From Mustelus asterias (taxonomy: Eukaryota): a stretch of DNA of 64,000 nt. Below, piece by piece: positions 1 to 64,000 of the stretch. The notes under the pieces were generated by a model. That model was not told where the DNA came from and ran no database searches. It worked only from the letters and a program-made list of their open reading frames with translations. Made by a program: the position numbers and the translations under genes. The first letter of the stretch is position 1. Each line of letters begins with the position of its first letter. The stretch spans positions 10,106,001 to 10,170,000 of the forward strand of contig NC_135830.1 in NCBI RefSeq assembly GCF_964213995.1. The letters run 5' to 3'.

Positions 1-470
1 CCTCTCCTTATAACTCAAACCATCAAATCCTGGTAGCATCCTAGTAAATCTTTTCTGCACTCTTTCTAGTTTAATAATATCCTTTCTATAATAGGGTGAC
101 CAAAGAACAATACAGCACAGGAACAGGCCCTTCGGCCCTCCAAGCCCGTGCCACTCCCTGGTCCAAACTAGACCATTCTTTTGTAGCCCTCCATTCCCAC
201 TCCGTTCATGTGGCTATCTAGATAAGTCTGAAATGTTCCCAGTGTGTCCGCCTCCACCACCTTGCCCGGCATTGCTCCTCTGGGCACTTTCGTATCGCTC
301 CCCTCTCACCTTAAACCCTTGCCCTCTAGTTTTAGACTCCCCTACCTTTGGGAAAAGATATTGACCATCTAGCTGATCTGTGCCCCTCATTATTTTATAA
401 ACCTCTCTAAGATCACCCCTCAGCCTCCTATGCTCCAGAGAAAAAAGTCCCAGTCTATCCAGCCTCTCCA
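1..470 (-). mobile_element. CR1-clade LINE 3' fragments (ORF2 C-terminus)
   Basis: ORF 214..480 reads LERLDRLGLFSLEHRRLRGDLREVYKIMRG...TRG, the typical CR1 ORF2 C-terminal motif; near-identical to 28040-28380. Confidence 0.85.
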
Positions 471-559
471 AAGTAGACATGATCTTATTGAGTGATGCAG
501 CAGGCTCGATGGGCCGAATGACGGGCTCCTGTTTCGAATTCTTATTCCGATGTTCTTGG

Positions 560-1010
560 ATAGCTGCGCAAGCGCCCTGCTACCTATTGTCCCTCTGAAG
601 ATAGAGGTTCTGAACCAGCCCCTGAAACCACGCCCATTGTGACCCCCGACGGCAGCGCATGCGCTCTCCTTCCCCGCTGAAACAAGATGGCGACCGAAAA
701 CCGGAGCCTGTTCGCGGGAAAAAACCCCGGGAGCTGCAAACCCAGAACCGGCATGGTCTTATTCAGGCCGTGCAACCTGGAGCGGGCATTTGTGAAGCCT
801 CCGCTCCCTCCCCACCCCGACTCCATTCCTCCCTCCGCCACACTGACTCTCACCCGCTGGAAAAAGCTTCCCCTGCACTCGCCGGGCTCCGAGCAAAGTG
901 GCACTGCGCACACTCCAGATTCAGCACTGCGCCTGCGCAATAGGCTCCTGTGGAATGAAGAGGACACTTTCCCACCCGCAGGCGTACTTGGGAATTAACG
1001 GCGCCATTGT
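560..1010 (-). promoter_or_regulatory. CpG-rich ZNF promoter cassette copy, oriented to the left (target gene outside window)
   Basis: NRF1-type GCGCATGCGC 655-664, YY1-type CAAGATGGCG 683-692, TGCGCCTGCGCA ~927-938, Staf-like site ~975-1005; reverse complement aligns by eye with 12470-12890, 27160-27500 and 43970-44340. Confidence 0.65.
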
Positions 1011-1489
1011 CAAAGACATAATAGAAAACTATCTGGTGCAATTGAGATGAATTAATTTTTTTAATACATTCCTCTGAATTTGTGATTAATTGGCCTGTGT
1101 ACTAAGCAGATATTAATGTTCCACTTAAAATTAAAAGAGAAGGTGCAGGAAAAACGCAGCAGGATTGAGAGAGAACCCACAGAGGCAAGTTATGAATAGA
1201 GTTCAGACTGAAACAACAGTAAAAAAACCCACACGGGGGACCAGGAACTGAGTTCTGCATCCAACAGACAGCCTGATTTATGCCAGCTCCTAACTGTGTT
1301 TCTAAAGTCGAACTTATAAAACAGTAACACAGAAACAAAACTCTGTAGAGATTGTTTCTGGGACAAAGAAAATAATTACTGGAGATAGTCATCAGGCCAG
1401 ACAACCTGTGAGAGTCACAAACAGAATTGAGGGTTCAGGTTGCTGACCTGCCCTCAGTCTGCAATTAAACATTTAGAGTTAGTCACTGA

Positions 1490-1530
1490 CTAATGGCGGT
1501 CACAATTCCCACAATGCTCTGCGCCGCAGA
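1490..1530 (+). promoter_or_regulatory. ZNF143/Staf binding site (SBS)-like motif
   Basis: CACAATTCCCACAATGCTCTGCG closely resembles the SBS consensus; preceded by the same AATGGCGG seen in other cassette copies. Confidence 0.5.
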
Positions 1531-1764
1531 AACCCCTCCATTCAAAAGTTGTTCGCTGGAATTCACTAATCATAGAATCCTTACAGTGCAGAAAGAGGCC
1601 ATTCGATCCATCGAGTCTGTACTGCAACGGCAACAATATATTCTGCACCCTACTCTTTTCCTTTCCCCCGATGTACTCTATCAATTTACTTTTTTTCTGT
1701 ACAGCACGCAGGAAATAATACTTTTCACTGTATCCCAGAACATGCGACAATAATAAATCAAATT

Positions 1765-2390
1765 AGACACTACATATCTTGGACACCAAGGGACAAATTT
1801 ACCTAACCTGCACATCTTTGGGCTATGAGAGAAAAAACGGAGCACCCAGAGGAAGATTGTGCAAACTTCACACATGAGGTGGAGATGCCAACGCTGAACT
1901 GGGGTAAGCACAATAAGAAGCCTCACAACACAAGGTTAAAGACCAACAGGTTTATTTGGAACCACAAGCTTTCAGAGCGCTGATGAAGGAGCAGTGCTCT
2001 GAAAGCTCGTGATTCCAAATAACCAAAAGAGAAAATGCTGGAAAATCTCAGCAGGTTTGGCAACATCTGTAAGGACAAAAAAGAGCTGACATTTCGAGAC
2101 CAGATGACTCTTTGTCAAAGCTTTGACAAAGGGTCATGTGGATTCGAAGCATCAGCTCTTTTCTCTCCTGACAGATCCTGCCATATCTGCTGAGATTTTC
2201 CAGCAATTTCTCTTTTGGTCTCAAATTCCAGCATCCGCAGTCATTTGCTTTGATTCCAAATAAACTTATTGGACTTTAACCTGGTGTTATGAGACATCTT
2301 ACTGTGCAAACTCCACAGAGACAGTCACCCACCGCTGGAATCGAACCCAGACTCAGTGAGGCAGCAGTGCTAACCGCTGTGCCACAGTGA
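1765..2390 (-). mobile_element. HE1-type V-SINE interrupted by a Penelope-derived 3' fragment (~1875-2305), itself interrupted by a hairpin element (2023-2250)
   Basis: Three nested layers; duplicated GTGCAAACT(T/C)CACA at ~1859 and ~2304; TSD TGATTCCAAATAA at 2010-2022 and 2251-2263. Confidence 0.75.
2023..2250. mobile_element. Short hammerhead-bearing repeat (family 2), fold-back copy
   Basis: ~100-bp arms of an imperfect palindrome centred at 2120/2121 (TTTGTCAAAG|CTTTGACAAA); same family at 3015-3172, 3770-3870, 4270-4410, 37525-37630, 57928-58075. Confidence 0.7.
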
Positions 2391-3014
2391 AGGGAGTTTG
2401 CCGCAAATTTCGGGTGACAACAATGGGCTGGATGTTGCTCAGAATGGGGAGCACTGCAGCAAAGTACAGAGAGACAGAGACAGAGCAGCAAACTGGACTG
2501 AGAAATGGAGTCTGCAGACTGGAACTGGCAGCATGAGGAGAGGTTATTTAGTCTAACACTCACAGCAATCTACAACCCACCCCCATTACCGAGACAGTGA
2601 GACAGAGAATATAAACACTCACCAACACAGCTCCAGTGAAACGTCCCAGGAAAAAGAGGGAATCTGTGGCAGTTTCTGTCCTGATATAGCCCCAGGACTG
2701 TCACTCAAACCCCCAACCCGGCCCAGTTCACAGCTCAGCCTCTCAGCTTGCAGCTTCCTGCACCTTGAGCCAACCCTATCCAGGTGTGGGAGGGATGTGG
2801 AACCCCAGAGTGGGGCGAGGGATGACCTCCTGCTGTGCCCCAAATAGTTTCTCCTTCCCCTCCCCCTTGGCGCTCTAAGGTCTGAATGTGGATGTGTTGA
2901 TGGACATTGCAGAGCCTCACTGAGCTGCGGCTGTACCTTATCCTGGGTCACCCCCTCCCCCTGGGTTCAGTGTGTTCAGTTCCCTGCTTCTTTCCCTGCT
3001 GAACCTTCAGTTAA

Positions 3015-3172
3015 TCAAAAACAGAAAGTGCTGGAAAACCTCAGCAGGTCTGACAGCATCTGTGATCATCCAGACCGGAAGCATTAACTCTATTCTCTCC
3101 ACAGTCGCTGAGATTTCCAGCATTTTCTGTTTCTGTTTCAGATTCCAGCACCCGCAGTATTTTGCTTTTATC
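3015..3172 (+). mobile_element. Family-2 short repeat with 5' inverted segment
   Basis: Ends GCTGAGATTTCCAGCATTTTCTG...CAGATTCCAGCA..GCAGT..TTTGCTTTT like the other family-2 copies; its 5' part is the reverse complement. Confidence 0.55.
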
Positions 3173-3769
3173 TTAAACAAGCATTCTTTGATGGCCTTTA
3201 CCCTGATTGTTCCTTTCCAGAGCTTCCCACCTTCTGCTATTGTCCAGCACTCCCACATTAACTCTGTCATTCCTCCCCTTTATCCCGCTCACCCTGTCTG
3301 AAGTCAGGCTCAGAGTTTTACCGCCATCTCCCCCTCCCCCAGCCTCCACATCCCAACACCCGGAATCTCCAGCCCAGCGGTTCCAGTTTGTCTGGTTTGA
3401 GTTCAGATTTGCCGCAGCGCCGACAGGATTTCACTTCAAACCAGCCGGAACTGACTGCTCACAAATCCCTAAATGTTTCTCCAGCAGCCCGGGCTTGTTA
3501 ATGTTGTTTAAAGTCAGCGCCCAAATGCAGTTACTCTCCTCAGTTTAAAAAACTTCTCCGTTTAATCTAAGGTACTATTCACACCAGACACAAATATAAA
3601 ATTGTGAACGTTACCCCCCCCCCCCCCTCCCCTCCCCCCGGCCACCCAGACCCGAGCTGGGGTGTCCTGAGTAAGAGACATCTGTTCCAGGTGTGACAAT
3701 TCTTACACATTCTCTGGTTGACATCAAACGGAAAACGCTGGAAATATTCATGAATGAAAGCAAATTGCT

Positions 3770-4410
3770 GCTTTTGTCAAAAGGGTCACCTGGACTCGAA
3801 ACCTCAGCTCTTTCTGTCTCCTTACAGATGCTGCCAGACCTGCTGAGATTTTCCAGCATTTTCTCTTTTGGCTGGAAATACTCAACAGGTCAGGCAGCCT
3901 CTGTGGAGAGAGAAACAGACTGAATGTGACCTGTCATCGGAACTGGGAAATATAATATTATTTCTCGCAACTAAAAGAGACACTTTACAGCCTTCAGAAC
4001 AAAACTGAGTCCAACAATTTTACACCACAATCTCTGTCCCCATTGTGTTCTGTGTTTCGTTGCTGCTTTTTTCACCTCATTTTCCTCGTGTTTTCTTTAC
4101 CTTACATTCAGACTATCGCTCACCGGCTATTCACAACTCATCCAGAACATCTTTTGTGTCTTTACTTGTCCCAGTACCACTCGCTTTGGTCTTGGGCCGT
4201 GAAACATTTTGTCAGTTTGCAGATCTTTCATTTTGTCTCCTCCACCTCCCTCTCTCAATTCTTCAGAGGTCAGTCTTTGGCAAAGGGTCATCTGGACTCG
4301 AAACGTCAGCACTTTTCTCTCCTGACAGATGCTGCCAGACCTGCTGAGATTTTCCAGCATTTTCTCTTTTGGTTTCAGATTCCACCATTCACTGTAATTT
4401 GTTTTTATCC
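3770..4410 (+). mobile_element. Two family-2 short repeat copies (3770-3870, 4270-4410)
   Basis: AAAGGGTCA(C/T)CTGGACTCGAAAC..CAGC...CAGATGCTGCCAGACCTGCTGAGATTTTCCAGCATTTTCTCTTTTGG in both. Confidence 0.65.
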
Positions 4411-4849
4411 TGATTTTCCCTGTGTGGCTCTGGAGAGCGCTTGAGACGTTAGGGACAGAGAAAACGAGATTTTTCACTCTCTCTCAGAGGGTCTTTGGTC
4501 TGTGGAATTCTCTTCCCCAGAGAGCAGTGGAGGCAGAGTCAATGAATATTTTTAAGGCTGAATAAATGGATTCTTGATTGACAAGAGAGTCAGAGGATTA
4601 GGGGGGGGGGGGGGGATTCGGGGGGGGGGCGGGGGGGGGGGAGGGGGGAGACAGAAAAATGGAGTTCTGGCCACAATCAGATCAGTTGGGATCTTGTCAA
4701 ATGCTGGAGCAGAGGGGCCCAATGGTCCACTGCTGCTCCTCATTCATATGGATGTTTAGCTGTATGTTTCACTCTGTTTTTACCTCCATAGAAGCTGCTG
4801 AGCCTGTTGACTATTTCTGGCATTGACTGTTTTATTTCAGATTTTAAGA

Positions 4850-5015
4850 CTCTGTAACATATCACTGTGTAATCCAGCAATTAATCCAGTTCTCCTGGAT
4901 TTCTGCTCTGTAACATATCACTCTGTAATCCAACAATTAATCCAGTTCCCCTGGATTTCTGCTCTGTAACATATCACTGTGTATTCCAACAATTAATCCC
5001 ATTCCCCTGGATTAC
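4850..5015. repeat. Tandem repeat, ~56-bp unit x3
   Basis: CTCTGTAACATATCACT(G/C)TGTA.TCCA.CAATTAATCC recurs at ~4850, 4906 and 4962. Confidence 0.85.
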
Positions 5016-5021
5016 TGCATT

Positions 5022-5345
5022 GTGGCATAGTGGTTAGCACCGCTGCCTCACAGCGCCAGGGACCCGGGTTCGATTCAAGTTTCAGGTCACTGTTGAGTTT
5101 ATTTGTTGAGTTTGCACATTCTCCCTGTGTCTGCGTGGGTTCCCTCTGGATGCTCCAGTTTCCTCCCACAGTCCAAAGATTGGGTGGATTATGTGGATTG
5201 GCTATGCTAAATTGCCCCTTAGTGTCAGGGGGAACTAGCTAGGGTAAATGCATGGCATTAAGGGGATAGGGCCTGGATAGGATTGTGGTCGGTGCAAACT
5301 CAATGGGCCGAATGGCCTCCTTCTGCACTGTTGGATTCTATGATT
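5022..5345 (+). mobile_element. HE1-type V-SINE
   Basis: tRNA-like head (GTGGTTAGCAC...GGTTCGATTC), V-domain-like core, CR1-like tail ATGGGCCGAATGGCCTCCTTCTGCACTG. Confidence 0.8.
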
Positions 5346-5659
5346 CTAGTTAGAAGTCTCACAACACCAGGTTAAAATCCAACAGGTTTATTTGGCATCA
5401 CGAGCTTTCATCGGGTGAGTCAATCGTCCATGATTCTAGATACAGACAAACTCACAGATGCACAAATACATTCACAGACACGCATATATGATTTCAAGAA
5501 GTAATTAGATATCGCTCATGGGGCTAAAGGGATCAAGGGATATGGGAGGAAGGGGCGATCAGAATAATTAATTCGATGATCAGCCATGATCAAAATGAAT
5601 GGTGGAGCAGGCTCGAAGAGTCGAATGGCCTACACCTGCTTCTAGTTTCTATCCTTCTA

Positions 5660-5735
5660 TGGACACACACACCGCACGCACATGCATGCACACGCACACG
5701 CATGCACGGACGCACGCACACACACACACACACAC
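5660..5735. repeat. (CA)n/(CACG)n microsatellite
   Basis: Direct inspection. Confidence 0.85.
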
Positions 5736-5944
5736 TCAATCTCAGACACTCTCACAAACACAGAGACAGACTGAGACCATGAAGGGTTGATGTCAGTCTC
5801 ACTCTAATCCACCTGCTGGGCACCAAAATAATAACAGAAGCAAATCTGAAACTCAGTGTGTGGATTTTATTGTGAAATGAGATAATTTATAAATATATCC
5901 CCATAGCTCCGGGTGGGAGTGGAATTGATGATTTCTTGACTGTC

Positions 5945-6500
5945 TGTCTGCACTGCTGCCTCACAGCGCTAGGGACCTGGGTTCAATTCCCGGCTTGAGT
6001 CACTGTCTGTGTGGAGTCTGTACGTTCTCCCCGTGTCAGCATGGGTTCCCTCCAGGTGCTCCGGTTTCCTCCCACAGTCTGAAAGACGCGCTATTTAAGT
6101 GCATTGACCCAAACAGGTGCCGGACTGTGGCGACTAGGGGAATTTCACAGTAGAACATAGAACAGTACAGCACAGAACAGGCCCTTCGGCCCACGATGTT
6201 GTGCCGAACTTTATCTGAAACCAAGATCAAGCTATCCCACTCCCTATCATCCTGGTGTGCTCCATGTGCCGATCCAATAACCGCTTAAATGTTCCTAAAG
6301 TGTCTGACTCCACTATCACTGCAGGCAGTCCATTCCACACCCCAACCACTCTCTGCGTAAAGAACCTACCTCTGATATCCTTCCTATATCTCCCACAACG
6401 AATCCTATAGTTATGCCCCCTTGTAATAGCTCCATCCAGTAACTTCATTGCAGTGTTAATGTTAGCCTTACTTGTAACTAATAAATAAATTTAACTTTTA
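5945..6500 (+). mobile_element. V-SINE with alternative 3' tail, interrupted by a minus-strand CR1 3' fragment (~6151-6437)
   Basis: V-core followed by GACTGTGGCGACTAGGGGAATTTCACAGT...AACTTCATTGCAGTGTTAATG; insert encodes TRGHNYRIR...FFTQRVVGVWNGLP. Confidence 0.7.
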
Positions 6501-6519
6501 ACTTTAATTTTGTGAACTC

Positions 6520-6845
6520 ATAGAATCGTAGAATCCTACAGTGCAGAAGAATGCCATTCAGCCCATTGAGTCTGCACCAACCACAATCCCACCCAGGCCC
6601 TACCCCGGTAACTCCACATATTTAACCTGCTAATCCTCCTGACACGAGGGTCAATTTTGCATGGCCAGTCAACCTAAGCAGCACATCTTTGGACTGTGGG
6701 AGGAAACCAGAGCACCCGGAGGAAACCCACCCAAACACGGCGAGAACATGCAGACTCTGCACAGACAGTGATCCAAGCTCGGAATTGAACTCAGGTCCGT
6801 GGCGCTGTGAGACAGTAGTGCTAACCACTGTGCCACCATGCCGCC
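6520..6845 (-). mobile_element. HE1-type V-SINE
   Basis: Reverse complement of the HE1 consensus seen at 17067-17405. Confidence 0.8.
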
Positions 6846-7359
6846 CTCATCTCCTTGAACAAATAGTAAATTGTAGAGATTATAAAGTTTGAATTGTAAT
6901 ATCTAATGGTGTAAAGTATCTGGGAGCAGAGTGGGTGTGATAAAGGCTGGAATACAGACTGTGGGAATGAGGCTGAAACTGCTGTGCTCAGTGAATGGTT
7001 CTTATTGGAGGGAGGGATGGGAGGAGGGAGAGAGGGATGGATGGTGAGAGGGAGGGATGGAGAAAGGGAGGGAGAGTGAGGTGGAAGTAGGGAGAGAGGG
7101 ATGAATGGGGGTGAATGTGAGAAGCTGAAGTTTACATTTGAAGAGGTTCCCAGTCTCTCTGATCAGCTGAACTGGGGAAGCTTTTGCGCAGACTGCACTG
7201 CTGCTGTTTCCCCTCCTGTCCACCAGGGTCGCTGTAGGCCTCCCAGCTGCTGCTCCTCCCAATGTCACCTCTTGCCCACTCCAGCCCCTCCAGCACACCT
7301 CACTGGAGCCCCGGGCCATTCTTGCCATCCTGCCATGTCTCGGGTACTGAGGCCAATAG

Positions 7360-7660
7360 TAAAGTTTATTTATGAGTCACAAGTAGGTTTACATTCACAC
7401 TGTAATGAAGTTACTGTGAAAATCCCCCAGTCACCACACTCCGGCACCTGTTCGGGTTACACTGAGGGAGAATTCAGCATGGCCAATGCACCTAACCAGC
7501 ACATCTTTTGGACTGTGGGAGGAAACCGGAGCACCCGGAGGAAATCCACAGACACGGGGAAAATGTGCAAACTCCACGCAGTGACTCAAGCCTGGAATCA
7601 AATCCAAATCCCTGGCACTGTGAGGCAGCAGTGGTAACCACTGTACCACTGTACCGCCCA
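7360..7660 (-). mobile_element. V-SINE, alternative-tail subfamily
   Basis: Same structure as 5945-6500 and 12910-13180. Confidence 0.7.
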
Positions 7661-9006
7661 GTGCTCTAAGGTTAAGTTTCTTCTTCAAACCTAAGAAGAT
7701 TCAGTGTCACATCAGGACGGGGAAAAAGGAGTCCATTGGCTTCAGATGGATAATGGTAAAAGTTAATATCCCAATTTATTCACTTTATTCCTTCAAGCTG
7801 AGGTTTACAAAGTGAGAATTCCGCTGTTTATAGCAGTGACTAAATAAGCAATGACACTCATCCTATATTTAAATTAGTCTGGAATACACCTCAATTTCAC
7901 ACAGGTTAACATTTTTCAAGCATTTGGAACCCCAAATGTCTGCTGATGTGTCATCCAGAGCTGTTTTCCTGGCAGTTTGTGTCAGTAGTAGGCTGCTGTT
8001 ACCATCCACTCTTGGGCAGGGTGAGGAGACAGCTCCGACACCGACCTCAGCTGGAATGGGAATTGAACCATACATTAGTCCGCAAGCCGGCAATGCTGCA
8101 GGAATTGCAAAGGGGTTGCACAGAGGTCCAGAATTAGAAGAGGGGGTTGTGGAGATGGAGGAAGCGTCTGCAAGACATGGGGACATTTTGGATTATCTCA
8201 AAATTACAGAATGTGGGAGACCAGTCAGGAATGTGTTGAAATTGTCAAGTCTGGCGGTAATGTGTGGATGTGGGATTCAGCAGCAGATGAAGGGCTGCAC
8301 GGTGGAACAGTGGTTGGCACTGCTGCCTGACAGCAGTGGGTTTCTGTGTACGTTCTCCCTGTGTCTGAGTTTCCTCTGGGTGCTTCCGTTTCCTCCTACA
8401 TTCCAAAGATGTGCAGGTTAGGTGGATTGGCCATGTTAAATTATCCGTTAGCGTCCAAAGATGTGTAGGTTAGGGGGGTTAGCAGGGTGAATGCACAAGG
8501 GTACAGGGCCCATCGAGTCTGCACCGACTCTCCAACAGAGCTTCTTACCCAGGCCCAATCCCAGTAGCCCCACATATTTATCCCGCTGTTCCACTGTGTT
8601 ACTTATTCAGTACAATAGGGACCAGAGTCTGAGGTTATAAATGGGTGAGTTTACTCCAATCATAATTCTTTCAACACCTGACAAGTTTACAGCTATTAAC
8701 ATCCTGCCTATCAAATAGCTCCAGCCTACATATGAGAGGACCAACATTCAGAGCTTTCAAATCCTTATCCTGAAGTTACAAAACGGACTTTAATCATCGG
8801 CCTGCTGATACATCGGCACATTCACACAGGGGTGGATTGGACTGTCATCTGTTATTTATTCATCTTTAGTTCAATACAGTTTCTGAGTGATTTAAATTTA
8901 AAACAAGGTCTGCAGGCGTGAAGATTTATTGACACATGAATGAGAGATGCTGTGGGGTATTCTACAAGTCCAACAGGGTTGATTTACATCAGAAAAACTC
9001 CAACTA

Positions 9007-10280
9007 TCAGTATAAACATAATTTATTTGGGATGCAATTAACAGCAGCAATAACAGCAGAATCACACCCCTGTGACCACTGGTGAACTCGCTGGTGTCTC
9101 ACCAGGTTGTATGACTGGGTGAATCTCTTTCCACACATTGAACAAGTGAACGGCTTCTCCTCACTGTGAACTTGTTGGTGTCTCAGCAGAATGGATGACC
9201 GGGTGAATCCTTTCCCACACTCAGTGCAGGTGAACGGTTTGTCCTCAGAGTGATTTCGCTGGTGTGCGAGCAGAAGTTTTCTGCTTTTAAAGCTCTTCTC
9301 ACAGTCAGAACATCTGAACGGTCTCTCATTTGTGTGAACAAGTTGGTGAGAAGTGAGAGAAGATAAACAAGTGAATCTCTTCCCACACGCAGGGCAGGTG
9401 AACGGCCTTTCCCCAGTGTGAATTCGCTGGTGTACAGTGAGGTCGCCTGATCGCCTGAAGCCAGTCCCGCAGTGAGAGCACGTGAATGTCTCTCGTCAGA
9501 GTGAACACGTTGATGGTGACGCAGTTCCTCAGAACTTTTATAGCCCTTCCCGCAGTCTGGACATTTAAACAGTCTCTCTTCACTGTGAACTCGTTGGTGT
9601 TTCTGCAGGTTGGATGATCGGTTAAATCCCTTCCCACATTCAGAGCAGGTGAATGGCCTCTCTCCAGTGTGAATGCGCTCATGTGCCACAAGGTGGAATG
9701 ATGTCCTGAACCCCTTCTGGCAGTGGGAGCAGCTGAACGGTGTGGAACCGGTGTGAATGTACTGGTGCTCCCGCAGTGTGCGTGTAGTTTTAAAACTCTT
9801 TCCACACTCAGTGCATTTAAACTCTCTCCTGTCGGTGTGAACTGGCTGGTGTCTCTGCAGGGCAGAGAAATCTGTGAATCCCTTCCCACACACGGAGCAG
9901 GTGAATGGCCTCTCCCCTGTGTGAATGTGCTGATGTATCAGCAGGGCCGATGACTGAATAAATCCTTTTCCACATTCGGAGCAGGTGAACTGCCTCTCCC
10001 TGCTGTGAATGCGCTGGTGAATCAACAGGCCAGCTGACTGAGTGAATCCCTTCCCACACACAGGGCAGGTAAAAGGTCTCTCTCCAATGTGAGTGCGTTG
10101 GTGATTTTGCAGGTCAACTGGATAATTGAATCCTTTCCCACAGTCTCCACATTTATACGGTTTCTCCCTGGTGTGACTGCGCTTGTGTCTCAACAGGCCA
10201 GATGATCGATTGAAGCCTTGTCCACATACAGAACACATGTACAGTGTCTCCTCTCTGTGAACGGTGCTTTTTTCTTCCAT
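9007..10280 (-). CDS. C2H2 zinc-finger protein (14 fingers; 1-nt frameshift at ~9488 after finger 9)
   Basis: Splice acceptor TTTTTCAG at 10387; ATG 10280 (MEEKSTVH); 9 fingers in frame. GAGAGACATTC lacks one C of GAGAGACCATTC. Five more fingers follow in the shifted frame, ending ...[18 protein letters not shown] (stop 9007-9009). Uncorrected ORF stops at 9183. Confidence 0.8.
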
Positions 10281-11639
10281 GTTCAAAGGCTGATGATGTT
10301 TAGATCCTGATGAATCAAAGCTCTCTGTCTGATCTTGATGTGATCCTTGATTTACAATTTTCTGGAATTCCTCACCTTCTAATCCGCTGAAAAATGAATT
10401 GAAAACAGAAAGAGGGAAACATGAGAGACAAGCCATAAATATACAAAGGCAAAATGTGAAATTCAGCTGAACTAATCTGGTAAACTGTGGAATTGGGACT
10501 AGGAAATAGTGGATATGAAAGCTGCTGGATTGTGACAAAGCCTCAAACTGTTTACCAATGCACTGAGGGAAAGGAACCCTCCACCTCTTCAGAGCCAACA
10601 ACAAGAATCCAGCCTTTATGCGTGAAGAGGGAGAGGTCGGGAGGAGGGTGACGGAGAGAGACTTTATACATCAGCAACTCAACCAGGATTTTGGCAGAGT
10701 CTCCTCAACCCACAATCTTCCCCACCTGGAAGTACCAGAGCAGTTGGGACATGGGAAAACCACACAACTCCCTGACTTGGACAAATATCACTGTCCGTTC
10801 AATGTGACTGGGTTAAAATTCTAATACTGTTGCATTGTGGGAGCACCTTTACTATATGGACTGCAGAGGTTCAAGAAGAAGGCCAACTATCACCATCACA
10901 AAGGACAATTGGTGATTGGTAACATATCGCTGTCTGTGATAGTAAATCAGGACAAATACCTGGGCCTTTTTTGTTCTTTTGCAAATCTGTATGAAACCTG
11001 CAATTTCATAAGATATAGGAGCAGAATTAGACCATTCGGACCCTCGAGTCCGCTCCGCCATTCAATCATGGCTGATATGCTTCTCATCCCCATTTTCCTG
11101 CCTTCTCCCCATAACCTTTCAACCCATAACCAATGAAAAATCTGTCCAACTCCTACTTAAATTACTCACTGCCCAGCATCCACCGCACTTTGGGGTAGCA
11201 AATTCCACAGATGAAAGGAAAACAAGGAAACAAAACCCATGACCGCTACAATCTAGGAGGACAAGGACAGTGGACAGGTGGGGAAAACCACTACCTGGAA
11301 GTCCCCCTCCAAACCACTCACCATCTTGACTTGGAAATATGTCACTGTTCCTTCACTGTCATTGGATCAAAATCCTGGAATTCCCTCCCTAACAGCACTA
11401 TGGCTGTACCTACACCACATGGATTGCAGTGATTCAAGAAGACAGCTCACCACCACCTTTTCAAGGGCAATAAATGCGAGTCTAGACAACGACTAGAATC
11501 CATTGAATGATTTTTAAAATGACTTGGAATATCCATGAGAAAACAATCCTGACAGTTACTCAAATAAATACTTCACTCAGTCACACCAGCTTCCGAGTTT
11601 ACATTTGACTGGAGTGGTTGGATTTTGCTGCTGTTTGTG

Positions 11640-12350
11640 GAAAACTTTGGGGCATTTGCCCAGTCCATTACGCAAACCAGCCTCCCATCCATTCACTCTG
11701 TCTACACTTCCCGCTGCCTCGGAAAAGCAGCCAACATAATAAAGAATGCCACACACCCCAGACATACTCTCTTCCACCTTCTTCCATCAAGAAAAAGGTA
11801 CAAAAGTCTGAGATCATCTACCAACTGACTTAAGAACACCTTCTTCCTTGCTGCCATCAGACTTTTGAATAGACCTACTTCTCATTAAGTTGATCTTTCT
11901 CTACACTCTAACTGTGACTGTAACACTACATTCGACACTCTCTCCTTTCCTTCCCTATGTACAGTATGCTTTGCCTGTATAGTGCACAAGAAATAATACT
12001 TTTCACTGTACACTAATACATGTGATAATAATAAATCAAATCAAAAAAGAACCCCACACACCCTCTCTTCCACCTTCTTCCATCGGGAAGAAGATACAAA
12101 AGTCTGAGATCAAGTACCAACTGACTCAAAAATAGCTTAATCCCTGCTGCCATCAGACTTTTGAATGGAGCTGCCTTATATTAAGTTGATCTTTTGCTAC
12201 ACCCTGGATATGACTGTAACACTACATTCTGCACCCTTTTCTTTCCTTCTCTCCTATCTGCTCTATGAATGGAATGCTTTGTCTGTACAGTGCGCAAGAA
12301 ATAATAATTTTCACTGTAAACCATAACATGTGACAATAATAAATCAAAAT
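11640..12350 (+). mobile_element. Rex1/Babar-type LINE 3' end, with tandemly duplicated tail
   Basis: Translates AQSITQTSLPSI..YTSRCLGKAANIIK..THP.H.LFHLLPS.KRYKSLRS.TN.LKN.F...AIRLLN; segment from ~11745 repeated at ~12048-12350. Confidence 0.7.
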
Positions 12351-12469
12351 TATCCACCAGTTCCCACTTCTGTTCTTTCTGATGAATGAAGGATCTGTGC
12401 ACAGCTTTTTCGACCCTCCTCCCAATCTCCACATCACAGCAAAAAGATCACCAGTCAACGATAACGACT

Positions 12470-12890
12470 TTCAATGACGGAGGGTTTACCCAGCATTCGC
12501 CGCGGTGGTGAATGTCCCCTATTTACACCAGAAGAAGGCACTGCTCAGGTGCAGTATCACCAGTATTGGCGCGTGCGCACCGTCGGTCATGGCGATGGGG
12601 TGAGTCTCTCTTTTTGTCTCTTTGCCACGAGGAAGGAAGCGGAAACTCTGAGGGAGCGATGGAGCCGGCTCTGGATAAGGAGAGTTTCTAAACACCTGGT
12701 GGACGCCTCAAACCACGATTGAGACTCGGCGCTTCCGTGTTTGCAGCTCCGGATCTTTTTCCGCCCGAGGCCCAAGTCCAGGTTAACGGCCGCCATCTTG
12801 GATCAGCGAGAGGCGCATGCGCCAAGGTCTTCGTGACTCAACAGTGAGGGCGGGGCTGAGATTTTTCAGTTCCCACCGGGTCCTAGTTTC
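12470..12890 (+). promoter_or_regulatory. CpG-rich ZNF promoter cassette between divergent ZNF genes
   Basis: SBS-like TTACCCAGCATTCGCCGCGG ~12487, GCGCGTGCGCA ~12569, donor GGGGTGAGT ~12598, reverse YY1 GCCGCCATCTTG ~12789, GCGCATGCGC ~12813, GC box ~12848. Confidence 0.7.
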
Positions 12891-12909
12891 CAGCACATCA
12901 GAGTTATAA

Positions 12910-13180
12910 TTATTTATTCGTGTCAGAAGTAGGTTTACATTGACACTACAATGAAGTTACTGTGAAAATCCCCCAGTCGCCACACTCCGACGCCTGTTCG
13001 GGTACACAGAGAGAATTTAGCATGGCCAGAGCACCTAACCAGCACATCTTTCGGACTGTAGGAGGAAACCTGAGCACCCGAAGGAAACCCACACAGACAC
13101 AGGGATAATGTGCAAACTCCACACAGACAGTGACCCAATCCGGGAACTGAAGCCAGGTCTAACCACTGTGTCACCATGCC
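12910..13180 (-). mobile_element. V-SINE, alternative-tail subfamily
   Basis: Matches 7360-7660. Confidence 0.7.
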
Positions 13181-14244
13181 TCCTAGCGAACTGGGCAACA
13201 GGTGTCTAAACAGTTTCACCCGCTCCCAGCCTGCAGCTGGTGTTTACAGGAGTCCATGAACCATGTACATATTCAGTGTGAGAGGTTGCAGTTCCTGAAG
13301 GAGCTGCTTCTCCACTTTTAGTTACACTTCTATTCTGCCCCACGCTCCTAATCATTGGCTTCCCATGTGGAGGACGCTTGGGAGGTCAGAGGATCTTTTC
13401 CTGGACCTGCTCTTGGGGCTGGTTAAAACAGTGATTTGTAGATCTGCATGGGGTAACTAGGTTGTCGGCCTCTCTCCCACGGTCTTGTCCATGCTCTTGT
13501 GGTCCTGGAGAAGAAGCGTGCAGTGTCGACTGGAACACTCGAAAACTCCACAACTCAGGGTACAGAGTGTCTCATAGACACTGGAAACAGAATTCTGGTT
13601 TAGTTGAGATGGAAGTTGATTGGACCACAAGATTGGGGAAACAAGAAACAAAAGAATATTCCATGGAAGCAAGAATTGTCTGTTCTGACTTTCTACCCTG
13701 TGCTGACAATGATACTGACTCTGTCAATGTCTTTTACAAGGTCCACGAGGGCGATGAATTGCAGATGGGAAACTGAAACCAAACATCACATCAAGATCTG
13801 ACAGAGTCACTCAATTCATCAGGACCTGAATATCATCGACCTTTAAATGTGGAAGGAGAAATGTTTTTCTGTTTTGGCGGTGCGGAAAGATTTCAAACAT
13901 CAGTGTGACTAGAAAAGCACCAAGACATACACACACACCTGGGTGAGAGTGTTCCAGTAAACTGACTGGAAAGAGCTTTAACCAGTTACACAGCCTGATT
14001 TTAAAATAATCTCACTATTCACAGCAGAGAGCCAAAGGATGAGAAGATCTTGGAGCAGAATTAGGCCATTGGGCCCATTGAGTCTGCTCCACTATTCACT
14101 GATCTGATATAATCCTGAACTCCACTTTCCTGCCTGATCCCCATGACTCTTGACTCTCTTACTGAGAAATAATACACAAGTTCTTTGTGTGGACAAGGCT
14201 TGAACAGATTGTTTAACCTGGAGAGACACAAGGACACCTGTACC

Positions 14245-15390
14245 ATGGAGAAACCATGGAAATGTGGGGACTGTGGGAAGGGATTCAGTTACCCATCGCT
14301 GCTGGAAATACATCGCCGCGGTCACACTGGGGAGAGACCATTCACCTGCTCCGTGTGCAGGAAAGGATTCATTCAGTCATCCCACCTGCTGACCCACCAG
14401 CAAGTTCACATTGAAGAGAGGCTTTTTAGCCACTCTGACAGCGATAACAACTCTAAAAGCTCTGAGGACCTGGTCAAGCACCAGATTGTTCACATTGCAA
14501 GACAGTTCAGTTGCTCCCACTGTGGGAAGCTGTTTAAACGATCACAGAACCTCATTGAACACGAACGCACTCACACTGGGGAGAGGCCATTCACCTGCTC
14601 TGTGTTTGGGAAGAGATTCACACGATCATCCCACCTCGCTACACACCGACTGGTTCACACTGATAACAGACCTTTCAAATGTTCCGAATGTGAGAAGAGT
14701 TATAAAACCACAAGTGATCTGCTGATACACCAGCGAGTTCACAATGAGGAGAGGCCATTCAGATGTACGGTGTGTGGGAAGGGATTCACTCTGTTATCCA
14801 GCCTCCAGAAACACCAGCGAGTTCACACTGGGGAGAGGTCGTTCACCTGCTCCTTGTGTGGAAAAGGATTCATTTATTTAACCAGCCTCAGATCACACCA
14901 ACTTGTTCACTCAGATAAGAAACCTTTCAAATGTTCTGAATGTGAGAAGAGCTTTAAGACCTCAAGTGTTCTGCTGAGGCACCAGCAAGTTCACTCCGGG
15001 GAGAGACCGTTCACCTGCTCCGACTGTGGAAAGGGATTCACTTGCTCATCCAACCTGCAAACACACCAGCACATTCACACCGGGGAGAAACCGTTCACTT
15101 GCTCTGAGTGTGGGAAGGGATTTTCTCACTCATCCCACCTGCAAACACACCAGCACATTCACACCGGGGAGAAACCGTTCACTTGCTCTGAATGCGGGAA
15201 GGGATTTTCTCACTCATCCCACCTGCTGAGACACCAACACACTCACAATGGAGAGAGACCGTTCACCTTCTCTGAGTGTGAGATGGGATTCACTCAGTCA
15301 ACCCATCTTCTAACACACCAGCAAATTGGCAAGTGTCTGGAGGAATTGGATTCTGCTGTTATTGCTGCTGTTAATCACATCCAGGACTGA
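14245..15390 (+). CDS. C2H2 zinc-finger protein (10 canonical + 3 degenerate fingers)
   Basis: Open frame from ACCATGG at 14245 (MEKPWKCGDCGK) with TGERP/TGEKP linkers; acceptor-like TTTTACAAG ~13740; upstream fingers decayed. Confidence 0.9.
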   Translation: MEKPWKCGDCGKGFSYPSLLEIHRRGHTGERPFTCSVCRKGFIQSSHLLTHQQVHIEERLFSHSDSDNNSKSSEDLVKHQIVHIARQFSCSHCGKLFKRSQNLIEHERTHTGERPFTCSVFGKRFTRSSHLATHRLVHTDNRPFKCSECEKSYKTTSDLLIHQRVHNEERPFRCTVCGKGFTLLSSLQKHQRVHTGERSFTCSLCGKGFIYLTSLRSHQLVHSDKKPFKCSECEKSFKTSSVLLRHQQVHSGERPFTCSDCGKGFTCSSNLQTHQHIHTGEKPFTCSECGKGFSHSSHLQTHQHIHTGEKPFTCSECGKGFSHSSHLLRHQHTHNGERPFTFSECEMGFTQSTHLLTHQQIGKCLEELDSAVIAAVNHIQD

Positions 15391-16084
15391 ACAATGTTCA
15401 TTCTACAGTTGGGGTGTGTTTTTGCTGATGTTTGTGATTGCTATAACTGGGCTGGAGTTTATTACTCCGAATAAATGTCAAATTAACTCATATTGTTTAA
15501 GACACAAAGCTGGGACCTTCATTTCTCCAGGATAAGAAAATATTAATCAATGTCTTGTTACTAATTGCTGCATTTTTGTAGCCTTTTCTCTTTTCTAACT
15601 CAGTTTTCATACCTTCAGTTACTCTCCTGGGCAAGTCCCAGCTCCCCATACCTTCCAGAGTGTCTTTCCTGGCATCGGAATCCAGGGAAGACATCAGTAA
15701 CACATCCGTGATCACCAAACACAAATCACAGTTGTTTGCACTGATCCACTGTTTCCCCAGTCATTGAGGATGGTGATGTTTGTGGAGCTTTCACTTTCTG
15801 TGATTTGTTTAATTGCCCACCACCATTCACGACTGGATGTGGGGGGACTGCAGCTCTGATCTGATCCGTTGTTTGTGGGATCGCTTGGCCCTGCCTGGAA
15901 CATGCTGCTTCTGCTGTTTAGCGTGCTTATAGTCCCATGTTACAGAGTAACCAGGTTGGAATCTCAGTTTTAGGGTGCCCAGTGCTGCTCCTGACTTGTT
16001 CTCCTACACTCCATGTTGAACTAGCGGAGGTGATGACTGGTGGTATTATTGCTGAACTATTAATCCAGAAACTCAGCTAATGAT

Positions 16085-16650
16085 TTGGTATGGTACATTG
16101 GGGAAACCATGCAGACGCTACGACAACGGATGAATGAACACCGCTCGCCAATCACCAGGCAAGACTGTTCTCTTCCTGTGGGGGAGCACTTCAGCAGTCA
16201 CGGGCATTCAGCCTCTGATCTTCAGGTAAGCGTTCTCCAAGGCGGCCTTCACGACACACGACAGCGCAGAGTCGCTGAGCAGAAACTGATAGCCAAGTTC
16301 CGCACACATGAGGACGGCCTAAACCGGGATGTTGGATTTATGTCACGTTATCAGTAACCCCCACAGCTTGCCTCCTGGACTTGCAGGCTGTCCTGTCTGG
16401 AGACAATACACATCTCTTTAACCTGTGCTTAATGCTCCCTCCTCCCACATTGTCTGTATCTTTAAGATCTGGCTGGTTGTAGGGATTCGCATTCTAATCA
16501 GTATTCTGTAACTTGATTTTTGTGTCTATGTGCCCTGTTTGAGAGCACTTTTCCACTCCATCTGACGAAGGAGCAGCGCTCCGAAAGCTAATGGTATTTG
16601 CTACCAAATAAACCTGTTGGACTTTAACCTGGTGTTGTTAACACTCTTAC
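16085..16650 (+). mobile_element. Penelope-like element 3' fragment (GIY-YIG endonuclease C-terminal half + 3' repeat)
   Basis: WYIGETMQTLRQRMNEH...VGEHF...RRVAEQKLI..F.T..GLNRD, the PLE GIY-YIG signature; matches 25970-26545. Confidence 0.85.
16558..16594 (+). ncRNA. Minimal type I hammerhead ribozyme motif (PLE-associated)
   Basis: CCAT-CTGACGA-A-GGAGC agc GCTCC-GAAA-GCT-A-ATGG: intact core, stem II, palindromic AGCT stem III, stem I CCAT/ATGG. Confidence 0.7.
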
Positions 16651-16689
16651 TCTGCTCCCTCTACTCAGGTCTGAACTGCTGGTAGGACA

Positions 16690-18180
16690 GCACATTTTGG
16701 CAGGAAGAATAAAAGGGAAGCAGATTATCTAAATGGTGAGAGATTGTAGAGCTCTGAGATGCAGAGGGATCTGAGTGTTCTAGAGATTGAATAAACTGGG
16801 ATTGTTCTCCCTGGAAAGATGGAGGCTGAGGCGTGACCTGATAGACGTTTATCAAATTATGAGGGGTATGGATAGGATGAACAGTTGGGACCTTTTTGCC
16901 AGGGCAGAAATGACAATTACAAGGCGGCACAAGCTCAAGATAAGGGGGAAAGGTTCAGTGGAGATGTGCGGGGGATGTTCTTTACACAGAGGGTGGTGGG
17001 GCCTGGAATGCGCTGCCAAGTGAGGTGGTTGAGGCAGACACGTTAGTGACATTTAAGACTTATCTGGGGCGGCACGGTAGCACAGTGGTTAGCACTGCTG
17101 CTTCACAGCTCCAGGGTCCCGGGTTCGATTCCCGGCTCGGGTCACTGTCTGTGTGGAGTTTGCACATTCTCCTCGTGTCTGCGTGGGTTTCCTCCGGGTG
17201 CTCCGGTTTCCTCCCACAGTCCAAAGATGTGCGGGTTAGGTTGATTGGCCAGGTTAAAAAAATTGCCCCTTAGAGTCCTGGGATGCGTAAGTTAGAGGGA
17301 TTAGCGGGTAAAATATGTGGGGGTAGGGCCTGGGTGGGATTGTGGTCGGTGCAGACTCGATGGGCCGAATGGCCTCCTTCTGCACTGTAGGGTTTCTATG
17401 ATTCTTTCTATGAAACATATGAACAGACGGGGAATAGAGCGATATAAGCGGTTGGTCTCGATAGGACAATGTGATCAGTGTTGGCCGAAGGGCCTGTTCC
17501 TGTGCTGTTATTTGTTCTTTGCATGAATCACAAAAAGCTCGTAAGCAGGAAAAGCAAGTAATTAGGAAAGCTATCATTTGTGAGGGGAATTAATTACATA
17601 AATATGGAGGTTATGCTTCAGTTATCCAGAGCACCAGTGAGACCACATCTGGAGTACGGTGTACAGTATTGGTCATCTTGTTTAAGCAAGGATGTAAATA
17701 CATTGGAAGCAGTCGATTGACCAGACTAATGCCAGAAATGTGTGGATTATGGGTAAAGCTTGGACAGGCTTGGTTTGTGTCTGCTGGAGTTTAGAAGAGT
17801 AAGATAAATTTGATCGAAACATGGAAGATCCTGAAGGGTCTTGACAGGTTGATGTGGAAAGGATGTTTCCTCTTGTGTGAGAATCTAGAGCTCGGGGTCC
17901 CTGTTTAAAAATAAGGGTTCACACATTTAAAACGGAGATGAGGTTAAATATTTTCTTTCAGGAGGGTCGTAAACCTCTGGAATGCTCTTCTGAAAAGACG
18001 GTGGGAGCAGGATCTTTGAATATTTTTAAGGCTGATGTAGATAGATTCTTGGCAAGCAAGTGGGTGATAGATTATTGGGGGTAGGCAGGATGCAGATTTA
18101 AGGTTACTATCAGATCAGCCCTGATCTGATTAAATGGTGGAGCATACTCAAGGGGCCAAATAGCCGAATCCTGCTCCTTG
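16690..18180 (+). mobile_element. CR1 LINE 3' fragments with a nested young HE1 SINE (17067-17405)
   Basis: LNKLGLFSLERWRLRRDLIDVYQIMRG motif; second degraded CR1 3' end ~17540-18180. Confidence 0.75.
17067..17405 (+). mobile_element. HE1-type V-SINE (young, full length)
   Basis: GGGCGGCACGGTAGCACAGTGGTTAGCAC...GGTTCGATTCCC...GGGTTTCCTCCGGGTGCTCCGGTTTCCTCCCACAG...CTGTAGGGTTTCTATGATT; near-identical copies at 20471, 41515, 45470, 49569. Confidence 0.9.
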
Positions 18181-19344
18181 TTCCTGTGAGACATTGGCAG
18201 TAAGATATGATTCAAAGTATGACTGTGTCAGCCTGTTGCTTGACTGGACTGTTTGACTGTAGGAACGGTCATGTTTAATAGTTTGTAGCTTAGTTATGTG
18301 TAATCATCAAGTAATTGAAGCTTATTAGTCAATTAACCTGATGTGATATTCTGCTGAATTGTAATACATTCGTACCATGTAACTGGCTTTGTCTGTAGCT
18401 GCATCCTTATTTGACAAGTGAAATACATCACATGACCCAAGGCCGGTGTAAAGCTACACTTTTATACTTTAATCACAGAGTCCTGTGGATCCCATCAACT
18501 CTGGATGAGCTGAGGTCTAGAATTGTTCATTCCTCTGCCATTGACAACAACAGTTATACTTGAGTTAGCGACCATATTGTGAAGAAACCAGCTGTGAAGT
18601 TTCAAACCTTCAGCACCGTGTCGTAAATTAATGTATCCTTTTAACTTGTAATATCTTAAAAGAAGCAGTTACTTTCCTTCAGACTTTATAACTATCTTTG
18701 ATTTGAAAAATTAAAGATTTTAGTTCTCCAATCAGTTTTCATAGCGTAGTGGTTATTCTGACTCATTCGTTTTGAACATTTATAAATTGAATGTATTATG
18801 TTGTATTTGTGTTTCCTGCTATCTCACCTTTTACACACTGATTTGATGCCCACATTCTTTGGATTTTAGATCTGAAGTAACTTTGTAATTTCTGTATTAG
18901 TTTAAGTCTGTGTGTCACTTTGTGTCCTTTTAATTAACTGTGTTCCAATCTCTGGCAACCACTACAAAAACCAGCAAGCACTTTCTTTAACCAAAATATA
19001 CTGATAGTCACCTGCCCCAATGAGGACTCTACAGGATTTCTACACATCAATTAGACATTTGAGACAATGAACCCAAATGTTAACCATTGGGATTTGACAC
19101 CATAAACTTGCTTTTCTCAAATAAGTGACAAAGAAGGTATCTTTAGGCCCCCATTATCTCAGTACGAAGCCATAAAATTTAATAAAATGACAGGAAAGGT
19201 TATAACGTGAGGCAGACTCCGAAAGTAACTGATACATAAGAGGGCCAGCCAGGAGGCTGCAGGAAATGATCGGTAGATGACCATCACCATGAAGAAACCA
19301 ATCAGAAACTGATTACACACCACCGACATCAATCAGGGACATCT

Positions 19345-19670
19345 TTCTTGTGTCCAACCAAATAAACAAAATCAGCTTAACTTCGGGACAACTCAAAAGG
19401 GGCAGCTCCCTAAAAGGAGGGGAACCGCCCGAAACAAAAAACAAAGCGGAAAGGAAACTTAAAGCATCAAATTAAAATGTGATTAAAGGGGTCAATAACA
19501 CACCCCAGTCCCTGCAGTGCCCAGCGGGCATGGAAGGCTTCAGTGGTGCCTTCGGACACCGCATGCTCCCTTTCCAGGGACACCTGGCCACGAATATAGC
19601 TGCGGTAGAGGGGGCAGACAGTCAGGTTGAAGACCCTCTCGATCACCCTCTGCCTGGACCTGTAGATGGA
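19345..19670 (-). mobile_element. Tx1-type LINE 3' end fragment
   Basis: Homologous to 35425-35735 (GGGGCAGCTCCC.AAAAGGAGGGG; ORF end EREHAVS.G...AF). Confidence 0.7.
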
Positions 19671-19859
19671 ATTAAATCAATCAGAGACTGATCATGTGAA
19701 CCAGAGTTCAGGAACGCCATTGATCATGTACAAGGGGCTGTGTCCAGAAAAAGTTAATAAGTATCAGCTTTCAGCTGCCCGGTTCACAGCTCAGAGAAGC
19801 TGAGTAGGAAGAAGATAGACAACAGTCTATCTGTATTATGTCACCCAGTGGCGGCATGT

Positions 19860-20370
19860 AGATGAGAAACAGGAGGGGCAAAGGATAAACACTTGGGGGA
19901 CACCGAGTGCAGGGCCTTTGGAGAGGAAAGAGAGGTTGGAGATGGAGTAGGAGTTGGCAAAGACTGTGGGATTGAGTGTTTTTTTAGGATTGGTGATGAC
20001 AGTGGATTTGAAAGTGAGAGGGACAGTATGAGAGAAAAGAGAGAACCGTCAACAATATCACCTAATGTGGGGAAGTTGGATGATCAGCAGTTTAGTGAGA
20101 ATAGGATTGATGGAGCACAAGGTGGGTCTCATGGACAAGATGCAGAGGGCATGAAGGGAGATAGGAGAGAAACTGGAGAAAGCTGTAGGTTCTGGGCTTG
20201 GGCAAGATGGAACTTTAGACACAGTTTGTCCCGGTGGGCTAGTGGAAGGGAGGGAAGCAGCAGAGGCAGCTGATCAGATTGTCCCAATCTTACAAAGAAG
20301 CTCCATGAGCTCCTCACACTTGGAGGTGAGGATGGAAGAGACAGGGGAGCACGAGAACCCTTCAAAAGGA
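19860..20370 (-). mobile_element. L2-like LINE remnant that lies 3' of ZNF exons
   Basis: Reverse of GAGGAGCTCATGGAGCTTCTTTGT..AAGATTG..ACAATCTGATCAGCTGCC, shared with 39840, 48675/49040, 55515 and 60380. Confidence 0.55.
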
Positions 20371-20433
20371 AATAACATATGTTAAAGGAGTTAAAAGATT
20401 AAACACTGTTAACACAAAGCTAATTTATTGAAA

Positions 20434-20990
20434 TTACTTGTGAATTCGCTGGTGACTCAGAAGGTTGGAAGGGCGGCACGGTAGCACAGTGGTTAGCACT
20501 GCTGCTTCACAGCTCCAGGGTCCCAGGTTCGATCCCCGGCTCGGGTCACAGTCTGTGTGGAGTTTGCACATTCTCCTCGTGTCTGTGTGGGTTTCCTCCG
20601 GGTGCTCCGGTTTCCTCCCACAGTCCAAAGATGTGCGGGTTAGGTTGATTGGCCAGGTTAAAAATTGCCCCTTAGAGTCCTGGGATGTGTAGGTTAGAGG
20701 GATTTAGCGGGTAAAATATGTGGGGGTAGGGCCTGGGTGGGATTGTGGTCGGTGCAGACTCGATGGGCCGAATGGCCTCCTTCTGCACTGTAGGGTTTCT
20801 ATGGTTTCTATGATGACTGAGTGAATCCCTTCCCACACTGGGAGCAGGTGAATGGTCTCTCCCCAGTGTGAACTCGCTGATGTACAGTGAGGTCAGATGA
20901 TGTCTTGAACCCAGCGTCACAGTGAGAGCACCTGAATGGTTTCTCGTCAGTGTGAACACGTTGATGGCGCATCAGTTCCCCAGAACTTCT
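20434..20990 (-). pseudogene. C2H2 ZNF 3' relic interrupted by HE1 SINE (20471-20812)
   Basis: Reverse reads ..[57 protein letters not shown] [SINE] NLLSHQRIHK*. Confidence 0.8.
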
Positions 20991-21200
20991 AAATCAAGTT
21001 ACAGAATACAAATTAGAATGCGAATCTAATTAGATTCGCATTCTAATTAGTATTCTGTAACTTGATTTCTGTGTCTGTGCACTGTTTGAGAGCAGATATC
21101 CACTCCATCTGACGAAGGAGCAGTGCTCCGAAAGCTTATGGTATTTGCTACCAAATAAACCTGTTGGACTTTAACCTGGTGTTGTGAGACTTCTTACTGT
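20991..21200 (+). mobile_element. Penelope-like 3' repeat fragment with 5' fold-back
   Basis: Matches 16483-16650; 20991-21068 is an inverted repeat centred on CTAATTAG. Confidence 0.8.
21105..21141 (+). ncRNA. Minimal type I hammerhead ribozyme motif
   Basis: CCAT-CTGACGA-A-GGAGC agt GCTCC-GAAA-GCT-T-ATGG. Confidence 0.7.
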
Positions 21201-21589
21201 TCTGTGACCAAGCCAGTTCTCCACCCATCCAGCCACCTCCCCCTTTATCCCATGAGATCCATGAGATCAGTAAACCATTCCGAGAAAATATCACCTCCAG
21301 ACACAGAGATCAGTATCCCCCTGATCCGGGATCAGTAAACCATTCTGAGGAGAATATCACCTCCAGCGATCAGCGGAGATCAGTATTTCCTTCATCCGGG
21401 ATCTTACCTATTACAGGTTTTATGTCTTTTATGTATCATATCTAAACTGTTGCTTCTTAATAACTGAGTGAAAAATCACCGATGACTTCTATCCATTTTT
21501 TGGGTATTTCTGGTCATCTATAATCCCCAGACTGAAACATTACACTCGTCCATGAGAGTAACTGAAATAATCTAGAGTAATGATGTTAG

Positions 21590-22030
21590 TTGTGGCTCAG
21601 TGGTTCCATTCTTATCTCTGAGTCAGGAGGTTGAGGGTTAAAATCCACATCCAGAAACATCAGCATCAAATCCAGGCTGATATTCTGATGCAGTTCTGAG
21701 GGGGCACTGCACTGTCACAGGTCCCATCTTCCAGATGAGACCTTCAACCATGGCCCCATCTGCCCTCTTAGTTGGGTGTAAAACTTCCCAGGATGTTATT
21801 CCAAAGAGCAGAGGAGTTTATTGCTTGATATTTATCCCTCAACAATCATCACTGAACAGATTCTCTGTTCACAATCACATTTGTGTGTTTGATCTTGCTG
21901 TGCACAATTTGGGGACAGCATTTTCTACACGAAGGCATTGATTACACTTCAACGAACTTCATTGGCTGTAAAAGCACGTTGGGACATCCTGAAGTTGTGA
22001 AAGGCGCTATTATAAATATAAATCTTCCAT
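21590..22030 (+). mobile_element. DeuSINE (SacSINE1/AmnSINE1-like) with L2-type tail
   Basis: tRNA-like head, then AGGCTGA..TGCAGT.CTGAGGG..CTGCACTGTC..GATGAGAC..GGCCCCATCTGCCCTCT..GATATTTATCCCTCAAC (Deu-domain-like, from recall) and tail GTGAAAGGCGCTAT.ATAAAT. Confidence 0.65.
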
Positions 22031-22843
22031 TAAAAAAGGAGAAAAGACCCAACAATTGAAGAGTCAGTAACAGGACATCAATCAGTCTCCTCTCAGTGAA
22101 ATCAAGGACTCCGACACTGAGTTTGTCACAAAGCTGATTTAATTATAAACAGATTATTAAACTCCAGCCCAGGTCCAAGGATTATTAACGTCAACTGAAA
22201 AAAAAAACTCCAAATATCAGAATGAACACAGTTGAGTCCTGGATGTGATTAAAGCAGAATCCAACCCCTGGAATCACTTGTTATCTCACTGGTGTGTCTG
22301 CAGGGTGAATGAGAATAAATTGCTTCTCTCGCACACTGCAGGTGAAAGGCCTCTCCAGTATCTGTGGGTTGGTGTCTCAGCAGATTACTTTTTTCATATT
22401 CATTTACAGGATGTGGGCATCTCTGTCCACATCCCATTCCGAGGAGAATATCACCTCCAGCGATCAGCGGAGATCAGTATTTCCTTCATCCGGGATCTTA
22501 CCTATTACAGGTTTTATGTCTTTTATGTATCATATCGAAACTGTTGCTTCTTAATAACTGAGTGAAAAATCACCGATGACTTCTATCCATTTTTCAAATG
22601 CTCAGGCCAGCATTTATTGCCCCTTCCTCATTACTCTTGTGAAGGTGGTGGTGAGCTGCCTTCTTCAATCACTGCAATCTCTGTGGTGCAGGTACACGGT
22701 GCTGTTAGGGAGGGAGCTTTTAAACCTCTTCTCACAGTCCAACCATTTATGATGTGGAGATGCCGGCGTTGGACTGGGGTAAACACAGTAAGAAGTTTAA
22801 CAACACCAGGTTAAAGTCCAACAGGTTTATTTGGTAGCAAAAG

Positions 22844-22888
22844 CCACACAAGCTTTCGAGGCTCTGAGCCCCTTCTTCAGGTGAGTGG
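22844..22888 (-). ncRNA. Minimal type I hammerhead ribozyme motif (left arm)
   Basis: Reverse complement of 23517-23561. Confidence 0.65.
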
Positions 22889-23516
22889 GAATTCTGTTCA
22901 CAAACAGAACTTATAAGACACAGACTCAATTTACATGAATAATGGTTGGAATGCGAATACTTACAACTAATCCAGTCTTTAAGAAACAAAACAATGGGAG
23001 TGGAGAGAGCATCAAGACAGGCTAAAAAGATGTGTATTGTCTCCAGACAAGACAGCCAGTGAAACTCTGCAGGTCCACGCAACTGTGGGAGTTACAAATA
23101 GTGTGACATAAATTCTGATTCTAGGATCGCATGATAAAGACTCAGGAGGAAAAAAGCAGAAATATTTATGTGAAATAGTGTGACATAAACCCAATATCCC
23201 GGTTGAGGCCGTCCTTGTGTGTGCGGAACCTGGCTATCAGTTTCTGCTCCGCGACTCTGCGCTGTCTTTATCATGCGATCCTAGAATCAGAATTTATGTC
23301 ACACTATTTGTAACTCCCACAGTTGCGTGGACCTGCAGAGTTTCACTGGCTGTCTTGTCTGGAGACAATACACATCTTTTTAGCCTGTCTTGATGCTCTC
23401 TCCACTCCCATTGTTTTGTTTCTTAAAGACTGGATTAGTTGTAAGTATTCGCATTCCAACCATTATTCATGTAAATTGAGTCTGTGTCTTATAAGTTCTG
23501 TTTGTGAACAGAATTC

Positions 23517-23561
23517 CCACTCACCTGAAGAAGGGGCTCAGAGCCTCGAAAGCTTGTGTGG
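23517..23561 (+). ncRNA. Minimal type I hammerhead ribozyme motif (right arm)
   Basis: CAC-CTGAAGA-A-GGGGCT cag AGCCTC-GAAA-GCT-T-GTG: stem I CAC/GTG and a different stem II covary relative to the 16558 copy. Confidence 0.7.
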
Positions 23562-23843
23562 CTTTTGCTACCAAATAAACCTGTTGGACTTTAACCTGGT
23601 GTTGTTAAACTTCTTACTGTGTCCAACCATTTAAACAGTCTCTTCTCAATGTGAACAAGTTGATGTTCACGGAGATGCAATGACTGAGTGAATCCCTTCC
23701 CACACATGGAGCAGGTAAACAGCTTCTGCTCAGTGTTGTGCTTGTGTTGCAGCAGATCCATTGCACTTTTAAATCTCATCACAATCAGAACATCAAAACC
23801 ATTTATTTTTCGGTATGAACAAGTTGATGTGAAATAAAGCTGC

Positions 23844-25067
23844 TTAACTGATTGAATCCCTTGTCCCACACGGAGCAGGTGAACATGCTTCCTCAGTGAG
23901 AGTGCACGGGTGTTTTAGCAGGCTGGATGACAGTGAATCCCTTCCCACACTCAAATCAGAGGAATGGCCTCCCACCAGTGTGAACCCGCAGGTGTTCAGT
24001 GATTTGGGATGAAGTAGTGAATCAGTTCCCAGATGAAGAGCAGCTGAACAGCCTCTCTCAGTGTGAGTGGTTTGGTGTCTCTGCAGATTCCCTGCACTTT
24101 TAAAGCTCTTTCCACAGTCAGAGCATTTAAACGGTCTCTTATCAGTGTGAACAAGCTGATGGTTGCTGAGCTGTGATGACTGAGTGACTCTCTTCCCACA
24201 CACAGAGCAAGCAAACGGCCTCTCCCCTGTGTGAAGAGGCTGGTGTTTCATCAGTTCATTTCTGCTTTTAAACCTCTTCCCACAGTCAGAACATTTACAG
24301 GGTCTGTCATCGGAGTGAACAATTTTGTGTCTTCTGAGGTAGGATAAACATGTGAATCCCTTGCCACATAGGGAGCAGGTGAAAGGTTTCTCCCCAGTGT
24401 GAAGACTCTGGTGTTCACTGAGGTGAGATGTTGTAGTGAATCTCTTCCCACACTCAGCGCAGGTGAATGGTCTCTCTCCAGTGTGGATGCGCTGGTGTCT
24501 AAGAAGATGGGATGATTTAACAAATCCTTTCCCACAAAAGGAGCAAACAAACGGTCTCTCCCCAGTGTGAACACGCTTGTGTTCAGTGAGGGTGGAATAC
24601 TGCCTGAAATGCTTCCCACACTGAGAGCAGCTGAATGGTCTCTCCCCAGTGTGAACACGCTTGTGTTCAGTGAGGTGGGAAGCACAAGTGAATCCCTTCC
24701 CACACATGGAGCAGGTGAAGGGGTTCTCCCCAGTGTGAACACGGAGGTGTTCAGTGAGGTGAGATACTTGCCTGAAGTTCTTCCCACATTGAGAGCAATT
24801 GAATGGTCTCTCACCAGTGTGAACCCGTTGATGGTGAATTAAACCTTCAGAACTCTTAAAACTGTTCCCACAGTCAGAGCATTTAAACGGTCTGTCCTCA
24901 GTGTGAACTCGCTGGTGTGACACCAGGCTAAATGACTGAGCGAATCCTTTACCACACATACAGCAGATGAATGGTCTCTCCCCAGTGTGACTGCGTCGAT
25001 GAATTTCCAGCTGAGATGGGGTTGTACATACTTTTCCACAGTCTTCACATTTCCACTGTTTCTCCAT
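23844..25067 (-). CDS. C2H2 zinc-finger protein (12 intact fingers; frameshift ~24058 into a decayed 3' array)
   Basis: ACCATGG start at 25067 ([12 protein letters not shown]); acceptor TTTTGCAG at 25427; degenerate fingers continue to ~23630 and again at ~22260-22380. Confidence 0.85.
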   Translation of the reverse strand: MEKQWKCEDCGKVCTTPSQLEIHRRSHTGERPFICCMCGKGFAQSFSLVSHQRVHTEDRPFKCSDCGNSFKSSEGLIHHQRVHTGERPFNCSQCGKNFRQVSHLTEHLRVHTGENPFTCSMCGKGFTCASHLTEHKRVHTGERPFSCSQCGKHFRQYSTLTEHKRVHTGERPFVCSFCGKGFVKSSHLLRHQRIHTGERPFTCAECGKRFTTTSHLSEHQSLHTGEKPFTCSLCGKGFTCLSYLRRHKIVHSDDRPCKCSDCGKRFKSRNELMKHQPLHTGERPFACSVCGKRVTQSSQLSNHQLVHTDKRPFKCSDCGKSFKSAGNLQRHQTTHTERGCSAALHLGTDSLLHPKSLNTCGFTLVGGHSSDLSVGRDSLSSSLLKHPCTLTEEACSPAPCGTRDSIS

Positions 25068-25661
25068 GGTGCTGGTGTCTTTGTGTCTCTCCAGGTTGGA
25101 TGATCTGTTAAATCCTTGTCCACACAGAACACGTGTACGGTTTCACCTGACAGTGAATGGTGTGATGTTTTTCAGGCTGCGTAACTGGGTAAAGCTCTTT
25201 CCACAGTCAGTTCACTGGAACACTCTCACTCCAGTGTGTGCATGTGTCTCGATGCTTCTCCAGTCACACTGATGTTTGAAATATTTTCCCACAGGCAGAA
25301 CAAACATTTTTCCTTCCACATTCAAAGGCTAATTGAGTTTAGGTGCTGATAAATCGAATGATTGTAAAATATTCGTATGAAATTTGATTTGAGTTTCCAG
25401 TCTGTAAATCTTCCCCTTCAAATATCCTGCAAAAGAAGATAACAAAACTACTGTCAGTCCAGGATAGAAATTCTGAACAGCCAATTCTAGTTTCTCTGGA
25501 ACATTTTTTCCGCTTGTTCCCCCAAACCTGTAAATCCCCGTTCCACACACACTCCCTCCTCCCTGGGCTGAAATCCAAACCCATCTCATCATCTCCAACA
25601 TTCTTTTCCTCCATTCCCAGTTTTCTCCCTCCCTCCCTCTCCTCTGTCTGGATTCAGTTCT

Positions 25662-26545
25662 GATCAATGACATGTCATTGATGAAGACGAACATCTCGTC
25701 AAGACCATCCCCACACCCCCACTTCTTGCCTTCAAACAACCGCACAACCTCAAACAGACCATTGTCCGCAGCAAACTAACCAGCCTTCAGGAGAACAGTG
25801 ACCACGACACCACACAACCCTGCCACAGCAACCTCTGCAAGACGTGCCGGATCATCGACACGGATGCCATCGTCTCACGTGAGAACACCATCTACCTGAT
25901 ACACGGTACCTACTCTTGCAACTCGGCCAACATTGTCTACCTGATACGCTGCAGGAAAGGATGCCCCGAGGCATAGTACATTGGGAAAACCATGCAGACG
26001 CTACGACAACGGCTGAATGAACACCGCTCGACAATCACCAGGCAAGACCATTCATTTCCTGTTGGGGAACACTTCAGCGGTCATGGGCATTCAGCCTCTG
26101 ATCTTCGGGTAAGCATTCTCCAAGGCAGCCTTCACGACACACGACAGCGCAGAGTCGCTGAGCAGAACTGAGAGCCAAGTTCCGCACACATGAGGGCGGC
26201 CTAAACCAGGATCTTGGGTTCATGTCACACTATCGGTAACCCCCACAGCTTGCCTCCTGGACTTGCAGAATCTCACTGGCTGTCCTGTCTGGAGACAATA
26301 CTCATTTCATTAACCTGTGCCTAATGCTCCCTCCACTCACACTGTCTGTATCTTTAAGACCTGATTAGCTGTAAAGATTCGCATTCTAATCAGTATTCTG
26401 TAACTTGATTTTCTGTCTCTGTATGCCCTGTTTGAGAGCAGATATCCACTCAATCGGACAAAGGAGCAGTGCTCCGAAAGCTCATGGCATTTGCTGCCAA
26501 ATAAACCTGTTGGACTTTAACCTGGTGTTGTTAAAACTCTTACTG
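25662..26545 (+). mobile_element. Penelope-like element, 5'-truncated (linker, CCHH-type region, GIY-YIG, 3' repeat), in ZNF intron
   Basis: PLLAFKQPHNLKQTIVRSKL..PCHSNLCKTC..SCNSANIVYLIRCRKGCPEA*YIG; TSD TGGATTCAGTTCT at 25649-25661 and 26546-26558; hammerhead core degraded (CGGACAA ~26455). Confidence 0.85.
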
Positions 26546-26769
26546 TGGATTCAGTTCTCCAGCTGCTGTCTGCAGACTGACAATAAAACCAATGAATCTT
26601 ATTGGGGGTGTTGGAGCCTCCAGCGGGTGTTTGTGAATCCTCCCCGCCCACCTTCCAGGGTTTCCTTCCTTCCCAGAGATCAGAGTCCTCATTGATTTGA
26701 GGCCAAAGTGTAACCTCTTATTTATTGTCCCCCTCCCCCATCCTCTGATGTGAACCATCCTCCAGTGGC

Positions 26770-27510
26770 TGAGCCAGGATGGGGCCGTTAACCTGGGCCT
26801 GTTCCCGGGAGGGAGGGAGGGAGAAGCCCCGCAGCTGCAAACCAGGGAGCTGACAATGATTCTGAAGGGTTTGCGGATCCACAAAGTGTTTCCAAATCCT
26901 CCCAGCCACCGCCTAACGCTGACTCCGCTTCTCCGGGACAAACAAGCGCCAAGGCCAGCAATGACACTGCGCATGCTCCACATCACAATGCCCAGGGGAC
27001 TGATTGACGGCAGCTCCGGACCAATCGGAAGAGGGGGCGGGACTGGAGGACCGAGCGGGAGCGGCTGGTCCTCCAACCAATCGGAGTGAATGAGGGGCGG
27101 GACCTGAAACATGCGCAGTTCCGGACCAATCGGAAGAGTTCCCTGTTCCACGCATGGGAGAGGTGCGCATGCGCAGTAAGCAAAGGCGTTTGCAGCACGC
27201 GCAGTGTGGGTGACAGCGACTGGAGAGAAGTTCCTCTGTCTCATCAGCAGCCGGTAAGGATGCAGAAACATAGAGGGAGCAATCGAACCGGCGGATGGAC
27301 GTAGACAGTTTTTAAATACCTGTTAAAGGCCTCAAACATCGAATATGAGCCCGTAAGTCCCGTGTTTGCAGTTTCGGGTCTTTTTCCCGAGACGATGCTC
27401 AGGTTAACTGCCGCCATCTTGATTGAGCAGGGAGCAGAGCGCATGCGCTGGTGTCTTGGTGACGCAACCGTGAGGGGGCGGGTCTTTGTGTTTCTGCTCC
27501 CACCGGGTCC
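26770..27510. promoter_or_regulatory. Bidirectional CpG promoter: two inverted cassette copies around a CCAAT/GC-box core
   Basis: CCAAT at ~27021, 27077 and 27126; GGGGCGGG x2; TGCGCATGCGCA ~27165; YY1 GCCGCCATCTTG ~27410; lies between divergent ZNF genes. Confidence 0.75.
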
Positions 27511-27719
27511 TAGTGCTCGGAAACATGACTAAATATGAGCATCAGATTTTCAAACAGCTTCACCCACTCCCAGGCTGCACCTCACGTTTGCAGCCAAGAG
27601 AAGTTAATGGGTCATGTACATATTCAGTATGAGAGGTTGCATCCCGGAATACTTACCTGAAGCGGTTACACGGCTTTTGTACTTGTTGGAGTCTAGAAGG
27701 TTGAGGAGGAATTTATTGA

Positions 27720-30580
27720 AACTTACAGGGTACAGCGTGGCCTGGACAGAGTGGACGTGGAGAGGATGTTTCCACGAGTAGATAAAACTAGAACCAGAGG
27801 GCACAACCTCAGACTAAAGGGATGTTCCTTTCAAACAGAGATGAGGAAGAATTTCTTCAGCCAGAGTCATCGAGGTTTACAGCATGGAAACAGGCCCTTC
27901 GGCCCAACTTGTCCATGCTGCCCTTTTTTTTTAAAACCCCTGAAGCTAATCCCAATTGCCTGCATTTGGCCCACATCCCTCTATTCCCATCGCACCCATG
28001 TAACTATCTAAATGCTTTTTAAAAGATACAATTGTACCCACAGCTTGTTCCAGACACTCACCACCCTCTGTGTGAACAAATTGCCCCTCTGGACACTTTT
28101 GTATCTCTCCCCTCTCACCTTAAACCTATGCCCTCTAGTTTTAGACTCCCCTACCTTTGGGAAAAGATATTGACTATCTACCTTGTCTATGCCCCTCATT
28201 ATTTTATAGACTTCTATAAGATCACCCCTCAGCCTCCTACGCTCCAGAGAAAAAAGTTCCAGTCCATTCAGCCTCTCCTTATACTCAATCCATCAAGTCC
28301 CGGTAGCATCCTACTAAATCTTTTCTGCACTCTTTCTAGTTTAATAATATCCTTTCTATAATAGGGTGACCAGAATTGCACACAGTATTCCAAGTGTGGC
28401 CTTACCAATGTCTTGTACAACTTCAACAAGACATTCCAACTCCTGTATTCAATGTTCTGACCGATGAAACCAAGCATGCCGAATGCCTTCTTCACCACTC
28501 TGTCCACCTGTGACTCCACTTTCAAGGAGCTATGAACATGTACCCCTAGATCTCTTCGTTCTGTAACTCTCCCCAATGCCCTACCATTAACTGAGTAAGT
28601 CCTGTCCTGGTTCAATCTACCAAAATGCATCACTTCGCATTTGTCGAAATTAAATTCCATCTGCCATTCGTCAGCCCACTGGCCCACCAGAGAGTGGTGA
28701 ATCTGTGGAACTCTTTGCCACAGAAGGCTGTGGAGGCCAGGTCATTGAGTGTCTTTAAGACAGAGATAGATAGGTTCTTGATTAATAAGTGGATCAGGGG
28801 TTATGGTGAAAAGGTAGGAGAATGGGGATGAGAAAAATATCAGCCCATGACTGAATGGTGAAGCAGCCTCGATGGGCCGAGTCGCCTAATTCTGCTCCTA
28901 TGTCGTATGGCCTTTTGGTTACACTTCAGCCCCAAGCTCCTCATGTTTACATAGAAACATGCATAGAAAATAGAAGCGGAAATAGACCATTCAGCCCTTT
29001 GAACGTTCCCTGCCATTCATTATGGTCATGGCTGATCCTCAAATTCAATACCCTTGTCCCACCCATCCCCCCATAATATCCCTTTTGCCCCAAGAGATAT
29101 ATATCTACTTTTGAGGAATGGAGATCCAAAGATTCACGACCCACTGTGTGAAAAATATCTAATCTCTGTCTCTATGCGCAACACTTGTTTAAACAGTGAC
29201 CCCGAGATTCTCCCATAAGAGTAAACAACACTTCCAACAAGTTGTTGGAAGGTATTTTGAGAGACAGGATCTACAGGCATGCAGAGAAGCAAGGACTGAT
29301 TAGAAACAGTCAGCATGGCTTTGGAGTGGAAAATCATGTCTCACAAATTTGATTGAGTTTTTTGAATGGGTAACCAAGAAGTTAGATGAGGGCAGTGCAG
29401 TTGATGTTCTTTACATGGACTTTAGCAAGGCCTTTGACAAGGTATCAAATGGTAAGTTGTTGCATAAGGTTAAATCTCTCGGGATCCAGGGTGAGGTAGC
29501 CAAATAGGTACAAAACTGGCTTGATGACAGAAGACAGAGGGTGGTTGTAGATGGTTGTTTTTCAAACTGGAGGCCTGTGACCAGCCGTGTGCCTCAGGGA
29601 TCGGTGTTGGGTCCACAGTTATTTGTCATTTATATTCATGATGTGGATGAGAATTTAGTAGGCATGGTTAGTAAGTTTGCAGTATGGTTCGTAAGTTTGC
29701 AGATGACACCAGGATTGGTGGCATAGTGGACAGTGAAGAAGGTTACCTCGGATTGCATCGGGATCTTGATCAATTGGGCCAGTGGGCTGGTGAATGGCAG
29801 ATGGAGTTTAATTTTGATAAATGCGAGGTGATGCATTTTGGTAGATTGAACCAGGACAGGACTTACTCAGTTAATGGTAGGGCATTGGGGAGAGTTACAG
29901 AACAAAGAGATCTAGGGGTACAGGTTCATAGGTAGAGTGGTGAAGAAGGCATTCGGCATGCTTGGTTTCATTGGTCAGAACATTAAATACAGGAGTTGGG
30001 ACGTCTTGTTGAAGTTGTACAAGACATTGGTAAGGCCACACTTGGAATACTGTGTGCAGTTCTGGTCACCCTATTATAGAAAGGTTGTTATTAAACGAGA
30101 AAGAGTGCAGAAAAGATTTACGAGGATGCTACTGGGATTTGATGGTTATAAGGAGAGACTGGATAGACTGGGAATTTTTTTTCTGGAGCGCAGGAGGCAT
30201 AGGGGTGATCTTATAGCGGTCTATAAAATAATGAGGGCCATAGATCAGCTAGACAGTCAATATCTTTTTGCAAAGGTAGGGGAGTCTAAAACTAGAGGGC
30301 ATAGATTTCAGGTAAGAAGGGAGAGATACAAAGGGTCCAGAGGGGCAATATTTTCATACAGAGGGTGGAGAGTGTCTTGAGCAAACTGCCAGAGGTAGTA
30401 GTAGAGGCGGGTACAATTTTGTCTTTTGAAAAGCATTTAGACAGTTACATGGGTACGATGGGTACAGAGGGATATGGGCCAAATGCGGGCAATTGGGACT
30501 AGTTTCGGGGTTAAAAAAAGGGGCAGCATGGACAAGTTGGGCTGAAGGGCCTGTTTCCATGCTATAAACCTCTATGACTC
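27720..30580. mobile_element. Cluster of CR1 LINE fragments (27720-27865 +, 27870-28686 -, 28686-28910 +, 29240-30580 + RT/C-terminus)
   Basis: VPQGSVLGPQLFVIYI, KFADDTRIGG, WQMEFNFDKCEVMHFG, LVRPHLEYCVQFWSP. Confidence 0.9.
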
Positions 30581-31524
30581 CTCTCCACATCCAAGACCTT
30601 TCAGGATCTGAAAGGTTTAAATTAAGTTGCCTCTTACTCTTTTAAACTCGAGCAGAGACTGTCTCACTGCTCCTCATCAGACTATCCACCTATTCCAGGT
30701 GTTCGTCGACTAAACCTTCTATGAACTTCTAATGCATTTATATTTTTCCTAAAATAAGGAAATCGAAATGTAGACATTGCTCCAGATACAGACTCACCGT
30801 GTGCAACTGAAACATAACTTCCTTGCTTTTACTCCATTCCCCTCATAACAAACAATAGCTTTCTGAATTACTTGTACCTGGATTTTCTATCGTGATGGAT
30901 TTTGGATATTTTTTGTTACAGGCGGTTAGAAAGGGAGGATTTACACACAACAAGCTCAAACCAAGAGAAAATCTTGTCTCTTCTGATACGGGCTTTCTGA
31001 ATGGGACAAGTAGGGAGATGTGAATGGAATGTTTCCACTTGTTGGTTTTTCCATTACTGGGAACCATGAACAGACAACAAATAAATCAAACAGGAAAATA
31101 GGAGATGTTTCTTTCTTCAGACAGTTGTTAGAATTTGGAACTCACTGCGACTGGAAGTGGTTGACACAAATACTTTAGATGCTTTCAAAAGGAAAATATA
31201 TGAGCCTATGAGAGAAAAGGGATTGGAAAAATCAAGTGAAAAGCTGAGATGTGGTGATCAGAATGAGAGGAGACTCATGTGGAGGATAAACTCCAGGACA
31301 GACTCGATAAACCGAATGGCCTGTTTGTGTATTGTCACAGACAGAACAAACAATTCTCCTTCCCTGTTCAAAGACAATAACAATCAGCTCCTAATGATCC
31401 GAGTGACTGTCAGATCTCAACGTGATGTTTGGTTTGTGTTTTCTTGCTGTAAATCCTCCTTTCCAATATCCTGTCAAGGGAGTTTACAAAAGTCATCACT
31501 GTCAGTCCAGGACAGATATATTCA

Positions 31525-31945
31525 TAGAATTCCACAGCTCGGAAGGAGGCTATTTGGCCCATCAAGTCAACTCTCTGACAGAGCATCCCACCAAGGCCCC
31601 AGCAACATAACCCAACTTATTTACCCCACTAATCTCCCTAACCTACACATCCTGGGGGAAAATGGATAATTTAGCATGAAATCCACCTAACCTGAATATC
31701 TTTGGACTGTTGGAGAAAACTGGAGCACCCGGAGGAAACCCACGCAGACAAGTAGAGAATGTGCAAACTCCACACAGCAGCGCTCCGAAAGCTAGTGGCT
31801 TTTGCTACCAAATAAACCTGTTGGACTTTAACCTGGTGTTGTTAGACTCCTTACTGTGTAAACTCCACACAGACAGGTAACCAAGGCCGGAATCGAACCC
31901 AGCTCCCTGGCGCTGTGAGGCAGGAGTACTAACCACCGTGCCAGC
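31525..31945 (-). mobile_element. HE1 V-SINE containing a short Penelope 3' fragment (~31778-31858)
   Basis: Insert GCAGCGCTCCGAAAGCTAGTGG...CTTACTGTG flanked by duplicated AAACTCCACACAG. Confidence 0.75.
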
Positions 31946-32158
31946 GACGTAATTCTTTGTAAACTTATTTTACAGGAAATAGAAGAGGAGGATTTGCAGT
32001 CTGGACAATCAAATCTCACGTCAGACAGAGTCAATCAATTCATTGGGATTTGAAGATTTGTGCATCTGAAGGGATTTAATTGACCATCTCAGTTGGAAAC
32101 TGGTGAGAATCCGTTTCCTTGCTCCTCCTGTGGGAAGGGATTGATACAGCTGGAAAAC

Positions 32159-33364
32159 ATGCTGACACGACAGCGAACTCGCAATAGTGAGAGTTCATTC
32201 ACCTGCTCCGTGTGTGGGAAGAAATTCATGTGTTCGTCCAACCTGCTGGCTCACCAACTCGATCACATTATTCAGAAGCCTCTTCAAAGCTCTGACTCTG
32301 GGGAAAGCATTGAAACCTCTGAGGAACAGGCCCAACACCAGCTCCTTCACACACATGAGAGACCGTTCAGCTGCTCTCACTGCGGGAAGAGGTTCAGCCA
32401 GTCCTCCCGCCTTGCAGAGCACCAGCTCTTTCACACACACGAGAGACCGTTCAGCTGCTCTCACTGTGGAGAGTCGTTCAGCGACTCAGTGCATCTCACT
32501 GAGCACCAACAAGTTCACACCAAGGACAGGCCATTCAGCTGCTCCCAGTGTGGGAAGAGATTCACTCAGTCCTCCCACTGCACCGTTCACCAACAGATTC
32601 ATTTTCAGAAGAGACATTTTAAATGCTTTAAATGTGAGAAGACCTTCAAAAGAAGGATTAGTCTGCTGAGACACCAGGGCACTCACACTGGGGAGAGGCC
32701 ATACGTTTGCCCTGTGTGTGGGAAAACATTTACTTGTTTGCAGCATCTGCTGAGTCACCGGCCTATTCACACCGGGGAGAAGGCATTCATCTGCTCCGTG
32801 TGTGGGAAGGCTTTCACGGAGTCATCCAGCCTCCGGAGACACCGGCGCATTCACACAGGGGAGAGGCCGTTCTCCTGCTCCATTTGCGGCAAAGGATTTG
32901 CTCAGTTTTCCTCCTGCAATCAACACCAACACATTCACTCTGATAAGAGACCTTTTCAATGCTCAGAATGCAATAAGACCTTTAAAAGAAGTGATGATCT
33001 GCTGAAACACAAACGCATTCACATCGGGGAGAGGCCGTTCCTGTGCTCTGTGTGTGGAAAGGGATTCGCTCAGTCGTCTGGCCTGCTGAGACACCAACGC
33101 ATTCACACCGGGGAGAAGCCGTTCACCTGCTCTGTGTGTGGGAAGGGATTCACTGATTCATCCTATATGCTGAAACACCAGCGAGCTCACACTGCGACAG
33201 AACCGTTCACCTGCTCCCTGTGTGGGAAGGGATTCACTGATCCATCCCACCTGCAGAGACACCAGCGAGTTCACACTGGGACAAAACCTTTCAACTGCTC
33301 CATGTGTGGGAAGGGATTTAATCAGTATTACAGCCTGCTGAAACATAGACGACGTCATGTGTGA
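32159..33364 (+). CDS. C2H2 zinc-finger protein (13 canonical fingers plus degenerate N-terminal fingers)
   Basis: Uninterrupted ORF; acceptor TTTTACAG at 31975; in-frame TGA at ~32081 precedes the first ATG (32159). Confidence 0.9.
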   Translation: MLTRQRTRNSESSFTCSVCGKKFMCSSNLLAHQLDHIIQKPLQSSDSGESIETSEEQAQHQLLHTHERPFSCSHCGKRFSQSSRLAEHQLFHTHERPFSCSHCGESFSDSVHLTEHQQVHTKDRPFSCSQCGKRFTQSSHCTVHQQIHFQKRHFKCFKCEKTFKRRISLLRHQGTHTGERPYVCPVCGKTFTCLQHLLSHRPIHTGEKAFICSVCGKAFTESSSLRRHRRIHTGERPFSCSICGKGFAQFSSCNQHQHIHSDKRPFQCSECNKTFKRSDDLLKHKRIHIGERPFLCSVCGKGFAQSSGLLRHQRIHTGEKPFTCSVCGKGFTDSSYMLKHQRAHTATEPFTCSLCGKGFTDPSHLQRHQRVHTGTKPFNCSMCGKGFNQYYSLLKHRRRHV

Positions 33365-33427
33365 CCGGCACAGTTGGATTCTGTTGTTTCTGCGCCCTGA
33401 GATAAACAATAACAATTGGATGAATAG

Positions 33428-33780
33428 GGGAGGCAGCGGCACAGTGGAATTATCACTGGACTCAGGGTAAGGCTCTGGGGACCCAGGTTCGAATCCCACC
33501 ACAGGCAATGGTGAAATTTGTATTCAATTAAAATCTTGGATTAAAAGTCTAATGACAAACCTTAACCATGAATCAATTGTCGTAAAAACCCATTTGGTTC
33601 AGTAACGTCCTTTAGAAAAGGAAACCTGCCGTCCTTACTTGGCCAGGCCTACATGTGACTCCAGCCCAGCAATGTGGTTGACTCAAATGCCCTCTGAAAT
33701 GGAGGGCAGTTAGGGATGGGAAAGAAATGCTGGCCCAGCAAGTGACGTCTACATCCCGTAAAAATGAATTTAAAAAAGTT
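33428..33780 (+). mobile_element. tRNA-derived SINE (non-HE1) with tail of the CR1-group LINE at 39950
   Basis: Head GGCACAGTGG...GGTTCGAATCCCACCA; tail GATGGG.AA.AAATGCTGGCC.AGC.AGTGACG.C.ACATCCC matches the reverse of 39955-40005; another copy ~52230-52550 (-). Confidence 0.65.
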
Positions 33781-35414
33781 CCTCAGTATCTCAGTAACCT
33801 CCTCCAGCCCCACAACACCCTGTGTAAATACAAGTTGTTGATGATTATGCCCTGAGATAGATAACGTGAACCCGATTCCCCTCGTCCACCAACACAGCAA
33901 CTTCTTCACAAAAAGTAAAGCACATGGGATTGGGGCTGTTGTACTGAGATGGGTAGAAAACTGACTGGCAGACAGGAGACAAAGAATAGGATTAAAACGG
34001 GTCTTTTTCCAACTGGCAGGCAGTGACTATTTGGGTAACGCAGGATCAGTGCTGGGGCCTCGGTTACTCACCTGCCATGGGTCTTGTTTTTTTCCCCGTT
34101 TATTATGCATAATTTTTAAATTGTTGCTTCCTAATAATCTAATTTAAAACCATGGATAAACTCAAACCACTTTTGGAAAATCTGTGACTCTCTGATCAAG
34201 AATCTTACTGACCACTGCATACCATTCTGGTCACCGTATTATTAAAAAAAATATCCAGGCACTGGAAAGGGTGCAGAGAGGATTTATATGATGAGATTTT
34301 AATGTAGAAGGCAGCTCACCACCACCTTCTCGGGGGCAATCAGGGATTAGCCATAAATGCTGGCCAAGCCAGCAATGCCCACATCCCATAAATGATTTTC
34401 AAAACGTGTGTGGTTTTTTTATCAGGAAAGGATTGACAGGCTAGTTCTTCTTTCTTGAGAAATGAAGGCTGAGGGGTAACCTGAGCAGAGGTCCTCAAAA
34501 TTATAAAATGCTTCGATACAGAAATAGTGTTTCCTCTTGTGGGGAAGAGCAAAAAGTAAAGTTTATTTATTAGTCACAAGTAGGCTTAGATTAACACTGC
34601 AGTGAAGTTACTGGGAAACTGGAGACAATCAATATAAAACAGTCACTGAGAAATCCAATCGGAAATCCAGGATAAATTTCTCTGCACAAAGAGTGGCGAG
34701 AATATGGAAATCACAACTACAGGGAGTGAAATGAACAGTATCGATGTCTTTCAGGGGAATCTCAACAAGTACTTATGAATGATTTTATAGTTCATTCAGG
34801 ATTTATTTCAAAAAGACTAAAAACAATAAAGTGACAGGAGATAATTTGCAGGGTGTGAGACTCTGTGTGTGAGGGTGTCTGTGAGTGTGTGTGTTGCTTT
34901 TCATTGGCGTCACAGAAACCTTCCTCTTTCTGAGCAGACAATCTGCCCCCTGAATGATGTGAATTGTAGAACTCAGAGATTCTCCATTCAGAATGACCAT
35001 GTGCTGTGTAAAACCTGACATCTCCACAACCAGACGCCACTTCTCCTGGAACAACGTGAAGTGACTACAATTTTTGAGATTGATTTCTTTGCTCTCACAT
35101 ATTTTCTCAGTTCATAAATTCCATCACGACCTTTAAACACACTGATGGTCTCCACTTTAAATACTTCCCTCAGTCTTACCAACATATAGCAATTGGATTG
35201 CTGCTATTACAGGAATCCATTCTGAAATTCTGTAAATCTGATTCCCACCAAACACCAACCCATATCCCCATCTGAGTTCCAGATTTTAATGAGATTTCTT
35301 AAAACACAGGCAGCCTGGCAGCACAGTGGTCAGCATTGCTGCCTCACAGCGCCAGGAACCCGGGTTCAATTCGTGCCTCAGCTGACTGTGTGGAGTCTGC
35401 ACATTTTCCCTGTG

Positions 35415-37198
35415 CCTCTTTTAGGGCAAACCAAATAAACAAACTCAAATTAACTCAGGGACAAAGTAAAAGGGGCAGCTCCCCAAAAGGAGGGGGAACA
35501 GCCCGAACAGAAACAAAGTGCAAAGGAAACTTAAAACATCAAATCAAAATGTGATTATCGGGGTCTATAATGCACCCCAGCTCCTGCGGTGCCCAACGGC
35601 CGCGGAAGGCGTCAACCGCGCCCGTGGACACCGCATGCTCCCTCTCCAGGGACATCCGGCTGCGAACGTACCCGCGGTAGAGGGGCAGACAGTCAGGATG
35701 GACGGCCCCCTCGATCGCCTGCTGCCTGGACCTGTTAATGGCGCGTTTCACCAGGCCCAGGAGCAGGTTCACGAAGAGGTCGCCATCCCGACCCTCCCCT
35801 CTCCGCACCGGGTGTCCGTAGATCAGGAGCGTGGGACTGAAGTGCAGACAAAACATAAATAAAAGATTCTTCAGGAAAACAAAAAGGGAGTGCAGCCTAA
35901 GACACAAAACGTAGACGTGGTCCACGGACTCCACAAGGCCACAGAAAGGGCAAACTTGAGAGCCCGTGAAACCTACGGTTGTGCGGAACTGCTGCATGCA
36001 TCACCCTCCATCCCAGGTCCCAAGATAATTGAGGGAGATCCCTCCGTAGAGGTACCTCCACTGGGGATCTTGGCCGCCCGGCGGCAACAAAGCCCGCCAA
36101 GGTGTATCCGGGCGACAGGCGAGGAGGCGGTAGTGGAAGGTGTGCAGCAGCAGCCCGCACAGGAAACGCCTCCGCGCAGTGGAAAAAGGCACGGAGGACA
36201 TTTCCGTGATGCGGCACATGCTGTGGGGCACCTGTTCCGGGAGGGGGGGCATAGGCTTTGGGCCAATGTGGAATTCTGTCTGAACAGGGGAATGCTCAGG
36301 CGGGATCCCACCGCACGGCTGCGCCGCCTCGAGACCATGTGCACATTCGGGGCCGAGCACGACCGTCCTAAGATCTTGGATGGCTTTGGCCGCGTGCCAA
36401 ATGGGCACCCCCGCACACTCAGCCAGCATGTGGGGGTTCATCCAGCCTGCTCCTCTGCCATCCAGCACATCCCCGATCCTGGTCCTTCCGGCGTCCACAG
36501 CCCTCTCCGCCAGCCACCTGAAGTTATATGGCTGGAGGAGCGGATTCCTGAGCAGCGGCTCTCGCACGACAGCCGCTACTCCTGACAGGGGAGAGCTGCG
36601 TCGCGAGGCAAGCGTGTTCCAGACATTGAGGAGGTCCTAGTAAAAGACAGGCAACTCCTGCAGGGCGGTCGAAACATCCCAGATTTATATGCAGGAGCTG
36701 CACGTCATAATTCAGGCCGTGCAACTGATGGAAGAAATACGTCGCCATGGCACACCATCGTGAAGAAGACTCAACGTAAAGGTACCTCTGCAGGGTCTGA
36801 AGGCGGAAGGTCGCCACCTGTGTGACTGCCCTCCGCAAGCGGGAGATGCAGAACCACGGCAGAGATCCAGTGCAGTCGGTTGTCCCAGAAGAACCGCAGG
36901 AGGGTTTTCTGGAGATTGGTGACAAAGCCAGGGGGAGGGGTCAAAGGGACCAGCCGGTATCACAGCATGGAGGCGAGCAACTGGTTTATGACGAGAACTC
37001 GCGCCCCGTAGGACAGCACTCGGAGCAGTCCTGTCCAGCGATTCAGGTGGGCGGAGACCTTGGCCTCCACCTCCCGCCAGTTCGCCGGCCAGGATTCTTT
37101 GGCGGGGCAGAGATGGGCCCCCAAGCAGAGGCGGTTGGTCCTGCTACAGGTGAAAGGCCTGAGCTCCTCCGGAAGGGGGTCCATCTCCCACGGACCGA
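35415..37198 (-). mobile_element. Tx1-clade non-LTR retrotransposon, 5'-truncated, inserted in an HE1 SINE
   Basis: W..LSYGARVLVINQLLASML, REPLLRNP, WRVMHAAVPHN, CPFCGLVESVDHVYVLC (C-terminal CCHC knuckle); TSD ACATT(T/C)TCCCTGT at 35401-35413 and 37202-37214; SINE halves 35310-35414 and 37200-37400. Confidence 0.8.
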
Positions 37199-37630
37199 CC
37201 TACATTCTCCCTGTATCTGTGTGGGTTACCTCCAGGTACTCTTGTTTCCTCCCACACTCCAAAAATGTGCAGATTAGATTGATTGGCCATGCTAAATTGG
37301 CCCTTAGTGTCGGGGATTAGCAGGATATCTACATGGGTGGACTGGGTGGGATCACTGTTGGTATAAACTCAATGGCCTCCTGCACTGTAGGGATTCTAAA
37401 CCGTCTGTACTATCATTACATTGGATCCAATACTGTGTTCACTAACACACTGCAGCCTGACTCTTATATTATTGGAACAAACACTGTGTTTGTTACACTC
37501 AGAGTCAGTCAATCCAAAGTAAATCAAGCCAATCCATGACGAAGGGTCATCCAGACTTGAAGCGTTGGCTGGAATCCCTCTCCACAGTTGCTGTCAGACC
37601 TGCTGAGGTTTTGCAGCATTTTCTGATTTG

Positions 37631-37965
37631 AAGTCAGTGCTTTGCTGTGTTGTCTCTGTGCTCCATCCCCACTCTGATTGTATTGGAGCCTGTGTGTGTC
37701 ATTGTTACACTCAGAGTAAGTCAGTGCTTTGCTGTGTTGTCTCTGTGCTCCATCCCCACTCTGATTGTATTGGAGCCTGTGTGTGTCATTGTTACACTCA
37801 GAGTAAGTCAGTGCTTTGCTGTGTTGTCTCTGTGCTCCATCCCCACTCTGATTGTATTGGAGCCTGTGTGTGTCATTGTTACACTCAGAGTAAGTCAGTG
37901 CTTTGCTGTGTTGTCTCTGTGCTCCATCCCCACTCTGATTGTATTGGAGTCTGTGTGTCATTGTG
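37631..37965. repeat. Minisatellite, 87-bp unit x~4
   Basis: AAGTCAGTGCTTTGCTGTGTTGTCTC recurs with an 87-bp period (29-aa repeats in ORF track). Confidence 0.95.
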
Positions 37966-38009
37966 ACACTGAGACTCTGTCACTGTGATTATTGGACAAG
38001 CAGCAAGTC

Positions 38010-38425
38010 ACCGTCACAATGCCCGGCTGATTGACGGCAGCGCGGACCGATGGGAAGAGGAGGGGCGGGGTTGGAGGTCCGAGCGGGAGAGGCTGGTCCT
38101 CCAACCAATCACAGTGAATGAGGGGCGGGGCCCGCTTTGACTGGAGCATGCGCAGTGTGAGTAATGGCGATGGAAAACGGTTTTTGGTTTGGGCTCGGAA
38201 ATCTGTTAGAGGTGATTGGCGGCACGGAGAGAGCAATGGATCGCCCAGGTGGGTGGAAGCGCTGCGTAAGCATGTTGTGTAAGCCGCAAACCGCGGAAGA
38301 GAACTTCCCGGACCCAGTTTGTACCGAACAGGGCTGCAGCTCCTCATGTTCGTCCGGGGTTATTGGCCGCAAATGTATTGGGGGCAATATGCAGCAGTGC
38401 GCATGCGCAGCCGCCATCGTTTTCG
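38010..38425 (+). promoter_or_regulatory. ZNF promoter cassette copy with CCAAT/GC core
   Basis: 38025-38135 aligns with 27000-27100; CTGGAGCATGCGCAGT ~38141; TGCGCATGCGCAGCCGCCAT ~38398. Confidence 0.65.
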
Positions 38426-38599
38426 GGGGTATTATTGTCATTAAGTGGGAGGGGCTTGTTCCCCATTGTTCAGAATGGAGACAACTTGTCCATCAAACTG
38501 CATCAACCCTCTGAGTCCCAATGTCTTATTGATGAGGCAGAGCGGTGGCAGAGAAGGAAAGAAAGGGAAATAGCTTTGACAAAGGGTCATCTGGCTGTA

Positions 38600-39949
<1,350 letters not shown>

Positions 39950-39950
<1 letters not shown>

Positions 39951-42725
39951 TTCATTTATGGGACATGGGCGTCACTGGCTGGCCAGCATTTATTGCCCAT
40001 CCCCCGTTGCCCTTGAGAAGGTGGTGGTGAGCTGCCTTCTTGAATCGCTGCAGTCCATGTTCTGTGGGTTGACCCACAATGCCGCTAGGGAGGGAATTTC
40101 AGGATTTTGACCCAGTGACTGTGAAGGAACGGCAATATATTTCCAAGTCAGGATAGTGAGTGGCTTGGAGGGGAACTTGCATGTTTGTGTTCCCATTTAT
40201 CTGCTGCCCTTGGCCTTCTAGATGGAAGTGGCCATGGGTTTGGAAGGCGCTGTCTAAGGATCCTTGGTGAATTGCTGCAGTGCATCTTGTAGATAGTACA
40301 CACTGCTGCTTCTGAGCGTCAATGGAGGGATTGAATGTTTGTAGATGTGGTGTCAATCAAGCGGGCTGCTTTCTCCTGGATGGTATCAAGCTTCTTGAGT
40401 GTTGTTGGAGCTGCACCCATCCAGGCAAGTGGGGAGTATTCAATCACATTCCTGACTTGTGCCTTGCAGATGGTGGATAGGCTCTGGGGTGTCAGGTGGT
40501 GAGTTACTCGCCGCAGTATTCCTAGACTCTGACCTGCTCTTGTAGCCAATGTGTTTATGTGGTGAGTCCAGTTGAGTTTTGGTCACTGGTAACCCCAAGG
40601 ATATTGACAGTGGGGGATTCAGTGATGGTTGCACCATTGAAAGTCAAAGGGCAGTGGTTAGCGCATCTCTTATTGGCGATGGTCATTGCCTGGCATTTAT
40701 GTGGCGTGAATGTTACTTGCCACTTGTCAGCCCAAGTCTGGATATCGTCCAGATCTTGTTGTATTTGCACATGGACTGCTTCAGTATCTGAGGAGTCACG
40801 CATGGTGCTGAACATTGTGCAATCATCAGTGAACATCCCCACTTCTGACCTTATGATGGAGGAAGATCATTGATGAAGCAGCTGAAGATTGTCGAGCCTA
40901 GGACAGTACTCTGAGGGACTCCTGCAGAGATGGCCTGGAGTTGAGATGACTGACCCTCCACAACCATCTTCCTATGTACCAAGTATGACTTCAACCAGTG
41001 GAAAGTTTGCCCCATGATACCCATTGATTCCAGTTTCGCTAGAGCTCCTTGATGCCACATTAGGTCGAATATCATGGCTTTTGAGGAGAGACTGAGTAGA
41101 CTGGGGCTATACTCATTGAAATTCAGAAGAATGAGGGGAGATCTTATAGAAACATATAAGATTATGAAGGGAATAGATAAGATAGAAGCAGGGAAGTTGT
41201 TTCCACTGGTGGGTGAAACTAGAACTAAGGGGCATAGCCTCAAAATAAAGGGAAGCAGATTTAGGACTGAGTTGAGGAGGAACTTCTTCACACAAAGGGT
41301 TGTGAATCTGTGGAATTCCCTGCCCAGTGAAGCAGTTGAGGCTACCTCATTGAATGTTTTTAAGGCAAGGATCGATAAATTTTTGAACAGAAATGGAATT
41401 AAGGGTTATGGTGAGCGGGCGGGTAAGTGGAGCTGAGTCCACAAAAAGTTCAGCTGTGATCTTGCTGAATGGTGGAGCAGGCTTGAGGGGCCAGATGGCC
41501 CACACCTGTTCCTAGGGTGGCACGGTAGCACAGTGGTTAGCACTGCTGCTTCACAGCTCCAGGGACCTGGGTTCGATTCCCGGCTTGGGTCACTGTCTGT
41601 GTGGAGTATGCACATTCTCCTCGTGTCTGCGTGGGTTTCCTCCGGGTGCTCCGGTTTCCTCCCACAGTCCAAAGATGTGCGGGTTAGGTTGATTGGCCAT
41701 GTTAAAAATTGCCCCTTAGAGTCCTGAGATGCGTAGGTTAGAGGGATTAACAGGGAAATATGTAGGGATATAGGGGTACGGCCTGGGTGGGATTGTGATC
41801 GGTGCAGACTCGATGGGCCAAATGGCCTCTTTCTGCACTGTAGGATTTCTATGTTTCTAGTTCTTATGTTCTCAATATCAAGGGCTGTTACTCTCACCTC
41901 ACCTCTGGAATTTAGCTCTTTTGTCCATATGTGAACCAAGGCTGTAATGAGGCCAGGAGCTGAGTGACACTGACAAAACACAAACTGGGCGTCACTGGGC
42001 AGGTTATTGCTGAGCAGGTGCTGCTTGATGGCACTGTTGATGACCCCTTCCATCACTTTACTAATAATCGAGGGAGTAGACTGGGCCGGGTAATTGGCCG
42101 GGTTGGATTTGTCCTGCTTTTTGTGTACAGGACACACCTGGGCAATTTTCCACATTGTTGGGTCAATGCCAGTGTTGTAACTGTACTGGAAGAGCTTGGC
42201 TAGGGGAGCGGCAAGTTATGGAGCACAAGTCTTCAGTACTATTGCCGGAATGTTATCAGGGCCCATTGCCTTTGCAGTATCCAGTGCCTCCAACCATTTC
42301 CTGATATCACATGGAGTGAATCAAATTGGCTGGAGACTGGTATCTGAGATACTGGGGAACACTGGAGGAGGCCCGAGATGGATCATCCACTTGGCACTTC
42401 TGGCTGAAGATTGCTGCGAATGCTTCAGCCTTACCTTTTGCACTGATGTGCTGGGCTCCTCCATCATTGAGGATGGGGATATTTGTGGAGCCTCCTCCTC
42501 CAGTGAGTTGTTTAATTGTCCACCACCATTCACAACTGGATGTGGAAGGACTGCAATGCTTAGATCTGATCCATTGGTTGTGGGATCACTTAGCTCTGTT
42601 TATCACTTGCTGTTTTTGCCATTTGGCATGCAAGTAGTCCTGTTTGGTAGCTTCACCAGGTTGACACCTCATGTTTAGATATGCCTGGCTCTGCTCCTGG
42701 CATGTCCTCCTGCACTCCCAACTGA
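39950..42725 (-). mobile_element. CR1-group LINE (RT domain, degraded) with nested CR1 3' end (41074-41515, +) and HE1 SINE (41515-41855, +)
   Basis: KIAQVCPVHKKQDKSNPANY, FD..WHQGALAKL, GVPQSTVLG..IFSCFINDLP, MFTDDCTMF, WADKWQVTF.PHKCQ. Confidence 0.85.
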
Positions 42726-42994
42726 ACCTAAATCTAAAGTCCATTTTTGTACTGGTTCTGAACTTGCATCTTTCTCCAGTTTATCTCTTGTCAGAACTAA
42801 TCTTGTTGATGAGACCCCCTCTTCTGCTTCATTGACCTTATTCCCATCAACTGCTGATTTCCCAACTTCTCAATGTTAGCAAATATTGTGAACAGCTCTC
42901 TGTCCCTCTTCTTGCACTGTCTCTCACCTTCAAATCTAATGTCAACACGCATCCTAAAAAACACCACTGACCCCAACATCTTTGAAAAGTACTC

Positions 42995-43920
42995 CCCCAT
43001 CCCCACCCCNNNNNNNNNNNNNNNNNNNNNNNNNNNNNNNNNNNNNNNNNNNNNNNNNNNNNNNNNNNNNNNNNNNNNNNNNNNNNNNNNNNNNNNNNNN
43101 NNNNNNNNNNNNNNNNNNNNNNNNNNNNNNNNNNNNNNNNNNNNNNNNNNNNNNNNNNNNNNNNNNNNNNNNNNNNNNNNNNNNNNNNNNNNNNNNNNNN
43201 NNNNNNNNNNNNACCTCCGCCCCCACCCCCGCCCCCACCCCCGCCCCCACCCCCGCCCCCACCTCCCCCCCACCTCCCCCCCACCTCCACCTCCCCCACC
43301 TCCACCTCCCCCACCTCCACCTCCCCCACCTCCACATCCACCCCCACCTCCAAACCCACCTCCACCCCCACCCCCACCTCCTCCCCCCCACCCCCACCTC
43401 CCCCCCCACCCCCACCCCCTCCCCCACCCCCTCCCCNNNNNNNNNNNNNNNNNNNNNNNNNNNNNNNNNNNNNNNNNNNNNNNNNNNNNNNNNNNNNNNN
43501 NNNNNNNNNNNNNNNNNNNNNNNNNNNNNNNNNNNNNNNNNNNNNNNNNNNNNNNNNNNNNNNNNNNNNNNNNACCTCCGCCCCCACCCCCGCCCCCACC
43601 CCCGCCCCCACCTCCCCCCCACCTCCACCTCCCCCACCTCCACCTCCCCCACCTCCACCTCCCCCACCTCCACATCCACCCCCACCTCCAAACCCACCTC
43701 CACCCCCACCCCCACCTCCTCCCCCCCACCCCCACCTCCTCCCCCCCACCCCCACCCCCTCCCCCACCCCCTCCCCCGCCCCCACCCCCGCCCCCACCCC
43801 CGCCCCCACCCCCGCCCCCACCCCCGCCCCCACCTCCGCCCCCACCTCCGCCCCCACCCCCACCCCCACCTCCACCTCCACCCCCACCCCCACCCCCACC
43901 TCCACACCTGACCCGCCCCC
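42995..43920. repeat. C-rich low-complexity (CCCCCA/CCCCCG)n tract with two N gaps
   Basis: Direct inspection; N runs at 43011-43212 and ~43436-43573. Confidence 0.9.
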
Positions 43921-43969
43921 CGGTGCAACCTCCCTTTTTTCCCCAAAGTCCTTGTACTTGTTTTCCCCC

Positions 43970-44340
43970 ACATAGTTACCCAGCATGCACCGAGAGGGTG
44001 GATAAGCCCTATCTTCAGTCCAAGAATCATTACGCAGGCGCAGTGCCGCACTGACTGGAGCATGCGCAGTGCAGCTGTTGGCAATGGGTGGATGGGGTGG
44101 TGTCGGAGCCGCAGGGAGAGCAGAAACTGATTGGAGACAGCGGGTGAGTGAGGTTAACTGGAGCCTGCAAGTGAGAGTGAAGACTTCATAAACACCCAGT
44201 CTTGGCCTCAAACCATAAATACGAAGCCCGAGGCCCTGTATGACCGAATTGGCAGCAGCCATCTTTCGAGAACAATGGGCAGCGCGACCGCCATCTTTAT
44301 TGAGTGCAATGGGCAGCAGGGCACATGTGCAGCTGGCATC
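43970..44340 (+). promoter_or_regulatory. ZNF promoter cassette and probable non-coding exon 1
   Basis: SBS TTACCCAGCATGCACCG ~43976, CGCAGGCGCA ~44033, GAGCATGCGCA ~44058, donor CGGGTGAGT ~44141, reverse YY1 GCCATCTT ~44258 and ~44290. Confidence 0.7.
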
Positions 44341-44659
44341 TTTTTAAGGGGGCAATGCATTATTGATTCCAGAAGTCAGTTCCTGGCCTCCAGAGTTGGT
44401 CTCTTTTTCATTAAGTCAGAGAAACATTGAATTATTGCACCACAGAAGAAGACTGTTCAGCCCGTCCTGTGTGTACTGGTTCTCTTTCACTAACAAGACC
44501 AGCAGCAAATATTCCCCATCCCCAGGTACGTGTGGGGAAGATGACGTTTGACCTCCTTGAACCGCTGCAGTCTGTGTGATGAAGGTGCTGTTAGGTAAGG
44601 GTTATAGATTATACACCCAGTGATGATGAAGAAACAGTGATATATTCCCAAGTCAAAAC

Positions 44660-45468
44660 AATGTGTATTTATATAGCACCTTTCATACACTGGAACATTC
44701 CGAGGGGTTTCGCAGATGTGTTAGAAAGCACCATTTGACCAAGAATCATGTAAGTAGACAAGAGGGTGGATGGCCAAAGGTTTGGTCAAAGAGGTAATTT
44801 TAATGATTATCGTAAAGGAGGAAAGGAAGATACAGAGGGGGAGAGGCGAGGGGGAAATTCTAAAGATTATGGCCTTGGCAGCTGGGAGTGCAGACATCAA
44901 GGATAAAGTGATTAAAACTGTGAATGCTGAGGAAGCTGGAGTGAAAGGAGTGTAGAGACATTGGAAGGTTGTGAGGCGAGAGGAGATTGCAGAAAAATAG
45001 GGAGGGCGAGACCATGGAGGGATTTGAAAATAAGGATGAGAAATTTAAAATGTTGTTCCTTAAACATGAGCCTTTGTCGGTCAGTGAGCAAATGGGTGAT
45101 GGGTGAACAGGATTTGGTGTGAGTCACCATATGGGCAGCAGAATTGTGATGACCTCAGGATTACAGACAGGTTGAGTGAGGGAGACTGGCCAACAGTGTG
45201 TTAGGATCGTTATGTCTGAAGGTAACAAAGGAATGGATGATGGTTTCAACAGCAGATGAACTGAGACTAGACTGGAGTTGGGTGATGTTACTGAGGTGAA
45301 AGAAAGTGGTCCTGGTAATGATGTGCATTTATGGTCAGATTCTCAGGTTGGGGTGAAATATTTTGCCGTGATTGTGAACAGTCTGGTTCAGTGTGTGGAA
45401 AGGGATTTCCGAGGAAAGGGATGGCGTCAATGGGTAGGGATTGGAATTTGTAACCAAGAGTGGAAAAT
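44660..45468 (-). mobile_element. L2-like LINE 3' fragment (degraded)
   Basis: Reverse reads TKSCSPITHLLTD...FKFLILIFKSLHGLA (L2 C-terminal pattern) with tail GAAAGGTGCTATATAAAT. Confidence 0.6.
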
Positions 45469-45469
45469 T

Positions 45470-45815
45470 GGGCGGCACGGTAGCACAGTGGTTAGCACTG
45501 CTGCTTCACAGCTCCAGGGACCTTGGTTCGATTCCCAGCTTGGGTCACTGTCTGTGTGGAGTTTGCACATTCTCCTCGTGTCTGTGTGGGTTTCCTCCGG
45601 GTGCTCCGGTTTCCTCCCACATTCCAAAGATGTGCGGGTTAGGTTGATTGGCCATGCTTAAAAAAATTGCCCCTTAGTGTCCTGAGATGTGTAGGTTAGA
45701 GGGATTAGTGGGTAAAATACGTAGGGATATGGGGGTAGGGCCTGGGTGGGATTGTGGTCGGTGCAAACCCGATGGGCCGAATGGCCTCTTTCTGTACTGT
45801 AGGGTTTCTATGATT
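45470..45815 (+). mobile_element. HE1-type V-SINE
   Basis: Near-identical to 17067-17405. Confidence 0.9.
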
Positions 45816-46320
45816 TTTTTTTTGAAAATAGATTCAGTTTTCCCAGATTAAAATGGAGGAAATGTCTAACCCAGAGATGGAGAGACTTTTCAGGGAATCA
45901 AAGGATTCGGGGGAGGGGGTGGCAAATTGGAGATAAAACCAAGATTAGCCACAATTGTAGTGAATGATGGAGCAGGCTCAGTGGAGCTTATGGTTTCCTC
46001 CTGCTCCTATTTCATACATTCTTATAGAGGCCAGAGTTTTGTGTAGACTCAGACCAAGTGGCAGGTTTCCTCCCCTGAAGGACATCAGTGAACCAGTTGG
46101 GGCTTTCGACCATCCAGCAGCTTTCATGGTTGCTTTTTCCTGGTGCCAGACCCACAAATTACCAGATTCATTCAGTTCAATTTCACAAGCTGCCTTTGTG
46201 GACTCTCTCTCACTCCCTTTTCTCTGTTTTACGTCAATTCACAGAGCTTTAGAAGGAAAGGATTTTCAGTTGGAAAAATCAGACATCACATCAGGATCTG
46301 AATATCATCGGATTTTTAAC

Positions 46321-47358
46321 ATGCAAGAAAATAGCAATGTTCACAATGTGGAGAACTTGTGGAAATCTGCGGACTGTGAGCAGGGATTCAGATCCCCGTC
46401 TGAGCTGGAAACTCATCAGCTCAGCGACACTGGGGAGAAGCCATTCACCTGCCCTGAATGTGGGAAGGGATTCACTCGATCATCCATTTTCCAGACACAC
46501 CATCGCACACACACTGGGGAGAGACCATTCAGCTGTCCTGAGTGTGGGAAGGGATTCACTCGATCATCTGGGTTGCAACAACACCAGCGAGTTCACACTG
46601 GGGAGAGGCCGTTCACCTGCTCCAAGTGTGGGAAGGGATTCACTGGTTCATCAACTCTGCTGAAACACCAACGAGTTCACACTGATGAGAGACCATTTAA
46701 ATGTCCAGACTGTGGGAAGTGCTACAAGATTTCCTGGGAACTGTTACGCCATCAACGAGTTCACACCGATGAGAAACTGTTCAGGTGTTCTCACTGTGGG
46801 ACTGGGTTCAGACAATCATCTGAACTCATTGTACACCAGCGAATTCACACTGGGGAGAGACCATTCGCCTGCCCTGAATGTGGGAAGGGATTCACTCGAT
46901 CATCAGGCCTGGTACAACACAGTCGAGTTCACACTGGGGAGAGGCCATTCACCTGCTCCAAGTGTGGGAAGGGATTCGGCGATTCATCCACTCTGCTGAA
47001 ACACCAGCAAGTTCACACTGATGAGAGACCTTTTAAATGCGCTGACTGTGAGAAGTGTTATAAAAGTTCCCGGGAACTGATGCGCCATCAACTTGTTCAC
47101 ACTGACAAGAGACCATTTAAATGTCCAGAATGTGGGAAGTGCTACAAAAGTTCTGGGGAACTGATGCGCCATCAACGTGTTCACACTGAGGAGAGACCGT
47201 TCAGGTGCTCTCACTGTGGGAATGGGTTCAGGCAATCATGTCACCTCACTGTACACCAGCAAGTTCACACGGGGGAGAGACCATTCACCTGCTTAGTGTG
47301 TGGGAAGAGATTCACTCGGTTGTCTACCCTGACAAGTCACCAGCGAGTTCACAAATAA
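46321..47358 (+). CDS. C2H2 zinc-finger protein (11 canonical fingers)
   Basis: Acceptor AATTCACAG at 46244; ATG 46321 (MQENSNVH); intact array ending HQRVHK*. Confidence 0.9.
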
Positions 47359-48692
47359 TCAGTGACTGGATTTTACTATCAATCATATCCAGGAATGAAC
47401 CATGTTCACTGAAGTCCATTTCTACTGATGTTATGTCAAGAAAATCTAAAAAATTGAAATATTTTCTATGGGTAATATTCTGCTCATTTTTTAAAACTGA
47501 TGGAGTGTGAGAGTGGTAATTACAGCAGGAGACAGAGTGGCCGTGTGAATTTAAACTGAGAGTTTGATGTGTTAATGAGCCCAGCAAGACCTCAAACAGA
47601 TGCTTATTCAAAACAGCTTAGTAGGGGTGGGTATAGAAAATAGATCTGAATGGGCTGTTTGTGATCAAAAAATAATATATGTATTCTGTGCCACAAAGTT
47701 GTCATGAGTAAAGTATGATTAAAGTGAATTTACTTTTCTTTTAAGTTATCGATGTTAAAATAAAGAGATGATGTTTATCAATTCTGGGAGAGATTAGTTG
47801 TGAGGAAATTGGGTGCGAATAGAGAGATGAGAGGAAAGAACAGAGTTAATGGGAAACTGAAACCTATGAAGGGAGTTGTTTCAGGTCTCGGTCAACAGCA
47901 GTAATAGTTGGTTAACTCCCAGAAAGCAGTGTGAAGGAGGCCGGATTTGAAAAGCCAACTGCTGTTAACCTCAGAAGCAATACCAACAGGAGTAAAGGCA
48001 CTGAGTGGTTAAAATAAAAAGTTACTGGATTTTTATAGATCTTAAAATCTATAAGGTGTTGCTGGACAGATTGAACTGTTTAAAGTATTGATATTGTGTG
48101 AAGCCATTGTATTACTTTAAGTGTAATTCTATTTCATTTGTTTTTTTTCCCCCATTTCTTAATTAACATTTTGATTGCGATAAAACCATCACAAGAAGTC
48201 TGGGACATAATTTCCAGATTTCACAACCTCTCCTCATGCAATATAAATTGCAAACTCAGATTTGCTGTTGTGTATTTGGGGTATTGCTGTGTGTGGCATG
48301 GCCCCTTTAAGATGACAGTCATGTGATCACTCTGCGACATCATCAGGTCTCTGCAGGCTGCCAGTAGTTGGGGAATTTAAGCCTGCAGAATGCACACCGA
48401 AAAATAAACCAGTCTCAATGCTGTTTTTATTCAATCTTGTGTGGACCTCTTGAATTGTTCCCATCTCTGCATCCTCCCCAACCACAGACAGCACAATATT
48501 GAGCATAAACCGGGCCCTTAACATTAAATAAACTCCAGCTCAGTTATAGGAGTTAATATTCGAGATAAAAGTCAAATAAATCAGCTTTGTATTAAACAAG
48601 GTATATCTCGATCACAAATTATTTCCTTTTAAAGGGCTCTCCCTGTTACCTCCATCCTCACCTCCAACAAGTGTGAGGAGCTCATGGCATAT

Positions 48693-49040
48693 AAGGTGAC
48701 ACAGTATTTAGCACTGCTCCCTCAGTGCCAGGGACACAGGTTTGATTCTGGCCTTGTGTGACCATGTGGAGGTTGCACGTTCTCCCCGTGTTTGCGTGGG
48801 TTTCCTCCGGGTTCTCTAGTTTCCTCCCACACTCCGAAGCCGTGCAGGTTAGGTGAATTAGCCATGCTAAATTGCACCCAAGTGTCCAAAGATGTGTAAT
48901 TTCGGTGGATTAGCCATGGTAAATATGTGGGGTTACAGGGATGGAGTGGAGGGGAAGGCTTGGGTGGGATGCTTTTTCAGAGTCAGTGCAGACTCGATGG
49001 GCCAAAAGGCCTCTTTCTGCACTGTACAGATTCTATGGTT
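48693..49040 (+). mobile_element. HE1-type V-SINE (older)
   Basis: V-core and CR1-type tail; interrupts the L2 remnant 3' of the ZNF gene. Confidence 0.75.
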
Positions 49041-49478
49041 CCTTGTGACTAATATTGAGCCAATCCAATCAGCTGCCTTTGCTGCTTCCTTCCCTTCCAC
49101 AGACCACCGGACCAAAGTGTCTGTAAAGTTCCTCCTTGTCTGAGCTCTATCTTTCTCCAGTTTCTCTCCTATCTTCTATCTCCCTCTGAGCTCATCTTGT
49201 CCATGAGACCTGCCTTCAACTCCCTGGACTCCATTCTCACAAAGCTGCTGTCCATCCGACTTCCCCACGTTAGCTGACACTGTTCACAATTCTCTCCCAT
49301 TTCTTACTGTTTCTCTCACTGTAAATGTACCGTCATCACCCATCCTAAAAAAAACACTAAACCCCACTATCTTTGCAAATTACTGCCCCATCTCCAACTT
49401 CCTTTTCCTCTCCAAAACCCCTGAACTCAGTGTCCCCCGAGGATCTGTCCTTGGCCCCTCCTATTTCTCATCACTGCA

Positions 49479-49500
49479 GTCTCTGTGGTGCAATTGGTCG

Positions 49501-49535
<35 letters not shown>

Positions 49536-49552
49536 GAGGCTCCCCAGGGACG
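49479..49552 (+). tRNA. tRNA-Asn(GTT): tRNA-Asn(GTT) copy, probably a pseudogene/retrocopy
   Basis: GTCTCTGTGGTGCAATTGGTCGGCGCGTTCGGCTGTTAACCGAAAGGTTGGTGGTTCGAGGCTCCCCAGGGACG; acceptor and anticodon arms match vertebrate tRNA-Asn; T-stem has a mismatch and a wobble. Confidence 0.85.
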
Positions 49553-49568
49553 GAATTTCACTATTTTC

Positions 49569-49910
49569 GGGCGGCACGGTAGCACAGTGGTTAGCACTGC
49601 TGCTTCACAGCTCCAGGGACCCGGGTTCGATTCCCGGCTTGGGTCACTATCTGTGTGGAGTTTCCACATTCTCCTCGTGTCTGCGTGGGTTTCCTCCGGG
49701 TGCTCCGGTTTCCTCCCACAGTCCAAAGATGTGCGGGTTAGGTTGATTGGCCATGCTAAAATTGCCCCTTAGTGTCCTGGGATGCGTGGATTAGCAGGTA
49801 AAATATGTAGGGATATGGGAGTAGGGCCTGGGTGGAATTGTGGTCGGTGCAGACTCGATGGGCCGAATGGCCTCTTTCTGTACTGTAGGGTTTCTATGAT
49901 GATTTCTATG
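49569..49910 (+). mobile_element. HE1-type V-SINE
   Basis: Full-length young copy directly after the tRNA trailer. Confidence 0.9.
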
Positions 49911-50174
49911 ATCTCCACGCTGCCACTGGGTGACATCATCCAAAAGCACCGTGTTGGTTTTCACCTGTACACTGACAACACCCAGCTCTACCTCACCCCC
50001 ATCCCTCTCCATTCCTCCACTGTTACTAAATTATCAAACTGCTCATCTCACATTCAGTTCTGGATGAGCAGAAATTTCCTCCAATTAAAAATTGGAAAGA
50101 CCAGTCATCACTAAAAATTCTGTTCCCTCACTACTCAGAGTAAGTCATCCAATTAAGACAGCGATGAGAAGGAA

Positions 50175-51355
50175 TCTTACCCAGGCCCTCTCCCCCACTT
50201 ATACCTGTAACACATTTACCATTTCTAATCCATCTAACCTGCACAACTTGGGACACTAAGGGTCAATTTAGCGTGGCCAATCCACCTAACCTGCACATCT
50301 TCGGACTGTGGGAGTAGACCGGAGCACCCGGAGGAAACCCATGCAGACATGGGGATAATGTGCAAACTCCAGACAGATAGTCACCCGAGGCCAAAATTGA
50401 AACCAGGGCCCTGGTGCTGTGAGGAAACAATGCGAACCACTAATGCTAATTTTTTCACTATGAAACTTCTCTGAAATAACTTGGGGTGCTTTCATTCCCG
50501 CTATTTTCATTTTAGATCTATCAGTAATGGACTTGCTGCCGTCTGGAACAACACTGTTTTCAGCACTAAGGTTCCGCTGTGATGTAATAGTCTTCATGAC
50601 ATCATCGCAGCAGGACTGGATGACATCATCAGAGTCCATTGTTTCTGAATGATCCACATCAATAACAACAGGAAATACTCATCAAGCTGAGCACATTATC
50701 TAGGCTGACACTGCAGTCTGACATTGAGGGACTGCTGCACTCTGACACACACTGCCCTTCACATGGATTCACTCAGTCATCTCATTTACTGATAGAACAG
50801 CACAGTTAGACTAGGGGGGACAACACTCAGACACTTCACATGTGCAAAGGGATTTCCTTAGTTTTCCTCAGTGGCTAACACTCTGATTTTAAGAGCTCAA
50901 AGCATTTGATCCAATGCCAGCATTCTTATTGACAAGGGGCAGTTTAACTGTTGTGTCTATGGGGAAAACGTGCTGAGACCCCAATGCATTCACTTCTAAC
51001 TGTAGATGTTTGTTCTGTTGTCAATCAGACCCAGGACCGAACTGTGGTGGAGACCCTATGCTCATAGATTCAGAGAATTCCTACAGGAGGCCATTCAGCC
51101 CATTAAGTCTCTGCTGACATCAATCCTACCCATGCACTATCCCCATAACTCCAACTATTCACCCTGCTAATCCCCCTGACACTAAGGGGCACTTTAGCAT
51201 AGCCAATTAACCTAACCTGCACATCTTTGGACTGTGGGAGGAAACCCGCACAGACACGGGGAGAACATGCAAAGTCCACAGAGACAGTGACCCGAGGCCG
51301 GAATTGAACTTGATTCCCTGGCGCTGTGAGACAGCAGTGCTTGCAACTGTGCCAC
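50175..51355 (-). mobile_element. Two HE1-type V-SINEs (50175-50440, 51075-51355)
   Basis: Reverse-complement V-core and heads. Confidence 0.75.
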
Positions 51356-51484
51356 CCCAGTCCTTAGTTACTATATCACTCCTTAGTTCCACATGAATCA
51401 ATTTAATACATTTGTTATTGTGGCCCAATGGTACCAATCATATTCAGATCGCAAAGCATATTTTCTATTTAACAAAACCAGTGT

Positions 51485-51870
51485 GAATGGCGGGGTGATT
51501 ACCCAACATTCTCTGCGGGTGAGAATGTGCCCTATCCACATTACAGCACCGTTTTGCGCAAACGCGGTCCCTGGCTCAGACCGGAGCATGCGCAGTCCGG
51601 GCTGTGACTGGCGCTGCGAGGAGCCGGAAAGAAACAATGGAGTGAGGTTCAGTAATGGAGCCGCTGGGTGACCGGGGAGGGATAGAAGCAGCGGAGTGGG
51701 CCGGGAGGCTTCATAAATACCCCCTAGAGTCTTCAACCCAGAATAAAATGTTCCTGGTCCCGCTTCAATTGGTACCGAATAGAGTCGGTGCTGAGCGGCT
51801 CCAGGCCCGTGTCAGCGGCCGCCATCTTTACAGGAACAAAAATATTCAGCAGGGCGCATGCGCTGAGAGC
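51485..51870 (+). promoter_or_regulatory. ZNF promoter cassette copy
   Basis: AATGGCGGGGTGATTACCCAACATTCTCTGCGG (SBS-like), GGAGCATGCGCAGT ~51583, GGCCGCCATCTT ~51817, GCGCATGCGC ~51854. Confidence 0.7.
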
Positions 51871-53864
51871 CTGGACCAGTTACCAACTCTCCCGGGTTGG
51901 ACTGGAGTCTCCAGGAATTTTTTTATTCATTCAGAGAATGTTGGAGTCGCTGGCTGGACCAGTATTTATTGCCCATCCCTATTTGTCCTTCAACTGAGTG
52001 GCTTGCTAGACCATGTCACAGGGCATTTTAAGTGTCAACCACATAAAATCATAGAAACCCTACAGTGCAGAAAGAGGCCATTTGGCCCATCGAGTCTGCA
52101 CCGACCACAATCCCACCCAGGCCCTACCCCCATATCCCTACATATTTACCCGCTAATCCCTCTAACCTACGCATCTCAGTGGTTTGGAGTCATATTTAGG
52201 CCAGACCAGATAAGGATGGGAGATTTGTTTCCCAATGCATCCAGGGAATGTGGCTGCTACTGGCTGGGCCAGCATTTATTGCCCATCTTTATTTGCCCTT
52301 GAACTGAGTGCACTTCAGAGGGCATTTTAAGAGTCAACCAACCACACTGCTGTGGATCTGGAATCACATATAGACCTGACCAGGTCAGGCAGCAGATTTC
52401 CTTGACTCAAGGACATTAGTGAATCAGTTGGCTTTTTACAACAATCGACAATGTTTCATGGTCATCATTAGACTTTCAATTCCAGATATTTATTGAATTC
52501 AAATTTCACCATCTGCTGTAGTGGGATTCAAACCTCAGTCTCTAAAACATTCAGGACATTAAAAAAGATATCTTTTGTTGTCATTTTCCATTGAACATTT
52601 CTCTTCACCGGATATAAAAATATTGAAAATGGATAAAAGTTGTTTGCCTAACTATCAATCATTATGCTATAGGGTGAGGAGTCTTTTTTGCTTTCCAATT
52701 GGCCCAGGAAGGCAGTGGGGAAGGATGTGTTGACTGATTAGTGGTTGGAGGATGGGCACAATAGAAAAGACGTGGTAAAACTTCCAGGAAACATTTAATC
52801 ACAATTGGCAACTCGGAGGAGAGAATGTTGTGAATTTCTATCCTGGACTGACTGTGATGGTTTCTGTAAATTTACAGGGTGCTGGAAGTAGAGAATTGAC
52901 AGACAGGAAACTCAAATCAAACATCACATCGTGATCTGATGGAGTCACGCAATACATCAGAACCTGAATATCAGCAGCATCTGAATGTGGAAGGTAACAG
53001 GTTTGTCGGTTCTGTCTGTGAGAGAAGATTTTGGATTTCAGTGTGACTGGAAAGGCCCCGAGATTCACAAACCCTGGTTAGACCACACCGGGAGAACTGT
53101 GCTCAGTTCCGGGCAACAGGACATAATGGCCTTGGAGAGGGTGTAGAACGATGTACCTGAGTGATATCTGAACTCCCAGGGTTAAATTAGGTGAGATTAC
53201 AGGAAAATGTCATTCTGACATTTTCCTGTAATCAGATGAGGCCATTCAGCCCATTGGGTCCATGCGAGCTGTCTAGAGCAATCCAGTCAGTCCCATTCCC
53301 CTGCTCTCTCCTCATATCTTTGCAGCTTTATTTTCCTTACGTGTCTATCCAATGTCCGTTTAAAATTATTCATTGTGTCCATCTCCACCCCACTCATTGG
53401 CAGCAAGTTTCAGGTCATTACCACTTGCTGTGTAAAAGCATTCTTCCTCACATCTCCTGTGCCTTTTATATGCAAATTAGGAGCAGGAGCAGGCCACTTG
53501 TTCCCTCGAGTCTGCTCCAGCCTGTGGCTGGTTAAATTTTAACCTCAACTTCACATTCCTGCCTACTCCCAATAACCTTCCACCCCCTTGCTTATCAAGA
53601 ATCTATCCAGTTCTGCCTTAAAGATATTCAAGGACTCTGCCTCAACCACTTTTTCCGAGAACCGGACCCACACATTACCAGATTCATTCAGCTCAATTTC
53701 ACAATCTGCCTTTGTGTTTTAATGGTTTTCTCTCACTCCCTTTTTTTGTGTTTTAGATCAATTTCACAGGGGAATTGCAGTCCAGAAGCTCGAACAAAAG
53801 ATAACATCAGTATTGGACAGAGTCGCTCAATTTATTCTGAACTGAATATCATCAGATTTTAAAC

Positions 53865-54987
53865 ATGGAAGGAAAAAGCACCGTTCACAGTGGAGAGAAG
53901 CCGTACACATGTTGTGTGTGTGCACAAGGCTTCAGCCAATCACCTGGCCTGTCAAACCACAAGTGCAGTCAAACTAAGGAGAAACCATGGAAATGTGAGG
54001 ACTGTGGGAAAGGATTCATTTCCCCGTCCAAGCTGGAAACACATCGCCGCAGCCACACTGGGGAGAGGCCTTTCGCCTGTTGTGTGTGTGGGAAGGGATT
54101 CATTCAGTTATCCGACCTTTCCAAACACCAGCGAGTTCACTCCAGCGAGAGACCATTCACCTGCTCCGAGTGTGGGAAAGGATTCAGTATTTCAGCCGAA
54201 CTGTTGAGTCACCAGCGAGTTCACACTGACGAAAGACCTTTTAAATGTCCAGCCTGTGGGAGGTGTTTTAAAAGTTCTGGGGTACTGATGTCCCATCAAC
54301 GTCTTCACACTGATGAGAAACCGTTCATGTGCTCTCACTGTGGGACTGGGTTCAGACGATCATCTCAACTCATTGTACATCAGCGAGTTCACACAGGGGA
54401 GAGACCATTCAGGTGCTCTCACTGTGGGACTGGGTTCAGGCGATCATCTGTGCTCACTGTACATCAGTGAATTCACACTGGGGAGAGGCCGTTCACCTGC
54501 TCCAACTGTGGGAAGGGATTCACCCAGTCATCAGACCTGCTGAAACACCAGCGAATCCACTCTGGGGAAAGGCTGTTTACCTGCTCTGTGTGTGGGAAAG
54601 GATTCACTCAGTCATCTGGCCTGCTGAAACATCAGAGAGTTCACTCTGCGGTGAGGCCATTCACCTGCTGTGAGTGTGGGAAGGGATTTACTACATCAAC
54701 CATTCTGCTGAACACACCAGCGAGTTCACAATGACGAGAGACCTTTTAAATGCCCAGACTGTGGGAAGTGCTATAAAAGTTCTGGGGAACTGATGTTCCA
54801 TCAACGTATTCACACTGAGGAGAGACCATTCAGGTGCTCTCACTGTGGGACTGGGTTCAGGCAATCTTCTCAACTCACTGTACACCAGAGAATTCACACC
54901 GGGGAGAGACCATTCACTTGCTCTGAATGTGGGAAGAGATTCATGACTTCATTGCACCTGCTCAGACACCAGAGACTTCACAAGTAA
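53865..54987 (+). pseudogene. C2H2 ZNF gene with nonsense codon (54468-54470) and +1 frameshift (~54711); may yield a truncated 201-aa product
   Basis: [14 protein letters not shown] start; CAG TGA ATT CAC in place of HQRIH; CTGCTGAACACACCAG has an extra A; array ends HQRLHK* at 54987. Confidence 0.8.
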
Positions 54988-55249
54988 CTGTAGTGATTGA
55001 ATTTTGCTGTCAGTGACATTCAGGACTAAACCATGTTCATTAGGGTCTGTTTACACTGGTAATAAACCCCAGCCACTTACAGGGGCTAATATTCTCACTA
55101 AAAGTCAAATAAATCAGTTTTGTGTTGAATATACGCATTGTGTTGAATCTTTTCGATATCTCTCTCGCAATTCAGATCCTTTTGAAGAGCTCCCCCACTC
55201 CCCTGTCTCCTCAATCCTCATCTCCAACAAGTTAGACTATTAGAACATA

Positions 55250-56230
55250 TGTAAGAATCCCTACAATGCAGAAGGAGGCCATTTGGCCCATGGAGTCTGC
55301 ACCGACTCTCCAAAAGAGCTTCTTACCCAAGTCCACACCCACCCCCTGCCCAATACCCATAACCCCGCAAGTCTACCATGGCTAATCCCTCTAAGATACA
55401 CATTTTGGACACTAAGAGGCAATTTAACATGGCCAATCCACTTAACCCACACATCTTTGGACTGTGGGAGGAAACTAGATCACCTGGGGAAACCCACGCA
55501 GACAGGTGGAGTATGAGGATTTCATGGAGCTTCTTTGTCACTAAGATTGAGACAATCTGATCAGCTGCCTCTCCCTTCCACAAGGCCAAACTCTCTCTAA
55601 ATTTCACCCTTTCCTGAGGCCTGAACCCACATCTTTCTCTAGTTTCTCTTCTATTGGGCCTCTTCGGGCTCATTTTGCCCATGAGCCCCACCTCCTGCTC
55701 CATCGACCCTATTCCCACTAAACTACTGATCTCCTACTTCCCTGTGTCCGCGGACATTGTCAATGATTCTCTCAGGTACTGTCCCTCTTTCAAATTTGCC
55801 GCCAGTACACCCTTGTCAAAAAACAAAGCCTTGACCCCACCATCCTTACAATCTACTCCCCATCTCCAGTCTCCCTTCCCTCTCCAAACTGCAGTGTTTA
55901 AACTAACACAAGACATACTAACACAAGGGCAGCATGCAGGCACAGTAGTTAGCACTGCTGCCTCTCAGCGCCAGGGACCCGGATTCAATTCCCGGCTTGG
56001 GTCACTGTCTGTGTGGAGTTTGTACATTCTCCCTGTGTCTGCGTGGGTTTCCTCCGGCTGCTCCGGTCTCCTCCCACAGTCCAAAGATGTGCTGGTTAGG
56101 TTGATTGGGCCATGCTAAATCGACCCTAATTTCAGGGAGATTGGCAGTGTAAATAGATGTGGGGTTGTGGGGATAGGGTGGGATTGTTGTCAGTGCAGGC
56201 TCGATGGGCTGAATGGCCTCCTCCTGTACT
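55250..56230. mobile_element. HE1 V-SINEs (55250-55505 -, 55928-56230 +) with L2 remnant between
   Basis: Sequence match to other copies. Confidence 0.7.
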
Positions 56231-56563
56231 GGGTTTTCACAATCCCATTATAAACAATGTCAAATCTTATTTAAGAACACAGTTAACATATAATAAGAAA
56301 ATTAGCATAATTTTTATCAATTACAAAAAAAGAACAACCATGATATTGTATAAACCTGAACATCCAAGTGTACTGTTCCAAATCAAACAACCCCACAAAC
56401 AAATATCTGTTACTTAATGTTTGGGAAACAAGAATATGGTCCTGAAACAGACAATATAAACCTTACTGGAACCACACACAGACACAGCAAGATCCCAATC
56501 TTTATCTGCATGATCAGCTCCAAACAGCAAGATCCCAACCTACACCCCAAAGCCGAACCCTAA

Positions 56564-56672
56564 CACTTCACTCGAACCAACACCTCACTCGACCCAACAC
56601 CTCACTCGAACCAACACTTCACTCGAACCAACACCTCACTCGAACCAACACCTCACTCGAACCAACACCTCA
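56564..56672. repeat. 17-bp tandem repeat x6 (CAC(C/T)TCACTCGAACCAA)
   Basis: Direct inspection. Confidence 0.9.
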
Positions 56673-57036
56673 CCCTCCCTAATATCTCACCTTAACTAAT
56701 ACCTCACCCTAACCCTGGATGTGGTTCCAAACAGTACATTGGATTTATTATGAGTTAAAAAGGAAATTAATATTTTGACAAACTTCCCACGCCTTTGGTA
56801 AATGACAATTTCTCCATCATCCCTCTCCTGACCTTTNNNNNNNNNNNNNNNNNNNNNNNNNNNNNNNNNNNNNNNNNNNNNNNNNNNNNNNNNNNNNNNN
56901 NNNNNNNNNNNNNNNNNNNNNNNNNNNNNNNNNNNNNNNNNNNNNNNNNNNNNNNNNNNNNNNNNNNNNNNNNNNNNNNNNNNNNNNNNNNNNNNNNNNN
57001 NNNNNNNNNNNNNNNNNNNNNNNNNNNNNNNNNNNN

Positions 57037-57732
57037 GAGGGGAGGGGGGGGGTGAGGAGAGGGGGGGGGGAGGGGGGGGGGTGAGGGGAGGGGGGGGAGG
57101 GGGGGGGTGAGGGGAGGGGGGGGGGAGGGGGGGGAGGGGGGGGTGAGGGGAGGGGGGGGAGGGGAGGGGGGGTGAGGGGAGGGGGGGGTGAGGGGAGGGG
57201 AGGGGGGGGTGAGGGGAGGGGGGGGTGAGGGGAGGGGGGGTGAGGGGAGGGGAGGGGGGGTGAGGGGAGGGGGGTGGTGAGGGGAGGGGGGGGGGGAGGG
57301 GAGGGGAGGGTGAGGGAGGGGGGGTGAGGGGAGGGGGGGGAGGGAGGGGAGGGGGGGTGAGGGGAGGGGGGGTGAGGGGAGGGGGGGGGGGGGGTGAGGG
57401 GAGGGGGGGAGGGGGGGGGAGGGGAGGGGGGGGTGAGGGGAGGGGGGGTGAGGGGAGGGGGGGAGGGGGGGGGGGAGGGGAGGGGGGGTGAGGGGAGGGG
57501 AGGGGGGGGGAGGGGAGGGGGGGAGGGGAGGGGGGGGGAGGGGGGGTGAGGGGAGGGGGGGGTGAGGGGAGGGGAGGGGGGGGAGGGGAGGGGGGGGAGG
57601 GGGGGGGAAGGGAGGGGGGGGGGAGGGGAGGGGGGGGTGAGGGGAGGGGAGGGGGGGGTGGGGGAGGGGAGGGGGGGTGAGGGGAGGGGAGGGGGGTGAG
57701 GTGAGGGGAGGGGAGGGGGTGAGGGGAGGTGG
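57037..57732. repeat. G-rich low-complexity tract (GGGGTGAGGGGA)n next to an N gap
   Basis: Direct inspection; N run 56837-57036. Confidence 0.9.
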
Positions 57733-57927
57733 TCACTAATCCTCCCCCTCCCCATTCTGAGACCCACACCCGAAGCAGGATGAACCGAAGAGGCCGGGAG
57801 GTGAATCGATAACCTCGAGGTGAGTGAGGAAACAGTCAGTGTGAGTTTGATGCTGCTGTGAAGAATGTGTCATGTCTTTTCACTGATTCTGTAACTGTGG
57901 AAATAAAGAGTTTCAGCAAAATGGGAT

Positions 57928-58075
57928 AAAAGCAAATTACTGCGGATGCTGGAATCTGAAACCAAAAGAGAAAAAGGTTTGTCAAAGGGTCATCCAGACT
58001 CGAAACATCAGCTCTTTTCTCTCCTGACAGATGCTGCTAGACCTGCTGAGATTTTCCAGTGTTTTCTCTATTGCT
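57928..58075. mobile_element. Family-2 short repeat with inverted 5' piece
   Basis: AAAGCAAATTACTGCGGATGCTGGAATCTGAAACCAAAAGAG (reverse 3' end) joined to TTTGTCAAAGGGTCATCCAGACTCGAAACATCAGCTC. Confidence 0.65.
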
Positions 58076-59037
58076 TTCAGCAAAACGGGGCCTCTGTAAA
58101 ATGACAGCAGACAAAACCGAGACTCAGATTTCACTGACTCCACCAGCTTAAAACTCTCCTGTTCCACTTTAAACTCTGCAGCACTCTCACCTTTTCTCTC
58201 CCACAATATTCAGGCTTCAGTAACCCGAGCTGGTGGTTAAATAACCGTTCCCTATTTGCTGACTCATTTCACCATCACTCCTATTCTTCCAGCGCAATCC
58301 CAATCCCCACTTCCACTGCTGAAGAACACTAACAGACATCCCTCCCTCCGTGTTCAACTCTTCAATGTTCACCTTTTCAGTTGGGAAGGGTTTCAATTGA
58401 GAATCATAGCACATCCCATTTCCACCTCCTCGTGGTGTCTGGACCAGATCAGGTGAATTTTCCACTAAAAGCTCTGTTTAATCCTTCTCCCCAAAGTCCA
58501 GCATCTACAAGGCACAACTCTCGTGTCCAATTGAATAAGCTCCAATTTTCTGACTTAGTGCAGCTCCAACAACTCAGGAAGCTCAACACCATCCAAGACA
58601 AAGCAGCTTGATTGGCAATCCTCCTACAAACATCTACTCCCTCCAACACTGACTCACATGGCAGCTGTGTGTACCACCTACAAGATGCACTGCAAGCACT
58701 CACCAAGGCTTCTTTGACAGCATGTTGCAAACCCGCAACCTCTAGCCCCTTGGAGAAGGGCAGCAAATGCCTGGGAACATCATCACCTGCACGTTCCCCT
58801 CCAAGTCACTCACCATCTATACTCAGAGATTGATCACAATGTGAAATTCACTGCCACAGGAACTAGCTGGACAACTCATAGTTTAAAAGGAAATGTGATG
58901 AGTACATGAGGGAAAGGAGATTAGAAAGATGAGCTGAAAGGCTGAAATGAGGGAGATGGAATGGGAGGTGTCTTGTGTGAAATATAAACCCCAGCACAGA
59001 CTAGTTAAAACGAACAATGTCTTTCTGGTCTGGATAT

Positions 59038-59350
59038 TCATAGAATCCCTACAGTGCAGAAGGAGGCCATTCGGCCCATTGAGTCTGCACCCACCACAAT
59101 CCCACCCAGGCCCTCTCCCCATAACCTCGTGCATTTACCCTAGCTAGCCCCCCTGACACTCAGGACAATTTAGCATGGCCAATCCACCTAACCCACACAT
59201 CTTTGGACTGTGGAAGGAAACCGGAGCAAACCCATGCAGACACGGGGAGAATGTGCAAACTCCACACAGACAGTGACCCAAGCCGGGATTCGAACCCGGG
59301 ACCCTGGCATTGTGAGTCAGCAGTGCTAACCACTGTGTCACCGTGTCGCC
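59038..59350 (-). mobile_element. HE1-type V-SINE
   Basis: Reverse complement of the HE1 consensus. Confidence 0.8.
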
Positions 59351-60639
59351 CAAGAATGAGAGAATTCTCTGTGATTCAATGTAATCTCTGACCGGTTCTT
59401 GATCAGTAAGTTCCACCATTTGCACTGCACCGGTCAGAGTATAACCTGATGCTGAGTAATCACACTGAGATTCTGTCATGTGTAAAATTACAAATTGCAA
59501 CATTGTCATTGAAATTGGTGCACAGAAATTTTCATCAATCAGATCCACTCTCAAAAATGTTCTCCCAAACAACGCACTCTCTCAGATCTTTTCAGCAAGG
59601 ATCCACTTCCAGGATTTCAATCTCTCCTTTCACTATTCTTCTGCCTCAGATTATCACATGCACTCAAGCTTCCACACAATCTCTCAGGTACCCAGCCATA
59701 TCAACAGAACACCACTGTTTCACAGGTAGTACCAAAGTCCCAACCTTAGGATTACTTCAGATTCTGGCTTTTTGCCAGCCAACTTCACCAGGTGTGTTGC
59801 CTTGAACTGGAAGCCTCTCTCTACCCCTTTCTTTAACTTCAGGGAACAGTATCTTGTTCAGATTCCCTTTGACTTCAGTTTTCCTCAGACTTTTTTCATT
59901 CCCTGGTTTCTGGAACTATCTGTTCTTCAACTTCTGGGACTTTCTTTCTTGCCCTTACTCCATTGTTCTGCCTAATGGTTCTGGCAGTTTCCTCTTCAGC
60001 TAACTCAAAAATTATTTCTGACCCAAAATGGCCACTGGTTGCCAAGTCTTTCCTTACCTCGTCTTTCCTTATGTGTGTTTTCACATTGTAAACTCTCTGA
60101 ATACAATACAGGCACAGTTTGAAATGAAACCAAAACCCCATACATGCAAACACCTTTATTTAACATTAATCTATGAAAGTTTTAACCCTTCTGTATACAG
60201 AAACACCGAATTAAACTCACTTAAATGTATATCTTATTTCTAATATCCAACAATAAAAATATAGGTTACTAAATCGACTGCTTGACAGAGAGAAACTAAA
60301 GAAAGATGAGTTTAGGGTTGGGCAAATTGTTAGACACAGTTTGACCCAATGGAAGCGAGGGAAACAGCAGAGGCAGCTGATCAGACTGTCTCAATCTTAG
60401 TGACAAAGGAGCTCCATGAGCTCCTCAGACTTGCTGTTGTAGGTGAGGATGGAGGAGAGAGGGAGGATCCTTCAAAAGGAACTAAAACAGAAAATGCTGG
60501 AACGGTATGTGTTGTCTGCAAAGCGCACAATAAACAATACTTTTCACTGGATCCCAATCCATGCGACAATAATAAATCAAACAAAAAATCAGATCAAAAT
60601 AAGATACTGCAGATACTGGAAATCGAACCTCAAAACTGA

Positions 60640-60895
60640 GTGGATCTCTTCCCAAACTCAGAGCAGGTGAATAGCCTCTCCCCAGTGTGAACTCGCTGGT
60701 GTACAGGGATTCCCTGAACCACGTCTCACAGTAAAAGCAGCTGAATGGTCTCTCATCAGTGTGAACACGTTGATGAGACATCAGTTCTCTACAGCTTTTA
60801 TAGCAGTTCTCACAGTCTTGGCATTTAAAAGGTCTCTCCCCAGTGTGAAGCGGGGGTGGTTGGAGGGTAGATTATGGAGTGAATCCCTTCCAAAA
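60640..60895 (-). pseudogene. C2H2 ZNF relic
   Basis: Reverse reads [42 protein letters not shown]..; truncated. Confidence 0.7.
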
Positions 60896-61408
60896 GTGTC
60901 CTGGACCAGAACCCATAAATTATGTTCGGAAGCCAGATTAGATCCAAACAAAGTTTTCTATTTTGGCATAAATGTGAGGATAGGATGCTTCACTCCAGGA
61001 GTAATTCCACTGACAAATTAGGAATCTTTCATGGTAAAACAAACTTTATTTAACAACAGCTTAAATATAATTCCAAAAAATGAAGCAGCTTAACTATTAA
61101 CAGTTGAACAATATTTAAAAGTGAAAGGAAACAACTTTAATTTCTAATTTAGCACAATTTCAGTTCCAAATATGCAACATTCCTCAGAGATGTAGATCCC
61201 ACTTCAATTACAGTTAGAAACCATAAATATACTTGCTATAATGAGTATAGACTGTCCTGAAGTTTCAGAGAGAAGACAAGTCTTAGAGCAGCTTGTAGAA
61301 ACCCTCCATCTTCAAACAGCCCCCGGTGTGCTTCCAGCTCTGACAGGTAACTGAAACTCTCCTCACAGTCTGCACATTTTCATGGTTTCTCCCTAATTTG
61401 AAATCCAA

Positions 61409-62248
61409 TCACAACTTGTGAATTCGCTGGTGCGTCAGAAGATTCGATGAGGTAACGTATCCCTTCCCACACTGCAAGCAGGTGAATGGCCTCTCCCCAG
61501 TGTGAACCCGCTGATGTATTGCTAGTTTAGACGTCTGATTGAATCCCTTCTCACACACAGAGCAGATGAATGGCCTCTCCTCTGTGTGGATTCGCTGGTG
61601 TATTGCTCGGTTGGATGAGTGATTGAATCCTTTCCCACACACAGAGCAGATGAATGGTTTCTCCCCAGTGTGAACTCGCTGGTGTGTCAGCAGAGTTGAT
61701 GACCGACTGAATCCTTTCCCACACACAGAGCAGGTGAATGGCCTCTCCCCAGTGTGAATTCGCTGGTGTGTGAACAAGGTGGCTGACTGAGCAAATCCCT
61801 TTCCACACTGGGAACAGGTGAATGGCCTCTCCCCAGTGTGAACTCGCTGGTGTTTCAATAAAGTAGATGAGTCAGCAAATCCCTTCCCACACTGGGAGCA
61901 AGTGAATGGCCTCTCCTGAGTGTGAGTTCGCTGGTGTATCAGCAGAGTGGATGAGTGAGAAAATCTCTTCCCACATTCAGAGCAGGTGAACGGTTTCACC
62001 CCAGTGTGAACACGCTGGTGTATTGCTAGGTTGGATGACTGATTGAATCCCTTCCCACATTGGGAGCAGGTAAACGGCCTCTCCTCAGCATGAGTCCTCT
62101 GGTGTATATGTAAGCTGGATAACTGAGTGAATCCCTTCCCACACTGAGAGCAAGTGAATGGCCTCTCCCCAGTGTGACTGCGTCGATGAGTTTCCAGCAG
62201 GGATGGGTAATTGAATTCCTTCCCACAATCCTCACACTTCCATGCCAT
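61409..62248 (-). CDS. C2H2 zinc-finger protein (10 fingers)
   Basis: Intact [15 protein letters not shown]...HQRIHKL*; acceptor TTTCACAG at 62473; upstream finger carries a stop. Confidence 0.9.
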
Positions 62249-63769
62249 CTCCCTGTTGTGACTGCAATTATGTTTCCAAAGGCCAGATGATTGGTTGAAG
62301 TCTTATCCACAAACAGAACACATGTACAGTTTCTCTCCACTGTGAACGGTGCTTTTTTCTTCCAATTTCAAAATACAATGATATTCAGGTTACAGTAAAT
62401 TGGCCGACTCATCAGATTCTGATATCATGTTTTGTTTCAGTTTCTCAACTGCAAATCTTCTTCTTGTAAACCCTGTGAAATTGATTTAAAACAGAAAAAA
62501 GTGAGTGAGAAAGAACCCACAAAAACACAAAGGTGGGTTGTGGAATTGAGCTGAATGCATCTGCTAATTTGTGGGGCCGCGGTGAGGAAAGGGTAACCAA
62601 GAAAGCTGCTGGATTGTCATACAAACCCAGCTGGTTCACTGATATCCTTCAGGGAATGAAACCTGCCAGAAGGTCTGGGTCTACACAAGACTTTGGGAGG
62701 AGATAGAGAGAAGTAGGAGTGGCCGGGGTGAAGGCAAGGGATTTTATACATCTACAACTTGACAAGAACTTTGACAGAATCTCACAAACCCTCAACTCCA
62801 CCAACTCGAAGGACCAAGATAGCAGATGGATATAAACACCATCACCTCCGAGTTCCTCCAACCCACACACCATCCTGACTTATCTGACTTCCAGTACTAA
62901 ACGAACAGAAATTTATTTCATATAAATACTGGGAAGACTGAACCCACTGTCTTCAGTCCCCTCTCCAAACTCCACTCCCTCGCCAACAACTCTATCCCTC
63001 TTCCTGGCAACATGTCTGACCTGAACCAGGCTGTTCACAATCCTGGTGAAATATTTCACCCAAAGATGAGCTTCCAGCCACATATCCAGATCATCATCAC
63101 TATTTCCATCTCAGTGACATCGCCCGACTCCACCCCAGTCTCAGCTCATCTGGAATTCTCATCCATTCCATTGTGATGTGAAACTCAGGGGAATGGGAAT
63201 ATAGAGGGGGAATGGGACTGGCTGAATTGCTCCAAAGAGGGTTGGCATGGATTTGAGTTGCCAAATGGATTCCTTCTATGTTGTAATGTCTCCATCAGTG
63301 GAAATAGGTAACGTTGACACAGTGCCTTTTATATATCAAGACAAGAAATAGGGAATCATAAATAACATAGCACGTACCATATAACTACATTAAACATATC
63401 TCTGTCCCAAGCGAATTTACTGTTCATTTAAACTGCCTTCTCCTGGGAAAACTCCCCCTTTAATTGTGAACATTAGGTAAGAGGCTATCCTATTAGCCAG
63501 ATAAATAGGTGCGACATCCTGAGGGAGTCAAAAGATGTCAATATCTTTGAGAGAGAAAGAAAAATATACCTGGGTCTCGTCCTGCTCCTAATGCCCGATG
63601 TTCGTCTGTAATAGTTCCAGTCTGCAGCCTCCCTAAATTCACTTCCTCTCCCTTCAGTTGCTGCAAGTGCCCAATTTCCCCCAGAATGAGAAAAGAAATG
63701 GAAAGGGGGAAACATTGATTTCCTCCCAGATGTTACACAGAGGAGGGAGTTTCACTCTGAAAATCATCA

Positions 63770-64000
63770 ACAAACTTTTGCATTGTGACGTCAATGGAGG
63801 CCTGCCTATATCAGCCAATAGGAATCAGTCTGCACCGCAGGCCTGGGCGCGCGGACACGGGAGTCCCGCCCCCACCTATTGTTCCCCTCCCTCTGCACCT
63901 CCTCGAGCCAAGGTTTCCGGGCAACCGGCTGGCGGCTCCGGCCAGAGCGAGAAGCCGCTCGGTGATCTCCCCCACCCCCCTCTCTCTACGGCGGCTGCTG
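63770..64000 (-). promoter_or_regulatory. CpG-rich promoter-like region upstream of the 61409-62248 gene
   Basis: CRE palindrome TGACGTCA ~63787, AGCCAAT ~63813, CCCGCCCC ~63865, high CpG density. Confidence 0.55.

Follow-up and report, generated by a model that had tools for sequence, protein, structure and literature searches.

A likely Neptune-type Penelope-like element from Mustelus asterias and the putative U3-A8 hammerhead of its terminal repeat

The short repeat that recurs along a 64,000-nucleotide stretch of the Mustelus asterias genome (10,106,001-10,170,000 of NC_135830.1, hereafter the window) is probably best explained as the terminal repeat of a Penelope-like element (PLE) encoding a reverse transcriptase (RT) and a GIY-YIG domain, likely of the Neptune clade, whose master would have had a U3-A8 pair in its minimal type I hammerhead; the window copies are likely dead stumps and were likely copied from uncut RNA. 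Two sister subfamilies were distinguished: subfamily A (about 10,000 copies), with U3-A8, a GUC site and an A-U pair at the stem I base, and subfamily B (about 7,000 copies), with C3-G8, a GUU site, a G-U pair at the stem I base, a GGCU stem I and different tail letters. Genome-wide counts were made over the 3.68-Gb assembly. The U3-A8 variant and the element class are both already known.

The family majority was taken from 91 subfamily A copies chosen by tail pattern alone from the first 11.5 Mb of contig 1 (the tail-picked copies). It has stem I AGCU/AGCU, an extra A after A9, stem II GGGUC/GACUC, GAAA, a palindromic ACGU in place of stem III and a GUC site, and thus contains every part of the type I layout proposed in an earlier note on this DNA. 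Subfamily A agrees with the descriptor published for minimal PLE hammerheads (PMC4209133) and fits the core N3-U4-G5-A6-N7-N8-A9, G12-A13-A14-A15.1 and U16.1-H17 with a Watson-Crick 3-8 pair; stem I has 4 bp, stem II has 5 bp starting with G10.1-C11.1, and the extra base lies between 9 and 10.1. The ACGU palindrome is found in both subfamilies and would allow a dimeric stem III. The 35-nt motif has two window matches at up to 3 mismatches, against none in 100 shuffles. An Rfam search of the window with E up to 10 gave 21 matches, none to a hammerhead family; as the Rfam models lack this minimal form, this result was not counted as contrary evidence.

Predicted folding gives stem II a pair probability of 0.94-0.95, and a competing hairpin from the quasi-palindromic core was rejected (pair probability 0.00). 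Monomer folding energies are no better than those of shuffles (z 0.7 to -1.4) and were not taken as support, and the monomer is predicted to favour an inactive pairing of the core GAC with the GUC, equally so in subfamily B. For the dimer, the double-hammerhead fold of subfamily A was calculated at -14.9 kcal/mol against a minimum of -23.2 (about 8 kcal/mol higher), and that of subfamily B at -13.5 against -23.0 kcal/mol. Self-cleavage of the putative subfamily A ribozyme is plausible. Dimer cleavage of PLE hammerhead variants was reportedly addressed by Lunse in 2017, and 3-8 exchanges are said to have been addressed by Przybilski in 2007.

The copies of the family in the window, with the features that adjoin the head-to-head pair, are as follows.

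1901..2022, unstranded: older stump of a different repeat family whose own C3-G8 minimal hammerhead lies at about 1976-2012
2011..2022, plus strand: left copy of a 12-bp target-site duplication, identical to 2252-2263
2023..2251, unstranded: paired insertion of two subfamily A terminal-repeat stumps head to head (self-inverted match 2022-2218, 85%), the left arm ending at the short tail site and the right at the long one, with borders from the target duplication
2084..2122, minus strand: minimal hammerhead of the left arm, core UUGACAA at 2118-2112, predicted cut after 2088
2119..2122, unstranded: palindromic AGCT common to both arms, at the centre of the pair; its A is the commonest family 5' end
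2119..2157, plus strand: minimal hammerhead of the right arm, read from the sequence
2252..2263, plus strand: right copy of the 12-bp target-site duplication, identical to 2011-2022
3774..3871, plus strand: subfamily A stump with core TTGTCAA and an extra A
4273..4410, plus strand: subfamily A stump with A6>G, within a segmental duplication
37532..37630, plus strand: sister subfamily B stump with G8, a GUU site and a GGCU stem I, assigned by diagnostic letters
38572..38594, plus strand: 23-nt subfamily A remnant with AGCT, the core and the left half of stem II
57922..58073, unstranded: subfamily A insertion with an inverted tail remnant (57922-57973) and a plus-strand arm with a TTGTCAA core

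The plus-strand hammerhead of the right arm comprises stem I at 2119-2122/2154-2157, the core UUGACAA at 2123-2129 and stem II within 2131-2145, with a predicted cut site after 2153; it is predicted to be dead because of A14>G and G16.2>A. The minus-strand hammerhead of the left arm keeps all 11 invariant core bases, with a U-U in stem II and C15.2>U. The pair sits in the tail of the older stump at 1901..2022, whose sequence resumes after 2263 and whose own hammerhead has the stem pattern of the GGAGC families. The earlier note had placed TTGACAA at 2123-2129 (plus), 2112-2118 (minus) and 38576-38582, as the sequence confirms, the last being on the plus strand, and had found no mutation-free copy in the window; every window copy is indeed damaged. 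Its reading of the copy at 37536 as a family member that keeps G8 holds for the base and not for the membership, since the GUU site, the GGCU stem I and the different tail letters place this copy in the C3-G8 subfamily B. At the stump at 4273..4410, TTGACAA was found in 27 of the 30 best-matching loci, and many small contigs carry duplicates of the segment around 4276.

The window also contains C3-G8 minimal hammerheads of other families at 1980-2005, 16562-16587, 21109-21134, 22853-22880 and 23525-23552, with GGAGC or GGGGC in stem II, an AGCU palindrome and family-specific stem I pairs. A fold-back stump of a B-like family that has lost the catalytic core lies at 3018-3171, and an 87-nt unit in tandem array occupies 37630-37980, directly after the subfamily B stump. 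Clustered C2H2 zinc-finger reading frames occur at 9183-10670, 14173-15390, 23844-25142, 32084-33364, 45964-47358, 53841-54470 and 61409-62302, and a tRNA-like sequence at 49479-49552 on the plus strand (Rfam RF00005, 45 bits), with its right arm disrupted, is probably a pseudogene.

Exact patterns in which stem II and GAAAC were fixed and only the letters at 3 and 8 were varied matched 4,527 times genome-wide for U3-A8, 2,171 for C3-G8, 749 for C3-A8 and 183 for U3-G8, with no genome-wide match of a reversed control pattern for any of the four. The mixed forms inspected were mostly point changes of subfamily A or of subfamily B. Among the tail-picked copies with a complete core (n = 75), 67 have U3-A8, 3 have C3-A8, 2 have U3-G8, 3 have other combinations and none has C3-G8, from which the swap, as judged from these genomic copies, is already present in the master element and is not decay. 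The co-occurrence of U3 and A8 in the master that the earlier note anticipated is thus upheld, and the outcome that it had set against itself, a CTGACGA consensus with independent decay at the two positions, was not found. In contigs of three other organisms, pieces of the hammerhead stretch number in the tens of thousands, and among the matches listed for them no alternative letter reaches 10% at U3 or A8, under an 85% likeness filter that may exclude subfamily B. Every other hammerhead family seen in the 1.04 Mb of DNA fetched is C3-G8, so U3-A8 is probably the derived state. The swap is a single evolutionary event, so these large counts do not amount to independent covariation; an initial DNA search, which returned mostly paralogues of one segmental duplication, was also left out of the covariation analysis because these are not independent insertions. 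The prediction that CUGANGA-only searches would miss the motif is borne out; a descriptor that insists on CUGANGA passes over subfamily A, which is the larger one.

Its continuity with coding sequence marks the repeat as the terminal repeat of a PLE that codes for RT and GIY-YIG, which gives substance to the Penelope link suggested earlier. The motif lies about 370 nt behind the end of the GIY-YIG gene, with untranslated sequence in between, the next reading frame starts about 170 nt past its first base, and longer copies reach upstream into the end of the GIY-YIG gene. Pfam RVT_1 and GIY-YIG were matched in single reading frames of natural copies, RT then GIY-YIG, with E-values of 1e-6 to 3e-3 that fall under the gathering cut-offs, a level to be expected of copies in decay; in one Pfam comparison a single protein of the three had no match. 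The motifs DKG, CX4CxxC linker and CCHH, read directly against definitions in the available text of PMC8557442, make Neptune the likely clade, an assignment by motifs alone and with no tree, for which the linker is not decisive since it is common to Neptune and Nematis. Among copies picked by coding DNA, U3 and A8 occur together in 28 of 28 (of 30, the query locus and one motif-less copy being left out) and, in a second set, in 28 of 30 (the 3' core was unreadable at 10 of 40 loci), figures that show linkage and not frequency because the queries were A-type.

Two loci (L170, L171) are continuous from the motif into the reading frame, and in another (L173), a partial tandem with deletions, 2,985 nt separate two motifs. 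No intact reading frame was found among the fetched copies, all of which are broken. Two pyrimidine-run-plus-AG sites follow the ribozyme at L170:2576-2710, one ahead of a 22-codon upstream frame and one just ahead of the putative start codon. Two exact motifs 3.2 kb apart on contig 1 (L433) resembled a full element and proved to be two separate stumps. At L434:450-540 on the minus strand (G000:C1:9671988-9672054), two U3-A8 hammerheads stand in direct tandem 39 nt apart, a naturally occurring double hammerhead that probably stems from a template jump.

The 5' ends of the tail-picked copies fall exactly at the A of AGCT, 4 nt before U3, in 29 of 91 cases and within 4 nt of the AGCT start in 47; 50 of the 91 are short copies that start in the AGCT region. 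Their 3' ends form two clusters (tail sites) about 36 nt apart, and at L170 the tail between the two is predicted to form a long hairpin. A TATAAAT lies 30 nt before the A of AGCT in both subfamilies, across a spacer that has diverged, and in the three other organisms the AGCT place tops the loose 5' ends listed. From these DNA ends we infer a transcription start at the A of AGCT. The core lies 5' of the cut and is retained by the stumps, which were therefore likely copied from uncut templates. Exact head-to-head junctions centred on AGCT number 400 genome-wide, and target duplications of 7-16 bp were found at 42 of 77 rows, some rows being the two arms of one insertion.

Evidence of cleavage was sought in the ends and in the pattern of change. 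Only one of the 91 tail-picked copies ends at the cut site, at an inverted junction, and genome-wide junctions are start-to-start in 400 cases, start-to-cut in 56 and exactly cut-to-cut in none, the last with a longer pattern. Subfamily A sequences without C17 before the cut-site AGCT number 302; of 30 inspected, 8 are true ends at that site, each of them an inverted junction and none direct. At the adjacent position on each side, true ends were 1 of 30 among 429, with 2 further deletions, and 3 of 30 among 265. Cut-site ends therefore make up roughly 100 of the approximately 10,000 subfamily A copies (at most about 1%), a three- to fourfold excess over the neighbours that can be explained by AGCT microhomology. 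In subfamily B, about 5 of 30 inspected among 240 are cut-site ends, some of them direct and with no neighbour control, a share of its approximately 7,000 copies similar to that in A. Between the subfamilies 6 of 39 ribozyme positions differ (3, 8, two loop bases, 17 and 1.1), all six compatibly with the fold, whereas random substitutions keep it in 0.2-1.7% of trials. The ribozyme differs more than the tail (about 10 of 125), and the case for selection accordingly rests on pattern only. Non-CpG changes affect 25 of 828 letters in the core and 91 of 2,491 in the tail; the core decays like the tail, with no sign of selection after insertion.

We propose that RNA polymerase II would start at the A of AGCT, making the hammerhead the first 39 nt of the transcript, and that the element's protein would use the tail sites to prime reverse transcription. 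A promoterless stump of 105-140 nt would result from the first tail, and long, 5'-truncated copies from the tail of the next repeat. Mirror pairs would arise from two cDNAs, one per cut target strand, which likely anneal via their palindromic AGCT ends. A lone hammerhead could not close stem III (2-nt loop) and would likely not cut; in a tandem transcript two hammerheads about 3.2 kb apart could pair through ACGU and cut slowly, probably with the assistance of protein. The unit-length RNA so released could circularise and be copied into promoter-keeping partial tandems, and selection for this route would have preserved the fold while C3-G8 gave way to U3-A8, most likely by deamination of the CpG at G8 followed by C3>U in compensation. 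For the Anolis element, the accessible text of PMC11167929 describes internal tail-site priming, extension on both strands, protein-assisted cleavage and the use of unprocessed RNA.

It is unlikely, in our judgement, that the same element transposed without cleavage, with a vestigial subfamily A ribozyme and a merely inherited fold. In that case G8>A would come from CpG deamination and C3>U from templated repair of the near-palindrome at 2121-2131, which is near-perfect because the core is U3-A8; indeed, no single change in subfamily B is more frequent than C3-A8 (749 against 2,171), the subfamily A core is quasi-palindromic and its strand-flipped form TTGTCAA appears in 3 of the 75 complete-core tail-picked copies. 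Other points in its favour are that no direct 5' end at the cut site was seen among the subfamily A ends inspected, that ribozyme-dead mutants of the Anolis element still insert in vitro, as stated in the available part of PMC11167929, and that Naiad elements are described without canonical hammerheads in the available part of PMC8557442. The other four differences between A and B nevertheless spare the fold too, including the change from G-U to A-U in stem I and from U to C at 17; 3-8 covariants, U3-A8 ribozymes among them, are stated to be active in vitro in the accessible text of PMC3088659; and the similarly small footprint of subfamily B means that a weak footprint is not special to U3-A8.

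The earlier note had seen in the repeat a non-autonomous, retrozyme-like family, which would have a short master of its own that the ribozyme cuts to unit length before circularisation and mobilisation in trans. The shortness and lack of coding sequence of most copies (50 of 91 start at the AGCT region) speak for it, as does the proposal that animal retrozymes derive from such terminal repeats (10.64898/2026.07.22.740005, available part). We nonetheless consider this reading very improbable, as the family is continuous with RT and GIY-YIG, the majority letter is identical between short (50) and long (15) copies at every compared column, and no tandem arrays of 150-450 nt units were found among 60 loci from one contig, where a same-strand neighbour occurs at 2 loci (at irregular distance and 81-83% identity) and an adjacent inverted arm at 25. 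The copies also start before the core and not at the cut, and the stumps lack the TATA box, with the caveat that some could stem from transcripts of truncated copies that keep a promoter. Still less probable, to the point that we give it little credence, is that the common 5' end is a splicing product or a reverse transcriptase stop at the stem I base: a pyrimidine run and AG resembling a splice acceptor precede the core in both subfamilies, and an intron of Drosophila virilis Penelope ends at stem I (PMC4209133, available text), yet the direct (non-inverted) stumps mostly retain AG, or at least its G, and abut target DNA, with duplications, and not a shared exon, the TATA spacing is conserved, and long copies read through the same structure.

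Within the favoured reading of a PLE terminal repeat with a U3-A8 master hammerhead, the ribozyme might act as a cap switch, a scheme that is conceivable and that we hold to be doubtful. As the first 39 nt of a TATA-driven transcript it would stay inactive in short RNAs, the source of the promoterless stumps and mirror pairs that number in the tens of thousands, and would cut only on pairing with a second copy 3.2 kb downstream, removing a capped 35-nt leader and freeing a circularisable unit as the sole route to new promoter-bearing masters. If so, the A/B pair would be a natural compensatory-mutation experiment in a vertebrate, and selection on cleavage would persist though almost no inserted copy was cut. 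PLE hammerheads are described as slow in vitro and as dispensable for insertion in one reconstituted system (PMC4209133 and PMC11167929, as far as the available texts go). The reason why PLEs keep hammerheads is not settled by this family, which offers a clean pair for testing: two subfamilies, sisters within a single genome, with thousands of copies each, that differ by U3-A8 or C3-G8 and four fold-preserving bases. The family also suggests a ribozyme at the very start of a transcript.

Natural U3-A8 hammerheads have been reported (PMC3088659, available part), and among PLEs they are known from Cercyon of Schistosoma mansoni, with about 1,300 hits (Cervera and de la Pena 2014, PMC4209133, available part). 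The supplement PDF of the latter contains U3-A8 rows and no shark entry, and in a partial coverage of the literature, outside Repbase and Dfam, we found no paper on the variant in cartilaginous fishes; the accessible portion of 10.64898/2026.07.22.740005 indicates that one cartilaginous fish was sampled there, and that work may list related families. As far as the available text of PMC4209133 describes it, the minimal hammerhead of Cercyon shares with ours the type I layout, short stem I, extra base at 9/10.1, G10.1-C11.1, U3-A8, palindromic 15.2-16.2 without loop 3, and an occurrence mostly as single motifs from truncated elements with some close inverted pairs. Unlike Cercyon so described, the family here has a vertebrate host, a Neptune-type element, a stem II of 5 bp as against 7-8 bp, a C3-G8 sister subfamily in the same genome and a motif at the putative transcription start.

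The element resembles the C-terminal EN+ elements of the Neptune or Nematis clade, as presented in the available part of PMC8557442, in having RT then GIY-YIG in one frame, DKG, a CX2-5CxxC linker and CCHH, as well as partial tandems, inverted 5'-truncated copies and a one-sided tail of 30-40 bp; it differs in that no microsatellite targeting is evident in the flanks printed. With PAc (Poseidon, Anolis carolinensis; Frangieh et al. 2024, PMC11167929, accessible text) it has in common a terminal-repeat hammerhead, two genomic 3' ends that define the tail and copies of unprocessed RNA. PAc is described there as cut inside the reading frame with a C3-G8 core, whereas the cut here would lie about 135 nt before the putative start codon, and the linker zinc finger present here is, in the part of the literature available, absent from Poseidon. 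Metazoan non-LTR retrozymes, as characterised in the accessible parts of PMC7229834 and 10.64898/2026.07.22.740005, likewise carry a type I hammerhead, are kin to PLE terminal repeats and are dimer-dependent in vertebrates; they are tandem units of 150-450 nt, whereas the family described here is dispersed, inverted and continuous with a coding element.
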